Shown here: positions 1 to 64,000 of the stretch, one piece after another
Layout: each line of letters starts with the position of its first letter
Position numbering within the stretch: the first letter of the stretch is position 1
Position numbers and translations under genes: made by a program
The notes under the pieces: model-generated
Database searches by the model: none
What the model was told of the DNA's origin: nothing
Seen by the model: the letters and a program-made list of their open reading frames with translations, nothing else
DNA from: Spirochaetota bacterium
Lineage (GTDB): Bacteria > Spirochaetota > UBA4802 > UBA5550
Direction of reading: 5' to 3'
NCBI GenBank assembly: GCA_035400945.1
Contig: DAONAJ010000010.1
Coordinates: 1,840 to 65,839 of the forward strand
Length of the DNA: 64,000 nucleotides

Positions 1-1038
1 TGTTGAACCCCGGCTGGATGCGCGCGTCCCAGAAGGGGATCGGAAAGCCCGCCTGCAGGCGCGAGATCACGTAAAAGTGGTGGTAGAAATAGGGCGAGTA
101 ATAACCGGGCATGACGCCGTAATCCTGGGGATAGCCGCCGATCTGCTCGGTGTTGTTCCGGTCCACGCCGATAAAATATCCTCCGTATAGGTCAAGCAGT
201 ATGTTGTAATCGCCCTTGAAGTTGTAATAGCCGCCGGCGTTGAAATAGAACCGGTGCGTGTTCCTGATGCTGGATTTGTACCAGATGCCCTCAGTGTGTC
301 CGGTCGGCGGGACCCATGTGTTGCCCAGCTTTTCCCTGAAAAAGAGACGGTCGTAGTCATACCAGGTGCCGTATCCGACCCGCCGCGCGTAATTGTATTC
401 AAGGCGGACCATGTAGCCGTGTTTGACGCGTTCCATGCTTTTATCCTTGACGTCGCTCAACAGGACCTCGATGCCCGGCTTGAGCTGCCAGTGCCGATGC
501 GGCACGTTGACGTACTTGTGCTCGTTGGGCGTCAATAACGGCAGGCGGTAGAAGAAGTAGGAGGGATGGAAGAACACCCTGGTAGAAAATATGCGGAACC
601 AGTTGTACTGGAAGAATCCGCCGACGCCGAAATTGTTTCCCCCGATGGAGCGCCGCCTGTCGTCATATCCCTGCTTGTAGGACCTCCAGGCCGCATAGAT
701 CGAATGTTCCAGCAGGGGTTTGACGCCGGCGAAGATGCGGTCCGTCTTGTAGCCAAGGATCGCGAATATTCTCGTCGTGGTCAATGTGAACTGGGCGTAG
801 AGGTCGGGGTTCTTGAAGTTTTCGCCGAACCAGTAGTAGGCTATGAGGGGCGACAGGTCGTTGCTGTCACCGGGAAAGGGCTGATCAACGCCAAGGGCGA
901 GATAATGCCGGTATTCCTGTTTTTTTTGCGCGGGGTCAGGTCGTCAATGGCAGGCTCCGTCAGGTCCTGCCCCAGCACTGACATGGCAAAAAACAGGCAC
1001 AGACAAAAACAGCAGATAGGCATCAATCTCCGTTTCAT
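1..1038 (-). pseudogene. Outer-membrane beta-barrel-like protein. The 3' end runs off the left edge. The signal peptide and the mature part are in different frames.
   Basis: ATG at 1038 gives MKRRLMPICCFCLCLFFAMSVLGQD, a classic signal peptide; that frame stops at 841. By manual translation, a second frame opens just upstream of the A8 run (920-927) and stays open to position 1. It reads ...KKQEYRHYLALGVDQPFPGDSNDLSPLIAYYWFGENFKNPDLYAQF...GYYNFKGDYNILLDLYGGYF..., which has the aromatic/Gly-rich composition typical of barrel proteins. Confidence 0.55.
920..927. repeat. T8 (A8 on the coding strand) homopolymer at the frame junction of the OMP gene
   Basis: Read directly: cctg-tttttttt-gcg. One extra A, or a -1 slip on A_AAA_AAA_C, joins the signal peptide frame to the long downstream frame. 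Confidence 0.9.
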
Positions 1039-1365
1039 GGGCAACCTCTGCGCGGTGATATTGTGATAATGTATTCTCACCCTCGTTTATTTTCGTTTCT
1101 TGTCTCTGAATATTTATTTTAATAACTGCGAAGTGCCCATGGTAAGACCATGAAAACGATGCGACGGATCGACCCCCTGGCGCGGGCCATCATCAACATA
1201 ACCATAACCTTCATCCGATCTTTAACAGAATGCCCGAAGGACCAGTCGGCAGTCTCCTGTTTGCCAGCCAGTCCATGAATCGCGTAACCCTTTCCCCCTC
1301 TATATCTCCGAGGCAGGTTGCGCTTCGACGAAGTCATTGGTCCAGAACTGCCGCCACAGCGAGTA

Positions 1366-1425
1366 AACAGTATTCGAACCAGGTTATCGATGATATCCCG
1401 GTGGATTTTATGATATGGGTGACAG
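1366..1425. repeat. Partial (right-arm only) copy of the TA-cassette repeat
   Basis: cagtattcgaaccaggttatcgatgatatcccggtggattttatgatatgg aligns with 2152-2196 and 3050-3094. Confidence 0.75.
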
Positions 1426-1437
1426 GACAGTAGTTTT

Positions 1438-1659
1438 TTAGCTTTCAGCCTGTCTTTTTTTCTTCTTTTCCCGCAAAACAATAGCATGAAGGTCTTTAAG
1501 GCCCATTACCATGGCTGTTTTTAACACATTTTGATATCCCATCCCCATGAATCGATCCAGGTCATGCGCGTCCTCGTAGGCTTCGTGAGTGATGTTCATG
1601 GTGATTCTCTTGGTTTTTGCTTTATAAACTTTCTTTTTCTTGTCTGCTTTCATCATCAT
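1438..1659 (-). CDS. Putative RHH/CopG-like antitoxin (cassette 1)
   Basis: 73 aa. A basic N-terminus is followed by KRITMNITHEAYEDAHDLDRFMGMGYQNVLKTAMVMGL (strand-helix-helix pattern). It lies immediately downstream of a toxin-like ORF, and its three start ATGs overlap three TGAs of the upstream frame. Confidence 0.35.
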   Translation of the reverse strand: MMMKADKKKKVYKAKTKRITMNITHEAYEDAHDLDRFMGMGYQNVLKTAMVMGLKDLHAIVLREKKKKRQAES

Positions 1660-1892
1660 GCCGGATAAGTCGGTTTTATCGTAATATGATGCATCGATAG
1701 TTGAAGTTTGACGGCTATAAACAACGAGTATATGCTTGCCTCCGCATTTCCCGAAATAGAGGTCAATGTCTTCATCCCTCGTGCTCGGATAAATAACAAC
1801 ATCAACTTCTTTGTTGAGGATCGATTTATAGATTCCTTGGTAAATTTGCGTTCCTCGAGTCTATTCAGACTATGCTTTGAAAAATTGTGCAT
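1656..1892 (-). pseudogene. DUF4258-like toxin, apparently frameshifted (cassette 1)
   Basis: The N-terminus MHNFSKHSLNRLEERKFTKES resembles the DUF4258 H-x-x-x-R-x-x-eR motif. The rest of the expected domain (IYKSILNKEVDVVIYPSTRDEDIDLYFGKCGGKHILVVYSRQTSTIDASYY) is only seen in a different frame, by manual translation. Confidence 0.35.
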
Positions 1893-2001
1893 ACATATAA
1901 TATATGAATGATGTATGTTAGTGTCAATTACTATTTCAATGATGGAAATGGGGGATGGTTGGTTGATTTATGCTATTAGAGTATACTTATCGAGAAATTC
2001 T

Positions 2002-2196
2002 GAAGTTCGAGTCTTATCGTAATGCTACGGGAATACAGTATTCGAACAGAATATTTTGGCTTTAATTGCTGCAATAATGGTCTGAAAATATAAAAAAGGC
2101 GCTTCCCGGAGTCCGAAAAGCGCCCATGCTCCCACGGGAAGTCAGTATTCGAACCAGCTCATAGATGATATCATGCTGGATCTCATGATTTGGATG
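2002..2196. repeat. TA-cassette repeat copy 1. It contains T-arm-like motifs, a terminator hairpin (2092-2124, minus sense) and a degenerate tRNA-Asn 3' end.
   Basis: Aligns over its length with 2905-3094, and over about 130 bp with 3924-4059. It contains gcgcccatgctcccacggg...tcgaacc, compared with gcgcccatgctcccccggtaggactcgaacc in the genuine tRNA. Confidence 0.85.
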
Positions 2197-2226
2197 GCAG
2201 AACGAAAGCTATATGTTTAATTCAAA

Positions 2227-2550
2227 TCAGGCTTCACAGCAGACATTGGCCAGAGGCTTGACTCGAGGTTTATGCTGTTTGGCCTCCCATAGAGAAAGTC
2301 TATTTTGCATTTCCAGCCAGCTCTCCGGAGTAGTGCCGGTGGCTTCGCCTATCCTTACCGCCATTTCGGGCGTTAGTACACAATGACCATGCACCAGCTC
2401 CGATAGGGTTTTCCTGGATATTCCCATACACTCAGAAGCCTTAGTGATAGTCAGATTAAGAGGCTTGATAACATCTTCAAGAAGCACGATCCCCGGATGG
2501 ACAGGTTTTCTTTTTGTTATATTCATGATGTTAATCCTTGTTGAGTTCAA
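2227..2550 (-). CDS. higA: HigA-type antitoxin (XRE-family HTH)
   Basis: PVHPGIVLLEDVIKPLNLTITKASECMGISRKTLSELVHGHCVLTPEMAVRIGEATGTTPESWLEMQ matches the HigA/VapI antidote pattern. It overlaps the higB stop by 4 nt. Confidence 0.85.
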   Translation of the reverse strand: MNSTRINIMNITKRKPVHPGIVLLEDVIKPLNLTITKASECMGISRKTLSELVHGHCVLTPEMAVRIGEATGTTPESWLEMQNRLSLWEAKQHKPRVKPLANVCCEA

Positions 2551-2825
2551 TGATAATCAATGTAATCAACGACTATTGCATCTTTACCCTCAAATTTAAA
2601 TGTTATTCTCCAGTTGCCGCTAACGCTTACTGCCCAGGTCCTAGCCTTATTGCCAGTTAGTTCATGCAATTTATAGCCCGGCAGGTTCATGTCTTTGGGT
2701 TTTTTAGCTGCTGCCAGCCTGTCCAGAATACGTTCGAGTTTAGATGCATGATCGGGCTGGATTCCTTTTTTGCTGCCAGTATCAAAGAATTGCTCCAGCC
2801 CTTTGTGTTTAAAACTCTTTATCAC
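2547..2825 (-). CDS. higB: HigB-type toxin (plasmid maintenance system killer / RelE superfamily)
   Basis: MIKSFKHKGLEQFF...LPGYKLHELTGNKARTWAVSVSGNWRITFKFEGKDAIVVDYIDYH is the typical HigB sequence, including the C-terminal DYxDYH. Confidence 0.85.
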   Translation of the reverse strand: MIKSFKHKGLEQFFDTGSKKGIQPDHASKLERILDRLAAAKKPKDMNLPGYKLHELTGNKARTWAVSVSGNWRITFKFEGKDAIVVDYIDYH

Positions 2826-2833
2826 AGAACCAA

Positions 2834-2852
2834 TGTAACCCCAAGGGTTACA
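2834..2852. promoter_or_regulatory. Perfect 8-bp inverted repeat 9 nt upstream of higB; candidate HigA operator
   Basis: TGTAACCC-caa-GGGTTACA, read directly. Confidence 0.5.
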
Positions 2853-2904
2853 ATAATCAAGAGAAAAATCTAGATTTCTTTAAATTATGAAAAGTGCAGG
2901 TTGT

Positions 2905-3094
2905 GAAGTTCGAGTCTTATCGTAATGCCATAGGAAGACAGTATTCGAACCGGCTATTTTGACTATAATTGGTTCAATATGGTCGGAAAATAAAAAGGCG
3001 CTTCCCGGAGTTCGAAAAGCGCCCATGCTCCCACGGGAGTACAGTTATCGAACCAGGTTATTGATGATATCCTGCTGGATTTCATGATTTGGAT
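2905..3094. repeat. TA-cassette repeat copy 2 (terminator hairpin 2992-3023, minus sense)
   Basis: Same architecture and high identity to 2002-2196. Confidence 0.85.
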
Positions 3095-3113
3095 AGGGGA
3101 AGTATGGTAATCA

Positions 3114-3539
3114 TCAATTATGCGCTATCGTATGTATCCTTTTCTTCAACTTCTTATATGAGCTTTCATTGTCCCTGACTGGAAATCTGTGCTTCCCGAC
3201 ATACACATATGATATTTTACCTTCATCCATCATCTGGTGCACCCGTTGTCTGGTCACCGAAAGCTTCTTTGCAACCGTATCAACATCAATGAGGTCAGAG
3301 GCAACGATGCGTTTTGAGTCCTGGCGCGCTTTTTCATCGGTCAGCTTTGATGTTATTAATTTGGTCGATCTTATGCTGAACATTCCTTCGCCACAGGAAG
3401 AACAGAAATATCCATCAAGATTGGTGACGGTTATTGGCTCATATCCGTGATTTCTATATGTTTCCGAGATCCCTTTTTTATATTTCATGGTTCCTTTCGA
3501 TCCGCACGATGGGCAATCAATCCATTTTTTTTCTTTCAT
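3114..3539 (-). CDS. mqsA: MqsA-like antitoxin (YgiT-type zinc ribbon plus C-terminal HTH)
   Basis: CPSCGS...CSSCGE zinc ribbon. The C-terminal VAKKLSVTRQRVHQMMDEGKISYVYVGKHRF is an excisionase/MerR-like HTH. It lies directly downstream of mqsR. Confidence 0.7.
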   Translation of the reverse strand: MKEKKWIDCPSCGSKGTMKYKKGISETYRNHGYEPITVTNLDGYFCSSCGEGMFSIRSTKLITSKLTDEKARQDSKRIVASDLIDVDTVAKKLSVTRQRVHQMMDEGKISYVYVGKHRFPVRDNESSYKKLKKRIHTIAHN

Positions 3540-3540
3540 T

Positions 3541-3843
3541 TTATTTCTCCTTGAACGAAATTATCACCGTTTCATCATCAAGAATTTGCAGTTTAATGTA
3601 AGCTATTCTGGTAATAATCTTTTTGTGATAAACGTCCTGCCACAAGGTTGTATCAAAACGGCTCGTCATTGACTTGTATAAATCCGATGCTTCAAGCCTG
3701 AGCACCCATTCGGCAAGTTCTTCTGATAATAGTGAAAAATCCTCAAATGCGCTTTTTATAGCTGTAGCGGTAATGCGATATCGGCCCTCTTTGACCAGGG
3801 TCTTTACTCGTAACAGCGAATAATGCGCTTTAAATTTATCCAT
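3541..3843 (-). CDS. mqsR: MqsR-type toxin
   Basis: SDLYKSMTSRFDTTLWQDVYHKK...YIKLQILDDETVIISFKEK closely parallels E. coli MqsR (SDFYKSMTT..DHTIWQDVY...LIVSFKEK). Confidence 0.85.
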   Translation of the reverse strand: MDKFKAHYSLLRVKTLVKEGRYRITATAIKSAFEDFSLLSEELAEWVLRLEASDLYKSMTSRFDTTLWQDVYHKKIITRIAYIKLQILDDETVIISFKEK

Positions 3844-3923
3844 TTTTAATATCTTTACAATGTCAAGTTATTAAAAATATAGGGAAGGGTCAAGAATAAA
3901 ATGGTCAATAGGAAGGTCTTAAA

Positions 3924-4059
3924 GAAGTTCGAGTCCTATCGTAAAGCTACGGGAATACAGTAATCGAACTGAAGATTTTATCTGTAATTGCTACAATAAT
4001 GACCGGAAAATAATAAAAAGGCGCTTCCCGAAGTTCGAAAAGCGCCCATGCTCCCCCGG
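3924..4059. repeat. TA-cassette repeat copy 3. This is the master copy, and its right end is the genuine tRNA-Asn 3' end.
   Basis: It shares about 130 bp with copies 1 and 2, up to gcgcccatgctccc. Beyond that point it continues as an intact tRNA. Confidence 0.85.
4015..4046 (-). terminator. Rho-independent terminator of tRNA-Asn
   Basis: On the minus strand: GGCGCTT-ttcgaacttcggg-AAGCGCC followed by a T-run. The same hairpin recurs in repeat copies 1 and 2. Confidence 0.75.
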
Positions 4060-4123
4060 TAGGACTCGAACCTACGACCCAGTGGTTAACAGCCACTTGC
4101 TCTACCGACTGAGCTACAGGGGA
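4051..4123 (-). tRNA. tRNA-Asn (anticodon GTT), 73 nt, CCA not encoded
   Basis: Reverse complement TCCCCTGTAGCTCAGTCGGTAGAGCAAGTGGCTGTTAACCACTGGGTCGTAGGTTCGAGTCCTACCGGGGGAG folds as a cloverleaf with anticodon loop CTGTTAA. Confidence 0.9.
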
Positions 4124-4369
4124 ATGTTCAAATCTATCACCGATAAGTTTTCGGACTTTCCCGGCAAGTCACCGGTGATTCAATTCATTGGTTAATAGAT
4201 TATGTACCATGATAGTGTCAATTATTTTTTAGTAAAATTTTGAGATTTCATTCATTTTTATCTTGATTAAATATTATGTCCCGACAAATATACTTTATAA
4301 AAGAACAATCAGTCAGATCATGGCTCCTTCGGCCGGCGGCAGTAGGAGCCATATCGTATACAAGGGGAC

Positions 4370-5272
4370 ATGGATATTACACAGGAAATCAAGAGGCTGG
4401 CAAGGGATAAGAACGCGATTATCCTCGCCCACAATTACCAGATTGACGAGATACAGGATATTGCCGATTTCAGCGGCGATTCCCTTGAGCTTTCACAGAT
4501 CGCGGCTAAAAACGACGCTGCCATGATCGTTTTCTGCGGGGTCCACTTCATGGCTGAATCCGCCTCGATACTGTCCCCTCAGAAGAAAGTCATCATACCG
4601 GACCCCACTGCCGGGTGCCCCATGGCGGACATGGTGGAGGCGGAGGATGTCATTGACCTCAAAAAGCAGCATCCAGGCGCCATGGTCATCACGTACATCA
4701 ATTCCACGGCCGCGGTGAAGGCCCACTCGGATGTGATCTGCACGTCATCGAATGCCCTCAGGATCGTGGAGAGAGTCGATGCAGATGAGATAATCTTCCT
4801 GCCCGACAGGAATCTCGGCAGCTACGTTCAGCGTTTCACGAAAAAGAAGATAATACTCTGGAAGGGCTTTTGCCCGACCCATGAAAAATTCACGCCGGAG
4901 GAGCTCCGGGCCGTCCGGGAGAAGAATCCCGGGGCCGTGGTCATGGTGCATCCCGAGTGCAGGCCCGAGGTCATAGACCTGGCGGACGAGGTCCTGTCAA
5001 CGGGACAGATGGTGAATTTCGTCCAGAAAACCGATAAAAGAAAAATCATCGTGGGCACGGAAATCGGGATGATACACAAGCTGAAATGCGTTGCCCCACA
5101 TATCGAATACATACCGGCGTCGGCCTCATTTATATGCCCCAACATGAAAAAAACAAACCTGCAGGTCCTTCTGAATGCGCTCCAGAAAGAGGAAACCGTG
5201 GTTTCAGTCGCTCAGGATATACGCGACAGGGCGAAGAAGGCCCTTGACCGGATGCTCGAGCTATCATATTGA
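4370..5272 (+). CDS. nadA: Quinolinate synthase A
   Basis: NAIILAHNYQIDEIQDIADFSGDSLELS, VHFMAE, YINSTA and HPEC motifs. Confidence 0.9.
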   Translation: MDITQEIKRLARDKNAIILAHNYQIDEIQDIADFSGDSLELSQIAAKNDAAMIVFCGVHFMAESASILSPQKKVIIPDPTAGCPMADMVEAEDVIDLKKQHPGAMVITYINSTAAVKAHSDVICTSSNALRIVERVDADEIIFLPDRNLGSYVQRFTKKKIILWKGFCPTHEKFTPEELRAVREKNPGAVVMVHPECRPEVIDLADEVLSTGQMVNFVQKTDKRKIIVGTEIGMIHKLKCVAPHIEYIPASASFICPNMKKTNLQVLLNALQKEETVVSVAQDIRDRAKKALDRMLELSY

Positions 5273-5284
5273 CAGGATATATAC

Positions 5285-6547
5285 ATGACCGATCCCATGC
5301 CGCAGGAAAGAATCGATACAGAAAGCATGATGGACGAAGATGCCGGACGTATCCCGCCTCCTACGACGGACCTCGGGTCTCCGGCACAATCAGCCGCAGA
5401 ATCCTTCGAGGAGGACACGAGAAAACAGCTCAACCTCCTGAGGGAAAAAACCTTCAACCCGGAGCTCCGGCAACTCGTTGACAGGGTGAGGGACAATGAG
5501 CCGGCGCAGGGCACCTTTGATAACGAGCAGGAGCGGATTGATGCCGTCTCGGAAGATGAGCTGCGGTTGAGGCTGTACCGGCTCTATTACCGGGCGCGGA
5601 TTCTCCATGACAACCGCGAGATGAACGTGGCCTTTAATCCCTTTGAGGCCATGGACAGCTCTTCTCCGGTGTCCATCCATGATTCGCTCTCCGTGTATAT
5701 CATGGACCGCATGATGCAGATGTCCCTGTCTCCCTTCGCGCTGCTGTCCTACAGCATAATCGAGAAAGGATACATCCCCTCGGTACATAACCTTGAGCGG
5801 TACCAAGTGGAAAATATCGTTATCGGACTGCGGGACAGGCTGTTCAGGGCAATCCTGGGAAGCGATGAGGGAGTGATAATCGAAGCTGATGAGCTTCAGG
5901 ATGATCCGTTCATGAGAAAGATATTTTCCCTTCATGAAGGCGAGGACCCGCGGGCCCTCTATTTTGTCTTGCTCAGCTGCCTTTCATCCGGCATAGCCCG
6001 GGAGTTCCAGGACCAAAACAGCGATGCCATAACACCGTTCCTCCCCTCGGCGATACTCATGATTGAGCTTCCCCTGCAGACAGAACCGCATAACAGGGGT
6101 TCCATATTCAGCATGCTCCGGAAAAGGCTGGCCCTGCCGTTTTTCCTGCTCAATGACCATCAGTCTCTGGTGTTCATGACCGAAGGTTATGAAGACATGG
6201 ACTATTCGTATCATGTCATGGATTATTTGTTCACGGTTTTTTTACTCGCCCGGGACGGTATCGGCATAAGCATAAAATTGAAGTCAAAGGACGAAACCAG
6301 CAGGACTTTTCTCATGAAATACATACTATCACAGCTGAGCTACAAGCTCCATGCTGACTCTGTCCTGCTGCATATGATAAAAGGACATCTTATTATTCTG
6401 ACCAGGGAAGGCTTCGTTGATCTGATAAAATCCTTGATCGGCGAGTACAATAGGCTTTTCAACGATCAATTCTCTGTCGTTGAGTTCAAGCCCTCGGAAT
6501 TCAAAGATTCCCTGGAAGTTATCAATAGAATTATTCTGGGCAATTGA
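5285..6547 (+). CDS. Hypothetical protein, 420 aa
   Basis: Long ORF with coding-like composition and an acidic/Pro-rich N-terminus. I recognise no family. The C-terminal LHADSVLLHMIKGHLIILTREGF faintly recalls a degenerate GGDEF strand. Confidence 0.5.
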   Translation: MTDPMPQERIDTESMMDEDAGRIPPPTTDLGSPAQSAAESFEEDTRKQLNLLREKTFNPELRQLVDRVRDNEPAQGTFDNEQERIDAVSEDELRLRLYRLYYRARILHDNREMNVAFNPFEAMDSSSPVSIHDSLSVYIMDRMMQMSLSPFALLSYSIIEKGYIPSVHNLERYQVENIVIGLRDRLFRAILGSDEGVIIEADELQDDPFMRKIFSLHEGEDPRALYFVLLSCLSSGIAREFQDQNSDAITPFLPSAILMIELPLQTEPHNRGSIFSMLRKRLALPFFLLNDHQSLVFMTEGYEDMDYSYHVMDYLFTVFLLARDGIGISIKLKSKDETSRTFLMKYILSQLSYKLHADSVLLHMIKGHLIILTREGFVDLIKSLIGEYNRLFNDQFSVVEFKPSEFKDSLEVINRIILGN

Positions 6548-6644
6548 TGTCAGCCTGGCCGGTAGCGCTTGTTCCCTGATGGGTGCGCACGTGAAAGGTG
6601 GTAAAGCTCATCGTCATGATGACGGGTAGTACTATAACTGTTAT

Positions 6645-7832
6645 ATGAAAATCATCCCCCTGATAATTGCCATATCCCTCATAGCGGCGCTGGGCGCCGC
6701 TTCACGGCTGGATGCCGCCGGCACCGTGGGAATTTCCGGGGCGACATTTCTGGAGTACGCCATCGGGACCCGCGCCCTCGGGATGGGGGAGGCCTTCACG
6801 GCGGAAACTGACGATATCAACACGCTCTATTTCAACCCCGCTGGACTCGGATCCCTGAAATATCCCCAGATGGCCCTTTTCCACCACGAGCTGATCATGG
6901 AGTCGCGCCTTGAAAACATTACTCTCGCGTATCCGATAAAAAAATACGGTTATATCGCAGTTGCCAATACTGTGTTCTGGACCCCAGAATTCGACAAAAT
7001 CGACATCAACGGCATCGATGTGGGCAACGTGCAGTTTTACAATGGATGCCTCACCGTCGGTTACGGGTATGATTTTACCTATTTCTACTTCGGCGCGTCC
7101 GCCAAATATATATACCAGAAGATCGACACGAAAATGGTCCATGCCTTTGCCATGGATTTCGGCATTATGAAGGGCTTCAAGATGTGGACCCCCTTTGACG
7201 CGCCGCTGAGGAACTTCCACATCGGTCTTTCGGTGCTGAACCTCGGGACCAGGGTCATGAGCAGCGAGCTTCCCCGCCATATACGCCTCGGGTTTTCATA
7301 CAAGCCGCTCCACTGGATGGGGCTGAATGTCGATTTGATTGAAAACTGCGTCAGGGCGGACGACCTTGTCGATTTCACCCACGGTTTCAATGAGAGCTTC
7401 AGGATGAACATCGGCATAGAGTTCAACTACCTCGATCTGCTGTATATCAGGGGGGGGTGGCGCTTCAACGATACCGGGACCTATACCGTCGGGCTCGGCT
7501 TCAACTATGTCATAAAGAACGTTTCCTTCACCATCGACGCATCCTTCGCCGATGCGGGCGATTTCAATCCGACCTATTCCTTCAATGTCGGCTTCAAGCT
7601 GATCCCGAAAGTTGTCACCATAGAAGACCGCAAAAAGGCGGAAGAGCATTATAAAAAGGGGATCAAGGCATACGTCGGTGACGATATTGACGGGGCCATA
7701 AAGGAATTCAAGACAACCAAGGATTACAACCCGTACCACCGGAATATCGATAAGAAGATTGACGATCTCGAGGAGATCCTGGAGCTCAAGAGGCAGAACA
7801 AGCTGGAAGAGGAGAAGGAAAATGAGAGATAG
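6645..7832 (+). CDS. Outer-membrane beta-barrel protein (PorV / UPF0164-like N-terminal motif) with a charged helical C-terminal tail
   Basis: Signal peptide, then GARALGMGEAFTAETDDINTLYFNPAGLG and alternating aromatic strands. The C-terminus is AEEHYKKGIKAYVGDDIDGAIKEFKTT..., which is TPR-like or coiled. Confidence 0.6.
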   Translation: MKIIPLIIAISLIAALGAASRLDAAGTVGISGATFLEYAIGTRALGMGEAFTAETDDINTLYFNPAGLGSLKYPQMALFHHELIMESRLENITLAYPIKKYGYIAVANTVFWTPEFDKIDINGIDVGNVQFYNGCLTVGYGYDFTYFYFGASAKYIYQKIDTKMVHAFAMDFGIMKGFKMWTPFDAPLRNFHIGLSVLNLGTRVMSSELPRHIRLGFSYKPLHWMGLNVDLIENCVRADDLVDFTHGFNESFRMNIGIEFNYLDLLYIRGGWRFNDTGTYTVGLGFNYVIKNVSFTIDASFADAGDFNPTYSFNVGFKLIPKVVTIEDRKKAEEHYKKGIKAYVGDDIDGAIKEFKTTKDYNPYHRNIDKKIDDLEEILELKRQNKLEEEKENER

Positions 7833-8526
7833 CGGAAGAAAAAACGGCCAGCTGCGCGACATCAGGATAACCGTAGATTTCTGTCCCGCGGCCTGCGGCT
7901 CCGTGCTTCTCGAGCTGGGGAACACCAGGGTTATTTGCGCTGCCAGCGTGGGCGACAACGTCCCCGACCATGCCGTAAAATGGGGGACCGGGTGGATTAC
8001 GGCGGAATATTCCCTGCTTCCCTATTCGACGCCGCAGCGCACGGGTAGGGATCTCTATCGGCGAGACGGGCGTTCCGTTGAAATACAGCGCCTGATTGCC
8101 CGGGCGCTGCGGAGCGTTGTCGACCTTTCCGCGCTGCAGAACTGCCTTGTCACCGTGGATTGCGATGTCCTGCAGGCGGACGGGGGAACGCGCACGGCCG
8201 CCATTACCGGAGGATATATAGCCCTGGCACGGGCGGTGAACCGCATGCGCGGAGAAGGTCTGGTGGCCGCTAGCCCCCTCCGGGGAGCCGTGGCAGCCGT
8301 TTCAGTCGGCTATGTCGGCGGGGACCTGTATCTTGACCTGGATTTCAGGGAGGATTCCCGCGCCGAGGTAGACATGAACGTGGTCATGGACGGCGCATCT
8401 AACATCATCGAGGTGCAGGGAACGGCGGAAAAAAAATCCTTTACGAAGAAACAGCTGGATTCAATGATTGAGATGGCCGAGAAGGGAATCCATGAGCTCA
8501 TGGAGATCCAGAAGTCTTATATCTGA
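7822..8526 (+). CDS. rph: Ribonuclease PH
   Basis: MRDSGRKNGQLRDIRIT...GSVLLELGNTRVICAASV...CDVLQADGGTRTAAITGG. The start is set at the internal ATG of the 7759 ORF. Confidence 0.9.
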   Translation: MRDSGRKNGQLRDIRITVDFCPAACGSVLLELGNTRVICAASVGDNVPDHAVKWGTGWITAEYSLLPYSTPQRTGRDLYRRDGRSVEIQRLIARALRSVVDLSALQNCLVTVDCDVLQADGGTRTAAITGGYIALARAVNRMRGEGLVAASPLRGAVAAVSVGYVGGDLYLDLDFREDSRAEVDMNVVMDGASNIIEVQGTAEKKSFTKKQLDSMIEMAEKGIHELMEIQKSYI

Positions 8527-8532
8527 AACAAG

Positions 8533-8991
8533 GTGCGTATGAAATATTTCAAACTGTTGCCGGCATTGCTCATGGTCATCATCGCGGCCCTGCCCGTTGC
8601 CGGCATTGAAACCTATAAAATAATTATTGTCAATACAAAGGGAGTCCCGGTGCCGCTCCAGGTGGAACTGGCGGACACGGAGCCTCTGAGGATGAAGGGC
8701 CTCATGGGGCGAAAAACCATGAGAGAAGACAGGGGCATGCTCTTTGTCTTTGACCGGGAACAGAAGATGAACTTCTGGATGAAAAACACCTATATACCGC
8801 TGAGTATCGCCTATATAAACAAAATCGGCGTGATAAACGAGATAAGGGATATGAAGCCACTGGACACATCCGTGACCTATCCCTCGGCCATGCCGGCGCT
8901 CTACGCCCTGGAAGTCAACCAGGGCTGGTTTGCCAGGAACAATATAACGAAAGGCTGCAGAATCGTTCTCGATGGATGCGTCAGTAAATAG
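8533..8991 (+). CDS. DUF192 family protein (secreted)
   Basis: MKGLMGRKTMREDRGMLFVF...MNFWMKNTYIPLSIAYI...ALEVNQGWF. The start is either GTG at 8533 or ATG at 8539. Confidence 0.7.
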   Translation: MRMKYFKLLPALLMVIIAALPVAGIETYKIIIVNTKGVPVPLQVELADTEPLRMKGLMGRKTMREDRGMLFVFDREQKMNFWMKNTYIPLSIAYINKIGVINEIRDMKPLDTSVTYPSAMPALYALEVNQGWFARNNITKGCRIVLDGCVSK

Positions 8992-10141
8992 GATCCCTTC
9001 TTCAAAGGATGAGCGGGCGCTGATCCTGGGCATCCGCCTCCACGGGGCCGATGAGGAAGAACTCGAAAATTCCCTCGATGAACTGGAACTCCTGGTGCGA
9101 ACCGCCGGCGCCATCGTCGTGACCAAGCAGATCATCAAGCGCGACCGCATTGACCCTGCCTATATCATAGGCAAGGGGTTCCTCGCCGAACTGGACGGCA
9201 TAATTGCCGGACACAGGATTCGGCTGGTGGTTTTTGACCTCAATAATATCCGTCCCGCCCAGGTGCGGAACCTCGAGGACAGGCTGAAATGCCGCGTCAT
9301 CGGCAGGAATGAAATCATCATGGACATTTTCGCCCGCAGGGCCCGGAGCGCGGAATCCAGGATACAGGTGGAACTGGCCCAGCTCAAGTATATCCTGCCG
9401 CGTCTCAAGGGCCTCGGCGGGGTGCTGTCCCGGCTGGGCGGCGGCATCGGCACGCGGGGGCCCGGCGAAAAGATGTTGGAAACCGACCGGCGCCATATCC
9501 TGAGAAGGATATCGACCCTGAACGCCAAGCTGGAAAAGATATCGAAGCACCGCGATGTCCTGCGCAAGAGCCGGCGCAGCGAATTGATCGGCGCCGTGGT
9601 CGGCTACACCAACGCCGGGAAGTCAACGGTGATAAACTTTCTCGCCCGCGACGATCTGTTCGTCGAGGACCGCCTGTTCGCGACCCTTGATTCCTACACC
9701 CGGGCCGTGTATCTCGCCGAGGGAAAGAAGTGCCTGCTCATCGACACCGTCGGCTTCATCCGGAACCTGCCGGCGAACCTCATTGAATCATTCAAATCGA
9801 CCCTCGAGGAGATCCATAATGCCGATTTCCTGGTGCATGTCATAGATATATCATCCCATGACATCGGTTCCAATATCCGCACCGTAAACCAGGAAATATC
9901 CGGGCTCGGCTGCGCCGGCAAGGAGATCATACTGTTCTTCAACAAGGCGGACCTCCTGGCGGACGAGGCGCTGGCCAACAGCGTGAAAAACAACTACCCC
10001 GGCGCGATCGTCGGGTCAGCGGTCCGCGGCATCGGCATGGATGAATTGAAGGGCAGGATCATCGAGCTCCTTGACGGCCGTGATTCCAGGATGCATCACG
10101 GAGCTTCCCCGTCGGCATCCGCCCACACTGAAGGAGTGTAA
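8972..10141 (+). CDS. hflX: GTPase HflX
   Basis: HflX N-domain (ELAQLKYILPRLKG...GPGEKMLETDRR) and G-domain (GYTNAGKST, DTVGF, NKAD). Confidence 0.9.
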   Translation: MDASVNRIPSSKDERALILGIRLHGADEEELENSLDELELLVRTAGAIVVTKQIIKRDRIDPAYIIGKGFLAELDGIIAGHRIRLVVFDLNNIRPAQVRNLEDRLKCRVIGRNEIIMDIFARRARSAESRIQVELAQLKYILPRLKGLGGVLSRLGGGIGTRGPGEKMLETDRRHILRRISTLNAKLEKISKHRDVLRKSRRSELIGAVVGYTNAGKSTVINFLARDDLFVEDRLFATLDSYTRAVYLAEGKKCLLIDTVGFIRNLPANLIESFKSTLEEIHNADFLVHVIDISSHDIGSNIRTVNQEISGLGCAGKEIILFFNKADLLADEALANSVKNNYPGAIVGSAVRGIGMDELKGRIIELLDGRDSRMHHGASPSASAHTEGV

Positions 10142-10143
10142 AG

Positions 10144-10581
10144 ATGTTCATTGTAACGGAAATCACCGAGGGGGATTTGACGGGGCTGGCCGGGCTCTAC
10201 GAGCAGCTGGCAAACAAGCCGGTGAACAGGTCTGCCATGAAGGAGACCTTCGAGAAAATCCGGGAGAGCGGCGATTATTATCTCCTCGGGGCAAAGGCGG
10301 AGGGCAACCTCCTGGTGGGGACCGCCATGGCCGTAGTCTGCCACGACATGGTCAAGGAGTGCCGGCCCTTCATGATACTGGAGAATTTCATTGTCGACAG
10401 GGACTGGCGCCGCAGGGGCGTGGGTTCCCTGCTGATGCGTGAGGCTGAAGCCATCGGCAGGGAGCGGAATTGCCTCTTTGTCCAGTTCTGCTCGTCTTCG
10501 TTCCGCACCGGCGCCCACGCCTTTTACCGGGAATCCGGGTATGATCCGGGGGAAGTCAAAGGCTTCCGGAAGTATTTCTAG
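10144..10581 (+). CDS. GNAT family N-acetyltransferase
   Basis: IVDRDWRRRGVGSLLMREAE acetyl-CoA binding motif; size is typical for the family. Confidence 0.75.
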   Translation: MFIVTEITEGDLTGLAGLYEQLANKPVNRSAMKETFEKIRESGDYYLLGAKAEGNLLVGTAMAVVCHDMVKECRPFMILENFIVDRDWRRRGVGSLLMREAEAIGRERNCLFVQFCSSSFRTGAHAFYRESGYDPGEVKGFRKYF

Positions 10582-10590
10582 CGCCAGGGG

Positions 10591-10630
10591 CTGCCACCCC
10601 GCCGTTGCCGGCGGGCGGGCAGTATATTTT
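10591..10630 (+). terminator. Rho-independent terminator after the GNAT gene
   Basis: CTGCCaCCCCGCCG-ttgc-CGGCGGGcGGGCAG followed by tatatttt. Confidence 0.7.
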
Positions 10631-10773
10631 GGTTGAAATTTCAACGGGTGATTTATTATTGACGGAAAAGTTTCATGTCAGTTAAATATCCGCGGAATAT
10701 TTATTGGTAACTTCACTTCTTAAATAATTACTGACAAATAACGCCTATGAGACCTGATCGCAAGGATTAAACC

Positions 10774-13524
10774 ATGATCGATAAAATATTAAGCATATTC
10801 TTCGGCACCAAGCATGAGCGGGACGTCAAGAAGCTGTGGCCCATTGTGCACAAAATCAACGCCCTCGAGCCGGAGATGAAAAAGCTCACCAACGACGAAA
10901 TGCGCGCCATGACCTCGAAGTTCCGCCAGCGCATAGAGAAGGGTGAGTCCCTCGACAGCCTGCTTCCCGAAGCCTTCGCCCTGACCCGTGAGGCCTCGGT
11001 GAGGACCCTTGGCATGAGGCATTTTGACGTGCAGATGATGGGAGGCATCGTGCTCCATCAGGGCAGGATCACCGAGATGAAGACCGGTGAAGGAAAGACC
11101 CTGGTCGCGACGCTCCCGGTATACCTGAACGCCCTCGGCGGCCACGGCGTACATGTCGTCACCGTCAACGACTACCTGGCCCGGCGCGACGCCGAATGGA
11201 TGGGAACCATATACAAGTTCCTGGGACTCGAGGTGGGGGTCATCCAGCATGACCTGTCGCCCTACCAGCGCCAGGTGGCCTACCGGTGCGATGTCACCTA
11301 CGGAACCAACAACGAGTTCGGTTTTGATTATCTCAGGGACAACATGGTGGAGCACCAGAGCCTCAGGGTCCAGCGGGAGCTGAATTATGCCATCGTTGAC
11401 GAGGTCGACTCGATCCTTATCGACGAAGCGCGGACGCCCCTCATTATTTCCGGATCCACCGAGGAATCCACCAAGAAATACTATCTCCTCAACAAGGTCA
11501 TCCTCAACCTGAAGGACAGGGTCGATTACGAGGTCAATGAAAAGGACCGTCACGTCACCCTGACCGAGGAAGGCGTCAACCACGTGCAGCGGCTCCTCAA
11601 GATCGACAACCTGTACGACAGCAAGCATATCGACACCCTGCACCACGTGAACCAGGCGTTGAAGGCCCACACCCTGTTCCATATCGACGAGGACTACATC
11701 GTCAAGGACGGACAGGTCATCATCGTCGACGAGTTCACCGGCCGCCTTATGCCGGGACGCCGCTATTCAGACGGCCTCCACCAGGCCCTCGAGGCCAAGG
11801 AAAACGTCACCATTGCCCGGGAAAGCCAGACCCTGGCCACGATCACCTTCCAGAACTTTTTCCGCATGTACAAAAAGCTGGGGGGCATGACCGGTACCGC
11901 GGACACGGAAGCGGTCGAATTCCAGAAGATCTACAAGCTCGATGTCGTGGTCATCCCCACGAACATGCCGATGATACGGAAAGACTATCCGGACCGGGTA
12001 TACCGGACAGAGCGGGAGAAATACGACGCAATCATCCAGGAGATCCGCGAGCTTAACAGCAAGGGACAGCCGATCCTGGTCGGCACCATTTCCATAGACA
12101 AATCGGAAAAACTGTCGCGCCTCCTCCAGTCGAAGGGCATCATGCATAACGTGCTGAACGCGAAATTCCACGAGCACGAGGCGCGCATCATCGCCGAGGC
12201 CGGCCGACCCGGCGCCGTGACCATCGCCACGAACATGGCAGGCCGCGGTACCGACATCGTCCTGGGGGGCCGCAGACTCTACGTAGACGAGCTGGAATCA
12301 CACGTGCCGGTCCATGACGCAGGCCTCTGGAACGACTTCAAGCTGGCGGTGCTGACGTCGGATTTCGACAGGGCGGAACAGCTTGCAGAGCGGATGACGG
12401 GGCAGGACAAACACAAGGCAAAAACCCTGGTCCGCGAAGGGCGCGAATGGAACATCAACCACAATAAAGTCGTCGAGGCGGGAGGCCTCCATATCCTCGG
12501 CACGGAGCGGCACGAAGCCCGGCGTATCGACAACCAGCTCCGGGGCCGGTCCGGCCGTCAGGGGGACCCCGGTTCTTCCCGGTTTTACCTCGCCCTCGAG
12601 GACGAGCTGATGCGCCTCTTCGGATCGGAGCGCATAGGCAACATCATGCAGCGTCTCGGCATGGAGGAAGGGCAGGAGATCGAGAGCCCCATGGTGACCA
12701 AGGCCATTGCCAGCGCCCAGAAACGGGTGGAGGGCCGCAACTTCGAAATCAGGAAGCACCTCCTCGAATACGACGACGTCATGAATTCCCAGCGTGAGTT
12801 CATATATAAGGAGCGCGATGAGATCCTCCTCGGAGAGGATATATCCTATAAATTCTCGTCATATATAGAGGACATATGCAAGGAAAAGCTGGAAGTATTC
12901 ACCGGAGGTAAGGCCCATCCTGAAGAATGGGATCTCGACGGTCTCGCGAACTGGATGCGCTTCAAGTTCGGCGTCGATGTGGATTTCGCAGAGATCAGCC
13001 CTATGGAAATGCGCTACGCTGAGTTCGAGGAAGCCATCATCAACAAGCTGAAGAACGCCTACAAGGAAAAGGAGTCCCAGCTGGGCGAAAAGGACATGCG
13101 CGCCCTCGAGCGGATGATATCATTGCAGATTATCGATACCAAGTGGCGCGATCACCTTTATAACATGGACGAGATGAGGGACGGCATCTGGACCCTGAGC
13201 TACGGGGAACGGAACCCGCTGGTGGAGTACAAAATCCAGGGTTTCAACCTGTTCCGAGACATGCTCGCCACCCTGAAGGAGGATATACTGGAGTACCTCA
13301 TGAGGGTCCAGGTGGAGCGTGTTGAAGAGGAAGCTCCCCCGCAGCCGTCGGCGGAAATCATCGGCAGCGAATTCCATGCCGAGGTCGAGCAGTTCGGCGC
13401 GGGCGGGATCCCCCTTTCGTCCCAGGCGGCGCCGGTCCGCAAGCCCGCGGAACAGCAAAAGGGACAACACCAGGAAACGGTTGGCGGCGTCAAGCGCAAG
13501 AAGAGCCGCCGTAACAGAAGGTAG
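10774..13524 (+). CDS. secA: Preprotein translocase ATPase SecA
   Basis: Full-length SecA motifs ([43 protein letters not shown]). It has a basic C-terminus with no Zn finger. Confidence 0.95.
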
Positions 13525-13528
13525 GCCC

Positions 13529-14896
13529 ATGTCATCGGTATTGATGAAGAGCGTTTCAGGGATCAGGGGCATTGTGGGCGACTCGGTGACCCCGGACCTC
13601 ATCACTAAAGTGGGATCGGCTTTTGCCGGGTACTGCGGATACGGAACGGTGGTCATCGGCAGGGATTCCCGTCCGACCGGAGCGGCCATTGAGAAGGGGC
13701 TGGAATCGGCCCTCATGCTGTCGGGGTGCAACGTCGTGAACATCGGTATAGTGCCGACACCCACCGTCCAGGTCATGGTTGAGCACCTCCATGCCGCCGG
13801 GGGGATCGTGATATCAGCCTCCCATAACCCCGTGGAATGGAACGCCTTCAAGCTTGTCGGTAAATCCGGCACCTTTCTCACCGCCTCGGAGATAGAAAAA
13901 TTCTTTGCCATGATGGAAGCGCCCTTCACCTACCGGCGCTGGGACGGCGTGGGATCGGTCGTTGCCGACGCCGGGGCTAACGCAATACACATCGGGAAAG
14001 TGCTCTCCGTCATAGACCGGGACAGTATCAGTAAAAAGAAATTCAAGGTGGTCCTTGATTCGGTGAACGGTGCCGGCTCGGATATAACCACCGACATGCT
14101 GCGGAAACTCGGCTGCGGCGTTGTGCCGCTCCATTGCGAAATGAACGGCCTCTTTCCCCGCGGCGCGGAACCTCTGCCGCAGAACCTCTCTTTGTTGTCA
14201 AAGAAAGTCCTCGATGTTAAGGCGGATATAGGCTTTGCCCAGGATCCCGACGCTGACCGGCTCGCCATTGTGGATGACGCGGGCAGGCCCATCGGCGAGG
14301 AAAACACCATCGCCCTGGTGGTGGAGCACCTGCTGGCCAGGAAGCCGGGGAGGGTTGTCATCAACCTGTCAACCACCAAGGCGGTCGATGACATTGCGGC
14401 CGCGCACGGTTCAGAGCTCGCCCGGGCCAAGGTCGGTGAAATCAATGTCGTCGAGGAGATGATGCGCGGCGGCGCCCGCATCGGCGGCGAAGGTAACGGC
14501 GGGGTCATTTCCCCCGAGGTGCACCTCGGCAGGGACAGCCTCGTCGGCATCGGCTATATACTGGAGATGATGGCAGTGCGTTCCCAATCGATCTCGGAAC
14601 TCGTAGCGTCGCTGCCGCGTTATATCATGAAAAAGGGAAGCATCAAGCTTGCCGGGGCAGGCATTGATCCGTCGATACTGAAACGGCTAGAAAAGGAGTT
14701 TGATACCCAGAAAATATCGAATATTGACGGTCTTCGCATCGAATTTATTGCACCCCATGAGTTCGCCGGCGGCTGGGTGCACCTGCGGCCCTCAAACACC
14801 GAACCCATTTTCAGGATCATCTCCGAGGGTAGGGATGAAGCCCACGCCGCAGCCATATACAGCCATTTCGAGCAGATATTAAAACCCGGGATTTAA
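13529..14896 (+). CDS. Phosphohexomutase (GlmM/ManB type)
   Basis: SVSGIRGIVG, ISASHNPVEWNAFK, FAQDPDADR and GGEGNGG motifs. The start is set at the internal ATG just after the secA stop. Confidence 0.8.
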   Translation: MSSVLMKSVSGIRGIVGDSVTPDLITKVGSAFAGYCGYGTVVIGRDSRPTGAAIEKGLESALMLSGCNVVNIGIVPTPTVQVMVEHLHAAGGIVISASHNPVEWNAFKLVGKSGTFLTASEIEKFFAMMEAPFTYRRWDGVGSVVADAGANAIHIGKVLSVIDRDSISKKKFKVVLDSVNGAGSDITTDMLRKLGCGVVPLHCEMNGLFPRGAEPLPQNLSLLSKKVLDVKADIGFAQDPDADRLAIVDDAGRPIGEENTIALVVEHLLARKPGRVVINLSTTKAVDDIAAAHGSELARAKVGEINVVEEMMRGGARIGGEGNGGVISPEVHLGRDSLVGIGYILEMMAVRSQSISELVASLPRYIMKKGSIKLAGAGIDPSILKRLEKEFDTQKISNIDGLRIEFIAPHEFAGGWVHLRPSNTEPIFRIISEGRDEAHAAAIYSHFEQILKPGI

Positions 14897-14917
14897 ACCC
14901 CGGGAAAAAAACCCCAT

Positions 14918-14965
14918 ATGCCCTCTGATAGGGTGGGGCTTAAACACAACCCCTTCAGAGGGCAT
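14918..14965. terminator. Long hairpin between the mutase gene and aspS
   Basis: 11-bp perfect inverted repeat ATGCCCTCTGA / TCAGAGGGCAT, with inner GGGG/CCCC pairing. There is no T-run on the plus strand; a T7 run follows on the minus strand. Confidence 0.45.
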
Positions 14966-15071
14966 TAGCTCCTTCCCACAATTTCAGCTTGACAAATACC
15001 CCTGTTGGCCAGAATTAACTTGTTTTGATGCAACGTCTTGATTATTTTATGATTATTAAAGAAGCGGTAAC

Positions 15072-16847
15072 ATGTTTAAAAACAGATCGTATTGCGGCGA
15101 ATTGAAACAATCGGATGTCGGCCGCCGCGTTGAGCTGGCCGGCTGGGTCGAGAGCAACAGGAATCTCGGCGGGATCATATTCATCAAGCTGAGGGACGTT
15201 TCGGGCACCGTCCAGGTGGTTGTCGATTCCTCGTCGGCGCCGGATCTTCTCGCAACCGCAGACCAGGCCAGGAGCGAGTTCGTGGTTTTCATAACCGGGA
15301 CCGTGCGGAAGAGGGATGAAAAGAACATCAAGCCGGACCTGCCCACGGGCCACATAGAAATACTCTGCGAATCGCTGGTCATACTGAACGCCTCGCTGGT
15401 GCCTCCGATACCGATCGATTCGAAGGACACGCTGAACGAGGACACGCGGCTGAAATACCGCTACCTCGATCTCCGGCGCGAAGAAATGCGCGACGCAATC
15501 ATCAAGCGGCACCTGGCGGCGCAGAGCATCCGCCGTTACCTGAACAATAACCGTTTCTTCGAGATTGAAACGCCGGTGCTGAACAAGTCGACCCCCGAAG
15601 GCGCCAGGGACTTCCTGGTCCCGAGCCGCATCAGCAAGGGGGAATTCTACGCGCTGCCTCAGTCGCCGCAGCTCTTCAAGCAGATATTGATGATATCCGG
15701 GTTTGACCGGTATTACCAGATCGTCAAGTGCTTCCGCGACGAGGACCTCCGGGGAGACCGCCAGCCGGAATTCACCCAGGTCGACCTGGAGCTTTCGTTT
15801 ATCGACATGGACACCATCATCGGGGTGATTGAGGGCCTTCTGAAAGAGGTGGTGCGCGACGTCAACGGCATTGACATACCGGTGCCGTTTCCCCGCCTGA
15901 CCTACCGGGAGGCGATGGACCGCTTCGGATCCGACGCCCCTGACACCAGGTTCGGACTGGAGATAAACGACTGCAGCGACATATTCAGGAATTCAGAATT
16001 CAGCATCTTCGCCCAGGCCCTGGCGTCAGGCGGCGTCATCAAGGGCATCGCGGTCCCCGACGGCGGGAAGCTGTCCCGGAAGATGACCGACCAGTACGGG
16101 GAGGATGCCAGGGTCTTCGGCGCCAAGTCGCTCCTTATGTTCAAGTACAACAACAACGCCGCCGAGAGCGGCATCGCCAAGTACCTGAACCCGGAGGAAC
16201 TGGAGCAGCTGAAGGCGCGGTTCAACCTTTCAGGCCAGGCCTCGCTCTTTTTTGTCGCCGACAGCTATGCGACCGCATCGAGCGCCCTGGCGAGCGTCCG
16301 CGTGAAAATAGCCCGCGACCTGGGCCTCATCGATGAAAAGAAGCTGAACTTCCTCTGGGTCACGGATTTTCCCCTCTTCGAATACAGCGAGCAGGACAGG
16401 CGCTTCTATTCCAAGCACCACCCGTTCACTTCTCCCAAGGCGGAGTTCATCCCGCAGCTTGATTCCTTGAAGCCGGAACAGGCTGACAAGGTGCTCGCCC
16501 AGGCCTATGACGTGGTCCTGAACGGGGTAGAGATCGGCGGCGGGTCTATACGGATCAACAATCCGGAAGTGCAGAGCAGGATATTTTCCCTCCTCGGCAT
16601 AACAAAGGAAGAGGCCGATGAGAAGTTCTCCTTCCTGGTTGACGCCCTCAAGTACGGGGCCCCTCCCCACGGGGGCATAGCCCTTGGCCTTGACCGTGTC
16701 ATGATGATCCTCCTCGGTAAAAAATCGATACGGGACGTCATCGCGTTCCCGAAAACGACGAAAGGGCAGTGCCTTATGAGCAACGCCCCCTCGCCGGTAT
16801 CGCCGGATCAGCTTCAGGAGCTCAATTTAAAGGTGGTCGGCAAATAA
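15072..16847 (+). CDS. aspS: Aspartyl-tRNA synthetase
   Basis: Class II motifs (FRDEDLRGDRQPEFTQVD, GGGSIRI, GIALGLDR) and the bacterial insertion domain. Confidence 0.95.
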   Translation: MFKNRSYCGELKQSDVGRRVELAGWVESNRNLGGIIFIKLRDVSGTVQVVVDSSSAPDLLATADQARSEFVVFITGTVRKRDEKNIKPDLPTGHIEILCESLVILNASLVPPIPIDSKDTLNEDTRLKYRYLDLRREEMRDAIIKRHLAAQSIRRYLNNNRFFEIETPVLNKSTPEGARDFLVPSRISKGEFYALPQSPQLFKQILMISGFDRYYQIVKCFRDEDLRGDRQPEFTQVDLELSFIDMDTIIGVIEGLLKEVVRDVNGIDIPVPFPRLTYREAMDRFGSDAPDTRFGLEINDCSDIFRNSEFSIFAQALASGGVIKGIAVPDGGKLSRKMTDQYGEDARVFGAKSLLMFKYNNNAAESGIAKYLNPEELEQLKARFNLSGQASLFFVADSYATASSALASVRVKIARDLGLIDEKKLNFLWVTDFPLFEYSEQDRRFYSKHHPFTSPKAEFIPQLDSLKPEQADKVLAQAYDVVLNGVEIGGGSIRINNPEVQSRIFSLLGITKEEADEKFSFLVDALKYGAPPHGGIALGLDRVMMILLGKKSIRDVIAFPKTTKGQCLMSNAPSPVSPDQLQELNLKVVGK

Positions 16848-16848
16848 C

Positions 16849-17814
<966 letters not shown>

Positions 17815-20106
17815 TTGTATTTACACGGCATGAAATCACTTTTAGAAATAGCGTCGCAATCTGTCCGGCATTTCCTCGGAAGCCAGAATATAAAATTTTC
17901 ATTATTATCACTCCTTGTCATTGTCTGCATTTCGACGATCATGCTTTCCCTGAATTTTTTCGGGACATCCTACCATTACGAGATCGGTGACATAGCCGAC
18001 GAGGATATACGGGTCCCCCGGGACATCGAGTATATCAATGAACCGGAAACCGCGGTTGAGCGGAAACGGGAAGCCGAATCAGTTCCCCTCGTGTTCGACA
18101 AGGACGCCTCGGTCCTTCAGAAAAAGCTCAATGTGACAAACGTGCTCATAAACCACGCCGTGGAGACGCTCAAGCAGTTCCCGCCGGCCGGGAATGACTT
18201 CACCTTCCAGGTCTATGCCATGAAGTCACGCATGCCCCGGTACCTGCAGTTCAACGACACGATTTTGCTCGAGGTCCTCAGGTTTAAGGACCATGCCAGG
18301 CTCAAAAAGATCATTTCAAGGATACTGATCTATATCTACGATGATTCCCAGATGGGGATCCTTGACAAGCCCTATGACAACCCGCTGAAGATTTACAACA
18401 ACAATGTCACGGTGAGGACCATTAATCTTCCCGAAACGGTCGATGAGGTCTCGCGGTCCCTGGATACGCTCAAGACCCTCGACGAGGTAAAGGGCAGCGT
18501 TCCCGGCATATGCGGCTCCATGGCCCCGCACCTTCAGAAACAGACCATAATGGCTATCAGCGGCATCGTGTCCGGCATCCTTGAACCCAACATATCCTTC
18601 AATACGGAGGAATCAAAACGAAGGATAGCTGAGGTCGTCAAAAAGGTGCCCCCCGTTACCAGCAAACTGAAAAAGGGAATGACCATCGTGAGGGAGGGTG
18701 ACACCGTCACCCAGGACGTGTTGAAGAAAATTGACATATACAACAAACAGACGGCCACCATCAACATAAGTTTCATCTTCGGCATACTTCTGGTCCAGGC
18801 CGTATTCTTCTTCATCTTCGGCTTTTTCCTCATGGAATTCAACAAGGTGTTCATGCCTGACAAGAAATCGACCATCATCATCTTTTCCCTCATTATCATG
18901 TTCATGGTCTACACATTCTTCATGTCGCGCATCGAATCACCCATTAATCCCAGGCTGACCTTCGCACTCCTGCTGCCCATATCATTTGCGACGATGATAC
19001 TGTCCATACTCTACAACCGCTACCTTTCCATCATCGCGGGTCTGTATATGATCTTCTTCACGACCCTGATCAGCGGCAGCAATATTTCGACGGCGATCAT
19101 TTCCTTCAGCACCGCCCTCGTGGGTGTCTTCGTCAACGAGAAGGTTGAACGGCGGACCGACTTCCTGCGGGGCGGCGTCATTGTCGGGGCGATAAACATC
19201 TTCATCATCATCTCGGTGGCCCTCATCCAGGAAATACCGGTCATTTCCATGAGCTTCCTGAAGATACTGGGGATTGCCTTCGCGAGCGGCGTCATCAATT
19301 CGATCCTGGTCCTGGGGATTCTTCCCGTTTATGAGAATATTTTCGGGATCACCACCAAGTTCAAGCTCCTGGAGCTTTCCGATCTTAACGCGGAAATATT
19401 TAAGGAAATGCTCATGAAGGCGCCCGGCACCTATAACCACTCCATGCTGGTCTCGACCATTTCCGAGGCGGCATGCAAGGAAATCGGCGCGAACCACCTG
19501 CTGGCGCGGGTCGGCGCTTACTACCATGACATCGGGAAAATCGCCGACGCCGGCATGTACATCGAGAACCGGGTAACCGATCCCAGGGCGAAGAGAATGT
19601 CGCCCCTTGAATACGCACAGCTCATTATCTCCCATGTGGACAAGGGGGTGGAACTGGCGAAGAAGAACTTTCTCCCGGAGTCCGTCATTGATTTTATCCG
19701 TGTCCATCACGGCCAGACGACGATGACCTTCTTTTATCACCAGGCCCTGGAAGCGGCCGAAAGCCATGAAAAAATCAACAAATCAGACTTCCAGTATCCC
19801 GGGCCGCGGCCCCACAGCAAGGAGACTGCCATCGTCATGCTGGCTGACTCGATAGAGGCGGCCGCCCGGTCGCTCCAGAACCCGTCATATGAAAAGCTGG
19901 GCGGTCTGGTGCAGAAGATAATTTTCAACAAGCTCAACGAGGGTGAGCTGGAATCATCGGACCTGTCCATGACCGAGCTGCGCATGATACAGGAAACGTT
20001 TCTCTCGCTGCTGAAGGGGGTTTTCCATTCCCGTATCGAATACCCCGAGGATTATGACCTGAAAAAACTGGAAAAGAAGATAAGGCAGAACCATGATACG
20101 GATTGA
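17815..20106 (+). CDS. 7TM receptor with HD phosphohydrolase domain (PgpH/YqfF-like)
   Basis: Multi-TM core followed by HSMLVS...YYHDIGK...HH HD-domain. The start is uncertain (TTG at 17815 or ATG at 17830). Confidence 0.85.
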   Translation: MYLHGMKSLLEIASQSVRHFLGSQNIKFSLLSLLVIVCISTIMLSLNFFGTSYHYEIGDIADEDIRVPRDIEYINEPETAVERKREAESVPLVFDKDASVLQKKLNVTNVLINHAVETLKQFPPAGNDFTFQVYAMKSRMPRYLQFNDTILLEVLRFKDHARLKKIISRILIYIYDDSQMGILDKPYDNPLKIYNNNVTVRTINLPETVDEVSRSLDTLKTLDEVKGSVPGICGSMAPHLQKQTIMAISGIVSGILEPNISFNTEESKRRIAEVVKKVPPVTSKLKKGMTIVREGDTVTQDVLKKIDIYNKQTATINISFIFGILLVQAVFFFIFGFFLMEFNKVFMPDKKSTIIIFSLIIMFMVYTFFMSRIESPINPRLTFALLLPISFATMILSILYNRYLSIIAGLYMIFFTTLISGSNISTAIISFSTALVGVFVNEKVERRTDFLRGGVIVGAINIFIIISVALIQEIPVISMSFLKILGIAFASGVINSILVLGILPVYENIFGITTKFKLLELSDLNAEIFKEMLMKAPGTYNHSMLVSTISEAACKEIGANHLLARVGAYYHDIGKIADAGMYIENRVTDPRAKRMSPLEYAQLIISHVDKGVELAKKNFLPESVIDFIRVHHGQTTMTFFYHQALEAAESHEKINKSDFQYPGPRPHSKETAIVMLADSIEAAARSLQNPSYEKLGGLVQKIIFNKLNEGELESSDLSMTELRMIQETFLSLLKGVFHSRIEYPEDYDLKKLEKKIRQNHDTD

Positions 20107-20548
20107 CGTATTCTGCGAAGACATCACGCTGCCGTACAAGAAGATCGGCAAGAACAAGATAAGGGGTGCGGCATCGGCCGCTGCCGAAATGCTAGACCTG
20201 AAGGACGCCTCGATCACCATCGTCATGACCGGCGATCAGTACATGCGGAAGATAAACCGTGAATTCAGGGGCCATGACGAGCCGACCGATGTCATTTCAT
20301 TTTCAAACAGGGACAATCCTTTCCCTGCCGTTGATGACACCTGCGAAGAAATAGGCGATATCTACATATCCATCGACCGGGCCGACCGCCAGTCCCAGGA
20401 ATACCGCGTCACGCTTCAGGATGAGCTGAAGCGCCTCATCGTCCATGGCATGCTCCATCTCATCGGTTACGACCACGAACGGTCGGACGAGGACGAGGAA
20501 ATTATGCTCAGAAAAGAAGAGGAGATCTGCCGGAGCATTACCTTCTAG
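20093..20548 (+). CDS. ybeY: rRNA maturation endoribonuclease YbeY
   Basis: HGMLHLIGYDHE zinc-binding motif. Confidence 0.9.
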   Translation: MIRIDVFCEDITLPYKKIGKNKIRGAASAAAEMLDLKDASITIVMTGDQYMRKINREFRGHDEPTDVISFSNRDNPFPAVDDTCEEIGDIYISIDRADRQSQEYRVTLQDELKRLIVHGMLHLIGYDHERSDEDEEIMLRKEEEICRSITF

Positions 20549-20555
20549 GCGGCTG

Positions 20556-22304
20556 TTATGCCCCTGTCAGACCCATGAGGTCCTTTTTCAGCGCGTCCAA
20601 CTTTTCCTGCACCTTCTTTTTCGCGTCGGCAAGGTTCCCTGCATTGGCCTCCCCGCAGACGCTGAAATAGAATTTTATCTTCGGCTCGGTGCCTGACGGG
20701 CGCATGGTGATCTTGGAGCCGTCTTCAAGGTAGAACTGGATGACGTTGGACGAGGGGAGGTCGGTGATTTTTTCGTCCGCGCCGGTTTTCAGGTTTTTTC
20801 GGACCAGGCTCTTGAGGTCGGCCATGGATTCGACCGCGATCGATGATATCGCCGCCGGCGGCGTTGAGCGGAATTTCTCCATGAGGCTCCTGATCTTTTC
20901 CGTGCCTTCCTTGCCTTTAAGGGTGAGGGAAAGGAGGTCTTCGAGATAGAGTCCGTGGGCGGCGTATATTTCGTCCAGGAAACCGTAAAGTGTCTTGTTC
21001 CTGCTCTTGAGCCAGTCGGCCATTTCTGCGAAGAAATAACAGGAGCTGACAGCGTCCTTGTCGCGCACGAAGCGCACCGGCAGGTACCCGTAGCTTTCCT
21101 CGCCGCCGAACATGAACGTTGCCGACCCGGTATCGTCGAACTCCTTCATCTTTGACGCGATCCACTTGAAGCCGGTCAGGACGTCAAAGATTCTGCACTT
21201 GAAGCTTTCCGCAATTTTTCGCTGGAGCTCGGTCGTGACGACTGTCTTGATAACCGCCGCGTCGGCCGGGAGGGTGCCGTTCTCCTTTGAGCGCAAAAGG
21301 ATATAATATTCCAGCATGGTGCCGATCTGGTTCCCGTTTATAAGAATATATCCGCCGTCCGGCCCCTTGAAGCCAACGCCCATCCGGTCCGCATCGGGAT
21401 CAGTGGCCAGGATGATGTCGGCGTTCTCGGCGCGGGCCAGGGCGGTAACCATTCCCATGGCCTCTTTTTCCTCAGGGTTCGGATATTTCACCGTGGGGAA
21501 GTTCCCGTCGGGATGCGACTGTTCTTTCTGGACCAGCACGTCGGTGAATCCAAAATGGTTCAGGATGCGGGGGATGATCCGGTACCCGGTGCCGTGAATA
21601 GGGGTATATGCAATACGAACCGTTGATTTACCCTTCGGCCTGAGGGCGGCTTTTTCGAGCTCGGCAACATAGGCTTCGGTGACTTCATCGGTAATCAGCT
21701 TGATTGTTCCGGAGGATACGCCGTCCTTGAAGGGTATTTTTTTTATCTTGGAGATTGAATCGACACGGTTTACCTCGGCTATTATGAGATCGTCATGGGG
21801 CGGGGTGATCTGCCCGCCATCGTCCCAGTATACCTTGTAGCCGTTGTATTCCGGCGGGTTATGGCTTGCGGTGATGACGACCCCGGCGACGGCCTTGAGG
21901 TGCCGGATGGCGAAGGACGCCAGGGGCGTCGGCATGATATCATCGAAGAGAAATACCGGGATGCCGTTGGCGGCGAGGATCGACGCAGTTTCGTAGGCAA
22001 AGGTATCGGAAAGACGCCTGGAGTCCCTGGCAATGACTACGCCGGTGCCGGCAGAACCGTTCTTTCCGATGTAATTGGCAAGGCCCTGCGTCGCCATGCC
22101 GACGGTATATATGTTCATCCGATTGGTCCCGGCACCGATAACCCCGCGGAGTCCGCCGGTGCCGAATTCCAGGGTCCGGTAGAAGCGGTCCTCGAGTTCA
22201 TTGTCTTCCTTCTTTTCGACAAGGGACTCTATTTCCCGTATGGTACCAGTATCAAAGGGTGGCCGTGTCCATTCATCGATGCGCTTTAGTATGCTGGAAT
22301 CCAT
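20556..22304 (-). CDS. Phosphoglucomutase / phospho-sugar mutase (about 580 aa class)
   Basis: TASHNPPEYNGYK, ATDPDADR and GEESYG motifs. Confidence 0.85.
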   Translation of the reverse strand: MDSSILKRIDEWTRPPFDTGTIREIESLVEKKEDNELEDRFYRTLEFGTGGLRGVIGAGTNRMNIYTVGMATQGLANYIGKNGSAGTGVVIARDSRRLSDTFAYETASILAANGIPVFLFDDIMPTPLASFAIRHLKAVAGVVITASHNPPEYNGYKVYWDDGGQITPPHDDLIIAEVNRVDSISKIKKIPFKDGVSSGTIKLITDEVTEAYVAELEKAALRPKGKSTVRIAYTPIHGTGYRIIPRILNHFGFTDVLVQKEQSHPDGNFPTVKYPNPEEKEAMGMVTALARAENADIILATDPDADRMGVGFKGPDGGYILINGNQIGTMLEYYILLRSKENGTLPADAAVIKTVVTTELQRKIAESFKCRIFDVLTGFKWIASKMKEFDDTGSATFMFGGEESYGYLPVRFVRDKDAVSSCYFFAEMADWLKSRNKTLYGFLDEIYAAHGLYLEDLLSLTLKGKEGTEKIRSLMEKFRSTPPAAISSIAVESMADLKSLVRKNLKTGADEKITDLPSSNVIQFYLEDGSKITMRPSGTEPKIKFYFSVCGEANAGNLADAKKKVQEKLDALKKDLMGLTGA

Positions 22305-22411
22305 GTTCCCATCCTGTTTGTAAAGTTGTCAAAAATACGTTGTATTTCGGCGGGCGGGATGAGTCAAGAAAATTAATAGACACCGTACACGCATGGGGAT
22401 ATCTTGATAGC

Positions 22412-23827
22412 ATGGATCCGATAATCACAGGGATAAAGGGTTTTATAAGACAGCATGGCCTTTTCACCGGGAGTGACCGGCTGCTGCTTTCGCTGTCCGC
22501 CGGGAAAGATTCCATGTTCCTCCTCCATGTGATTTCCGTTTTGCGCAATGAGATGGGAATTGAAGCGGGAATTTTTCACCTCAATCACAGGATGCGCGGC
22601 AAGGATTCGGACCGGGACGAGGAATTCGTGCGCGCCATGGGAGAACGGCACGGTATGGATGTCCATGTGTGCAGCCACGATTTCAGGATCGAACGCACTG
22701 CCGGCATATCCTTCGAAGAGGATGCGCGCAATGTGCGATACCGGCTTCTTCACAGGATAGCCGGGGACAATGGCTATAATATCATTGCGACGGCCCATTC
22801 GAGGGATGACCAGATAGAAACCGTGCTGATGAGGATAATGACGGGAACCGGGATACACGGCCTTCAGGGGATCCCTCCGCGGCGGGGCAACATAGTCAGG
22901 CCGATTCTGGCGGTTTCCGCCGGAGAGATATATGACTATCTGAAAGCCCGCGGCCTTGAATGGCGGGAAGATGCCAGCAATGAAGATACGGCATATTCGA
23001 GAAACTACATCAGGAACCGGGTGCTGCCTGTTATAAGGGAGAAATTCCCCATGGCTGACGGGGCAATCCTGTCACTTGTTGAGGTTGCCGGCGAGAGCCT
23101 TGCCTTGATTGACGGGCTTATCCATGTACAATACGACCATGCAGTTACAGAAGAAGACAACGATGCATATGTTGACGCTGAAGCGCTGCGGCACAGTTTT
23201 CCTCTTTTTGCCCACATCCTATCATCGGTTATACGCAGGAAGTTCTATCATCATGTCAACCGGAGCATGCTTCAGGAAATCTTTTCAAAATTCATGGTTG
23301 AGCGGGCCAACATCAATATCTATGCCGATAAAAGGATCCGGATTGAGAAGCTTTTCAGGAGAAAGAAAAGCTGGCTGAGATTATCGGTGCCGGACTCGAT
23401 CTGTGCCTCGACGGAAAAGTGGATGTATCCCGTGGACCTGGAAACGGCGCCGGAGCAGATTGTCGAAATTCAGGAAATAGGCATATCGGTAACTGTAAAG
23501 GCCGTCGATTATGGTTTTTTTGAAAAATTCCGTAAAAATCCAGGTTATATTTTTGTAACAATGGAAAAAAATAATAAATCCTTATATATTAGAAACAGGA
23601 GGGAGGGGGATTATATCAGGACGGAAAAAGGGAGTAAAAAAGTTAAGGATTTATTCATCGAAAAGAAGCTAGATAATGCCAGTAAGGATCGGGTCCCGCT
23701 ATTACTGGCCGGAGATACGGTTATAGCATGCATGACCGGTTTTTTATTTGATGCTCCCAACAGAATTGCCGCGGATTTTCTGGTGGACAAAAATTCAAAA
23801 AAAGTGATAGCTGTCATTAAAAATTAA
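22412..23827 (+). CDS. tilS: tRNA(Ile)-lysidine synthase
   Basis: PP-loop LSLSAGKDS and the classic position upstream of ftsH. The start is set at the internal ATG (MDPIITGIK...). Confidence 0.85.
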   Translation: MDPIITGIKGFIRQHGLFTGSDRLLLSLSAGKDSMFLLHVISVLRNEMGIEAGIFHLNHRMRGKDSDRDEEFVRAMGERHGMDVHVCSHDFRIERTAGISFEEDARNVRYRLLHRIAGDNGYNIIATAHSRDDQIETVLMRIMTGTGIHGLQGIPPRRGNIVRPILAVSAGEIYDYLKARGLEWREDASNEDTAYSRNYIRNRVLPVIREKFPMADGAILSLVEVAGESLALIDGLIHVQYDHAVTEEDNDAYVDAEALRHSFPLFAHILSSVIRRKFYHHVNRSMLQEIFSKFMVERANINIYADKRIRIEKLFRRKKSWLRLSVPDSICASTEKWMYPVDLETAPEQIVEIQEIGISVTVKAVDYGFFEKFRKNPGYIFVTMEKNNKSLYIRNRREGDYIRTEKGSKKVKDLFIEKKLDNASKDRVPLLLAGDTVIACMTGFLFDAPNRIAADFLVDKNSKKVIAVIKN

Positions 23828-23859
23828 CAGTACAAGGATTGATTTCACGGGAGATGTAA

Positions 23860-25791
23860 ATGAATAAAACTGCGAAACAAATCGCCCTGCTTCTTCTTAT
23901 AGGGCTTATTCTCATAGCGATATTTCAGCTTAACCAGACAGACAAAGACAAGAAATTACTGAGTTACAGCGAGTTCATGGTCAAGGTGGCGAACAAGGAT
24001 ATCTCGCGCGTTACCATTGAAAACAACAAGAAGATCATCGGCTATTACAGGGTAAACAAAATTGACGAGGCCAAGAAGCCAGAGTCGAAGGGATTCGTGA
24101 AGAGAGAAAACCCTGACTTTGAAACGGTCATTCCCTATGAAGACCCCGAGCTCATAAAGACGCTCATTGCCAACGAGGTAAAGGTTGAAGGCAAGGAGGA
24201 TGACGATAATATTTTCCTGAAGGGCGTGCTCAATTTCCTGCCGTGGCTCCTGTTTTTCGGCTTCATATGGTTTATAATGATAAGGCAGATTCAGTCCACC
24301 GGGAACAAGGCGCTGTCCTTCGGAAAGAGCAGGGCGAAACTGAATCCTGAAACGAAACGGAAGGTGACCTTTGCAGATGTCGCCGGCGTTGACGAAGCGA
24401 AAGAGGAGCTCAGAGAAATCGTTGAATTCCTCAAGGAGCCGAAGAAATTCATCAACATCGGCGCCAAAATCCCGACCGGCGTGCTCCTCATGGGCCCTCC
24501 GGGGACCGGCAAGACCCTCCTTGCCCGCGCCATAGCCGGCGAGGCCGGGGTGCCGTTCTTTTCCATCAGCGGTTCAGATTTCGTTGAGATGTTCGTCGGT
24601 GTCGGCGCTTCACGGGTGCGTGACCTCTTCGACCAGGGCAAGAAAAGCGCTCCCTGTATAATATTTATCGATGAAATTGACGCAGTGGGCCGTCTCCGCG
24701 GGGCCGGGCTCGGCGGCGGACATGACGAGCGGGAGCAGACGCTGAACCAGCTCCTGGTGGAAATGGACGGTTTCGAGACCAACGAGGGGGTCATCATCAT
24801 AGCGGCAACCAACAGACCCGACGTCCTTGACCCTGCGCTCCTCAGACCGGGCCGTTTTGACCGCGAGGTGGTGGTGGATATTCCCGATGTGAAGGGGAGG
24901 GAAAAGATCCTGGCGGTCCATTCCAAGAAGATCCCATTGTCGCGGGAAGTTGACCTCAAGATAATTGCCCGCGGCACGCCCGGTTTCACCGGCGCCGATC
25001 TGGCGAACCTTGTTAACGAATCGGCCCTTCTCGCCGCACGGAGGGGGCGGAAGCGTGTCACCATGGAAGACATGGAAGACGCAAAAGACAAGGTCCTGAT
25101 GGGGCCGGAACGACGCTCGATACTTATCTCCGACAAGGAGAAGGAGATCACCGCGTACCATGAAGGCGGCCATGCCATCCTGGGCGTTCTGACGGGATCG
25201 GACCCGGTACACAAGGTCACCATAATACCGCGGGGAAGGGCGCTGGGCGTAACCATGCAGCTTCCCAAGGAAGACCGGCGTCTCTATTCCAAGAAGCACT
25301 GGCTTGACCAGATCACGGTGCTGTTCGGCGGGCACCTGGCCGAAGAGATGAAATTCAAGGAAGTGACGACCGGCTCGAGCAGCGACCTGGAACGGGCTTC
25401 GGACATAGCGCGCAAGATGGTATGCGAATGGGGCATGAGCGAAAAACTGGGGCCGATAACATTCGGGAAAAGGAACGAGCAGATATTCCTCGGAAGGGAG
25501 ATATCACAGCACCGCGACTACAGCGAAACAACGGCGCAGCTCATCGATGAGGAAGTGAACGCCATCATTGATTCATGCAAGAATAATGCGATGAAGCTTC
25601 TGAAAAAGAACATGACCAAGCTCGACCGTCTTGCGCAGAATCTCATTGAGCGGGAGACCCTGACCGGGGAGGAGATAAACACCATCATGGCGGGACAAAA
25701 ACTGCCCCCGGTCCATAACCATGATGAAAAATCCAAACCGTCGGCCGCGGAAAAAGTAACCGCGGAGACGCCGGAAACCGGCGAAAAATAA
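23860..25791 (+). CDS. ftsH: ATP-dependent zinc metalloprotease FtsH
   Basis: [19 protein letters not shown] and HEGGHA motifs. Confidence 0.95.
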
Positions 25792-25805
25792 ATCCGGGTG
25801 CGCCC

Positions 25806-26792
25806 ATGAACGAAATTGATCAAATTCTTCTGAATATCGACAAGGATGACGATGATAATTTTTTTCATGGTAATGAATCAGAAAACAAGCGCAACGATGA
25901 ATTATCCCAATTAATAGAATCACTGGATGGCAAGATAGCAAAAAATGAATCAATCCAGGAGGGGGAGCCGCCTGAGGTCCTGGACGCAGAGAAGAGCGGG
26001 CACGGCAGCGATGCGGCGCACGGCGCCGTTTCAGAGGCGGAGCAGGAAGCTGAAGTCAGAGCCAATGAAGCGTTTGCCGGCGGGATGTTCACCCTCAGGG
26101 GATCAAAAAGCTGGAACAGAAGGGAGCCGTATATTATCGCGGTTGACCCTGACGGCTACCGTAACGACCTCGAAAGCCTCCAGAAATCATTTTTCTTCGT
26201 TGAAGCATCTTCCGACCATGAAGCAATGAAACAGAAGATTAAACAGGAAATCGTGGCTTTCCTGCGCAAGCCGTCAGGCCATATCACGGAACAATATACC
26301 GATTTTATTTTCAAGAAAATATCGGTTGCCGCCGGTACGCTGTCTGAGAATTTCAAGCTGGATCCTGAATCGGAAAAACTTTTCATCTATCACATCGGCC
26401 CCCTGACGGTTTACAAGTATTTGAAAGATGATTTCTACCAGAACAAGTACGGGTATTGCTACAAGTATCTGCCCGGCAACAAGGCCGCGCGGTTTTTCCC
26501 TGATGAATTCATAAAGACCACGGTGCTGAAGTGGTTCGAGCAGAACATCAACATCCTGAACCTGCCTTTTGACAGCATACAGAGATACGAGGAAATGAAG
26601 AAAATTGCCTCAAGGAAATATTATAACGACCTGCGCACCTTTAATACCCGCCTTGACCAGCTGAACTCTAAACTGGGAGCGGAAAAATCGATCAGCAGGA
26701 TGAAGCTGTTTCAGGTAAAGGGCATCCAGTGGTTCGGTCATCTCAATATTGAGGTATACCGGCGGTTTTTCGGCGGCACCATCTTCATGTAA
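25806..26792 (+). CDS. Hypothetical protein, 328 aa, acidic N-terminus
   Basis: Long ORF 14 nt after ftsH. No family recognised. Confidence 0.5.
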   Translation: MNEIDQILLNIDKDDDDNFFHGNESENKRNDELSQLIESLDGKIAKNESIQEGEPPEVLDAEKSGHGSDAAHGAVSEAEQEAEVRANEAFAGGMFTLRGSKSWNRREPYIIAVDPDGYRNDLESLQKSFFFVEASSDHEAMKQKIKQEIVAFLRKPSGHITEQYTDFIFKKISVAAGTLSENFKLDPESEKLFIYHIGPLTVYKYLKDDFYQNKYGYCYKYLPGNKAARFFPDEFIKTTVLKWFEQNINILNLPFDSIQRYEEMKKIASRKYYNDLRTFNTRLDQLNSKLGAEKSISRMKLFQVKGIQWFGHLNIEVYRRFFGGTIFM

Positions 26793-26812
26793 AAGCCGTT
26801 ACCGGGGCACGA

Positions 26813-28912
26813 TCAGGACAGTATGGTGAGAAGCTTTTTGTTCCGGATACCGTTAAGGAGCGGGCTGTATTTCCTGTTCCTGAACTGGTCCCAGAGAACC
26901 CGTATGTCCTCGATGCCGGAAACCAGCCGCTCGGAGACCTCCCTGGCGTACAGAATAAGGTCAATGTCAAGGGACAGGTCGGTAAATTCGAAGCTACCGC
27001 CGTGCCCGTGCTGCCGGAAACCTATCAGCTCGCCGGCCCCGCGCTGTTTGAGATCCTCCTCGGAAATGGTAAATCCGTCATTTGTTGATACAATGGTTTC
27101 AATCCTTGTCTTGCTTTCCTCCGATATTTCGTCGGGGCTTATGAGAACGCAGAAGGACTGGTGCTCGCCCCGTCCGACGCGGCCCCTGAGCTGGTGGAGC
27201 TGCGACAGGCCGAACCGTTCCGCGTGCTCGATCACAATGACCGTGGCATTGGGCACGTCAATCCCGACTTCAATGACAGTGGTGCACACCAGGATGTCTA
27301 TTGCGCCGTTCTTGAAACGGTCCATGACCTCATCTCGTTCGGGCTGTTTCATCCGGCCGTGAAGGAGCCCGACGCGGCGCTCGGGAAAAATGTCATTCTT
27401 CAGGTGGTCAAAGACCTGCATGGCAGATTTGAGGTCGATTTTATCCGAATCCTCGATGAGGGGCAGGACATAGTAAATCTGCCGTCCCTGTAAAATATAC
27501 CTTTCCAGGGAATTGTAAACGCCCTGGAGCCTCGATTCCGGGAACGACATGGTCTTGACAGGGAGCCTGTTGGCAGGCATCTCGCGTATGGAAGTAAGGT
27601 TCAGGTCGCCGTAGAGAGTGAGGGAAAGTGACCGCGGGATGGGCGTCGCAGTCATGACAAGAAGATCGGCCGTTTCCCCTTTTTCCCGCAGGGCTGAACG
27701 CTGCTCGACGCCAAAGCGGTGCTGCTCGTCAATAACAATGAGACCGAGATCCCTGAATGCAACTTCATCCTGTATTATCGCATGGGTGCCGATGAGAAGG
27801 TCGGTGCCTCCCACCAGGACGGATTCATATATTTTTTTCTTTTCGCTTTTCGGCGTGCTGCCGGTCAGGAGATCAATCTTCATTGAGCCGCCCATCATCT
27901 TCAGGGCATTGCCGTAATGCTGGTTGGCAAGGATCTCGGTCGGGGCCATGAGGACTGCCTGGCGTCCCTGTTCCAGGACCATTGTTATCGCGGCCAGGGC
28001 AACGACGGTTTTCCCGGATCCCACATCGCCCTGGAGAAGGCGGTTCATCGGGCTGGGAGAGGTGATGTCGCGATACAGGGTTTCAACTGCAGTCTTCTGA
28101 TCGGTTGTTAGTTCGAAGGGAAGCGATGACAGGAAGGCGCGGTACTTCGAGCCGTCAATTGCCGTTATTTTCTTCCGGTTCACTTCCCTGGCGTACCTCC
28201 GGGAAAGGGAGAGATAGTATTGATGGAAGAACATTTCGTTAAAAGCAAGCCGCCTCCGGGCCTGTTCGGCCTGTTCGAAGGATTCAGGAAAATGTATGGC
28301 GAGCACGGCATCGCCGATACCCATGAGGCTGTGACGCTGCAGGATGTCGGCGTCAATTGTCTCCCTGATGCCGGAGCGGTATGAATCCAGGGCGGTTCGA
28401 ATCGCCCGGCGGAAACCCCGCGAGTCGAAGCCCAGGGCTTTCAGCTTTTCCGTTGAACGGTAGAGGGGGATTATCCTGCCGGTATTGATAGCCCGGATCC
28501 CGGATCCGGAGGTGTCATCGATAAAGTCAAAGTCGGGATGGACCATCTGCTTTTTCCGGTAAAAATTTATTTTACCGGAAAAAATTACATTGTCGCCGAT
28601 TGAAAAGAGCCTGGCGAAATACTGAACGCCGCCGAAAAAAACTCCGGTAAGGGTATCGGTTCCGTCGCTTATCTCCACCTCGAGGAATTTCTTCCTGTTG
28701 CCGGTAATGGAAACGTTCTGGATAGTGCCTGACACGGTAACCACGTCATTAAGGAAACAGTCTTTCAGCAGCTTGAAAAAAGAACGGTCTATATACCGGC
28801 GGGGAATGTAGTAGAGGAGGTCCTCGACGGTTTCAATACCGGCTTCGTCCCTGAGCACCTGCGCCTTTTTGGGCCCTATCCCCTGTAGAGCGGTGACATT
28901 GTCTCCTAACAC
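26813..28912 (-). CDS. recG: ATP-dependent DNA helicase RecG
   Basis: GDVGSGKT, DEQHRFG and QLRGRVGRG motifs. I propose a GTG start at 28912, 1 nt after the TAG of the upstream ORF (N-terminus VLGDNVTALQGIGPKKA). Confidence 0.9.
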   Translation of the reverse strand: MLGDNVTALQGIGPKKAQVLRDEAGIETVEDLLYYIPRRYIDRSFFKLLKDCFLNDVVTVSGTIQNVSITGNRKKFLEVEISDGTDTLTGVFFGGVQYFARLFSIGDNVIFSGKINFYRKKQMVHPDFDFIDDTSGSGIRAINTGRIIPLYRSTEKLKALGFDSRGFRRAIRTALDSYRSGIRETIDADILQRHSLMGIGDAVLAIHFPESFEQAEQARRRLAFNEMFFHQYYLSLSRRYAREVNRKKITAIDGSKYRAFLSSLPFELTTDQKTAVETLYRDITSPSPMNRLLQGDVGSGKTVVALAAITMVLEQGRQAVLMAPTEILANQHYGNALKMMGGSMKIDLLTGSTPKSEKKKIYESVLVGGTDLLIGTHAIIQDEVAFRDLGLIVIDEQHRFGVEQRSALREKGETADLLVMTATPIPRSLSLTLYGDLNLTSIREMPANRLPVKTMSFPESRLQGVYNSLERYILQGRQIYYVLPLIEDSDKIDLKSAMQVFDHLKNDIFPERRVGLLHGRMKQPERDEVMDRFKNGAIDILVCTTVIEVGIDVPNATVIVIEHAERFGLSQLHQLRGRVGRGEHQSFCVLISPDEISEESKTRIETIVSTNDGFTISEEDLKQRGAGELIGFRQHGHGGSFEFTDLSLDIDLILYAREVSERLVSGIEDIRVLWDQFRNRKYSPLLNGIRNKKLLTILS

Positions 28913-28913
28913 G

Positions 28914-29243
28914 CTATTCCTCTTCGGCGATATACCATACCGAGTCGGGTAACTGCACGTATTTCCCATCGCGGGTATAGAAATAAGTGTAATTTCGCTC
29001 TCCTGAACCTCCCCGTGAATAGCCAGAGGTGATCTTCTGTATGCCTACCCACCGTTTGATGATTCGTCCGTCATATCCGAATACGGTGACGGTCATGTTC
29101 TGTCCTGTTACCGTGTCGATCTTTCTTCTGAACTGCTGCCGCTGTTCATAGGTGAAAAAGTACCTGAAAAAAATAAAACCACCGAGAACCAGGACAACCA
29201 GAAGCAGGACGCCCAGTATTTTCGTTTTTATTGATCCGGCCAT
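28914..29243 (-). CDS. Small membrane-anchored hypothetical protein, 109 aa
   Basis: One N-terminal TM helix (ILGVLLLVVLVLGGFIFF). It abuts recG. Confidence 0.45.
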   Translation of the reverse strand: MAGSIKTKILGVLLLVVLVLGGFIFFRYFFTYEQRQQFRRKIDTVTGQNMTVTVFGYDGRIIKRWVGIQKITSGYSRGGSGERNYTYFYTRDGKYVQLPDSVWYIAEEE

Positions 29244-29344
29244 ATATATCTCCTGTAATTGATTATTTTTATTTCCCAGATTATGTAAGTGAACTCTTCT
29301 CTTTTATAAAGCATATTATAACATTATATCGTGAGAAATCCAGG

Positions 29345-30076
29345 TCAGGAATTTTTACAAACCTTGCAGCGGGGGTTGCGTTTAATGATTATGGCTTCAA
29401 ATTTCATGGCCAGCCCGTCCCAGAAAAGCAGCCTGTTCTTCAATGAAGGAGAAAATCCTGCGAGATACTTGATTGCTTCAACGGCCTGGAGCGAGCCAAT
29501 GACGCCGGGTGTCGCCCCGAGAACCTGCGGCTTCTTGTGGGGTGATTTCAGGTCCAGGAAACATGCCAGGCACGGTGTTTCGGGCGGATGCGTGAAGGTG
29601 ATCTGGCCCCTTAACTCGGCGACACCCGCATGCACCATGGGAATCCTGTTTTTCACTGAAACACGGTTGATGATGTGACGCGCCTCGAAATTATCCAGAC
29701 AATCGATGATTATATCCGGTTTGCCGATTATCGACTCAGCGTTTTTTCTGGTCAGCTTCTCCTTCACCGGTATGATGGTAATAAAGGGATTGAGTTCGGT
29801 CAGCGCTTCACGGGCCGAATCCACTTTCAGCTCGCCTATTCTTTTGAATTGATGGAGAATCTGCCTGTTTAAATTGGTTATTTCAATTTTATCATAATCG
29901 CAGATAACAAGATTGCCCACTCCTGCAGCAGCAAGATAAAACAGGACAGGGCTGCCAAGTCCGCCGGTACCGGCAACAAATGCCGTAGAATTTTTTAATC
30001 GTTCCTGGGCTGGTGCGCCCCACGAAGGAATGCCCATTTGACGCGTATAGAACAACAGTTCTTCTTTTGACAGCAT
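29345..30076 (-). CDS. ThiF/MoeB/HesA-family E1-like adenylyltransferase
   Basis: AGTGGLGS nucleotide-binding loop, NLNRQ, and CLAC...CKVC zinc motifs. The start is moved to MLSKEE because 30133-30160 is a tRNA terminator. Confidence 0.8.
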   Translation of the reverse strand: MLSKEELLFYTRQMGIPSWGAPAQERLKNSTAFVAGTGGLGSPVLFYLAAAGVGNLVICDYDKIEITNLNRQILHQFKRIGELKVDSAREALTELNPFITIIPVKEKLTRKNAESIIGKPDIIIDCLDNFEARHIINRVSVKNRIPMVHAGVAELRGQITFTHPPETPCLACFLDLKSPHKKPQVLGATPGVIGSLQAVEAIKYLAGFSPSLKNRLLFWDGLAMKFEAIIIKRNPRCKVCKNS

Positions 30077-30132
30077 TGATATATACCTGAACAGTTGACT
30101 ATTAAAGCAGGGGATCAATAAAAATAACAAGC

Positions 30133-30160
30133 AAAAAAACGCGGCGTTTTTGGCGCCGCG
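30133..30160 (-). terminator. Rho-independent terminator downstream of tRNA-Tyr
   Basis: Minus strand: CGCGGCG-ccaaaaa-CGCCGCG followed by T7. Confidence 0.75.
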
Positions 30161-30173
30161 TTTCATGCCGCTG

Positions 30174-30255
30174 TGGTGAGGGATGGATTCGAACCATCGA
30201 AGGCTACGCCGGCAGATTTACAGTCTGCTCCCTTTGGCCGCTCGGGAACCTCACC
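30174..30255 (-). tRNA. tRNA-Tyr (GTA), long variable arm
   Basis: Reverse complement GGTGAGGTTCCCGAGCGGCCAAAGGGAGCAGACTGTAAATCTGCC...GGTTCGAATCCATCCCTCACCA is near-identical in the D and anticodon arms to E. coli tRNA-Tyr. Confidence 0.9.
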
Positions 30256-30268
30256 AAATGTGCTGCTG

Positions 30269-30341
30269 AGCTGGCGAGAGGAATTGAACCCCCAACAAGT
30301 TGATTACAAATCAACTGCTCTACCGATTGAGCTACGCCAGC
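30269..30341 (-). tRNA. tRNA-Thr (TGT)
   Basis: Reverse complement GCTGGCGTAGCTCAATCGGTAGAGCAGTTGATTTGTAATCAAC...GGGGGTTCAATTCCTCTCGCCAGCT. Confidence 0.9.
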
Positions 30342-30728
30342 AGTACTGGAAATCCTTTATTTATTCCTGGAGGACAACTGTCAAATATTTTTTTATTTTA
30401 TTGAACATAAATGCTGATATCATCAAGATAGAGTGATGAGATGCGAGATTGTGAATAGTATGGGGATGGCGTTGAAGAGGACCACTGACCTCCATAATCA
30501 TCCAGTTAAACTTTTCATATTTGGCACTCAATGACCAAGGGGATTTGCAACATTTTGCTGCCTCGGTATACTAATTACATGACCTGCGGGAATAAGAAGG
30601 TGCCCATGTCCATGCATGGTCGAACCGTAAAATATACATGAATAATAATAAATGCTTGAAATCGGATACTTGCATGATGTGTCAATGTTATTGATAATAA
30701 TGACGAATAATTAACTAGATTTAATTTC

Positions 30729-30757
30729 TTGACAGTATTTAGTATAAATAATTAAAT
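30729..30757 (+). promoter_or_regulatory. Candidate sigma70-type promoter for the TolC/MacA/MacB operon
   Basis: TTGACA, 17 nt, TTAAAT, read directly. It lies about 125 nt upstream of the start. Confidence 0.3.
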
Positions 30758-30881
30758 GATATGATTTAACTACATTAATTTTAACACTGCATTATTCATT
30801 ATCGTTGTATGTGGTTCTGACAGATGGATTAAATAAGACACTATTTAATTGTTGTTGCAGAATCATGAAATAGGAAACTGG

Positions 30882-32324
30882 ATGAAACATAGAAGTTTGT
30901 TATTTTTTGCGTTGTTATTCGCAGTTCTGAACATCTATGCGGATGAAGCTGAGCCGAAAAAAGTATTAACCCTGAAAGAATGCATCAACATAGCTGTTGA
31001 GAATAACACATCGATAAAAGCCTCGGAAGAAGACAAGAAGAAAGCCAAGGCGGATTACTGGGTTGCAACTTCGCAACGGCTTTTCTCTATTGACATGAGC
31101 ATTAAAACTGACGCGTATACGAAAACAGGTTTACCTACAAAATATGTTGATGCGTATTCCTGGATACCTTATCTGCCTACTTCCGCAGAACAAGCTACTG
31201 CAAAGTATCTTCTTGATAAGGCACAGCCTCAACCAAGCCCTTTTATTAAAGCTCTGACAAGGGATTATGATATTGGTATCACCCTGGGAGTGACCGCTTC
31301 GATCAGTCTTTATAATGAAAAAAAGGCCAAAACTCAGGAAATGGCAAAAAAAAATCTGGACATGTACAAGCTTCAGAACAAAAAGACAATCAATGAGGCC
31401 ATATACAGCGTAAAAAGCGCCTATTGGTCATTCCTGCTTGCCGGTGAGACTGTCATACTGAAGGAAAAAATGCTTTCCAGCAATAAGGATAAACTCAGGA
31501 TGACGGAAATCCTGTATAAAAATGCGGGGAAATCACTGTTGGAATTAAGCAGGGCGCAGTACGATTTCCAGAATTCCCAGATGGAGCTGCAGAAGGCAAA
31601 GAACACCGAGCGGGCGGCCAGGGCCGAGCTGTTCAGGATAATGGGCGTTGATGATCCAGGAACAGATTTTACCCTCGAGAAATTCAACGAGCTACCTGAA
31701 ATATCCTACTCGATTGAGCAGATTCACAAGCTTGCGGAAGTCAATTCGGCAGATTTGAAGCTGGCGAAGATACAGACGCAGCTGGCCAAGGCGAAGATTG
31801 ACATTGAAAAAGCAAGTCATTATCCGGATGTGGATATGCAGGTTCTGGGAGGATATAGAAACAGAAGGATCGATTTTGCTTCGGCAAAGAATAATTTCAC
31901 TTCTGATGCATGGGATACAAACCTAGGGGTGAATTTTATGGCACGCATGAACCTCTTTTCCAGCGGCCTGATAACGGCCAAGGTCAAGTCCGCACAGGCT
32001 GACTACAACAAATCACTCTACAAGGAAACAGATGCCATAAATGCGACACGGACACTGATGAACAACCAGTACCAGACCCTCCAGGAACAGAAAAAAATGA
32101 TTGAGCTGTCAAAGAAACTGATGGATGACGCTGAAAAGAACTTGCTCATGGCAAAGAAATTATATGAAAACGGAACCGGGACACAGCTTGAGATCAATGA
32201 AGCAATCATGTCCTACCAAAATGCCGCACTGGGCTACCATAAAGCAAAAAATGACTACCTGATGGCATTGGCGAAAATATCAAGCATTGTCGGCCTGGGA
32301 GAGGATTCTTTATGCAAAAAATGA
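30882..32324 (+). CDS. TolC-family outer-membrane efflux protein
   Basis: Signal peptide, then LTLKECINIAVENNTSIKA and the two-repeat coiled architecture typical of OEP/TolC. Confidence 0.85.
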   Translation: MKHRSLLFFALLFAVLNIYADEAEPKKVLTLKECINIAVENNTSIKASEEDKKKAKADYWVATSQRLFSIDMSIKTDAYTKTGLPTKYVDAYSWIPYLPTSAEQATAKYLLDKAQPQPSPFIKALTRDYDIGITLGVTASISLYNEKKAKTQEMAKKNLDMYKLQNKKTINEAIYSVKSAYWSFLLAGETVILKEKMLSSNKDKLRMTEILYKNAGKSLLELSRAQYDFQNSQMELQKAKNTERAARAELFRIMGVDDPGTDFTLEKFNELPEISYSIEQIHKLAEVNSADLKLAKIQTQLAKAKIDIEKASHYPDVDMQVLGGYRNRRIDFASAKNNFTSDAWDTNLGVNFMARMNLFSSGLITAKVKSAQADYNKSLYKETDAINATRTLMNNQYQTLQEQKKMIELSKKLMDDAEKNLLMAKKLYENGTGTQLEINEAIMSYQNAALGYHKAKNDYLMALAKISSIVGLGEDSLCKK

Positions 32325-33418
32325 CGAAGAAGAACGTAATAGCTATCGGCGCGGGTGTCATTGCTATTATACTGGTTATAAGCATCATCAGAAGCTGCGG
32401 AAAAAATTCGGGAGATAAATTCGAATTCCAGGAAGTCTCGGTCGGCAAGGTGGAAAAGACGATTTCAGTGACCGGCGTGCTTGACGTCTCGGGGAAAAAA
32501 ACAATACTCAGCAAGACTAACGGCGTTATATCGAATGTTGCGGTTGATTTCAACCAGGAAGTAAGGAAAGGGCAGGTGCTTGCAGAAATTGATACTTCAG
32601 ACCTCAACCAGGTGTTGAAGAAAATGGGGGCACAGCTGGAAAGCGCCAAGCTGGAGCTCGCTATTGCCGAAGAGGACCTCGAATCGAAGAAAAGCATGCA
32701 CAGGGATAACTTGATATCCGACAAGGGATTGGAACGTGCCCAGTACAACTACAAGTCGGTTCTTCTTAAATACCGGCAGTTCATGGTTGACTATGAAAAC
32801 ACAAGAACACAAAAGGCCAATGCCAGAATTGTTTCGCCAATCGATGGCATTGTCCTCAATATAATGGCAGTCGAGGGCGCGCCGATAGTCATAAACACGC
32901 CGGTATTTGTTCTTGCGCCGAGTCTTAAAAAAATGAGCCTCACCATAAGCATTGATGAATCGGACATAGGTATCGTCAAGAAGAACCAGAACGTGACATT
33001 CTCCGTGAGCGCCTTTCCGGAAAAGATATTCCGGGGAAAAATCGACAGGGTGCGGATAAACCCGGTAGTCAAAGGCGGACTGGTGACCTATGACTCTATC
33101 GTGGCATGCGACAATGATGAACAGCTTTTGAAGCCGGGCATGACCGCCACGGCTACCATTGAAATAAACAAGCTTGACAGGGTAATACGGATACCAAACC
33201 AGGCATTGCTCGTGAACCCCCTGGAGGGACAGGAAGAGCTTGAAAAAAACACGGTGTGGCGCAAAAGTGATAAGTTAACCGGAAAAATCCCTGCGGAAAA
33301 GGTCAAAATTGATGTCGGCCTGCGCGGCGATACCTATACGGAAATTAAAAAGAACCTTAAAAAAGGCGACAAGATCCTCATCAAGTATATACGCGGCACG
33401 AAAGCAGCCGGCAAATAG
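32312..33418 (+). CDS. HlyD/MacA-family periplasmic adaptor
   Basis: N-terminal TM, GQVLAEIDTSDL lipoyl-like hairpin, coiled coil, and a beta-barrel domain (ARIVSPIDGIV). Confidence 0.85.
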   Translation: MQKMTKKNVIAIGAGVIAIILVISIIRSCGKNSGDKFEFQEVSVGKVEKTISVTGVLDVSGKKTILSKTNGVISNVAVDFNQEVRKGQVLAEIDTSDLNQVLKKMGAQLESAKLELAIAEEDLESKKSMHRDNLISDKGLERAQYNYKSVLLKYRQFMVDYENTRTQKANARIVSPIDGIVLNIMAVEGAPIVINTPVFVLAPSLKKMSLTISIDESDIGIVKKNQNVTFSVSAFPEKIFRGKIDRVRINPVVKGGLVTYDSIVACDNDEQLLKPGMTATATIEINKLDRVIRIPNQALLVNPLEGQEELEKNTVWRKSDKLTGKIPAEKVKIDVGLRGDTYTEIKKNLKKGDKILIKYIRGTKAAGK

Positions 33419-33419
33419 C

Positions 33420-34160
33420 ATGGAAGATAAAGTAATTGAAATTATCGGGATAGAGAAGACCTTTGTCCTGAGCGAAGAAGTACAGGTGAGGGCGCTGAAG
33501 GGAGTTTCTTTCTCTGTCAGGCGCGGCGAGTATATAGCGATCATGGGGGCTTCGGGTTCCGGGAAATCGACCCTGATGAACATCCTGGGGTTCCTGGATA
33601 CGCCGACCGGCGGGAAATACATACTGGACGGCATTGACGGCAGCAGGCTTGATAACGATGAAAAGGCCGAAATAAGAAATACAAAGATCGGGTTTGTTTT
33701 CCAGGGTTTCAACCTCCTGGCTCGCACAAGCGCCCTCGAAAATGTCGAATTGCCGCTGTTCTACAAGGGCGGGATCACCCCCAAGGACCTATCAGTCAAG
33801 GCAAAACATCTTCTCGCCCGTGTAGGGCTTTCCGGCAGGGAAGACCACTATCCAAATAAGCTGTCAGGGGGAGAGCAGCAGAGGGTGGCTATTGCCAGGG
33901 CCCTTATCAATGACCCGGCGATAATTCTGGCGGATGAACCCACCGGCAACCTCGATTCGCATAATACTAAAGAGATCATGGAGCTTTTTACCAGACTTAA
34001 TAAAGAACTCGGCATAACCATCATCATGGTCACCCATGAAGCGGATGTTGCCGCCTATACCGACCGAAAAGTGGTCTTCAGGGACGGCATGATCATTGAA
34101 GATGCACCCATCAAAAAATCAAAAGCAAAAACCGTTGCGTCAAAACACAAAATATCCTGA
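33420..34160 (+). CDS. MacB/LolD-type ABC transporter ATP-binding protein (ATPase only)
   Basis: GASGSGKST, LSGGEQQRVAIARAL and ILADEPTGNLD motifs. It is 246 aa with no fused or adjacent FtsX-type permease. Confidence 0.9.
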   Translation: MEDKVIEIIGIEKTFVLSEEVQVRALKGVSFSVRRGEYIAIMGASGSGKSTLMNILGFLDTPTGGKYILDGIDGSRLDNDEKAEIRNTKIGFVFQGFNLLARTSALENVELPLFYKGGITPKDLSVKAKHLLARVGLSGREDHYPNKLSGGEQQRVAIARALINDPAIILADEPTGNLDSHNTKEIMELFTRLNKELGITIIMVTHEADVAAYTDRKVVFRDGMIIEDAPIKKSKAKTVASKHKIS

Positions 34161-34461
34161 TTCGTTCCCATCCCGGCCGTTTTACATGAGCAATGTTAGG
34201 TGACATAACCGATGAATCCTGCCCAATAAATGCTTTCGGAACAATCAAAGTTGAATATATAAAAAAAATTTTAAAAAAAATTATTTTTTTTATATAAAAT
34301 TAAAAAAAGCCCGCAATAAATAAAGACATAATCTTGTATGACCGATAATTAATTTGTAATTATACAGAATACGAATACATTAATTAATATAACATACCTG
34401 GTGAATTTTTTTCATAGAAAGAGAGTAGGAGTGGAAAAAATAACCACTCAGGAGATCAGAC

Positions 34462-35355
34462 GTGAAAGAAGTTCAAGCAATCAATCGGTTCAAAAGGTTT
34501 CTTCAAGTTGAGAAGGGGCTGTCGGAAAATTCAATTTATTCTTATACGTATGATTTAAAAAAATTCAGTGATTTTCTGTCATCCAACAACAAGGATATCC
34601 TCTCGGCAACACAGGAGGACGTCCAGCAATTCCTGAATTTTGAAAAAACAAAAAAGAAAAATTCGACACGCACCCTGGCAAGATCTCTTGCCGCAATCCG
34701 GCAGTTCTATAACTTCATCTCCGACAAGTTCGATGAAATCGACAACCCGACGACAAAGATTGAGTCGCCCCATGTCGAGAAGACCCTGCCTGATTTCCTG
34801 AATATTCAGGAAGTAAACACTCTTTTCAGCTCGATTTCCGAAAACGACGTGTATGAACTGCGAGACAAGACGATCTTCGAGCTTTTATATTCATGCGGTC
34901 TCCGTATAAGCGAGGCAATAGAAATCCTCCACAACCAGGTTGATTTCGAAAATTCTCTCATACGCGTCATCGGGAAGGGGAACAAGGAGCGCCTGGCGCC
35001 CATAGGTGATGAGGCCAAGCGTCTATTGAAGAAGTACCTCCAGGAATCCAGGCCCGATATCTGCGGGAAGAGGGAAAGCGAATACCTGTTCATCAGCAAG
35101 AAGGGCTCAAAGCTCAACAGGAAGAGCGTATGGCGGCTGCTGAAGAACTATGTTGCACGGACCAGGATAAAGAAGAACATTACGCCCCATACACTCCGTC
35201 ACTCCTTCGCCACACATCTCATCGAGAACGGCGCTGACCTCAGGTCAGTTCAGGAACTTCTGGGACATATGGACATATCCACTACGCAGGTATACACTCA
35301 CCTCGCGAAGAGAAAATTACAGGATATACACAAGAAGCATCATCCCAAAGGCTGA
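34462..35355 (+). CDS. xerD: XerC/XerD-family tyrosine recombinase
   Basis: LLYSCGLRISE, HTLRHSFATHL and LGHMDISTTQVYTHL catalytic motifs. GTG start. Confidence 0.85.
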   Translation: MKEVQAINRFKRFLQVEKGLSENSIYSYTYDLKKFSDFLSSNNKDILSATQEDVQQFLNFEKTKKKNSTRTLARSLAAIRQFYNFISDKFDEIDNPTTKIESPHVEKTLPDFLNIQEVNTLFSSISENDVYELRDKTIFELLYSCGLRISEAIEILHNQVDFENSLIRVIGKGNKERLAPIGDEAKRLLKKYLQESRPDICGKRESEYLFISKKGSKLNRKSVWRLLKNYVARTRIKKNITPHTLRHSFATHLIENGADLRSVQELLGHMDISTTQVYTHLAKRKLQDIHKKHHPKG

Positions 35356-35362
35356 TAACCTG

Positions 35363-36541
35363 ATGCTTTTAAAACCGAGCGCAACATGCACCGGGCTGGT
35401 CATGATAATTGTTTTCATGATCAGCTCGTGCGGTCCTTTCCTGGTCCGGGATTATCGCGGCGACGCTGACAATTATCCCGTCAGGATACTGATTGTAAAG
35501 GCAGCAGGATCAGTGACAATATCCTCTAAGAGCGCCATGAAAATTTCCCGAAACAGCATGGCTATTAATGCTCCGATTGGATCCGTTATCTCCGGTACGT
35601 ATACTCCCTGGATGATCACCTGCACGTTGAAAATAGAACCGGGCAATGACCCTATACTTGTCAACGGACAGCCGTACCGCGGATCAATGATACTGCGGCG
35701 CCAGAACGAATCGCTGCAGGTCATAAATCTGACGGTCATAGACGAATACCTGTTGAGTGTTGTGCCTGGCGAAATCCCCGCCAGCTGGGATCGGGAATCG
35801 CTCAAGGCCCAGGCAGTCGCAGCCCGGACATTTACTTACTACCACCTAAAATCCGGAAATGACCGCGATGAAGCCTATGACCTGGATGCAACCGCTGCGA
35901 CACAGGTGTACCGCGGTATGAATGATGAGAAACCCCAGACCACGGAGGCGGTACGGGCAACAGCCGGTCAGATCATGGTCTATGATGGCAAGCCGATCCT
36001 GTCGTATTTTCATTCCACCTGCGGAGGGAAGACCGTCGATGCTAGATATGTATGGGAAAAAAGCCGGCTGCCGTACCTCCAGGGGGTCACGTGCGGCTTC
36101 TGCAAAGATTCCACGAAGTACAACTGGGAAGCGACGCTTAATATTGCCGAGATTCGTTCTGGCCTGATGAAAAAATACCCCGCCATCGGATCTATCAGCG
36201 CTGTTTCCTTCAGGAAAAAGGATGACCGGGTGGTGGAGGTGGCGATTGCCCATTCACGCGGCGTTATCCGAATGAACGGGAATGATTTCCGGCTTCTCTT
36301 TCCGGCAGAAAAAATCCGGAGCCTCTATTTTGTTTCAAAGAAAGAGAAAGACAGGCTGGTCCTGAAGGGACACGGCTGGGGCCATGGTGTCGGGCTGTGC
36401 CAGTGGGGCGCCCGCGGCATGGCGATGCGCGGATATGATTACAAGGATATACTCCGCCATTATTACACCGGCGTGAGCATAAAGAGCGTCAGGACCTCCT
36501 ACATCGCCTCTAAGCAAAGAAATCTGTCAAGCTACCAGTAG
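35363..36541 (+). CDS. SpoIID/LytB-domain protein
   Basis: LKAQAVAARTFTYYH...YFHSTCGGKT...GHGVGLCQWGA. Confidence 0.85.
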   Translation: MLLKPSATCTGLVMIIVFMISSCGPFLVRDYRGDADNYPVRILIVKAAGSVTISSKSAMKISRNSMAINAPIGSVISGTYTPWMITCTLKIEPGNDPILVNGQPYRGSMILRRQNESLQVINLTVIDEYLLSVVPGEIPASWDRESLKAQAVAARTFTYYHLKSGNDRDEAYDLDATAATQVYRGMNDEKPQTTEAVRATAGQIMVYDGKPILSYFHSTCGGKTVDARYVWEKSRLPYLQGVTCGFCKDSTKYNWEATLNIAEIRSGLMKKYPAIGSISAVSFRKKDDRVVEVAIAHSRGVIRMNGNDFRLLFPAEKIRSLYFVSKKEKDRLVLKGHGWGHGVGLCQWGARGMAMRGYDYKDILRHYYTGVSIKSVRTSYIASKQRNLSSYQ

Positions 36542-36544
36542 ACC

Positions 36545-37582
36545 ATGCCTTCTGATCATTTCACTTTGGATGATTTTGATTTTGAGCTGCCGGCTGAATT
36601 GATTGCCCAGTATCCGGCTGAAAAGCGTGATGAATCGCGCCTGTTTGTCCTTGACAGAAAGAGCGGCACATATCTTCACAGCGGATTTTCATCGCTCACG
36701 ACTTTTTTAAAGAAGGGCGATCTGCTGGTTTACAATGACGCAAAAGTCATAAATGCCCGAATACCCTGCAGGAGAACAAGCGGCGGCGCGATCGAGCTGC
36801 TTTTGACCGGAAGGATCAACGAACGGAGATGGACTGCCATAACAAACAGGACGAGCCGCATTGCCTCCGGTGACGTCATTTATGCCGTTGAGAATTCGGC
36901 GATAGCCTTCAGGATCATCGATAAAACGGAACAGGTTATTGAAATTGAAGCAAATACCGAACTTGATGACGATTTGCTGGCAACTATCGGGCAGCTCGCA
37001 TTGCCTCCGTATATCAAGCGTGAGATGACTCAGGAGGACAGGACGAGATACCAGACTGTTTTTGCCAGGGAGAGCGGAGCCGTGGCTGCTCCAACGGCCG
37101 GGCTTCATTTCACCCCGGAGCTGGTGGAAGCTGTTACGTCAATGGGGGCCCGTATGGTTCCACTGACGCTGTTTGTTTCCTGGGGGACTTTCCAGCCGGT
37201 CAGGGACAGGAATATAGCCTCCCATCATATGCATAGCGAGAGATTTATCCTCGAAAGCGATAGTGCTGAAAAAATAAATAACGCACGAAAAAAAGGTGAC
37301 CGCATCATTGCCGTGGGGACAACATCAGTAAGGGTGCTTGAATCTACTTTCCGGGACGGAATGAATATTCCCGGCGAAGGTGAAACCGATATCTTCATAT
37401 ATCCACCGCGGAAGGTGACGGCAATTGATTCTTTGATCACTAATTTTCACACGCCCAGGTCAACTCTTCTCATGCTCGTGGCCGCCTTTGCCGGATATGA
37501 CGTCATTATGGAGGCGTACCGGGAAGCTATCAGGCAGAAGTACCGGTTTTTCTCTTATGGGGATTCGATGCTTATACTGTGA
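36545..37582 (+). CDS. queA: S-adenosylmethionine:tRNA ribosyltransferase-isomerase
   Basis: FDFELPAELIAQYP, AAPTAGLHFT, VGTTSVR and FFSYGDSMLI. Confidence 0.95.
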   Translation: MPSDHFTLDDFDFELPAELIAQYPAEKRDESRLFVLDRKSGTYLHSGFSSLTTFLKKGDLLVYNDAKVINARIPCRRTSGGAIELLLTGRINERRWTAITNRTSRIASGDVIYAVENSAIAFRIIDKTEQVIEIEANTELDDDLLATIGQLALPPYIKREMTQEDRTRYQTVFARESGAVAAPTAGLHFTPELVEAVTSMGARMVPLTLFVSWGTFQPVRDRNIASHHMHSERFILESDSAEKINNARKKGDRIIAVGTTSVRVLESTFRDGMNIPGEGETDIFIYPPRKVTAIDSLITNFHTPRSTLLMLVAAFAGYDVIMEAYREAIRQKYRFFSYGDSMLIL

Positions 37583-37729
37583 CGGAACCGCTTTTTTATT
37601 GACATATCTCCGGGGATAATTCTTTATTCAATTGATGCAAATGCTTTTTCCGGCTTCTGTGCAGGGCACTTTTTTACGTACCAAAGAAAATTTTTTAATA
37701 AATTTTCATCTCAAATCGTTTACCGGAAT

Positions 37730-38551
37730 ATGAAGATCGACACAATCATAACGGCCCTTGACGGATGCCTGTATCCATCGATCCAGGAAGCGTATGACAA
37801 TTCAGGCGCCCAGATCATATTTCGCGGCACCGATGTCACTTCGATTCTTGTTTCCCTTGACCTGGATTCAGCGGTCCTGGAAGAGGCATTGAAAAAGAAA
37901 TGCTCACTCCTCATCACCCATCACCCGCTCTTTTTTAATAAGATAAGCAATATTGACACCTTCGAAACCGGATCATCACTGCTGGTGAAGCTGATAGACA
38001 ACAGGATAAACGTATACTCCGCCCATACCAACCTTGATAAGCTTTTCTATGATAAACTTGCAAAGGTCATGGGATTCGGTCCTGTAAGTCTAATCTATCC
38101 CCATGAACATCCTTTCAAAGGCATTATCGCGGGGTTGGGAGCCCTTGCCACCCTGGAAAAGGATATTGAATTGCGTGAAATACTCGGTATCGTAAAAAAG
38201 TCACTGGGTCTTGAATTCGTTATGTACAGCGGCGACCCGGGGAAAATCATTTCCCGGATAGCCATGGTAAACGGGGCAGGGGGGAGGTCCATTGAAAAGA
38301 TCATCCGTGATACAGGAGCTGACTGCATAATCACCGGCGATGTGGGATACCATCATGCCAAATACGCCTCTGCTTGCGGAACAGCTGTTATTGATGCCGG
38401 ACATTTCGGCACTGAGGTAATAATGCTCGGTTTTTTACGTGATCGCGTAATCGACTGCTTGACAAACGGGGAGTCTGCTGCAGATATACCCATATACATT
38501 TCCGAATCAGAACAGAATCCATTCAAGCTTTACGGCACGGCCAATGAATAG
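37730..38551 (+). CDS. Nif3-family dinuclear metal centre protein
   Basis: LLITHHPLFF and ITGDVGYHHA motifs. Confidence 0.85.
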   Translation: MKIDTIITALDGCLYPSIQEAYDNSGAQIIFRGTDVTSILVSLDLDSAVLEEALKKKCSLLITHHPLFFNKISNIDTFETGSSLLVKLIDNRINVYSAHTNLDKLFYDKLAKVMGFGPVSLIYPHEHPFKGIIAGLGALATLEKDIELREILGIVKKSLGLEFVMYSGDPGKIISRIAMVNGAGGRSIEKIIRDTGADCIITGDVGYHHAKYASACGTAVIDAGHFGTEVIMLGFLRDRVIDCLTNGESAADIPIYISESEQNPFKLYGTANE

Positions 38552-39242
38552 TAATATTAAAATAATGGTGGAACTTCAGCAGTACTGGGACAAGGTACTG
38601 CATTCCAGGACCGTCATTGATAAAATACAGGCATCGTTGAAGGCCTTTGAAAAGGACCTCGCCGCTGCCAGGTCAAGCTTCGATTCTCTTTCGAAAAAGA
38701 CAAAGGAGCTTAAGAATGCGATAAAGCTGGATGAATTGGCTCTTTCCGAGATGAGCGCCAGAATCAAGAAGCTTGAGGACAGGAAGAAAATAATCCAGAC
38801 CGAAAAGGAGCTTCAAGCGCTTGAAAAAGAAATCGATGTTATCAAATTCGAAACTGGCAATCTCGAGGAAAAGACCCTTGCCATGATCGATGATCTGGAA
38901 CTGAAGGAAAAAGAATTATCGCGCCTCCAGGCCGAGATTGATGAAAAAGCTGATAATTTTGAAAAAGAAAAGGCGAAGACCTCATCGGATATAGCGACGC
39001 ACGAGGGTATTATTAAGGAAAACAATGACAGGTTCGATGCCCTGACCGACCAGTTGTCAACGTTATATAAGGCGAAATTTTTAAAGATGATTAACGCCCG
39101 TGAGGGGAAGGGCATTGCCCGGGTGGAAGGGGAAATCTGCGGATTCTGCAATTTCAAAATCCCCTCGTTTCTGGCAATCGATGCATCAAAGGATGATAAG
39201 GTCGTTAATTGCACCAATTGCGGCAAATATATATACAAGTAG
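38544..39242 (+). CDS. DUF164 / C4 zinc-ribbon coiled-coil protein
   Basis: Long coiled coil, then CGFCNFKIP...CTNCGKYIY. Confidence 0.8.
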   Translation: MNSNIKIMVELQQYWDKVLHSRTVIDKIQASLKAFEKDLAAARSSFDSLSKKTKELKNAIKLDELALSEMSARIKKLEDRKKIIQTEKELQALEKEIDVIKFETGNLEEKTLAMIDDLELKEKELSRLQAEIDEKADNFEKEKAKTSSDIATHEGIIKENNDRFDALTDQLSTLYKAKFLKMINAREGKGIARVEGEICGFCNFKIPSFLAIDASKDDKVVNCTNCGKYIYK

Positions 39243-39326
39243 TCTGGCGAGGTCGGCGTAACGTCATCCGTGGGCCTGAGAAGATCAGCGGTTATACGGT
39301 TGATATATTCTATTAAGGATGGGTAT

Positions 39327-40001
39327 ATGTTATTAAGCATTGACAGGGTCCTGAAGCTACTGGCGGAGGGAAAGAGCCTTGAGAAGATCGCCGAGCTGGC
39401 TCACTGTGAACAAAAAGACGTGGTCGAAGTAATCGAAGAGGCTATAACCATAATAAACAGGCATGAAAAGCAGTTCGCGAGGAAGAAGATAATCATAAAA
39501 AAAGGACCTGAAGGCCATGAAGGTGAAGGGCTCGTCGAATCCGGCGATCAACAGTCCATCGAGAGTCAGCTATTCGAGGGCGCCGAACTTTCGACCATCC
39601 CGCTTAATTCAACCCTGACAATGTACATCGACGGCGCCTCGAGCGGCAATCCCGGACCGGCCGGAATAGGCATAGTGATACTGGATCATGACGGCAGGCA
39701 GGTCGGGAAAATATCTTCATACATCGGCACACGAACGAATAATTACGCCGAATACACGGCGCTGATACGGGCCCTCAAGATTGCCATATACTTCAAGGCA
39801 AAAGTTGTAAAGATACGCACCGATTCCGAACTGGTGGTGAAGCAGATTTCCGGTGAATACAAGGTGAAGAACGATCAGATAAGGAAACTCTATGACCAGG
39901 CGGTTACTCTGCTCAAGTCAATAAGCAATTGTAAAATAGAGCATGTTCCGCGGAGTCAGAATGACAAGGCAGATTATCTTGCAAAAAAGGCTACGCAGTA
40001 G
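39327..40001 (+). CDS. rnhA: Ribonuclease HI with an N-terminal extension of about 100 aa
   Basis: C-terminal YIDGASSGNPGPAGIG...NNYAEYTALIRAL...RTDSELVV...HVPRSQNDKADYLA (DEDD core). The N-terminal LKLLAEGKSLEKIAELAHCEQKDVVEVIEEA is HTH-like. Confidence 0.8.
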   Translation: MLLSIDRVLKLLAEGKSLEKIAELAHCEQKDVVEVIEEAITIINRHEKQFARKKIIIKKGPEGHEGEGLVESGDQQSIESQLFEGAELSTIPLNSTLTMYIDGASSGNPGPAGIGIVILDHDGRQVGKISSYIGTRTNNYAEYTALIRALKIAIYFKAKVVKIRTDSELVVKQISGEYKVKNDQIRKLYDQAVTLLKSISNCKIEHVPRSQNDKADYLAKKATQ

Positions 40002-40004
40002 ACC

Positions 40005-42053
40005 ATGCACACCGTTACAGCCAGTGCCGATCATGACAACAGGAACCTCAACGACCACGCAACACTATTCGGCATAAATCCGGTCATAATGGGGATACTC
40101 CATTCCCGTGGATATAACGATACCCAAGGCATCGATGCTTTTTTGCATGGGAGCCTTGCGGACATGCACAGCCCCTTCATGTTTGAAAGTATGCGTCAGG
40201 CGGTAACCAGGATCCGAAAGGCGATTGATGACCGGGAGCGCATCGGGATATTCGCCGACTCGGACCTTGACGGCATAACATCCCTCGCCCTCATGCATAA
40301 CCTTTTCAGCAGGATGAAAATAGAGCCGTTTCTCCGCTACCTCAAGGATGATGAAAACTACGGCATAACCAGGGACATTATCGATGAATTCAGGGGAAAT
40401 GCCATAACCCTGATTATTACCGTCGATTCAGGCACGCGGGACGTGGCGGAAATAGCCTATGCGCGATCCCTCGGTATAGACGTAATAATTACCGATCACC
40501 ATGAACAGGACAGGGATCTGCCCGAAGCGATAATAATCAATCCGAAGTTAGAAGGTTCCAGGTACCCCTTCAAAAATCTTGCCGGCGTAGGAGTGGCCTT
40601 CAAGCTCACACACGCGATCCTCCTGAGTTATCTCCCTTCATACGGCAGACTTTTTCTGATCATCGACGGAACCGGAGAGAAATACAATGTCTCCTTCATC
40701 CGGGACTTGATAATCGAAAAAATCGAAAGCGGTATCGATGAAGAACGATTGAAGGAACTTGCCGGTTCCACCGAATCAGATGATTTCATCCTGGTTCATG
40801 ACGTACAAGCCGCTGAAAGGATAAGATCCCTATGCCCCGGCAGGAACATCCATAATTATGTCGGATTTATCACGGGAATTACCGGCAGGAAGGCTTCCGA
40901 TCTTGATGAAATACAAAGGACGATGACAATCAAGCGTAAGTTTTATCCCGATGCCATCGACCTGCTCAATAAAATCTTCATGGAAACGCATATGGCTGGT
41001 TCAGAGAAAGTAATGGATTATATCGAATCAGCCATCGGTCTTGTCGCCATCGGCAGCATAGCAGACGTGATAAGCCTTACCGGTGAAAACCGGATACTGG
41101 TCAGGGCCGGCATCGAGAACCTGGCCAGGACGAGGCATCAGGCACTGGGAATGCTGATCAATGGAGAAAAAATCGATTCCCGTTTTATAGGGTGGACCAT
41201 CGCGCCTCTTCTCAACACACCCGGCAGGCTTGGGAAAACCGAACTGACCGTGGATTTCTTTATCGAGAAGGACCCCGCGATTCTGAGAAATCTCATCTCT
41301 GAAATAAGGGACTTGAACGAGGAGCGCAGAATTTTCGTGAAGCAGTTCTGCGGTACGGTAATTGAAAATATCGAAGCCGGGTCCCAGGAGTCAGCGGGGA
41401 GGCTGATACACATAAAGACGGACAGGATCCCGGATGGTTATGCCGGGCTGATAGCCAACCGCATCGCCGATGTCACCGGCAAGCCTGTCATCGTTACCGT
41501 CCTGCCCGGCAGGAACGGCATTGTTAAGGGCTCTGGGCGTTCCCGCGGCGGGTCCCAGTTCTTCAGCCATTTCGGCAAGTTTACGGACAGGTTTGAGCGG
41601 ATCGGCGGTCATGAGAATGCCTTCGGGTTCACGGTCCGGGCGGAGCAGGTTGATGAAATCGTGCGCCTGGTGGAGCGGGAGCTGGGTGAAGAGCCGGCGC
41701 ATCCGGAAGATGAAATGGAAGTTGATTGCGAGCTGGATATAGCCTGTATTACTACAAGGTTCATCAATGACCTCCAGCTCCTTGAGCCATACGGGAACGG
41801 CAACCGGGAGCCGCTCTTCATGGTGCGTAATATCATCTTTGAGGCCTTCCAGCAGTTCGGGAACAACCACGGGAAGTATATACTGTCGGACTACAATACC
41901 CTTGTTGCCATCGGCTGGGGAATGGGGTCGGAAATGAAGAGTTTATTCGAAACAGGAAAGCCCCTTGATCTGAAAGTCAGACTTGAAAATAATTATTTTA
42001 ACGGCAAGGTGTCGCCCCGTATGATTATCCTGGACATGGGCATATCCGGTTAA
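40005..42053 (+). CDS. recJ: Single-stranded-DNA-specific exonuclease RecJ
   Basis: IFADSDLDGITS, TVDSG and ITDHH DHH-family motifs. Confidence 0.9.
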   Translation: MHTVTASADHDNRNLNDHATLFGINPVIMGILHSRGYNDTQGIDAFLHGSLADMHSPFMFESMRQAVTRIRKAIDDRERIGIFADSDLDGITSLALMHNLFSRMKIEPFLRYLKDDENYGITRDIIDEFRGNAITLIITVDSGTRDVAEIAYARSLGIDVIITDHHEQDRDLPEAIIINPKLEGSRYPFKNLAGVGVAFKLTHAILLSYLPSYGRLFLIIDGTGEKYNVSFIRDLIIEKIESGIDEERLKELAGSTESDDFILVHDVQAAERIRSLCPGRNIHNYVGFITGITGRKASDLDEIQRTMTIKRKFYPDAIDLLNKIFMETHMAGSEKVMDYIESAIGLVAIGSIADVISLTGENRILVRAGIENLARTRHQALGMLINGEKIDSRFIGWTIAPLLNTPGRLGKTELTVDFFIEKDPAILRNLISEIRDLNEERRIFVKQFCGTVIENIEAGSQESAGRLIHIKTDRIPDGYAGLIANRIADVTGKPVIVTVLPGRNGIVKGSGRSRGGSQFFSHFGKFTDRFERIGGHENAFGFTVRAEQVDEIVRLVERELGEEPAHPEDEMEVDCELDIACITTRFINDLQLLEPYGNGNREPLFMVRNIIFEAFQQFGNNHGKYILSDYNTLVAIGWGMGSEMKSLFETGKPLDLKVRLENNYFNGKVSPRMIILDMGISG

Positions 42054-42176
42054 ACATGACGCTATTTCAAAAAAATCATTAAATATCATCTTTTTAAGAT
42101 ATTTTGACAAATTTATGTTTGACTTGATATTAATACTTAAATATCATTATACAAAATTGGCTGGGAGACTATCATA

Positions 42177-42476
42177 ATGGATATTGAAATCAGAGAAGAA
42201 CCCGATATCGTACATGTGATTGTCAACGGTGATATTGAAATGATGACCATCAAGAATTTCAAGGAAAAGCTCTTTGAAATAGGTCATAACATTAACAAGG
42301 ACATCGAAATTGATCTCTCCCATGTCGATTATATAGATTCATCCGGCGTCGGTGTCCTTATCAGTCTTCTGAAACTCCAGAAGAAAAAAGAGAAAAACCT
42401 TCATATAAGCAAAGTAAGCGCAAAAGTCCTCAATGTCCTCAAGTTGAGCTCTCTTTCTGACGTCTTTGAGATGTAG
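42177..42476 (+). CDS. STAS-domain anti-sigma-factor antagonist
   Basis: DLSHVDYIDSSGVGVLISL is typical of SpoIIAA/RsbV. Confidence 0.8.
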   Translation: MDIEIREEPDIVHVIVNGDIEMMTIKNFKEKLFEIGHNINKDIEIDLSHVDYIDSSGVGVLISLLKLQKKKEKNLHISKVSAKVLNVLKLSSLSDVFEM

Positions 42477-42482
42477 CTTTCA

Positions 42483-42974
42483 ATGGTCAATCTGCGTATC
42501 GGCAACGGCTTTGATGTGCACCAGTTTGTGACGGGCCGTGACCTTGTTATTGGCGGGAAAAAAATCGATTACCGGTTCGGGCTTCATGGTCATTCCGACG
42601 CTGATGTGTTGATCCACGCGGTCATTGATTCGCTTCTGGGCGCGGCGGGGCTCGTGGACATAGGGCGGATGTTTCCCGATTCTGACAGCTCGTATAAGAA
42701 TATCAGCAGCATGGTGCTTCTTGGTAAAGTGCGGGAATCCCTGGAGGCCATTCCGGCCGCCATAATAAATATAGATACCATTGTTATCTGCCAGGAGCCT
42801 AAAATATCGCCGCATATAGAAGACATGAGAAATAATATATCATCAGCTCTTCGCATTGATGTGACCCGCATCAATATCAAAGGCAAAACAACAGAAGGTC
42901 TTGGGTTTACCGGAAGGGGGGAAGGAATTGCCTGTTACGCTGTATCTCTTGTGCAGATGGGAAACACGAATTAG
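42483..42974 (+). CDS. ispF: 2-C-methyl-D-erythritol 2,4-cyclodiphosphate synthase
   Basis: RIGNGFDVHQF and GHSDADVLIHAVIDSLLGA. Confidence 0.95.
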   Translation: MVNLRIGNGFDVHQFVTGRDLVIGGKKIDYRFGLHGHSDADVLIHAVIDSLLGAAGLVDIGRMFPDSDSSYKNISSMVLLGKVRESLEAIPAAIINIDTIVICQEPKISPHIEDMRNNISSALRIDVTRINIKGKTTEGLGFTGRGEGIACYAVSLVQMGNTN

Positions 42975-43395
42975 CGGCTCCCTGTCGGGAAAAATCTTAA
43001 TGAGACATAATATATCTTATCGGAAGCTAATTGTTATTCGCACTGGGCACTGCGGGTCGACATGGCCCAGGTTTATCCTGTGGCGGCGTAATCAACGGAA
43101 TCTTCCCAATAGTTAAATGGCAGCCGTGTCACGCAGACCTGTATAACGTCCCTGTTGCAGGTTTCATCAGGCGACCTGCAGGGGGATTGCGTTCCAGTTT
43201 AACTGTGTGATCAGGGAGTTTTCATCGGGCCTGGACAAACTCATATCGTCACAGGAGATAATGAATAGAAACAGGATGCTGAACAATATCAGGGAGAGTT
43301 GTTAGAATATGCTGCTATTCACGGTGTCCAACAGGTTTGTTAATTGCGCAACAAGAACCGAACCTCTCGTGAGGGCCGGCAAATTAGGTTGGGAT

Positions 43396-43710
43396 TCAAC
43401 CCCGCCGCAGTTTGCCGAAAAAGCCGTTCACCACATTGGTAAGCCCGACCAGCATAAGGGCGCTGATTGCAGTATCGATATACTTGTGGACATGAATGCC
43501 GGTGCCGGAAAAGAGGCTCAGCAACTCGACCTTATAGCACAGGACAAGAGCCAGGATCACGACAAAGGTATCACGGGCAACCTGTACCGGCCTGTTTTCA
43601 GATATGTCTTTCAATGCGGTCAAGGAAAATATTGCCATCGCACAGGATTCAATGATAATGGCGATAACGAACAGGATGAAAACATTTTGGATCAGGATGT
43701 CAAATTTCAT
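43396..43710 (-). CDS. Small integral membrane protein, 104 aa, about 3 TM
   Basis: Hydrophobic segments ILFVIAIIIESCAMAIF, FVVILALVLCY and AISALMLVGL. No family recognised. Confidence 0.45.
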   Translation of the reverse strand: MKFDILIQNVFILFVIAIIIESCAMAIFSLTALKDISENRPVQVARDTFVVILALVLCYKVELLSLFSGTGIHVHKYIDTAISALMLVGLTNVVNGFFGKLRRG

Positions 43711-43803
43711 ATCTCACTCCACATCGATATTTTTTAAGAAGCTCCCTCCCGCACCATGACTTCACTGCGCCGACTCATATTAATAATACTAAAAAGTGCC
43801 CAG

Positions 43804-43837
43804 AATATATAATTATTTTACAAAATAATTATATATT
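43804..43837. promoter_or_regulatory. Perfect 16+2+16 A/T-only palindrome upstream of the small membrane protein gene
   Basis: AATATATAATTATTTT-ac-AAAATAATTATATATT, read directly. A further aatatataat half-copy follows at 43842-43851. Confidence 0.5.
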
Positions 43838-43905
43838 ATTGAATATATAATAATGTATCCTTAAAAATCAAGCCGATTTTTACCGTTACAAAAAAACTCT
43901 TATGG

Positions 43906-44304
43906 TTATATGTCTCCTGAGCTCTCGAGGTTGGCTTTATATTCATCTTCATTCATGAGTTCATCGAATTCCCTTGGTTCTTTAACATCTATTTTGTATA
44001 TCCAACCTTCTCCATAGGGATCGCTATTGATGAGATCGGGCTGGTTCTCGAGTTTTTGATTTGTTTCAGTAATACGGCCGGAAACCGGAGATCGGTATTT
44101 GTAATAATCAATAACTGATTCGAGGAGCGCCACATCCTCTCCCCTCCTTATCTCGGAATCAACATCGGGGAATTCGACAAATTCGACAATATCCAGTTTG
44201 GCCAGGTATTGTTCGGATATGCCGCACCGGCCGATAAATTCATCCTCCATCTCGATCCATCCATGGTAGCGGTCAAACATTCTCTCTTCGGGAATAGATT
44301 TCAT
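43906..44304 (-). CDS. gcvH: GcvH-like (glycine-cleavage H / lipoyl-domain fold) protein lacking the canonical lipoyl-lysine
   Basis: HGWIEMEDEF..GISEQYLAKLDIVEFVEFPDV...LLESVIDYYKYRSPVSGRI...INSDPYGEGWIYK. The fold motifs are present, but the ESVKA lysine position is Ile. Confidence 0.7.
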   Translation of the reverse strand: MKSIPEERMFDRYHGWIEMEDEFIGRCGISEQYLAKLDIVEFVEFPDVDSEIRRGEDVALLESVIDYYKYRSPVSGRITETNQKLENQPDLINSDPYGEGWIYKIDVKEPREFDELMNEDEYKANLESSGDI

Positions 44305-44417
44305 GGTATTTTACACCGTGTTATTTGACATTTCCACTATGCCAGGCGGCACCGGGAACGCAAGTCAATTTGTCCATTGGACAGGAACTGGGGTTTCCAT
44401 TTATGAAAAAAAGATTC

Positions 44418-44446
44418 TTGACTTATTAATTGTTATAGTTTATTGT
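44418..44446 (+). promoter_or_regulatory. Candidate promoter for the RRM-protein gene (implies a leader of about 310 nt)
   Basis: TTGACT, 17 nt, TATTGT, read directly. Confidence 0.3.
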
Positions 44447-44763
44447 TAACAAAAATTCCTATTTGTTCTTTACATAGCGATTTTTATTAGATAAATAAAA
44501 TTTGCGTTTAATCCTCCCGGTTCAAAATGTATAAGGGGTTATGCAGGGGGATTGGGGATTTAATTTATTCTGCGTCCGAATGGATGATGTACGATTACAG
44601 ACCGCGTGATTTTGATTGTTCCAGGCAGATTTTCCCCCCGTTCTATCGGCCAATTATCTTTGGTTTTGCATATATATCATATTTCACTGGCGTATATTAA
44701 TTATGCCGTCCTGTAAAAAGGTCCGGTGTAATTTGTATATATCTTTTTTGTTTGAGGTGAGGT

Positions 44764-45024
44764 ATGTCTAAACAAATCTACGCGGGTAATCTGTCATATC
44801 AGATGTCTGATGAGACCCTCCGGGACCTGTTCCAGCAGCATGGAGAAGTCACTTCAGTAAAAATCATCAGGTATCCAGACTCCGGGAAGTCCAAGGGATT
44901 CGGTTTTATTGAAATGGCCAATGATTCTGAAGCCGATGCCGCTATCCAGAAACTGAACGGGGCTGAAGTACAGGGGCGGAATATCCGTGTAAATGTTGCC
45001 AGGCCGAAAAAGAATGGGGAGTGA
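44764..45024 (+). CDS. RRM-type RNA-binding protein
   Basis: RNP2 IYAGNL and RNP1 KGFGFIEM. 86 aa. Confidence 0.9.
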   Translation: MSKQIYAGNLSYQMSDETLRDLFQQHGEVTSVKIIRYPDSGKSKGFGFIEMANDSEADAAIQKLNGAEVQGRNIRVNVARPKKNGE

Positions 45025-45073
45025 GAGTATTCAGCGAAACGCATTTCGCGGGTCCTCGCAGGTTGTTTAGGGG

Positions 45074-45733
45074 TTATGCATCAGCAGTTTTAAGTTTTAA
45101 CAGCATTTTTTTCACTGAATCATTCTTGAAGGAATCGACTAGTTCGCCAAACAGATCGTCGTCGAGAACGATCTGCTTGAGTATTTTTCCGCGCCTGTCC
45201 GAAGACAGATCGGCAAAATCATTGTCTTCACGAAGCAACATGCGGGCCTGCTTGAGCGCGGAAAGGGCGTCCTCGATGTCGGCAGGGATGTTTTTTTCGA
45301 TGTCACGCCTTATGCGGGCTGATAACGACGGTGATATCCCGCTGGTTGATACAGAAACCACCAGGCCGTTGCGGTTAAACCATGACGGCATGAAAAAAGA
45401 GCAGTTGGGCGGATCGTCAACCGCGTTGACGAGAATGTTTTTACCCGCCGCCTCGGCATATACTTCCCTGTTGACACTTTCATTATCCGTTGCAGAAAAA
45501 ACCAGCATGGCACCGTCGCAGTCCCCTGAACGGTAATGCCTTCTTTCGATAATAAGATTGCTTACGTGGGATGCGGCTAGACTGTCGATATCGGGATGTA
45601 TCTCGGGGGCTATTACAGTCACCATGGCGCCGCATTCAAGCAGGTCCCGGACCTTCCGGAGGGCAACGGTCCCTCCGCCGACAACAACGGCCTTTTTGCC
45701 TTCAAGATTGATCATGACGGGATACAGTTTCAT
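45074..45733 (-). CDS. Precorrin-2 dehydrogenase / sirohydrochlorin ferrochelatase (SirC/Met8-like)
   Basis: MINLEGKKAVVVGGGTVALRKV Rossmann N-terminus and a CysG-N-like length. Confidence 0.8.
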   Translation of the reverse strand: MKLYPVMINLEGKKAVVVGGGTVALRKVRDLLECGAMVTVIAPEIHPDIDSLAASHVSNLIIERRHYRSGDCDGAMLVFSATDNESVNREVYAEAAGKNILVNAVDDPPNCSFFMPSWFNRNGLVVSVSTSGISPSLSARIRRDIEKNIPADIEDALSALKQARMLLREDNDFADLSSDRRGKILKQIVLDDDLFGELVDSFKNDSVKKMLLKLKTADA

Positions 45734-47004
45734 TTTCCTGACAGCTCCATCGGCATGGGGAATACCTCGCCCGCCTGCGCGAGCTCTTTCCTCTTCTTTT
45801 CATCAAGTCCGATTTCTTCATCGGACAGGTAGCATTGGGGGTCGGGAGCCCAGGGATCGTTGTAGGTCCTGAAGGCGCGCACCCTCATGGCGCCGGTGCA
45901 GAGGTCGCGGTAACGGCAAAGCCTGCAGCGGCCCTTGATGTAATCGGCCTTGTGCTTGAGACCACGCATGAGCGGGTCGCTCTCATCCATCCAGATATCG
46001 CCGAAATTGCGTTCGCGCACATTTCCCAGGGTATAATCCTGCCAGAACTGGTCGGGGTGGACATTGCCGAAGAAATCGATGTTCGCAATCCCGACTCCGG
46101 TGGAATTGGCTCCGCCCCCGTTCCAGGCAAGGAGCCGGTATACCTCTTCTGCCCGCGACGGGTCTATTTCCTTAAGCTTCATGTAGAGGTACACGCCGTC
46201 GACATGGTTGTCGACCGTAAGAATATTGATGTCGAGACCGCGCCGGAAATAGTCTTCGGTGCGATTAATAATGGTGTCAATGGCCGTGCGGGATTGCCGG
46301 TGGGTCAGGTCATCCTTGTACATATCGCTGCCCCGCCCGGAATAGACAAGATGATAAAAGCAGGCCCTGTTTATTCCTTCTTTCTCAATGAAGTCGAAGA
46401 TACGGTCAAGGTCTTCGTAATTGCGCCTGGTGAGGGTAAGGCGGAGCCCCACGCGCTGGCCCGCGGCCGTGCAGTTCTCGAAGCCTTTCATGGCCCTGGT
46501 AAAGGCCCCCTGCACTCCCCTGAATTTGTCGTTGATGTCCTCCATGCCGTCAAGGCTGATACCGACGTAGACGACACCGGCGTCCTTGATGTTCTGAGCC
46601 GCCTGCCGGTCGATGAGGGTGCCGTTCGTCGAGATGACGGGACGGATGTTCTTGTTTGCTGCATATTCGATGAGGGTGAAGATGTCCTTCCGCAGGAGCG
46701 GCTCGCCCCCGGAAAAGAGGAGCGATGGTATCCCGAAGGCGGCAAGGTCATTGATGAGCGAGCGGCCCTCAGCAGTCGAGAGCTCTCCGTCATATTTCAT
46801 ATTAGTTGAGTCGGTATAGCAGTGGACGCAGTTGAGGTTGCAGGTCCTGGTTGTGCTCCACACGACGATGGGCCTCCGCTCGCTGGCAAGCCGAACGGGG
46901 TCATGGGGCCTGTTGCCGTGGCAGTCCGGGCCGGCCTCGGTGCCATACCTGAGAGAATCTCCGGTCGATTTTCCGCCGCAGTATAATTTGCCGATATCAA
47001 TCAT
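45730..47004 (-). CDS. ahbC: Radical SAM/SPASM enzyme of the Ahb pathway (AhbC-like by size)
   Basis: CNLNCVHC cluster motif, a C-terminal Cys-rich SPASM region, and flanking Ahb/haem genes. The start is taken at the ATGA overlap with the upstream gene. Confidence 0.65.
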   Translation of the reverse strand: MIDIGKLYCGGKSTGDSLRYGTEAGPDCHGNRPHDPVRLASERRPIVVWSTTRTCNLNCVHCYTDSTNMKYDGELSTAEGRSLINDLAAFGIPSLLFSGGEPLLRKDIFTLIEYAANKNIRPVISTNGTLIDRQAAQNIKDAGVVYVGISLDGMEDINDKFRGVQGAFTRAMKGFENCTAAGQRVGLRLTLTRRNYEDLDRIFDFIEKEGINRACFYHLVYSGRGSDMYKDDLTHRQSRTAIDTIINRTEDYFRRGLDINILTVDNHVDGVYLYMKLKEIDPSRAEEVYRLLAWNGGGANSTGVGIANIDFFGNVHPDQFWQDYTLGNVRERNFGDIWMDESDPLMRGLKHKADYIKGRCRLCRYRDLCTGAMRVRAFRTYNDPWAPDPQCYLSDEEIGLDEKKRKELAQAGEVFPMPMELSGK

Positions 47005-48035
47005 AGTCCAGCCTTTTTCTCCCATTCGTCGAAGCGCGGGGAATAATAGACCACGCGCTCCTTCTTGAATTCCTTCAGGGACCGAAGTACCTGGTAATCG
47101 TCAATTCCGGATTTGCCGGATAAATCCTTTATTATGCCATCGAGAGCCTCGTCGGTGCGGGCATGGATCATGGCGAAAAGGGGATACTCCCACCTGCCCG
47201 GATGCAGAGTCCGAAGGTAAAGATGGGATATCTGCTGAGAATCATGGAAAATCCTCGCAATCCGGTCGATGTCTGAACCGCTGCGGGGCTTCCAGACCGT
47301 CATGGCATTCGCCGTGTAGCCGGCTTCCCTGTGACGAAGAACAGCGGCGTATCGCCTCAGGATATGGTCATCCTTCAGTCGTTTGAAAATGGTCATGAGC
47401 CCATCTAGTCCGATGGCGCTGGTATTGGTTTCGAGGAGGATGGCAAAGGGGTTCCTTTCCAGGGGAAGATCTTTCTGTAAAATGCGGACGGATTCACGCT
47501 CATCCTCTGACAGCGGCCTCGGCACAGGGGATTTCCCGTGACCGTTCCCCCGGGAGGGCCCGTGTCCCTGGTGTTCCTCGTCGCCGATGCTGAGCATGAG
47601 GCCGATTTTCAAAAGCTTTTCATTGCGAAGTATGATGTAATCTGAAGCAGAGGTCTGCTCCGCGAGCCTTTTCACCGTCTGTTCAAGGCGGGATTCGGAT
47701 TCTGCTGCCAGGGTGAACCAGATGTTGTAATGGTGGTCCCTCTGGTAATTGTGGCTTACGCCCGGATGGGCGTTAATGGCCATTGCGGCCCTCTCAATGT
47801 CCCTGTCCTCCACGCTGAAAGCGACAAGGGTCGTGACGTAGCCGAGGCGGTCTGCGTTGAATATGCCGGAAATATTCCTGACAATCCCGCGCTGTTTCAG
47901 GTCGCGGACAGCGCCGAGGAAATCATGCTCAGGGATTGATAGTTCTTCGGCCATGGCGCAGAGCGGATCAGGCACCACGGGAAAATCCTTCTGTACCCTG
48001 TTGAGGACCTTTGTTTCAACGGGGGTGAAGTTCAT
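47001..48035 (-). CDS. Fused AhbA-AhbB siroheme decarboxylase (two Lrp/AsnC-like halves)
   Basis: Two repeats of the NirD/L-type pattern (VLNRVQKDFPVVPDPL... and VRILQKDLPLERNPF...) in one ORF, joined by a Gly/His-rich linker. Confidence 0.75.
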   Translation of the reverse strand: MNFTPVETKVLNRVQKDFPVVPDPLCAMAEELSIPEHDFLGAVRDLKQRGIVRNISGIFNADRLGYVTTLVAFSVEDRDIERAAMAINAHPGVSHNYQRDHHYNIWFTLAAESESRLEQTVKRLAEQTSASDYIILRNEKLLKIGLMLSIGDEEHQGHGPSRGNGHGKSPVPRPLSEDERESVRILQKDLPLERNPFAILLETNTSAIGLDGLMTIFKRLKDDHILRRYAAVLRHREAGYTANAMTVWKPRSGSDIDRIARIFHDSQQISHLYLRTLHPGRWEYPLFAMIHARTDEALDGIIKDLSGKSGIDDYQVLRSLKEFKKERVVYYSPRFDEWEKKAGL

Positions 48036-49096
48036 CTGCACCTCTCCCTGGCGGGAATATAGGCGCAGTACGGCTCGTCGGACAGGTAATCGCCGTTTTC
48101 GTAATAGGCACGGGCCCTGCACCCGGCGCAAAAGGTCTTGTATTCGCAGTAGCCGCACTTGCCGGTAAGGTTTTCCAGCTCCCTGAGGGACCTGAAAACA
48201 GGCGCATCTTCCCAGATTTCATGGAAAGGACGCTCTTTAACGTTGCCGACGGCAATCGGCAGGTAACCGCAGGGCTGGACGTCTCCGCGATGTGATATGA
48301 AGCAGACTCCGGTTCCGGCAAGGCATCCCCGTGTGACTGCCGCCATGCCGTCGTTTTCGAAGGTAAGTTTTCTTCCTTCGGCCTTTGCCCGCTGCCGTAT
48401 GATCCGGTAATAATGGGGCGCGCAGGTTGCCTTTAGCTCGAGATCAGTTTCTTTAGATTTATCGTAAAACCAGTTGAGCACGCTTTCGTATTTTTCCTTG
48501 GATATCATTTCGGATTCCGCGATCTCGACGCCGCATCCGACCGGGACCAGCATGAAAATATGAAGAGCTTTTGAACCGATTTTTTCGGCCAGCTTCATGA
48601 TGTCCTCAATTTCATCGACGTTCCGGCGCGATATGGTCGTGTTGATCTGGAATTCTACCCCTACCGACCTGAGATGGTCAATGCCGGCAAGGGCCTGACC
48701 GAATGAACCGGGTATGCCGCGGAACCCGTCATGGGAAGCAGCGTTGCTCCCGTCAAGGGATATGCTGACGCGCTGTATCCCGGCCTCTTTGATGCTGCGC
48801 GCAATATTTTCGTCAATCATGGTGCCGTTGCTGGCAAGGGCCGTTCTGAGGCCTTTGCTGCGCGCATACGAGGCGATCTGGAAAATGTCATCGCGGTAGA
48901 GCGGTTCGCCGCCGGTAAGAACCAGGATCGGCTTGTAATGGGAGGCTATGTCGTCGATAACGGCGGTGATCTCGCCCAGGGCAAGTTCACCGGTGAATTT
49001 GACGTTTTCAGCTTCTGCCCTGCAATGGATGCAGTTGAGATTGCATTCCTTGGTCAGTTCCCAGAAAATAAGCCGTGGGACATGGTCCATTTTCAT
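48032..49096 (-). CDS. ahbD: Radical SAM/SPASM enzyme of the Ahb pathway (AhbD-like haem synthase by size)
   Basis: CNLNCIHC, then a C-terminal CGYCEY..CAGC SPASM region. 354 aa. Confidence 0.65.
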   Translation of the reverse strand: MKMDHVPRLIFWELTKECNLNCIHCRAEAENVKFTGELALGEITAVIDDIASHYKPILVLTGGEPLYRDDIFQIASYARSKGLRTALASNGTMIDENIARSIKEAGIQRVSISLDGSNAASHDGFRGIPGSFGQALAGIDHLRSVGVEFQINTTISRRNVDEIEDIMKLAEKIGSKALHIFMLVPVGCGVEIAESEMISKEKYESVLNWFYDKSKETDLELKATCAPHYYRIIRQRAKAEGRKLTFENDGMAAVTRGCLAGTGVCFISHRGDVQPCGYLPIAVGNVKERPFHEIWEDAPVFRSLRELENLTGKCGYCEYKTFCAGCRARAYYENGDYLSDEPYCAYIPARERCR

Positions 49097-50406
49097 ATTT
49101 TGAAGAGTTCCTCGATGATCTTGATTTTCTGTTTGATTTCGTCCTTATCGTGATAGCCATTCAGGTGGAGGGCCTTGTTCTGCTTGATCGCCATTATCGG
49201 GTTGTGAAGTATCTTGGATATTATCTGCCTGGTGAGATCGTCGATGTGCTGCATGTCCTCTTCGGAAAGGTGCTTGAGCTGCCGCCTGCGATATTTTGAT
49301 ACTTCGGTGCCGCGGATTTTGTCGAAACTCTCCTGCATGTGGACGATCATGGGCACCAGCTCAAGGCCTTCATACCAGTCGATCAATTCGTTGGCGTCGG
49401 CGTTTACTATATCAAGGGCGCATTCAACTTCTTTCATGCGGTTTTTCAGGTTCTCGTCCGCTATACCCTTAAGGTCGTCGATATTGTACAGGGAAACGTT
49501 GGGCAGGTTAACCACGGACGGATCGACGTTTCTGGGAACTGCTATATCGATAATGAAAAGGGTCTGGCCGTCCCTCCTGGCTGTCGCGGATTCGATCAAT
49601 TTATATGTAAGGAGATAGTCATGGCAGGTTACAGACGTTATGATAATGTCGACCTGCTGCGCGGCGGCAGCGATATCGCCAAGGGATATTATACGGGCTT
49701 TCTTGTTGATGCGCTCAACGATGGCTTCGGCGTTATGAAACGAGCGGTTGGCGATGGTAATATCCTGGATATTGTTTTTGGTCAGGTACTTGAGTATGAG
49801 CTCGCCCATCTCGCCCGCCCCGATGAGAAGAGCGTTGCGGTTTGAAATATCTCCGCTGAATTTTGAAAGGGCAAGTTCAACGGCTATATAGGCAATTGAG
49901 AGGGGATTTTGCGATATGCCGGTACAGGTGCGCACTTTCTTGGCGGTGTTGAAGGCCTGGTGAAAGAGCCGGTTCAGCAATATCCCGCTGTTCTTGTGCA
50001 GCACGGAATCGCGGTATGCCTGCTTGATCTGGCCGAGTATCTCATTCTCGCCGATCACCATCGAGTCAAGGGACGAGGCGACGGAAAGGAGATGCGTCAC
50101 CACCTCGCGCGAGTATTTCTTGTAGATGTACTGGGAAAATATCTCCTGGGAAAGGCCGGTAAACTCCTCCAGCAGGGCGGTCAGTTTGTCAATGGTGCGG
50201 TGGATCTCGCGCGCGGAAAAATAAATTTCCACGCGGTTGCATGTGGCCAGGTAGACCATTTCATCTATGCCGCACTTCTTTGCCCGTTCGTGAAACTTGA
50301 GAAGTACCGGCTCTTCAAAGGTGAATTTTTCCCTTATTTCAAGGGGGGCTGTCTTGTGGCTCAGCCCCACCATGATGATCTCGGATATTTCGTCGCGTTT
50401 GTTCAT
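49093..50406 (-). CDS. hemA: Glutamyl-tRNA reductase
   Basis: VGLSHKTAPLEIRE, LATCNRVEIY and GAGEMG. Confidence 0.95.
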   Translation of the reverse strand: MNKRDEISEIIMVGLSHKTAPLEIREKFTFEEPVLLKFHERAKKCGIDEMVYLATCNRVEIYFSAREIHRTIDKLTALLEEFTGLSQEIFSQYIYKKYSREVVTHLLSVASSLDSMVIGENEILGQIKQAYRDSVLHKNSGILLNRLFHQAFNTAKKVRTCTGISQNPLSIAYIAVELALSKFSGDISNRNALLIGAGEMGELILKYLTKNNIQDITIANRSFHNAEAIVERINKKARIISLGDIAAAAQQVDIIITSVTCHDYLLTYKLIESATARRDGQTLFIIDIAVPRNVDPSVVNLPNVSLYNIDDLKGIADENLKNRMKEVECALDIVNADANELIDWYEGLELVPMIVHMQESFDKIRGTEVSKYRRRQLKHLSEEDMQHIDDLTRQIISKILHNPIMAIKQNKALHLNGYHDKDEIKQKIKIIEELFKI

Positions 50407-50447
50407 TATGATAACTAGCTATGTCTTCAGTTATAACGTCAGTAATT

Positions 50448-51740
50448 TCATTGAAAAATTGCGTCAAGGCTAGCGGCAACGGCAGCGGCAGTCTGCTCGA
50501 TGTCCGCGTCGGTATGCGCCGTGGACAGAAAACCCACTTCGTACCCTGAAGGGGCAAGGTAGACGCCCCTGCCGAGCATTTCGCCGTGGAACCTTGCAAA
50601 GGCGCCCATGTCGCAGGCTTTCACGCCGGCAAGGGAATCTATGCTTTTTTCCCGGGTAAAGTTAAAGGCGAAGATTGATTCGATGCGCGTGAACAGCACC
50701 TTTCCGGCGTGCCTGTCCAGCGCGGGTTTCAACAGCTCGTCGAGCTTTTCTCCCTTGCGTTTCAATTCGTCATAGGCATTGATCTTTTCGAGTTTCTTCA
50801 GGGTCTGGATGCCGGCTGTCATGGCAAGGGGGTTGCCTGAAAGTGTCCCCGCCTGGTAAACAGGGCCAAGGGGAGAAACATGCCGCATTATTTTCCGTGA
50901 AGCTCCGTAGGCTCCCACGGGCAGGCCGCCGCCGATAATTTTGCCAAGTGTGGTAATATCGGCTTTCACGCCGTAGTATTCCTGGGCGCCGCCGGGAGCG
51001 AGGCGGAATCCGGTAATGACCTCATCGAAGATGAGAAGGATGCCGTAACGGTCGCAGAGGGCGCGCACCTGCGGCAGGAAATTGACGCCGGGCAGGATGA
51101 GCCCGTAATTGCACGGCACAGGCTCCAGTATTACGGCGGCAATAGATCCGTGCTCTTTTTCAAAAACGCTGCTGACAGCTTCAAGATCGTTGAAGGGAAC
51201 CACGATCGTGTCCCGTGCCGCACCGGTCGTGACGCCGTTGGAATCGGGTGTTCCGAAGGTGGCGAGTCCCGACCCGGCGGCCACCAGCATCTGGTCGGCA
51301 TGTCCATGGTAACAGCCGTCGAATTTGACGATTTTCTCTTTCCCGGTGAAGCCCCTGGCAAGGCGTATGGCGCTCATAACGGCCTCGGTGCCGGAATTGA
51401 CGAAACGGACCATTTCTATGGACTTGAAGCGTTTGACAATATACTGCGCAAGCAGTACTTCGTATTTATTTGATGTGCCGAAGCTGGTGCCGCTTTTGGC
51501 CGTCTTTCTGATTGCATTTATGACGGAGCGGTCGGCATGGCCGAGGATCAGCGGTCCCCAGGACATGCAGTAGTCAATAAAATCGTTGCCGTCTTCATCG
51601 ACCATGTGGGCCCCCTCCCCTTTTTTCATGAACAGGGGGTTCCCGCCTACGGCTTTGAATGCCCGCACCGGGGAATTGACTCCGCCCGGCATCAGCCGCA
51701 ATGCTTTTTTCTGCAGCTTCTGTGATTTTTCAATATTCAT
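50448..51740 (-). CDS. hemL: Glutamate-1-semialdehyde 2,1-aminomutase
   Basis: GGVNSPVRAF, FDEVITGFR and TLGKIIGGG. Confidence 0.95.
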   Translation of the reverse strand: MNIEKSQKLQKKALRLMPGGVNSPVRAFKAVGGNPLFMKKGEGAHMVDEDGNDFIDYCMSWGPLILGHADRSVINAIRKTAKSGTSFGTSNKYEVLLAQYIVKRFKSIEMVRFVNSGTEAVMSAIRLARGFTGKEKIVKFDGCYHGHADQMLVAAGSGLATFGTPDSNGVTTGAARDTIVVPFNDLEAVSSVFEKEHGSIAAVILEPVPCNYGLILPGVNFLPQVRALCDRYGILLIFDEVITGFRLAPGGAQEYYGVKADITTLGKIIGGGLPVGAYGASRKIMRHVSPLGPVYQAGTLSGNPLAMTAGIQTLKKLEKINAYDELKRKGEKLDELLKPALDRHAGKVLFTRIESIFAFNFTREKSIDSLAGVKACDMGAFARFHGEMLGRGVYLAPSGYEVGFLSTAHTDADIEQTAAAVAASLDAIFQ

Positions 51741-51742
51741 CG

Positions 51743-52735
51743 CTAAAACCAGTTGTTCCTGAATATGTCACGGGTATGATAGGATATGATCATGTCTGCG
51801 CCGGCCCGGAATATCGACGTAATGATCTCCTTTGTGAGGCGGACTTCGTCGCTGAAACCGAGTTTAGCCATCGCCTTTACCATGGAGTATTCGCCGCTTA
51901 CGTTGTAGGCGCAGACCGGCACGTTGACCAGGTTGCGCGTGCGGTATATGACATCCAGATAGGATAGAGCCGGCTTCACCATGACGATATCGGCGCCCTC
52001 GGCTATGTCGAGGAGTATCTCCTTTTCAGCTTCCCGGCTGTTTCGGGAGTCCATCTGATAGCTGCTGCGGTCGCCGAACTGGGGAGCGCTGCCTGCGGCT
52101 TCCCTGAAGGGACCGTAAAACGCCGAGGCATATTTTGCCGAATACGCGAGGATGGGGAGATCGTCAAATCCGCCCGCGTCGAGAGTCGCCCGTATCGCCC
52201 CGACGCGGCCGTCCATCATGTCTGAGGGGGCGATCATGTCAGATCCCGATTCGGCGTGGGAAAGGGCGACCCGTGAGAGTATCTCCAGGGTCGGATCGTT
52301 AAGGATGTTCCCGCCGTCCACCATGCCGCAGTGGCCATGGCTGGTATATTCGCAGAGGCATACATCGGTAATGACCAGTACGCCGGGCAGGTGTTTTTTT
52401 ATCTCGCGGAGCGCTTTCTGCACGATGCCATTCCGGTCATAGGCGCCGCTGCCATCTTCGTCTTTCTTCTCGGGGATTCCGAAGAGGAGTATCTTGTCTA
52501 TGCCTGTTTTGTGATCGGCCTCAATGTCTTTCAGGAGGTTTTCAATCGAAACCCTGCTGATTCCCGGCATCGAAGCGATCGGTTCCCGGATGTTTTTCCC
52601 CTCCAGCACAAAATGGGGCATGATAAGCTTACGCCGGTCAACAATGGTTTCCGCAACGAGGTCCCTGATAAGATATGATGCCCTGTTTCTTCTGGGGCGC
52701 TGGTTTTGTGTCATTGGCGGTTCCTGCATATTCAA
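51743..52735 (-). CDS. hemB: Porphobilinogen synthase
   Basis: RPRRNR, DVCLCEYTSHGHCG (Zn type) and VKPAL. Confidence 0.95.
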   Translation of the reverse strand: MNMQEPPMTQNQRPRRNRASYLIRDLVAETIVDRRKLIMPHFVLEGKNIREPIASMPGISRVSIENLLKDIEADHKTGIDKILLFGIPEKKDEDGSGAYDRNGIVQKALREIKKHLPGVLVITDVCLCEYTSHGHCGMVDGGNILNDPTLEILSRVALSHAESGSDMIAPSDMMDGRVGAIRATLDAGGFDDLPILAYSAKYASAFYGPFREAAGSAPQFGDRSSYQMDSRNSREAEKEILLDIAEGADIVMVKPALSYLDVIYRTRNLVNVPVCAYNVSGEYSMVKAMAKLGFSDEVRLTKEIITSIFRAGADMIISYHTRDIFRNNWF

Positions 52736-52964
52736 CTGGTGGTACTATCCTATAATAAGAGTATATTTGGCAAGAAAATATTTGTTTGATCCAGGTCAAT
52801 TGTTGGCAATAATTGTCGCAAACATGGCATGATTTCTTCTCGTCTGTAACTGCGGGACAGGTAGGGGGCATTAAGTGATTATGTTCCGGGGAATAATGCT
52901 TGATTTGTACCGTCGGTTTTATTTATCTGAACAATGTTTCTATGAGTGGAAAAGGTACAGGTTT

Positions 52965-53897
52965 ATGACTACAATCAGGATCGGAACCCGCGGAAGCAGG
53001 CTTGCCCTGGTGCAGAGCGAACAGGTGCGCGACATGCTGCTCCGCAGCCATCCCCATTATAATTTTGAGCTTGTCCCCATAAAGACAACCGGCGACAGGA
53101 TCCTTGACGCGCCCCTTTCAAAAATCGGGGACAAAGGACTGTTTACCAAGGAGATTGAAAAAGAGCTCCTGGAGGGCACTGTTGACCTCGCTGTCCACTC
53201 CATGAAGGACATGCCCACGAGCCTACCGGAAGGCCTGGTGATTGGTGCGGTAACGAAGAGACTGGATCCCCGCGATGTCTTTATATCTCGCGATGGCAGA
53301 AGGCTCGGCGATCTCGCAGAATCCGACACCATAGCCACCAGCAGCCTGAGACGGAGGGCGCAGCTTCTGGCATGGAGGCCGGGGTTGAACATCATCGATA
53401 TCCGGGGGAACGTGCAGTCACGTCTGAGGAAGATGCAGGATAATTCCCTGATATCAGGCATTATCCTTGCCTATGCGGGACTGGCCCGCCTGGACATGCT
53501 GGACAAGGTGACTGAAATCATACCTGGGGATATCGTGATTTCGGCTGTTGGCCAGGCGGCCCTGGCCATAGAAATCAGGGAGAATGACCGACGCGCGCAG
53601 GAGATCGTGGCGCCACTTAATGATGAAGACACCCGGCAGGCCATAGCCTGCGAGCGGGCCTTTCTGGCCCGTCTCGGGGGCGGCTGTCAGGTCCCCATTG
53701 CGGCCCTGGCCATGGTTTCCGGAGACCGGATCACCCTCAGGGGCATGGTCGCCGGCCTGGACGGCGGTGAAGTGTTCCAGGGCACGCTTGACGGGGCCGT
53801 TTCTGATCATGATGCCATAGGCAGGGAACTCGCCCTCAATCTTCTCAATAGGGGCGCGAAAAAAATCCTTGAAGAAATATACGGACGCCCCGTGTAA
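52965..53897 (+). CDS. hemC: Porphobilinogen deaminase (hydroxymethylbilane synthase)
   Basis: IRIGTRGSRLALVQ, TTGD and GGCQVPI. Confidence 0.95.
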   Translation: MTTIRIGTRGSRLALVQSEQVRDMLLRSHPHYNFELVPIKTTGDRILDAPLSKIGDKGLFTKEIEKELLEGTVDLAVHSMKDMPTSLPEGLVIGAVTKRLDPRDVFISRDGRRLGDLAESDTIATSSLRRRAQLLAWRPGLNIIDIRGNVQSRLRKMQDNSLISGIILAYAGLARLDMLDKVTEIIPGDIVISAVGQAALAIEIRENDRRAQEIVAPLNDEDTRQAIACERAFLARLGGGCQVPIAALAMVSGDRITLRGMVAGLDGGEVFQGTLDGAVSDHDAIGRELALNLLNRGAKKILEEIYGRPV

Positions 53898-53931
53898 TAT
53901 TGTCAGGCGGCAGACATAAAGTTCCGCATAA

Positions 53932-55476
53932 ATGGAGCAGAGCATGAACAGGAAGGGAAAAGTTTACCTTGTAGGGGCGGGCCCTGGCGATTTCGGTCTC
54001 CTGACCCTGCGCGCAAAGGAACTGATAGAGCAATGTGACGTGCTTATCTACGATAACCTCGTAGGCGAGCGTGTCGTGGATTCCCTGGCCTCGCCGGGCT
54101 GTGAAAAAATCTATGTCGGGAAGAGCGGCGCGTCCCATACCATGGAACAGGAAGACATCAACGGCCTCATCGTGGAAAAGGCCAAGGCAGGCAACATGGT
54201 CGTCCGCCTCAAGGGCGGAGACCCCTATATATTCGGCCGCGGCGGAGAGGAGGCCCTCTTCTGCGTTGAGCGCGGAGTCGATTTTGAGGTAGTCAACGGC
54301 ATATCCTCGGCCTACGCGGTGCCGAACTACGCCGGCATCCCGGTTACCAACCGCGGCTTCAGCTCGTCGGTGGCCTTCATCACCGGTCACGAGGACCCGA
54401 CCAAGCTTGAAAGCGATATACGGTGGGACAAGCTGGCTACCGGCGTGCAGACGCTGGTATTCCTGATGGGAGTGAAGAACCTGCCGCTGATCATAGAGAA
54501 GCTTGTTGCCAACGGCCTTGATCGGTCCACTCCTTCGGCGGTAATACAGAACGGCTGCCAGCCGACCCAGCGCTCGGTATCCGGCACCCTGGCAGACATC
54601 GCGCAGAAAGTGAAAGAAGCCGGGATAAAACCTCCGTCGATCATCATCGTGGGCGATGTCGTCGCCCTCAGGGAGAAGATCAACTGGTTCGAGAAACGCC
54701 CCCTCTTCGGAAAAACCATAGTCGTTACCAGATCGCGGGACCAGGCGTCGGAGCTTACCTCCCGCCTCATGGAGCTTGGCGCCGGTGTCATAGAAACACC
54801 GGTGATAAAGATCCTTCCCGCAGCTGACGGCGAAGACATGGCCGGGGCTCTCAAGCACATCGCCGATTATGACTGGATCATACTGACATCGGTGAACGGC
54901 GTCGATCATTTCTACCGCCATCTCTACGGCTCCGGTCTCGATTCGAGGGCCCTTGCCTCGTCGAAGATCTGCGCCATCGGGCCGGCCACGGCAGAAAGGC
55001 TGTCTGCATACGGCATAAAGGCTGATCTTGTGCCGAAACGGTTCGTGAGCAGTGATATAGCTAAAGAACTTGCCGGACGCGGAGAGATAGCCGGGAAATC
55101 ATTTCTCCTTCCTCGGGCGGATATAGCTCCCCGTGAACTTTCCGATGCGCTCCTTCAGGAAGGGGCGAAGCTCGTGGAAGACATAGCCGTCTATCGAACT
55201 GTCGAGGAGGACCTGTCGGCAAAACCGGCGCAGATGGAGCTGCTGCGGCATATGCGCTTCGACCTGGTGACCTTTACCAGTTCCTCGACGGTGCAGAATT
55301 TTGACCGGTTGATGAAGAAGGCCGGGGTTGAGGCGAAAACGGCCATCAGATGCGCGGCCATTGGCCCCGTTACCGCCGGCACGGCGAAGGAACTCGGGTA
55401 TCAGGTAGAGATTTCCGCCAAGGTGCATACCATCGACGGCCTTGTGGAAGCGATTTTGAAATATTACGGCAATTGA
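53932..55476 (+). CDS. Fused uroporphyrinogen-III C-methyltransferase / uroporphyrinogen-III synthase (CobA-HemD)
   Basis: N-terminal VYLVGAGPGDFGLLTLRA...RLKGGDPYIFGRGGEE; C-terminal HemD-like half. Confidence 0.9.
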   Translation: MEQSMNRKGKVYLVGAGPGDFGLLTLRAKELIEQCDVLIYDNLVGERVVDSLASPGCEKIYVGKSGASHTMEQEDINGLIVEKAKAGNMVVRLKGGDPYIFGRGGEEALFCVERGVDFEVVNGISSAYAVPNYAGIPVTNRGFSSSVAFITGHEDPTKLESDIRWDKLATGVQTLVFLMGVKNLPLIIEKLVANGLDRSTPSAVIQNGCQPTQRSVSGTLADIAQKVKEAGIKPPSIIIVGDVVALREKINWFEKRPLFGKTIVVTRSRDQASELTSRLMELGAGVIETPVIKILPAADGEDMAGALKHIADYDWIILTSVNGVDHFYRHLYGSGLDSRALASSKICAIGPATAERLSAYGIKADLVPKRFVSSDIAKELAGRGEIAGKSFLLPRADIAPRELSDALLQEGAKLVEDIAVYRTVEEDLSAKPAQMELLRHMRFDLVTFTSSSTVQNFDRLMKKAGVEAKTAIRCAAIGPVTAGTAKELGYQVEISAKVHTIDGLVEAILKYYGN

Positions 55477-55505
55477 TTATTGACCGGCGGAGCCATGGCG
55501 GGGCT

Positions 55506-56612
55506 TTAATACACTATCAGGTCATCCCTGTTAATTACTTCCGGGAAGACGTTGTCGCCGAGGATTTTCTTGATCTCGCCGGTTTTTTTGCCCTTGATCA
55601 TGGCAAGCTCGTCGCTGCTGTAATTGACAATACCCTTCCCCACTCTTTTTTTTGAGCTTTCGGTTATCTCCACGACATCACCCATGTTGAAATCGCCGGA
55701 TATCCCGGTAATGCCGGAAGCCAGCAGGGATTTCTTGCCAACCTTTATCGCCTTGACCGCACCCTCGTCAATGACCAGGGCGCCGGTTGTTTTTCTCAGC
55801 GCGAGCCATTTCTTTTTTCCCAGGAGCGGCTTGTCCTTGCCGATGAATATGGTCCCTATTTTTTCTCCGGACATGATTCGGCTCAGCACGCCCCTGGTCC
55901 CGGCGTTGGCGATAATCATTTTTGCCCCAAAGCGGATGATGATCTCCGCGGCGCGGATCTTTGACATCATGCCGCCGGTGCCGTAATCCGAACCTGAGCC
56001 GCCGGCCCGCTGGTATATCTGCTCATTGATGGCGTATAGTTCCTCGACGGGCTCGGGATCGTTCATGTTCATGTAAAAGCCGTCAACGTCGGAAAGCAGT
56101 ATGAGGAGGTCGGCGTTGATGAGGCCGGCCACATGGGCGGAAAGCATGTCGTTGTCGCCGAACTTGATCTCGGTAACCGCGACTGAATCGTTCTCGTTGA
56201 CGATGGGTATTATCCCAAGGCGGAGAAGCGTTTCCAGGGTATGACGGGCGTTCAGGAACCTTGTGCGGTGCTTGACATCGTCCTCGGTCAGGAGTATCTG
56301 CCCGACGTGGAGGCCGTGTTTACTGAACTTGTTCCGGTATTCGTTCATCAGGATGGTCTGGCCGACAGCGGCAAAGGCCTGCTTTTCAGGAATGGTGAGG
56401 TTCCTGACGCTCCGGTCGAGGGAGCCGGCCCCGGAAGTTATGGCCCCGGAAGTGACGATGACCACCTGGTATCCACGCCCGCTCAGTTCGGCGACATCCG
56501 ATACGATCGCGGAAATCTTTTTCCCGGATATGATGCCGTTATCGGTCACTGAAGAAGATCCGATCTTGACGACGATCCGTTTGACATTCCGTATGAGATT
56601 CTTACGTGGCAC
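55506..56612 (-). CDS. proB: Glutamate 5-kinase (with PUA domain)
   Basis: VVKIGSSSVT, NENDSV, and a C-terminal PUA domain. Confidence 0.95.
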   Translation of the reverse strand: MPRKNLIRNVKRIVVKIGSSSVTDNGIISGKKISAIVSDVAELSGRGYQVVIVTSGAITSGAGSLDRSVRNLTIPEKQAFAAVGQTILMNEYRNKFSKHGLHVGQILLTEDDVKHRTRFLNARHTLETLLRLGIIPIVNENDSVAVTEIKFGDNDMLSAHVAGLINADLLILLSDVDGFYMNMNDPEPVEELYAINEQIYQRAGGSGSDYGTGGMMSKIRAAEIIIRFGAKMIIANAGTRGVLSRIMSGEKIGTIFIGKDKPLLGKKKWLALRKTTGALVIDEGAVKAIKVGKKSLLASGITGISGDFNMGDVVEITESSKKRVGKGIVNYSSDELAMIKGKKTGEIKKILGDNVFPEVINRDDLIVY

Positions 56613-57597
56613 TGTTCAGCTCCATGAGTCTTTCAATAACGGCCAGAAGTTCTGTGATATTCCTGCCAGTTGCCGCAGAAATGGGAAGGACATGCCTGTC
56701 CTTCAGGCCCTTGATTTCCTCTTCAACGTGCTCGTCGTCGACAAGGTCTATCTTGTTAAGAAGAATGTAATACGGTTTTTCTGTCAATTCACTATTGTAT
56801 GTGTTGAGCTCTGACCTGAGGAGATCCAGGGTGTACCGGAGATCGGCGCCGGTTACATCGAGGATGAACAGTATGGCCTTTACACGCTCTATGTGCTGGA
56901 GGAATGAGAGTCCCAGCCCGTGGCCGCGATGGGCCCCTTCAATGATGCCGGGAATATCGGCGATCTTGAAGATGGTGCCGTCATCATTCTGGATAACGCC
57001 CAGGTTGGGGACCAGCGTGGTGAAGGGATAATCGGCTATTTTGGGCCTGGCATTGGTGATCGCGGCAAGTAGGGTCGACTTGCCGGCGTTGGGAAGACCC
57101 ACGAGCCCTATATCGGCTATCAGTTTCAGGTTGAGGCTGATCCTTTTTTCTTCGCCGGGCATTCCCGGCTGGGAGAATCGCGGCGTCTGGAGCGTCGAAG
57201 ATTTGAAAAAAGCGTTTCCCTTGCCGCCGATACCGCCCGGAGCGACCAGATACCGCTGGCCGTCATCGAGGAGGTCGGCCAGCACTTCGCCTGTTTCAAA
57301 ATCAATCACCTGGGTGCCGGCGGGGACCTTGACGATGCAGTCTGTGCCGTCCTTGCCGTGCCGGTTGTTGCTCATGCCGGGATGCCCGTTCTCAGCCTTG
57401 TATAACCGGTCTTTGAACAGATGGGAGAGATTATGGAGCATTACCTCGGCCTGGACATAAACATCGCCTCCCTTTCCTCCATCGCCACCGTCGGGTCCGC
57501 CCCAGGCAATGAATTTCTCCCGGTGAAAGGAGACCGCTCCCTTCCCTCCGTTGCCGCCCTTGACCCGTATAAATGTTGTATCTGTGAATTTTGGCAC
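56602..57597 (-). CDS. obg: GTPase Obg (short form, no extended C-terminal domain)
   Basis: FIRVKGGNGGKGAVSFHREKF, GLPNAGKST, and Gly-rich Obg fold. Confidence 0.95.
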   Translation of the reverse strand: MPKFTDTTFIRVKGGNGGKGAVSFHREKFIAWGGPDGGDGGKGGDVYVQAEVMLHNLSHLFKDRLYKAENGHPGMSNNRHGKDGTDCIVKVPAGTQVIDFETGEVLADLLDDGQRYLVAPGGIGGKGNAFFKSSTLQTPRFSQPGMPGEEKRISLNLKLIADIGLVGLPNAGKSTLLAAITNARPKIADYPFTTLVPNLGVIQNDDGTIFKIADIPGIIEGAHRGHGLGLSFLQHIERVKAILFILDVTGADLRYTLDLLRSELNTYNSELTEKPYYILLNKIDLVDDEHVEEEIKGLKDRHVLPISAATGRNITELLAVIERLMELNSAT

Positions 57598-57686
57598 CTG
57601 CGCGGTTTCCTCTTCTGGATGGTTCGTGATGTTTTTGATAGGTCCGGACCCGTCTGCATGAAAACCATGAAAGACGGTATAAACAA

Positions 57687-57717
57687 CAAATCGCGTATCA
57701 TTATTATACGCGATTTG
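57687..57717 (-). terminator. Hairpin terminator downstream of rpmA
   Basis: 12-bp perfect inverted repeat CAAATCGCGTAT / ATACGCGATTTG with a 7-nt loop, followed by a T-rich tail on the minus strand. Confidence 0.6.
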
Positions 57718-57743
57718 TAATCCGACAAGTATTTTAACTAAAA

Positions 57744-58001
57744 TTACGCCTGGGGGTAAACAGAAACCTGCGTTCTTTTTTTATCCTTTCTTTCGAACGT
57801 TACCACTCCGTCTATGAGGGCGAACAGGGTGAAATCCCTGCCGCAACCTACGTTATTGCCCGGATGGATACGGGTCCCGCGCTGGCGGACGATTATGGTG
57901 CCGCCCTTGATGAGCTGGCCGCCGTAACGCTTTACGCCGAGCCGTTTTGAGTTGGAATCGCGGCCGTTACGTGTAGAACCGCCTCCTTTCTTATGTGCCA
58001 T
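57744..58001 (-). CDS. rpmA: 50S ribosomal protein L27 (no N-terminal propeptide)
   Basis: Starts [16 protein letters not shown], as in E. coli. There is an in-frame stop two codons upstream of the ATG. Confidence 0.95.
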
Positions 58002-58021
58002 GACTTACTCCTCTATGATCG

Positions 58022-58432
58022 TTACTTGTTTTCTGCAACTGTCTGTATTGCGATTTCATCCGGGTACTTCTTCTGCATGTCCAGCATGCCGATTAAAAAC
58101 GATTCAAGAAGAACCCGCGTGATAGTCTTCTGCTCGGCGCCCATGGCATCAAAATGAATCCGGATAGTCATGATGCCTTCCTTGATGGTATAGTCAGGGT
58201 TGATGCCGGCTATTATCGTTATCGAACGCAATAGCGTAAGCGCTGAAAATGACACTGCCGCGCAAATCAGGTTGTATCCCCTGGATCCTTCCTTTTTGGC
58301 GGTTGCGCTTTTAGTGCCTTCGGCACTGAATAGCGCGTGACCCTCGATGGCCACTTTTATTATTCCGCTGCCGTCAACATTGCAGCGCAGTTCGTTATCA
58401 TATTGAATGTTATGATACGTTACTGTTATCAA
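58022..58432 (-). CDS. Prp-like (DUF464) cysteine protease homologue
   Basis: It sits between rplU and rpmA. It has a GHA...ICAAVS His/Cys dyad pattern with a longer His-Cys spacer than S. aureus Prp. Confidence 0.7.
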   Translation of the reverse strand: MITVTYHNIQYDNELRCNVDGSGIIKVAIEGHALFSAEGTKSATAKKEGSRGYNLICAAVSFSALTLLRSITIIAGINPDYTIKEGIMTIRIHFDAMGAEQKTITRVLLESFLIGMLDMQKKYPDEIAIQTVAENK

Positions 58433-58440
58433 TTCAGCTG

Positions 58441-58755
58441 TTAACTGACTGTCAGTTCGTTAATTTTTATCTGCGAATAATTTTGCCTGTGGCCGATGGT
58501 GCGCTCATGGCGTTTCCGTTTCTGGAACTTGATGCCCCTGACCTTTTCGCCCTTGAACTCGCCCAGCACTTTTGCCGTGATCTTCACGTTCTTGAGGTAA
58601 GGCTGACCGATCATGACCTTGTCGTCGCCTGATACCATAAGAATTTTGTCTATGATCAATTCATCGTTCGCTTTTTTTTCAAGCAGGTCTACGCTGATCG
58701 TAGAATCTTTTTCAACTTTGTACTGCTTTCCTGAAATTTCAACTATTGCATACAT
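58441..58755 (-). CDS. rplU: 50S ribosomal protein L21
   Basis: MYAIVEISGKQYKV... Confidence 0.95.
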   Translation of the reverse strand: MYAIVEISGKQYKVEKDSTISVDLLEKKANDELIIDKILMVSGDDKVMIGQPYLKNVKITAKVLGEFKGEKVRGIKFQKRKRHERTIGHRQNYSQIKINELTVS

Positions 58756-58790
58756 ACCGTAATTATCCTTCCACTGATTCTGTAAATAAA

Positions 58791-58864
58791 TGGGCCCAGA
58801 AGGAATCGAACCTTCGACCCCCTGATTATGAGTCAGATGCTCTAACCGACTGAGCTATGGGCCC
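58791..58864 (-). tRNA. tRNA with CAT anticodon (elongator Met or lysidine-dependent Ile2; not an initiator)
   Basis: Reverse complement GGGCCCATAGCTCAGTCGGTTAGAGCATCTGACTCATAATCAGGGGGTCGAAGGTTCGATTCCTTCTGGGCCCA. The anticodon stem has no GGG/CCC. Confidence 0.85.
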
Positions 58865-59002
58865 TGTTTAGAGTGTCAATAGACACAACTAGTCAAATTA
58901 TGTCAAGAAAATATTTGAAAAGAGCGGTTCCATCTATCTTAAATTGAATAAACATATAGCATAAATGTCATTTTAATAAGTCGGGAATGAAGTGGCTGAT
59001 GT

Positions 59003-60064
59003 TTACAAGAAAGAAACGAGGTTGCGGCCGTTTCGTTTTGACATGTACAGGGCCTTGTCAGCCCTTTCAATGAGGGTGTTTTTCGTTTTATCTAGGTCTG
59101 CATCGTACTGGGTGACGCCGATGGAAATAGTGGCCCTGAGCTCCTTGTTGTCATACACCACACTGGACTTTTCTATGTTCTGACGGATCCGTTCGGCCAC
59201 GACCAGCGCTTCATGTATCTCTGTCCCGGGCAGGATCACAGAAAATTCCTCTCCGCCGTACCGGGAAGGGACATCGTTCTGGCGAATGCTTTCCCGGATA
59301 ATTTTGGCCACATTGATGAGCACCATGTCGCCGGCCTGGTGGCCGTAGGCGTCATTAAGCTTCTTGAAATGGTCTATATCGGCCATGATGACCGACAGGG
59401 GCCGGCTGAGCCTGTTGGCGCGGTTTATTTCCTCGATGAGCATCGTATGGAAATAGTGATGGATCTTCAGCTTGGTCATCATGTCGGTGGTGGCCATTTC
59501 ATAGAGGGACGCGTTGTGTATGGCGATACCCGCGAGGGAGGCAATGTCAAGGAGGTATTCTTTTTCGGTTTCGGTGAATTCTTTGGTGTTGATACGGTCA
59601 CCGAGGATAATAAGGCCGTTGAGAATGCCCTTGCACATGAGGGGGACGATCAGGTTGGGCTTCAGCATCTTCAGTATGGCCAGTGATTTCTCGTTGTCCA
59701 CGCCTTCCTCGAGCTCGGAAAGGGAGTAGCACTTGAAGTTTTTTTCCATGTGGTGGATAACGTCCGAATCAGGTTCCAGCTCGTAATCAATGGAATGGTC
59801 CACCTCGAATCCCTTGTAATTGCGGTGGAGGGCGAAATTTTCATGGCCGATGCCCTTCTTGAGAAAAATACCTGCCATGAGGAGCTGCATCTGCCCCATG
59901 CAGGTAAGAAGTATGGAATCGATAAGAATGTTGTACTCGAGTGTGGAGTTCAGCCCCTTACTGATCTCTATGAGCTGCTTGAGGTCGTATATCTTGCGTT
60001 CATACTGCTCGATTTCCACCGGGAACTGTATAACAAAATTTGAATCGTCTTTATGTGCCATCAT
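59003..60064 (-). CDS. GAF-like sensor plus GGDEF diguanylate cyclase
   Basis: GGEEF active site with an RQND I-site five residues upstream. DIDHFKKLNDAYGHQAGD. Confidence 0.85.
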   Translation of the reverse strand: MMAHKDDSNFVIQFPVEIEQYERKIYDLKQLIEISKGLNSTLEYNILIDSILLTCMGQMQLLMAGIFLKKGIGHENFALHRNYKGFEVDHSIDYELEPDSDVIHHMEKNFKCYSLSELEEGVDNEKSLAILKMLKPNLIVPLMCKGILNGLIILGDRINTKEFTETEKEYLLDIASLAGIAIHNASLYEMATTDMMTKLKIHHYFHTMLIEEINRANRLSRPLSVIMADIDHFKKLNDAYGHQAGDMVLINVAKIIRESIRQNDVPSRYGGEEFSVILPGTEIHEALVVAERIRQNIEKSSVVYDNKELRATISIGVTQYDADLDKTKNTLIERADKALYMSKRNGRNLVSFL

Positions 60065-60070
60065 GCAACC

Positions 60071-60790
60071 TTACATGAAGCGGGCGATTGCTTCATGGAG
60101 ATTTATCCTGCCGTCATAGACTGCTTTGCCGGTAATGCATCCCTTCAGGCCGGAACCTTCGAATCGGGAGAGAGCCTCTATGTCGCTGATCGAAGAGATC
60201 CCGCCTGATGCAATGAGACCAATATTCTTAAATTTTTCAAGTATTTCTTGAATGGCGCCAAGATTTGGCCCGGTCAGCATGCCGTCAGTGGCAATATCGG
60301 TATAAATGACATCCGTTATGCCGTAGCCGCTGATTTCCCTGATGAGGTCCATTGCCTTCATGGAGGAGGCCTTTTTCCATCCATGGGTCGCCACCATCGA
60401 ATTTTTCGCGTCAATGCCGGCAACCAGTATATCGCGGAATTTCCCGGTCATCGACTTGAAGGACTCCTCGAGTATGACCGTGCCCACGATTATGCGCCGT
60501 ATGCCCATGTCCGCGTACATCGAAACGGCTTCAGCGGTGCGGATGCCTCCGCCTATCTCAACCGGAACTGAAACGGCTGAAGCGATGGCCGAAACGATGG
60601 CATGGTTTACCGGCTTCCCCTCGAATGCGCCGTCCAGGTCCACCACGTGAATGAGCTTGGCGCCGGCATCCTCGAAGCGCTTCGCGACATCGACGGGACT
60701 GCTTGAGTAAACGGTTTCCTTGTCGGGATCGCCCTGCAGGAGCCTCACGCAGTTGCCGTTTTTTATATCTATGGCCGGAATGATCAGCAC
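60071..60790 (-). CDS. hisA: ProFAR isomerase
   Basis: MLIIPAIDIKNGNCVRL...GGGIR... Confidence 0.9.
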   Translation of the reverse strand: MLIIPAIDIKNGNCVRLLQGDPDKETVYSSSPVDVAKRFEDAGAKLIHVVDLDGAFEGKPVNHAIVSAIASAVSVPVEIGGGIRTAEAVSMYADMGIRRIIVGTVILEESFKSMTGKFRDILVAGIDAKNSMVATHGWKKASSMKAMDLIREISGYGITDVIYTDIATDGMLTGPNLGAIQEILEKFKNIGLIASGGISSISDIEALSRFEGSGLKGCITGKAVYDGRINLHEAIARFM

Positions 60791-61392
60791 ACGGCCCTCA
60801 CAAAATTCTCGACGATTTTCAATCCCACGGTATGGCTTTTTTCGGGGTGGAACTGGGTGGCGATGATATTCCCCTTTCCCACAATGCAGGGGAAGCTCTT
60901 CCCGTATTCCACTTCACCTATGACCCAGCTGCGGTCCCTGACCTCGGGATAGTAGGAATGAATGAAATAAAAGTAGCTCCCCGAAGGGATGCCGTCAAGG
61001 GCCGTCGATTCATGAAGGAGGTCTACGGTGTTCCACCCCATGTGGGGAACCTTCAGGTCTTCATCGTTGAATCTGACGACGTCGCCGGGGATGATGTCGA
61101 GGCCGCGGTGCGATCCGAATTCCTCGCTCGTGGAGAAGAGAAGCTGGAAGCCGAGGCATATGCCGAAGAAGTGGCCGCCACCGGAAATGAAGTCGTGGAT
61201 CGGCCCGATCCATCCCCGGGCGGACAGGTTCTCCATGGCCATCCCGAAGGCGCCGTCGCCCGGCATGATGAGTGCGTCTGATTTTTCCACCGAGGATGGG
61301 TCGTCGGAGACCGCCACACGGTCGGTATACTTTTCAACAGCCTTGACGACAGACCTGAGGTTTCCCATCCCGTAATCTATAACCGTGATCAT
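60784..61392 (-). CDS. hisH: Imidazole glycerol phosphate synthase, glutaminase subunit
   Basis: ITVIDYGMGNLRSV, GICLGFQ and HSY motifs. Confidence 0.9.
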   Translation of the reverse strand: MITVIDYGMGNLRSVVKAVEKYTDRVAVSDDPSSVEKSDALIMPGDGAFGMAMENLSARGWIGPIHDFISGGGHFFGICLGFQLLFSTSEEFGSHRGLDIIPGDVVRFNDEDLKVPHMGWNTVDLLHESTALDGIPSGSYFYFIHSYYPEVRDRSWVIGEVEYGKSFPCIVGKGNIIATQFHPEKSHTVGLKIVENFVRAVC

Positions 61393-61979
61393 AGCATTCC
61401 CTTTGTGGAAGGGACCTCCCCTTTCAATGAATCATCCCTGCAGGAAGCCTTGTACAGGGCTATCCCCAGGGCCTTGAATATTGTTTCGTGCACATGGTGC
61501 TTGTTCTGACCGTAATATACCATGACGTGGAGGTTCAGCCCGGCATTGACGGCGAAGGCCCGGAGGAATTCATCGGTCAATTCTTCGCTGTAGGTCGCGA
61601 TGGAGCCGTTGAGCAGTGGGCCGGTGTACTTGTAAAACGGCCTTCCGGATATGTCGACCGCCACCATGGTAAGGGCGTCGTCCATCGGGATTGTCGCATC
61701 TCCGAAGCGGACAATGCCGGCCTTGTCGCCCAGGGCCTGCTTGAAGGCCTGGCCGATGCATATACCGACATCCTCAACGGAGTGGTGATCATCGATTTCA
61801 TTGTCTCCCGTGCAGGCAAGGTTGAGGCGGAACCTGCCGTGGCGGGACATCGCTTCCAGCATGTGGTCAAAGAAGGGGACGCCGCTGCTAATTGCTGATT
61901 TCTGGATGCTGTCCAGAAGCAGGTCCACCGTTATGTCCGTTTCCTTTGTTTTTCTTGCTACCGATCCTTTCCTTTCCAT
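61389..61979 (-). CDS. hisB: Imidazoleglycerol-phosphate dehydratase
   Basis: RKTKETDI, DDHHSVEDVGI and HHVHETIFKA. Confidence 0.9.
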   Translation of the reverse strand: MERKGSVARKTKETDITVDLLLDSIQKSAISSGVPFFDHMLEAMSRHGRFRLNLACTGDNEIDDHHSVEDVGICIGQAFKQALGDKAGIVRFGDATIPMDDALTMVAVDISGRPFYKYTGPLLNGSIATYSEELTDEFLRAFAVNAGLNLHVMVYYGQNKHHVHETIFKALGIALYKASCRDDSLKGEVPSTKGML

Positions 61980-61990
61980 GATGGAACCGC

Positions 61991-64000
61991 CTAAAAATCA
62001 AATCCGATGCTCAATAACATGTTTGTCTGCCTGATTGACTTATTATCAAAGGGCCAAGCAAAGTCAAGTTTTAAAATTAATAGGGGGCTGACCGCCATTC
62101 TGAGGCCGGCCCCGAAATCCATTTTTAAATCATCAAGGCGCCCCGTCTTTTTGTCAACAAATCTATACATTCCATCCCAGGCTGATCCTGCGTCAAAAAA
62201 CATGACGAAGGCGAAATTTCCCAGGCCGCCACGAAGGGGTAACCCGAACGTGTTCCAGTCAACGGGCGTGAGAAGCAATTCGGCATTGAACAAAAACATG
62301 TTCCTGCCGGATATTGAATTCAGCTCGTATCCCCGAAGGCTGCCGAACCCTCCCAGGTAATGCTTGAATTTGCCATTGTCGGTGCCGACCAGGGTTCCTC
62401 CGGCCCCGTGAAGGAGCAGGATAACATGCCTGTCCAGGAAAAAATGGTGCCTGAAATCGGCCCCGAGGCGGGTATAATCCTTTTTACCGATAAAATCAAA
62501 GGCATGCTCGGCTGTGATTCGCAGACGTGAGCCCCTGACCGGGGCCATGAGGCCCCTTCGTTCCGTGTTGTATTCCCCTGTGCAGGACAGAGCCCCGAAG
62601 GTCATGCGGAGATTATGGTTCATGTCAGGATAATGGTATGACTTCTCATATCTTCCCGCTGATCCGGTAATGGTAAAATCGAAGGATCTGTGTAGACCTA
62701 TGCGGGCAGAAATATGCCCGCCATAATGCTCCATGCCATGAACGCCGAAGGATGGATTCTGCGAAAGGCCGTATATCGTCTCAAGGGTATTTGCATCCAG
62801 GGGGCTGCTCTGGCGGAACAGGCCAAAGCCAAGCACCGCGCGGGATATCCGCAGGTAATATGCAAGGCTTGCATTGACGTCATTCTTATGGGGCTCCCGG
62901 ATATAACTGGCTTCAAGGACCAGCCGATGACGCCCCATGTAATCACCCAGTCCTGCCCGCAGATAGCAAAGATATCCGTCGTCCATAGTCCCGCCAGAAC
63001 CGAGTTTGAGGTATTCCGGCCTTATAATAGGTTGATACTGGTGGAAGACATACTCCCGGGGATCGACATAGGATTCCCTGTATAGAGCCGGCGATAGGAC
63101 AGCTTCGCCCCTAGAGAGATCGTAAGGCAGTGTGTCGCCAATGGTTCCCGCATAGATATAATTGTCAGTGCCGTTGGGTGCCGTGAAAATAAAGGATTGT
63201 GATCCTTTCAGCCACCGGGGATTGTCAGCTTTAGAAGGATGATCCTTCAGTTTCATGAGGGTTCTGGCGGCGAAATCATAGACGCATAGGCGGCGGAATC
63301 CGTTCCCTTCTGAAATAAACAGCAGCTTTTTGCCGTCAGGGGAAATCTCACCCTGGATATTGCTTTCCCCTGCGGATATCAGCTCCGTCCGCCTGCCAGT
63401 TCTGATGTCAATCTGATATATGCGGTATCCGACTGACGAAGGGTTGCCTTTCGTGTTCCAGTTGGATGAAAAAATGACGCTGCCGCCGTCTGGAGAGAGA
63501 ACAGGGTAACGGTCGTGGAAATCGTCATCCGTTATCCTGCTGATTGTGTTCCTGTTTCGGTCCAATATGTAGATGTCTTCGGCGGTTCCGGCAACTGCGG
63601 AGAAGACCAGATACTTACCGTCTGCTGAAAGTGACGGATCCTTTACCAGAGAAAAGGGAAGCGGTTTTGAGTCTACTATCCTTCCCGATACCGTATCGAG
63701 AAAAGCAAGGCATGGACTGCCTTTCTTTTTTCCCGCCAGCACGATGGTTCTGCCATCCGGGCTCCAGGAAAGCCTGTTGTATGGATGGGCAACAGGAGTG
63801 ATCCCGTTGCAGATTCCGCCTTTCAGCAGGGTCCTGGCATGTCTCATGCTGATGATATGCCCGGACGGTGCGTCCAGGATCAGCAGTTCCCCCGTGCCGT
63901 TATGTACGCGAAAGGCCGCGATTTTTGTTCCGTCCGGGGAAGCTGCAGGTATCATGAAGCGCGCGGATGTCCCGGCCGTGATGCAGGTCTTCCCTGGTTT
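61991..64000 (-). CDS. PD40 (TolB-like) beta-propeller fused to an Omp85/D15-type barrel. The N-terminus lies beyond the window.
   Basis: Repeated SPDG motifs (ASPDGTKIAAF, WSPDGRTIVLAG, LSADGKYLVFSA, LSPDGGSVIFSS, ISPDGKKLLFIS). The C-terminus reads LGGFGSLRGY...FDAGSAW...LLSIGFDF. The frame stays open upstream of the first ATG to position 64000. Confidence 0.7.
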   Translation of the reverse strand, partial: KPGKTCITAGTSARFMIPAASPDGTKIAAFRVHNGTGELLILDAPSGHIISMRHARTLLKGGICNGITPVAHPYNRLSWSPDGRTIVLAGKKKGSPCLAFLDTVSGRIVDSKPLPFSLVKDPSLSADGKYLVFSAVAGTAEDIYILDRNRNTISRITDDDFHDRYPVLSPDGGSVIFSSNWNTKGNPSSVGYRIYQIDIRTGRRTELISAGESNIQGEISPDGKKLLFISEGNGFRRLCVYDFAARTLMKLKDHPSKADNPRWLKGSQSFIFTAPNGTDNYIYAGTIGDTLPYDLSRGEAVLSPALYRESYVDPREYVFHQYQPIIRPEYLKLGSGGTMDDGYLCYLRAGLGDYMGRHRLVLEASYIREPHKNDVNASLAYYLRISRAVLGFGLFRQSSPLDANTLETIYGLSQNPSFGVHGMEHYGGHISARIGLHRSFDFTITGSAGRYEKSYHYPDMNHNLRMTFGALSCTGEYNTERRGLMAPVRGSRLRITAEHAFDFIGKKDYTRLGADFRHHFFLDRHVILLLHGAGGTLVGTDNGKFKHYLGGFGSLRGYELNSISGRNMFLFNAELLLTPVDWNTFGLPLRGGLGNFAFVMFFDAGSAWDGMYRFVDKKTGRLDDLKMDFGAGLRMAVSPLLILKLDFAWPFDNKSIRQTNMLLSIGFDF

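Follow-up and report, generated by a model that had tools for sequence, protein, structure and literature searches.

Integrases of the archaeal SSV type are split upon integration into tRNA genes, and in the integration-dependent immunity of mycobacteriophages attP lies inside the repressor gene and a C-terminal tag is removed. The tycheposons and tRNA-flanked island arrays of Prochlorococcus occupy tRNA hotspots, with elements and cargo remnants between partial tRNA repeats. Canonical large serine recombinases (LSRs) pair attP with attB rather than with attL, and those which target and regenerate tRNA 3' ends are atypical. In the staphylococcal SCC and psi-SCC composite islands, as in the Enterococcus cassette chromosome (CcrAB/CcrC), an LSR inserts elements at the 3' terminus of a conserved gene, and recombinase-less elements stand in tandem with copies of the att core between them, in principle mobile in trans (see also PMC6222049). 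Site-specific accretion is known from the CIMEs (ICESt1/ICESt3 of Streptococcus thermophilus), and serine-recombinase elements are described as integrating inside genes (PMC5704250). Integron arrays and CALINs, including those of Treponema, consist of co-oriented mini-cassettes, each with cargo and one recombination site.

The window analysed here is a 64 kb stretch of DNA from an environmental Spirochaetota lineage. Downstream of tRNA-Asn, on the minus strand, lie in order an MqsRA pair, a HigBA pair and a degraded BrnT-like pair; the first two are toxin-first. We consider the locus to be probably an accretion array, in which a tRNA-targeting LSR has serially added recombinase-less toxin-antitoxin (TA) mini-cassettes at its attachment site. 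The genes and remnants are as follows:

4050..4123, minus strand: tRNA-Asn(GTT) (ARAGORN; Rfam RF00005, 70.7 bits)
3541..3843, minus strand: MqsR toxin gene (PF15723, E=8.6e-24)
3114..3539, minus strand: MqsA antitoxin gene (PF15731, E=6e-8)
2547..2825, minus strand: HigB (RelE-like) toxin gene (PF05015, E=9.5e-22)
2227..2550, minus strand: HigA-like HTH antitoxin gene (PF01381, E=8e-5)
1438..1927, minus strand: cassette 3, a degraded BrnT/DUF4258-like TA pair with a promoter-like site, recognized by comparison with intact homologues
1927-1899, minus strand: promoter-like site of cassette 3 (TTGACA-17-TATATT)
1656-1892, minus strand: frameshifted toxin remnant of cassette 3
1438-1659, minus strand: partner gene of cassette 3, truncated at its N-terminus

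The HigA-like gene likely starts at the ATG at 2526, giving a product of 99 aa which matches the gene calls of public assemblies. Three toxin-first TA modules had been recognized in the initial annotation, and the Pfam matches bear this out for HigBA and MqsRA but not for module 3 (1438-1892), which gave no significant match in the Pfam search of the window. Compared with its intact homologues in two related loci (L026 and L037), its toxin gene has a 1-nt deletion and a 79-nt deletion spans the toxin-antitoxin boundary; the intact toxin homologue matches BrnT/DUF4258 weakly (E=1.4e-3, below threshold). By this comparison module 3 is a decayed copy.

Each of the three modules is bracketed by a ~200-nt repeat, whose four copies lie within a few bases of the positions first given. 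Identity among the inner copies is 85-88%, and up to 90% is given for the ~200-nt repeats. In the window the repeat is confined to the array, and a 23-nt terminator/core string occurs three times (none expected) and nowhere outside the array locus, so that the dispersed REP/MITE element named as an alternative does not describe it. The repeat copies and the parts of the attachment sites are:

3922-4059: repeat R4, fused to the tRNA
~2903-3104: repeat R3, inner copy
~2000-2205: repeat R2, inner copy
1360-1433: repeat R1, arm only
4049..4055, minus strand: crossover core GGGAGCA at the tRNA 3' end, junction of tRNA and MqsRA P' side, placed by the sequence switch among junctions
4020..4047, minus strand: P' hairpin/intrinsic terminator of the MqsRA cassette, with a 13-bp stem and a conserved TTCGAAC motif, now terminating the tRNA
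3922..4019, minus strand: distal arm of the MqsRA cassette (repeat families D1 and D2; inverted repeat I4)
3927-3970: MqsRA distal site, a P-type half-site copy and an inverted tRNA T-arm-like GTTCGAGTCCTATCG
3027..3110, plus strand: proximal arm of the MqsRA cassette, with P half-site 3034-3054 and antisense LSR-tail ORF APTGVQLSNQVIDDILLDFMIWIGEVW to its stop
3026..3032, minus strand: crossover core GGGAGCA, MqsRA/HigBA junction
2997..3024, minus strand: P' hairpin/terminator of the HigBA cassette, from terminator prediction
2903..2996, minus strand: distal arm of the HigBA cassette, with distal site 2908-2951
2128..2220, plus strand: proximal arm of the HigBA cassette, with P half-site 2135-2155 and tail ORF APTGSQYSNQLIDDIMLDLMIWMAERKLYV to its stop
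2127..2133, minus strand: crossover core GGGAGCA, HigBA/cassette 3 junction
2098..2125, minus strand: P' hairpin/terminator of cassette 3
2000..2097, minus strand: distal arm of cassette 3, with distal site 2005-2048
1360..1433, plus strand: terminal proximal arm of cassette 3, with tail ORF ..SKQYSNQVIDDIPVDFMIWVTGQ to its stop; the core is decayed and GGGAGCA is absent

The boundary between the last of these arms and the chromosomal flank is the oldest junction. The distal site is strongly conserved and plays no part in the LSR accretion model.

The rightmost repeat had been read as the 3' end of tRNA-Asn with its terminator, copied into the other repeats. The tRNA-Asn(GTT) and three strong intrinsic terminators (stems of 12-13 bp, one per repeat copy) are indeed present, but the terminator and distal arm which adjoin the tRNA are cassette-borne, since the native terminator, AAAGCAACG..GTTGCTTTTTTT, has a different sequence. 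The latter stands after an intact tRNA in L026, and is found at the array ends in L025, L032 and L038. Each inner repeat agrees with the tRNA over no more than 7-11 nt, and an Rfam search found no match besides the tRNA. The recombination sites are not tRNA-derived, as had been supposed, apart from this core; most of the repeat is instead an attP embedded in the 3' end of an LSR gene. We place attB at the tRNA-Asn 3' end, where the T-arm together with the 3' strand of the acceptor makes up the B half-site. The cognate attP lies within the LSR gene, at its 3' end, in a family of genomic islands. Each 0.7-0.9 kb TA module is a miniature recombinase-less element with a complete attP of that family: on its proximal side lie the P half-site GGTTCGAATACTGTCTTCCCG and, in antisense, the last ~25 LSR codons, and on the other side the core and a P' hairpin which serves also as intrinsic terminator. 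The P' hairpin of the MqsRA cassette is homologous to that of LSR type (z up to 7.8). Compared without gaps, the reconstructed sites show no more dyad symmetry than chance would give.

At each junction the base to the left of GGGAGCA (G or T) tracks the arm-side cassette while the sequence to the right tracks the next element, and the breakpoint holds one constant position in ~25 junctions. From this the crossover maps to GGGAGCA, the last bases of tRNA-Asn. At the array ends in L025, L032 and L038 the arm and core are followed by the exact displaced tRNA 3' bases and the native terminator, as would be expected for the attR of a first integration. Neither the constant breakpoint nor these exact ends would be anticipated if homologous recombination, by RecA or natural transformation, had driven loop-out, reinsertion, duplication and inter-strain exchange through the ~200-nt repeats, with no recombinase dedicated to the TA units. 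In length and similarity the repeats would permit this, short junctions look like the product of deletion from one 21-nt P half-site copy to a second in direct orientation, and there is some mosaicism of P half-site variants among cassette types; the island junctions described below, however, fall precisely on a shared core of 11 bp whose flanks are too dissimilar for homologous recombination, and we judge this explanation quite improbable.

The shared arm of about 45 nt is present as first reported, but is now read as coding sequence: in antisense it specifies the conserved LSR C-terminal tail (...QYSNQVIDDILLDFMIW...). The tail frame is open in 23 of 24 arm copies, minor-allele counts at codon positions 1, 2 and 3 are 35, 13 and 64, and the synonymous fraction is 0.37 in this frame as against 0.21 and 0.15 in the others. 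This coding-type pattern of substitution holds even inside one cassette type, and the two arm copies of L027 differ only synonymously over an overlap of ~41 nt. At the protein level the tail resembles that which the Trp-type LSR P0010 has in its attP form (LLDTSLMNVIIW). The arm thus behaves as coding sequence for a recombinase C-terminal tail. Furthermore, the P' hairpin of the TA type still carries LSR-like codons in frame, and therefore the att module derives from an LSR gene.

The window contains no LSR gene, in agreement with the earlier remark that no integrase lies nearby, but a recombinase does exist in sister strains. Contigs with a 100% identical NadA carry either the array of the window (L002 and L004, identical over 4.4 kb) or the array together with a 37-kb island with a type-3-like BREX system (L001/L011/L040), which separates MqsR from the tRNA and starts precisely where the tRNA ends. 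One end of the island has the LSR gene, abutting the tRNA, and the other the 45-nt arm known from the array. The junction on the tRNA side reads tRNA..CCGGGGGAGCA|GGATAGGACG, the part after the bar being the island P' hairpin and then the LSR gene, whose ORF crosses the core; the far junction reads island..proximal arm..TCTTCCCGGGGGAGCA|TGGGCGC, the last being R4 of the window. This natural pair supplies the comparison of empty and occupied sites which had been suggested, and shows precise integration at this tRNA.

The island has two LSR genes in tandem, 22% identical to each other, both products having Resolvase, Recombinase and Zn-ribbon domains. The ~27 of 37 kb of the island that were examined contain no tyrosine recombinase; the other ~10.7 kb may hold a further recombinase. 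LSR homologues (52-93% identity) end in tails encoded antisense to tRNA-Asn, while those abutting tRNA-Trp have a different tRNA-derived tail, and therefore recombinase lineage co-varies with target. A side consequence is that integration exchanges the last ~25-30 residues of the LSR, leaving its catalytic and DNA-binding domains intact: beside the tRNA it ends in the tRNA-antisense-encoded tail ..VGLEPTTQWLTATCSTD, and in the attP form, or with another cassette on the tRNA side, in the conserved ..QYSNQVIDDILLDFMIW.. tail. The tail may have a role.

In five independent contexts a recombinase gene lies physically on the att site, and each time it encodes a serine recombinase and its ORF runs across the core. 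This weighs against movement of the cassettes by a tyrosine recombinase that uses folded sites of attC or dif kind, be it an IntI encoded elsewhere or the XerC/D-like enzyme at 34462-35355. Head-to-tail, TA-rich, single-operon cassettes do recall CALINs and sedentary chromosomal integrons, TA cassettes are known from integrons of Treponema (PMC4909258), an identity core of 7 bp has the length of the overlap region used by tyrosine recombinases, and the window does contain a Xer-like gene. The repeat, however, folds as several local hairpins rather than a single attC stem, it lacks RYYYAAC/GTTRRRY ends, its Rfam matches are to tRNA only, and the Xer-like gene stands in a housekeeping context 30 kb from the array. 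Such an origin is very improbable indeed, and membership among the integrons, whose logic had first been invoked, fails on both attC structure and recombinase type.

Cassette content, whose variation in relatives had been proposed as a check, differs among related genomes but not within the species, where the three-cassette array is identical in all contigs recovered (>20) and the sole variable is the 37-kb island; cassette mobility is therefore inferred from comparison between species. About ten other Spirochaetota contigs have arrays with shared att sites and permuted or different cargo. Arrays at 16 further loci contain MqsRA, two HigBA types, BrnT-like, MazEF and HepT/MNT cassettes (the last two inverted) in permuted orders, and differ in the first cassette beside the tRNA. 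Orders such as Mqs-Hig1 and Hig1-Mqs, or Brn-Mqs and Mqs-Brn, cannot be produced by deletions alone. Between the window and L026 the cassettes are 87-91% identical as against 75.7% for nadA, and the tRNA-nadA spacer is unalignable. A sister system at tRNA-Trp has an LSR, an equal layout and a PIN/VapBC-like cassette.

The same material bears on reductive decay, in which each cassette would be the remnant of a full-size LSR island (a strict CIME), islands having been stacked and internal deletions having spared the addictive TA pair and att ends, the small units never being mobile. This would match the three-step route to CIMEs (PMC5704250), and is favoured by LSR remnants within arrays (a ~76-aa C-terminal fragment in L022/L031/L034 and a decayed LSR-type P' in L024), by the in-frame LSR codons of the cassette P' hairpin, by the visible decay of cassette 3 and by the fixity of the array within the species. 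However, cassette types recur in different genomes with sharp, constant boundaries and sizes but permuted order, and independent deletions would not yield identical ends; cassettes are far more similar between genomes than host genes; the arm keeps its coding-type substitutions within one cassette type; and none of the large islands examined has a TA pair beside the proximal arm. We therefore regard decay as unlikely, though the likeliest of the rival readings.

Accretion of mini-cassettes draws its direct support, at the level of sequence, from the site anatomy, the island insertion pair, the diversity of arrays and the coding signature of the arm, and the serial site-specific capture of recombinase-less TA cassettes at the tRNA-Asn 3' end put forward earlier is upheld by the occupied/empty pair and array diversity. 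We infer catalysis by the LSR, circular intermediates and mobilisation in trans: cassettes, presumably circles, would enter at the junction nearest the tRNA through the action of an LSR provided in trans. The most recent element would therefore lie beside the tRNA and older ones be pushed outward to decay, cassette 3 and its degraded junction being the outward, decaying end. The incoming P' hairpin terminator would regenerate a terminated tRNA. Repeated integration would require the hybrid of tRNA and cassette P' to act as an attB, and the cassette P' side must serve as the B' equivalent because the BREX island demonstrably integrated into tRNA plus P'(MqsRA). Against the model count this demand on the hybrid site, the absence of an LSR gene from the window, the fixity of the array within the species, the chance-level dyad symmetry, the atypical choice of tRNA 3' ends by an LSR and the distal site to which it gives no role. 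Single cassettes may still be mobile today. Through addiction the TA cargo probably keeps the array stable, and/or it contributes abortive-infection defence, and the tRNA-Asn site is a defence-island hotspot.

On the best reading the system resembles integron, psi-SCC and CIME logic and is a member of none. It shares with the SCC-type elements the LSR, the gene 3' end and the tandem recombinase-less units, and the two tandem LSR genes of the BREX island recall ccrAB; but its target is a tRNA gene and not rlmH, its units are ~0.8-kb single TA operons and not multi-kb islands, its ~200-nt repeat includes the recombinase's own 3' coding end, and the LSRs are unrelated in detail. The L001/L011 configuration is site-specific accretion as in CIMEs, yet these use tyrosine integrases and are defined as ICE/IME decay products, whereas here a serine recombinase is involved, and uniform units with a constrained att/tail module are met again in other genomes in a different order. 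As in SSV-type integration and mycobacteriophage immunity, integration may alter the product of a gene spanning attP, but those systems employ tyrosine recombinases, and here only the tail would be swapped and third-party cassettes can supply it. The stacking at a tRNA hotspot is that of Prochlorococcus, where recombinases differ, units are much larger and more heterogeneous, and neither the shared 200-nt att/tail module nor the TA specialisation is found. Integrons are approached in the co-oriented mini-cassettes with one site each, the newest nearest the platform, the prominent TA cargo and the dispensability of a linked recombinase gene; unlike them, the array is without IntI, attI, an attC fold or R''/R' motifs, its sites are double-strand LSR-type att sites, its cassettes carry their own terminator and, at least in cassette 3, a promoter-like site, and some cassettes of the related arrays are inverted.

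The array is read from the minus strand, outward from a tRNA gene, and comprises the following features.

4050-4123, minus strand: tRNA-Asn(GTT), called by ARAGORN and Rfam
3541-3843, minus strand, downstream of the tRNA: MqsR, above the Pfam threshold
3114-3539, minus strand, downstream of the tRNA: MqsA, above the Pfam threshold
2547-2825, minus strand, downstream of the tRNA: HigB, above the Pfam threshold
2227-2550, minus strand: HTH antitoxin partnering HigB, above the Pfam threshold
1438-1892, minus strand: third small gene pair, no Pfam match

MqsR/MqsA and HigB/HTH are adjoining small toxins and antitoxins of known families, and are classed as type II toxin-antitoxin (TA) systems. The third, BrnT-like module is not so classed, being decayed in the window (1-nt and 79-nt deletions), while its intact homologue also falls below the Pfam threshold. 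The terminal junction of this outermost cassette is decayed as well, which fits an age gradient away from the tRNA. A repeat search and four-way alignment bore out the single repeat family which the initial annotation had placed around the cassettes. In the tRNA sense an inner copy has, in order, a ~70-nt proximal arm with CTGGTTCGAATACTGnCTTCCCG at its end, the string K-GGGAGCA (K = G or T), a G+C hairpin of 28 nt with a T-run behind it, and a distal arm of ~95 nt. In R4, the copy fused to the tRNA, the tRNA body replaces the proximal arm, and R1, the outermost copy, is a proximal arm alone. Terminator prediction gives three strong intrinsic terminators, one in each repeat copy, and the G+C content of the array region is 36-44% against ~55% in the flanks. 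An Rfam scan of window positions 1-6000 at a permissive E-value recovered the tRNA alone; the repeat is no known RNA family. The key repeat strings have zero copies elsewhere in the 64-kb window, and all genome and metagenome matches are arrays or island ends; a dispersed REP/MITE element, the alternative against which the initial annotation had set its cassette array, was therefore rejected. To the left of the array, the gene at 784-1038 (minus strand) is present as two ORFs in all public assemblies, of 65 aa (841-1038, signal-peptide-like) and 356 aa (the body, starting at 784), split near a T-run at ~921-929; it may be the gene of an outer-membrane protein, frameshifted or phase-variable.

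The exact sequences of NadA (window 4370-5272) and of the 65-aa ORF, used as queries, retrieved over 20 public contigs belonging to this species, within which the three-cassette array is invariant; in some (L002 and L004) the whole array is identical to that of the window. Others, such as ena:ERZ22666056:k127_25692206 (of which L001, L011 and L040 are parts), carry the same three cassettes with a 37.4-kb island between the tRNA and MqsR. On the tRNA side the sequence at the junction is tRNA..CCTACCGGGGGAGCA/GGATAGGACGTTTTCGAACTCTCGAGAACGTCCTTTTTG, with a recombinase gene convergent on the tRNA; on the far side it is ..CCATCCAGATCATGAAATCCAGCAGGATATCATCGACAACCTGGTTCGAATACTGTCTTCCCGGGGGAGCA/TGGGCGC.., which leads on into the R4 of the window. 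By these junction sequences, the island and the TA cassettes have one and the same proximal arm, and the insertion point of the island is exactly the 3' end of the tRNA. Comparison of both junctions with the empty site reveals that island and target share only CCGGGGGAGCA (7-11 bp), a short crossover identity core without a long target duplication, as in elements of large serine recombinases (LSRs). In the ~27 of 37 kb seen, the island encodes BrxF, BrxC/PglY, PglXI, BrxHI, PglZ and BrxA, a type-3-like BREX set, together with GmrSD-like, WYL, SSB, UDG, PDC-S19 candidate defence and Fpg-like glycosylase genes; no tyrosine recombinase was seen there. The complete BREX set is located at L040 1013-15612. 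A scan of viral contigs with the P half-site gave 0 matches, and the islands are not recognised as phages. Another large island with the same proximal-arm end (L036, reversed orientation) contains at 8069-9180 a two-ORF transposase, called IS3-like by eye from its translation.

Two genes at the tRNA side of the BREX island both carry Resolvase, Recombinase and zinc-ribbon domains, and are therefore LSRs. These and the associated features are:

L001 8046-9743: tRNA-adjacent LSR gene (PF00239, PF07508, PF13408)
L001 6143-7717: second LSR gene (PF00239, PF07508, PF13408)
L001 5917-6159 and 7861-8046, L028 9811-10011, L029 9834-9995: small ORFs before LSR genes
L001 5860-5900 and 7800-7850: upstream motif of the two island LSR genes

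The two LSRs are 22% identical to one another. Genes with these three domains lie beside the att site in sister loci, which is the arrangement of LSR elements. The tRNA-adjacent gene, like those in L028 and L029, abuts and overlaps the tRNA junction, and its ORF reads through the P' hairpin (P and P' being the half-sites of the element site attP) and the core, GGGAGCA, into the tRNA antisense. Among its database homologues P0001, P0002 and P0007 have C-termini ..APPVGLEPTTQWLTATCSTD, which is tRNA-Asn antisense; P0003 adjoins tRNA-Asn beside nadA in another genome (L028); and P0008 (52% identity) abuts tRNA-Trp in L029, sharing with P0009 (53% identity) a tRNA-derived tail unlike the Asn type. 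Since the Asn- and Trp-abutting homologues differ in their tRNA-derived tails, the recombinase lineage co-varies with the target tRNA. When both LSRs were compared by tblastn with the whole window no recombinase gene was found, the tRNA-encoded tail alone being matched; the tyrosine recombinase examined in the window (34462-35355) is XerC/D-like and in a housekeeping context. The initial annotation had noticed no integrase within 30 kb; serine recombinases do exist on the att site itself, in sister strains and outside the window. Both island LSR genes are preceded by a small ORF and a common upstream motif, TTGCCGCAATTGCGGnATnGCGGTA; the ORF before the tRNA-adjacent type (..IDTxTRxFYIxxxLxIYYLLNE) is conserved in the Asn and Trp systems and is a candidate directionality factor or regulator.

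Approximately 25 junctions, in the window and in loci related to it, have a common structure, in which the arm up to ..CTTCCCG-K is followed by GGGAGCA and then by sequence dependent upon the next-older element. The latter is a TA-type hairpin, TGGGCGCTTTTCGAACTCCGGGAAGCGCC; an LSR-type hairpin, GGATAGGACGTTTTCGAAC..; or, at the array ends in L025, L032 and L038, AAAGCAACG..GTTGCTTTTTTT. This last is the native tRNA terminator, since the same hairpin follows the intact tRNA-Asn in L026, and the array-end junctions are what the attR of a first integration into a pristine attB (the chromosomal site) should be. The base K follows the arm-side cassette (T in 4/4 MqsRA copies, G in 2/2 MazEF copies). 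Because K tracks the arm-side cassette and the post-core sequence tracks the next element, the crossover lies within GGGAGCA. The string TTCGAAC is kept in P' hairpins despite compensatory stem changes, which suggests a recognition element; GTTCGAA...TTCGAAC flank the core at 47 bp in attP and at 39 bp in tRNA + P'. Typical LSR att sites are ~40-50 bp long and imperfectly dyad-symmetric around a central dinucleotide. In an ungapped dyad test on reconstructed attP, attB and distal sites none rose above shuffled sequences: the best centre in the LSR attP, GGGG/G/AGCA, had 14/24 matches (shuffles 12 +/- 1, maximum 15) and the TA attPs had 11/24, so site geometry is not relied upon here. A second copy of the P half-site with an inverted tRNA T-arm motif forms a distal site (window 3927-3970, 2908-2951 and 2005-2048) in every forward cassette, with a column identity of 0.91-0.98, equalling that of the crossover core; it is missing from inverted cassettes. 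An origin of the distal arm in the 3' coding part of the LSR gene was considered and rejected, as a ~40-nt hairpin alone is homologous and the remainder is unconvincing.

The proximal arm itself behaves as coding sequence. An LSR C-terminal remnant in L022 reads through P', the core and the entire arm, with its stop at the arm edge. The antisense translation of 24 arms is P(T/P)GRQYSNQ(V/L)(I/V)DDILLDFMIW.., with a stop 2-10 codons on, and this frame is open in 23 of them. The third codon position varies most, the minor-allele counts being 35/13/64 for positions 1/2/3, and the synonymous fraction is 0.37 in the tail frame versus 0.21 and 0.15 in the other two. The reconstructed BREX-island attP is in frame (..SYPAPP/GRQYSNQVVDDILLDFMIWMVGSDKNP, then stop), and the TA-type P' hairpin is still in frame, with GASRSSKSAHAPTG against the LSR's DVLESSKTSYPAPPG. 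P0010, a Trp-type LSR on a contig with a cassette on the tRNA side of the LSR, ends ..SAGEMGLKLLDTSLMNVIIWFKE.. and has the same hydrophobic-hydrophobic-D-x-x-L-...-I-W pattern as the Asn-type tail (~56% DNA identity); two arm copies on its contig differ over a ~41-nt overlap by synonymous changes only. AlphaFold2 predicts the LSR fold of P0010 with confidence, while the tail (pLDDT 35-51) is uninformative on tail docking. On this arm and P' evidence attP lies inside the 3' end of the LSR gene, and each TA cassette carries a full attP segment. The recombination sites had initially been described as tRNA-derived; this is true of the core, which is shared with the tRNA 3' end, but the arm encodes an LSR tail.

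Scanning one genome per species with the arm pattern revealed six loci in five Spirochaetota MAGs, and a metagenome scan with the P half-site plus core added ten; all are arrays or island ends of the same type. The cargo includes MqsRA, HigB(PF05015)/HTH, HigB(PF09907)/HTH and the BrnT/DUF4258-like pair; the MazEF and HepT/MNT cassettes are both inverted and without the distal arm, and the sister tRNA-Trp system carries a PIN/VapBC-like pair.

Cassette order outward from the tRNA (Hig1 and Hig2, two HigBA cassette types)
Window: Mqs, Hig1, Brn
L022 and L024: Hig1, Mqs, LSR remnant
L026: Brn, Mqs, MazEF, Hig2
L037: Mqs, Brn, Hig2

The tRNA-adjacent element is HepT/MNT in L039 and the BREX island in L001. 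Related genomes thus differ in cargo and in cassette order, and no single ancestral order could yield such permutations through deletions. The nadA genes of the window and L026 are 75.7% identical and their tRNA-nadA spacers cannot be aligned; the MqsRA cassettes of the two are 89.3% identical, non-coding parts included.

L023 and L026 are two contigs of MAG MFD04716.bin.2.40, each with an att-type array and a MazEF cassette, and this is either one genome with two arrays or a strain-mixed bin; recent intragenomic transposition of MazEF was rejected, since at 90.8% identity the two are not recent duplicates. In L022 (5990-6193), L031 and L034 the MqsR ORF is cut short at 67 aa, against 100 aa for the window copy, with MqsA intact, which suggests toxin inactivation in older cassettes. 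In L026 a 78-nt unit is repeated in tandem ~7.4 times at 3319-3899, immediately upstream of the genuine tRNA-Asn gene. The unit opens with the first ~24 nt of tRNA-Asn, and an anticodon-arm-like segment in altered form comes next; no tRNA is called in these units by ARAGORN or by Rfam. At L026 3950-4316 the intact tRNA-Asn and its native terminator are followed by a 95-aa GIY-YIG nuclease ORF (PF01541, E=4e-18) and then by a second, diverged copy of the tRNA 3' half, ~45 nt long, after which the TA array begins; the arrangement resembles a small insertion of another kind into this tRNA.

The best-supported account of these sequences is that an LSR supplied in trans would integrate elements serially at the tRNA-proximal junction, and we infer that single cassettes are mobile. 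The P' hairpin of each element would restore a terminated tRNA, and would have to serve as an acceptable B' (the chromosomal half-site) for the next integration; such a tRNA + P' hybrid site is used, since the BREX island inserted into tRNA + P'(MqsRA). The att module of the cassettes may have originated through reductive decay of full islands, as in CIME formation (PMC5704250): the in-frame LSR 3' codons kept in the P' hairpin suggest descent from LSR elements, but uniform cassette boundaries and orders permuted across genomes are a poor fit to decay. Homologous recombination between repeats probably contributes, in that the core-less short junctions of several arrays resemble deletions between two 21-nt P copies; it leaves the fixed breakpoint unexplained. 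Serial integration by an LSR may be extended to a tentative joint reading, which we consider rather unlikely, in which the arrays would do with a serine recombinase what the integron does, as a platform for gene capture anchored on a tRNA, with a tail switch and a functional distal site. The complete attP of each cassette would then include an 'exon-like' final coding segment of the recombinase, and each integration would rewrite the C-terminus of the neighbouring LSR, the new tail being encoded either by the tRNA or, as ..DDILLDFMIW.., by a cassette. The swap would serve as an inbuilt switch acting on the activity, stability or directionality of the recombinase. This would account for the coding constraint on the tail in recombinase-less TA cassettes; the conserved distal P/inverted-B site would be functional too, as a second site of recombination or of regulation.

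The integron principle of one-site mini-cassettes stacked at a platform would have evolved independently with an LSR and a tRNA platform. The 3' ends of tRNA genes are a niche usually assigned to tyrosine integrases, and the present loci add a clear case of LSRs targeting and regenerating them. With attP inside the recombinase gene, the integration state and the neighbouring cassettes set the C-terminus of the enzyme, and such a swap is a candidate mechanism for directionality control, of practical interest given the use of LSRs in genome engineering. In these anaerobic-digester and sewage Spirochaetota, the tRNA-Asn locus emerges as a hotspot of defence, with BREX islands and TA cassettes employing one integration machinery. 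In the literature covered, no description was found of TA mini-cassette arrays on LSR att sites at tRNA genes, or of an attP inside an LSR gene; this is weak evidence, since most subscription journals fall outside that coverage.

The array has the defining features of none of three known systems: integron/CALIN, CIME accretion and SCC/psi-SCC. It works like an integron functionally while lacking that system's defining features. An attC is an imperfect palindrome of 55-140 nt forming a single stem, with ends R''(RYYYAAC)...R'(GTTRRRY). An attC-like site was rejected, as the 215-nt repeat folds as ssDNA into several separate local hairpins on both strands (z = -2.2, -1.6), and its ends, ..GACTCGAACTTC and CCATCCAAATC.., have no R''/R' consensus. 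No IntI-type tyrosine recombinase or attI platform, as in complete integrons, was found either, the att-site recombinases of sister loci being serine enzymes and the tyrosine one examined in the window XerC/D-like; with site structure and recombinase type both contrary, an integron or Xer mechanism fails. The cassettes resemble CIMEs, each being bounded by core copies and encoding only a TA pair, without integration or transfer genes; no conjugation genes were seen. SCC and psi-SCC are alike in their LSR and tandem recombinase-less units (relatedness to Ccr being judged by shared Pfam domains only), but they integrate through Ccr at the 3' end of rlmH (orfX), whereas the target here is tRNA-Asn.
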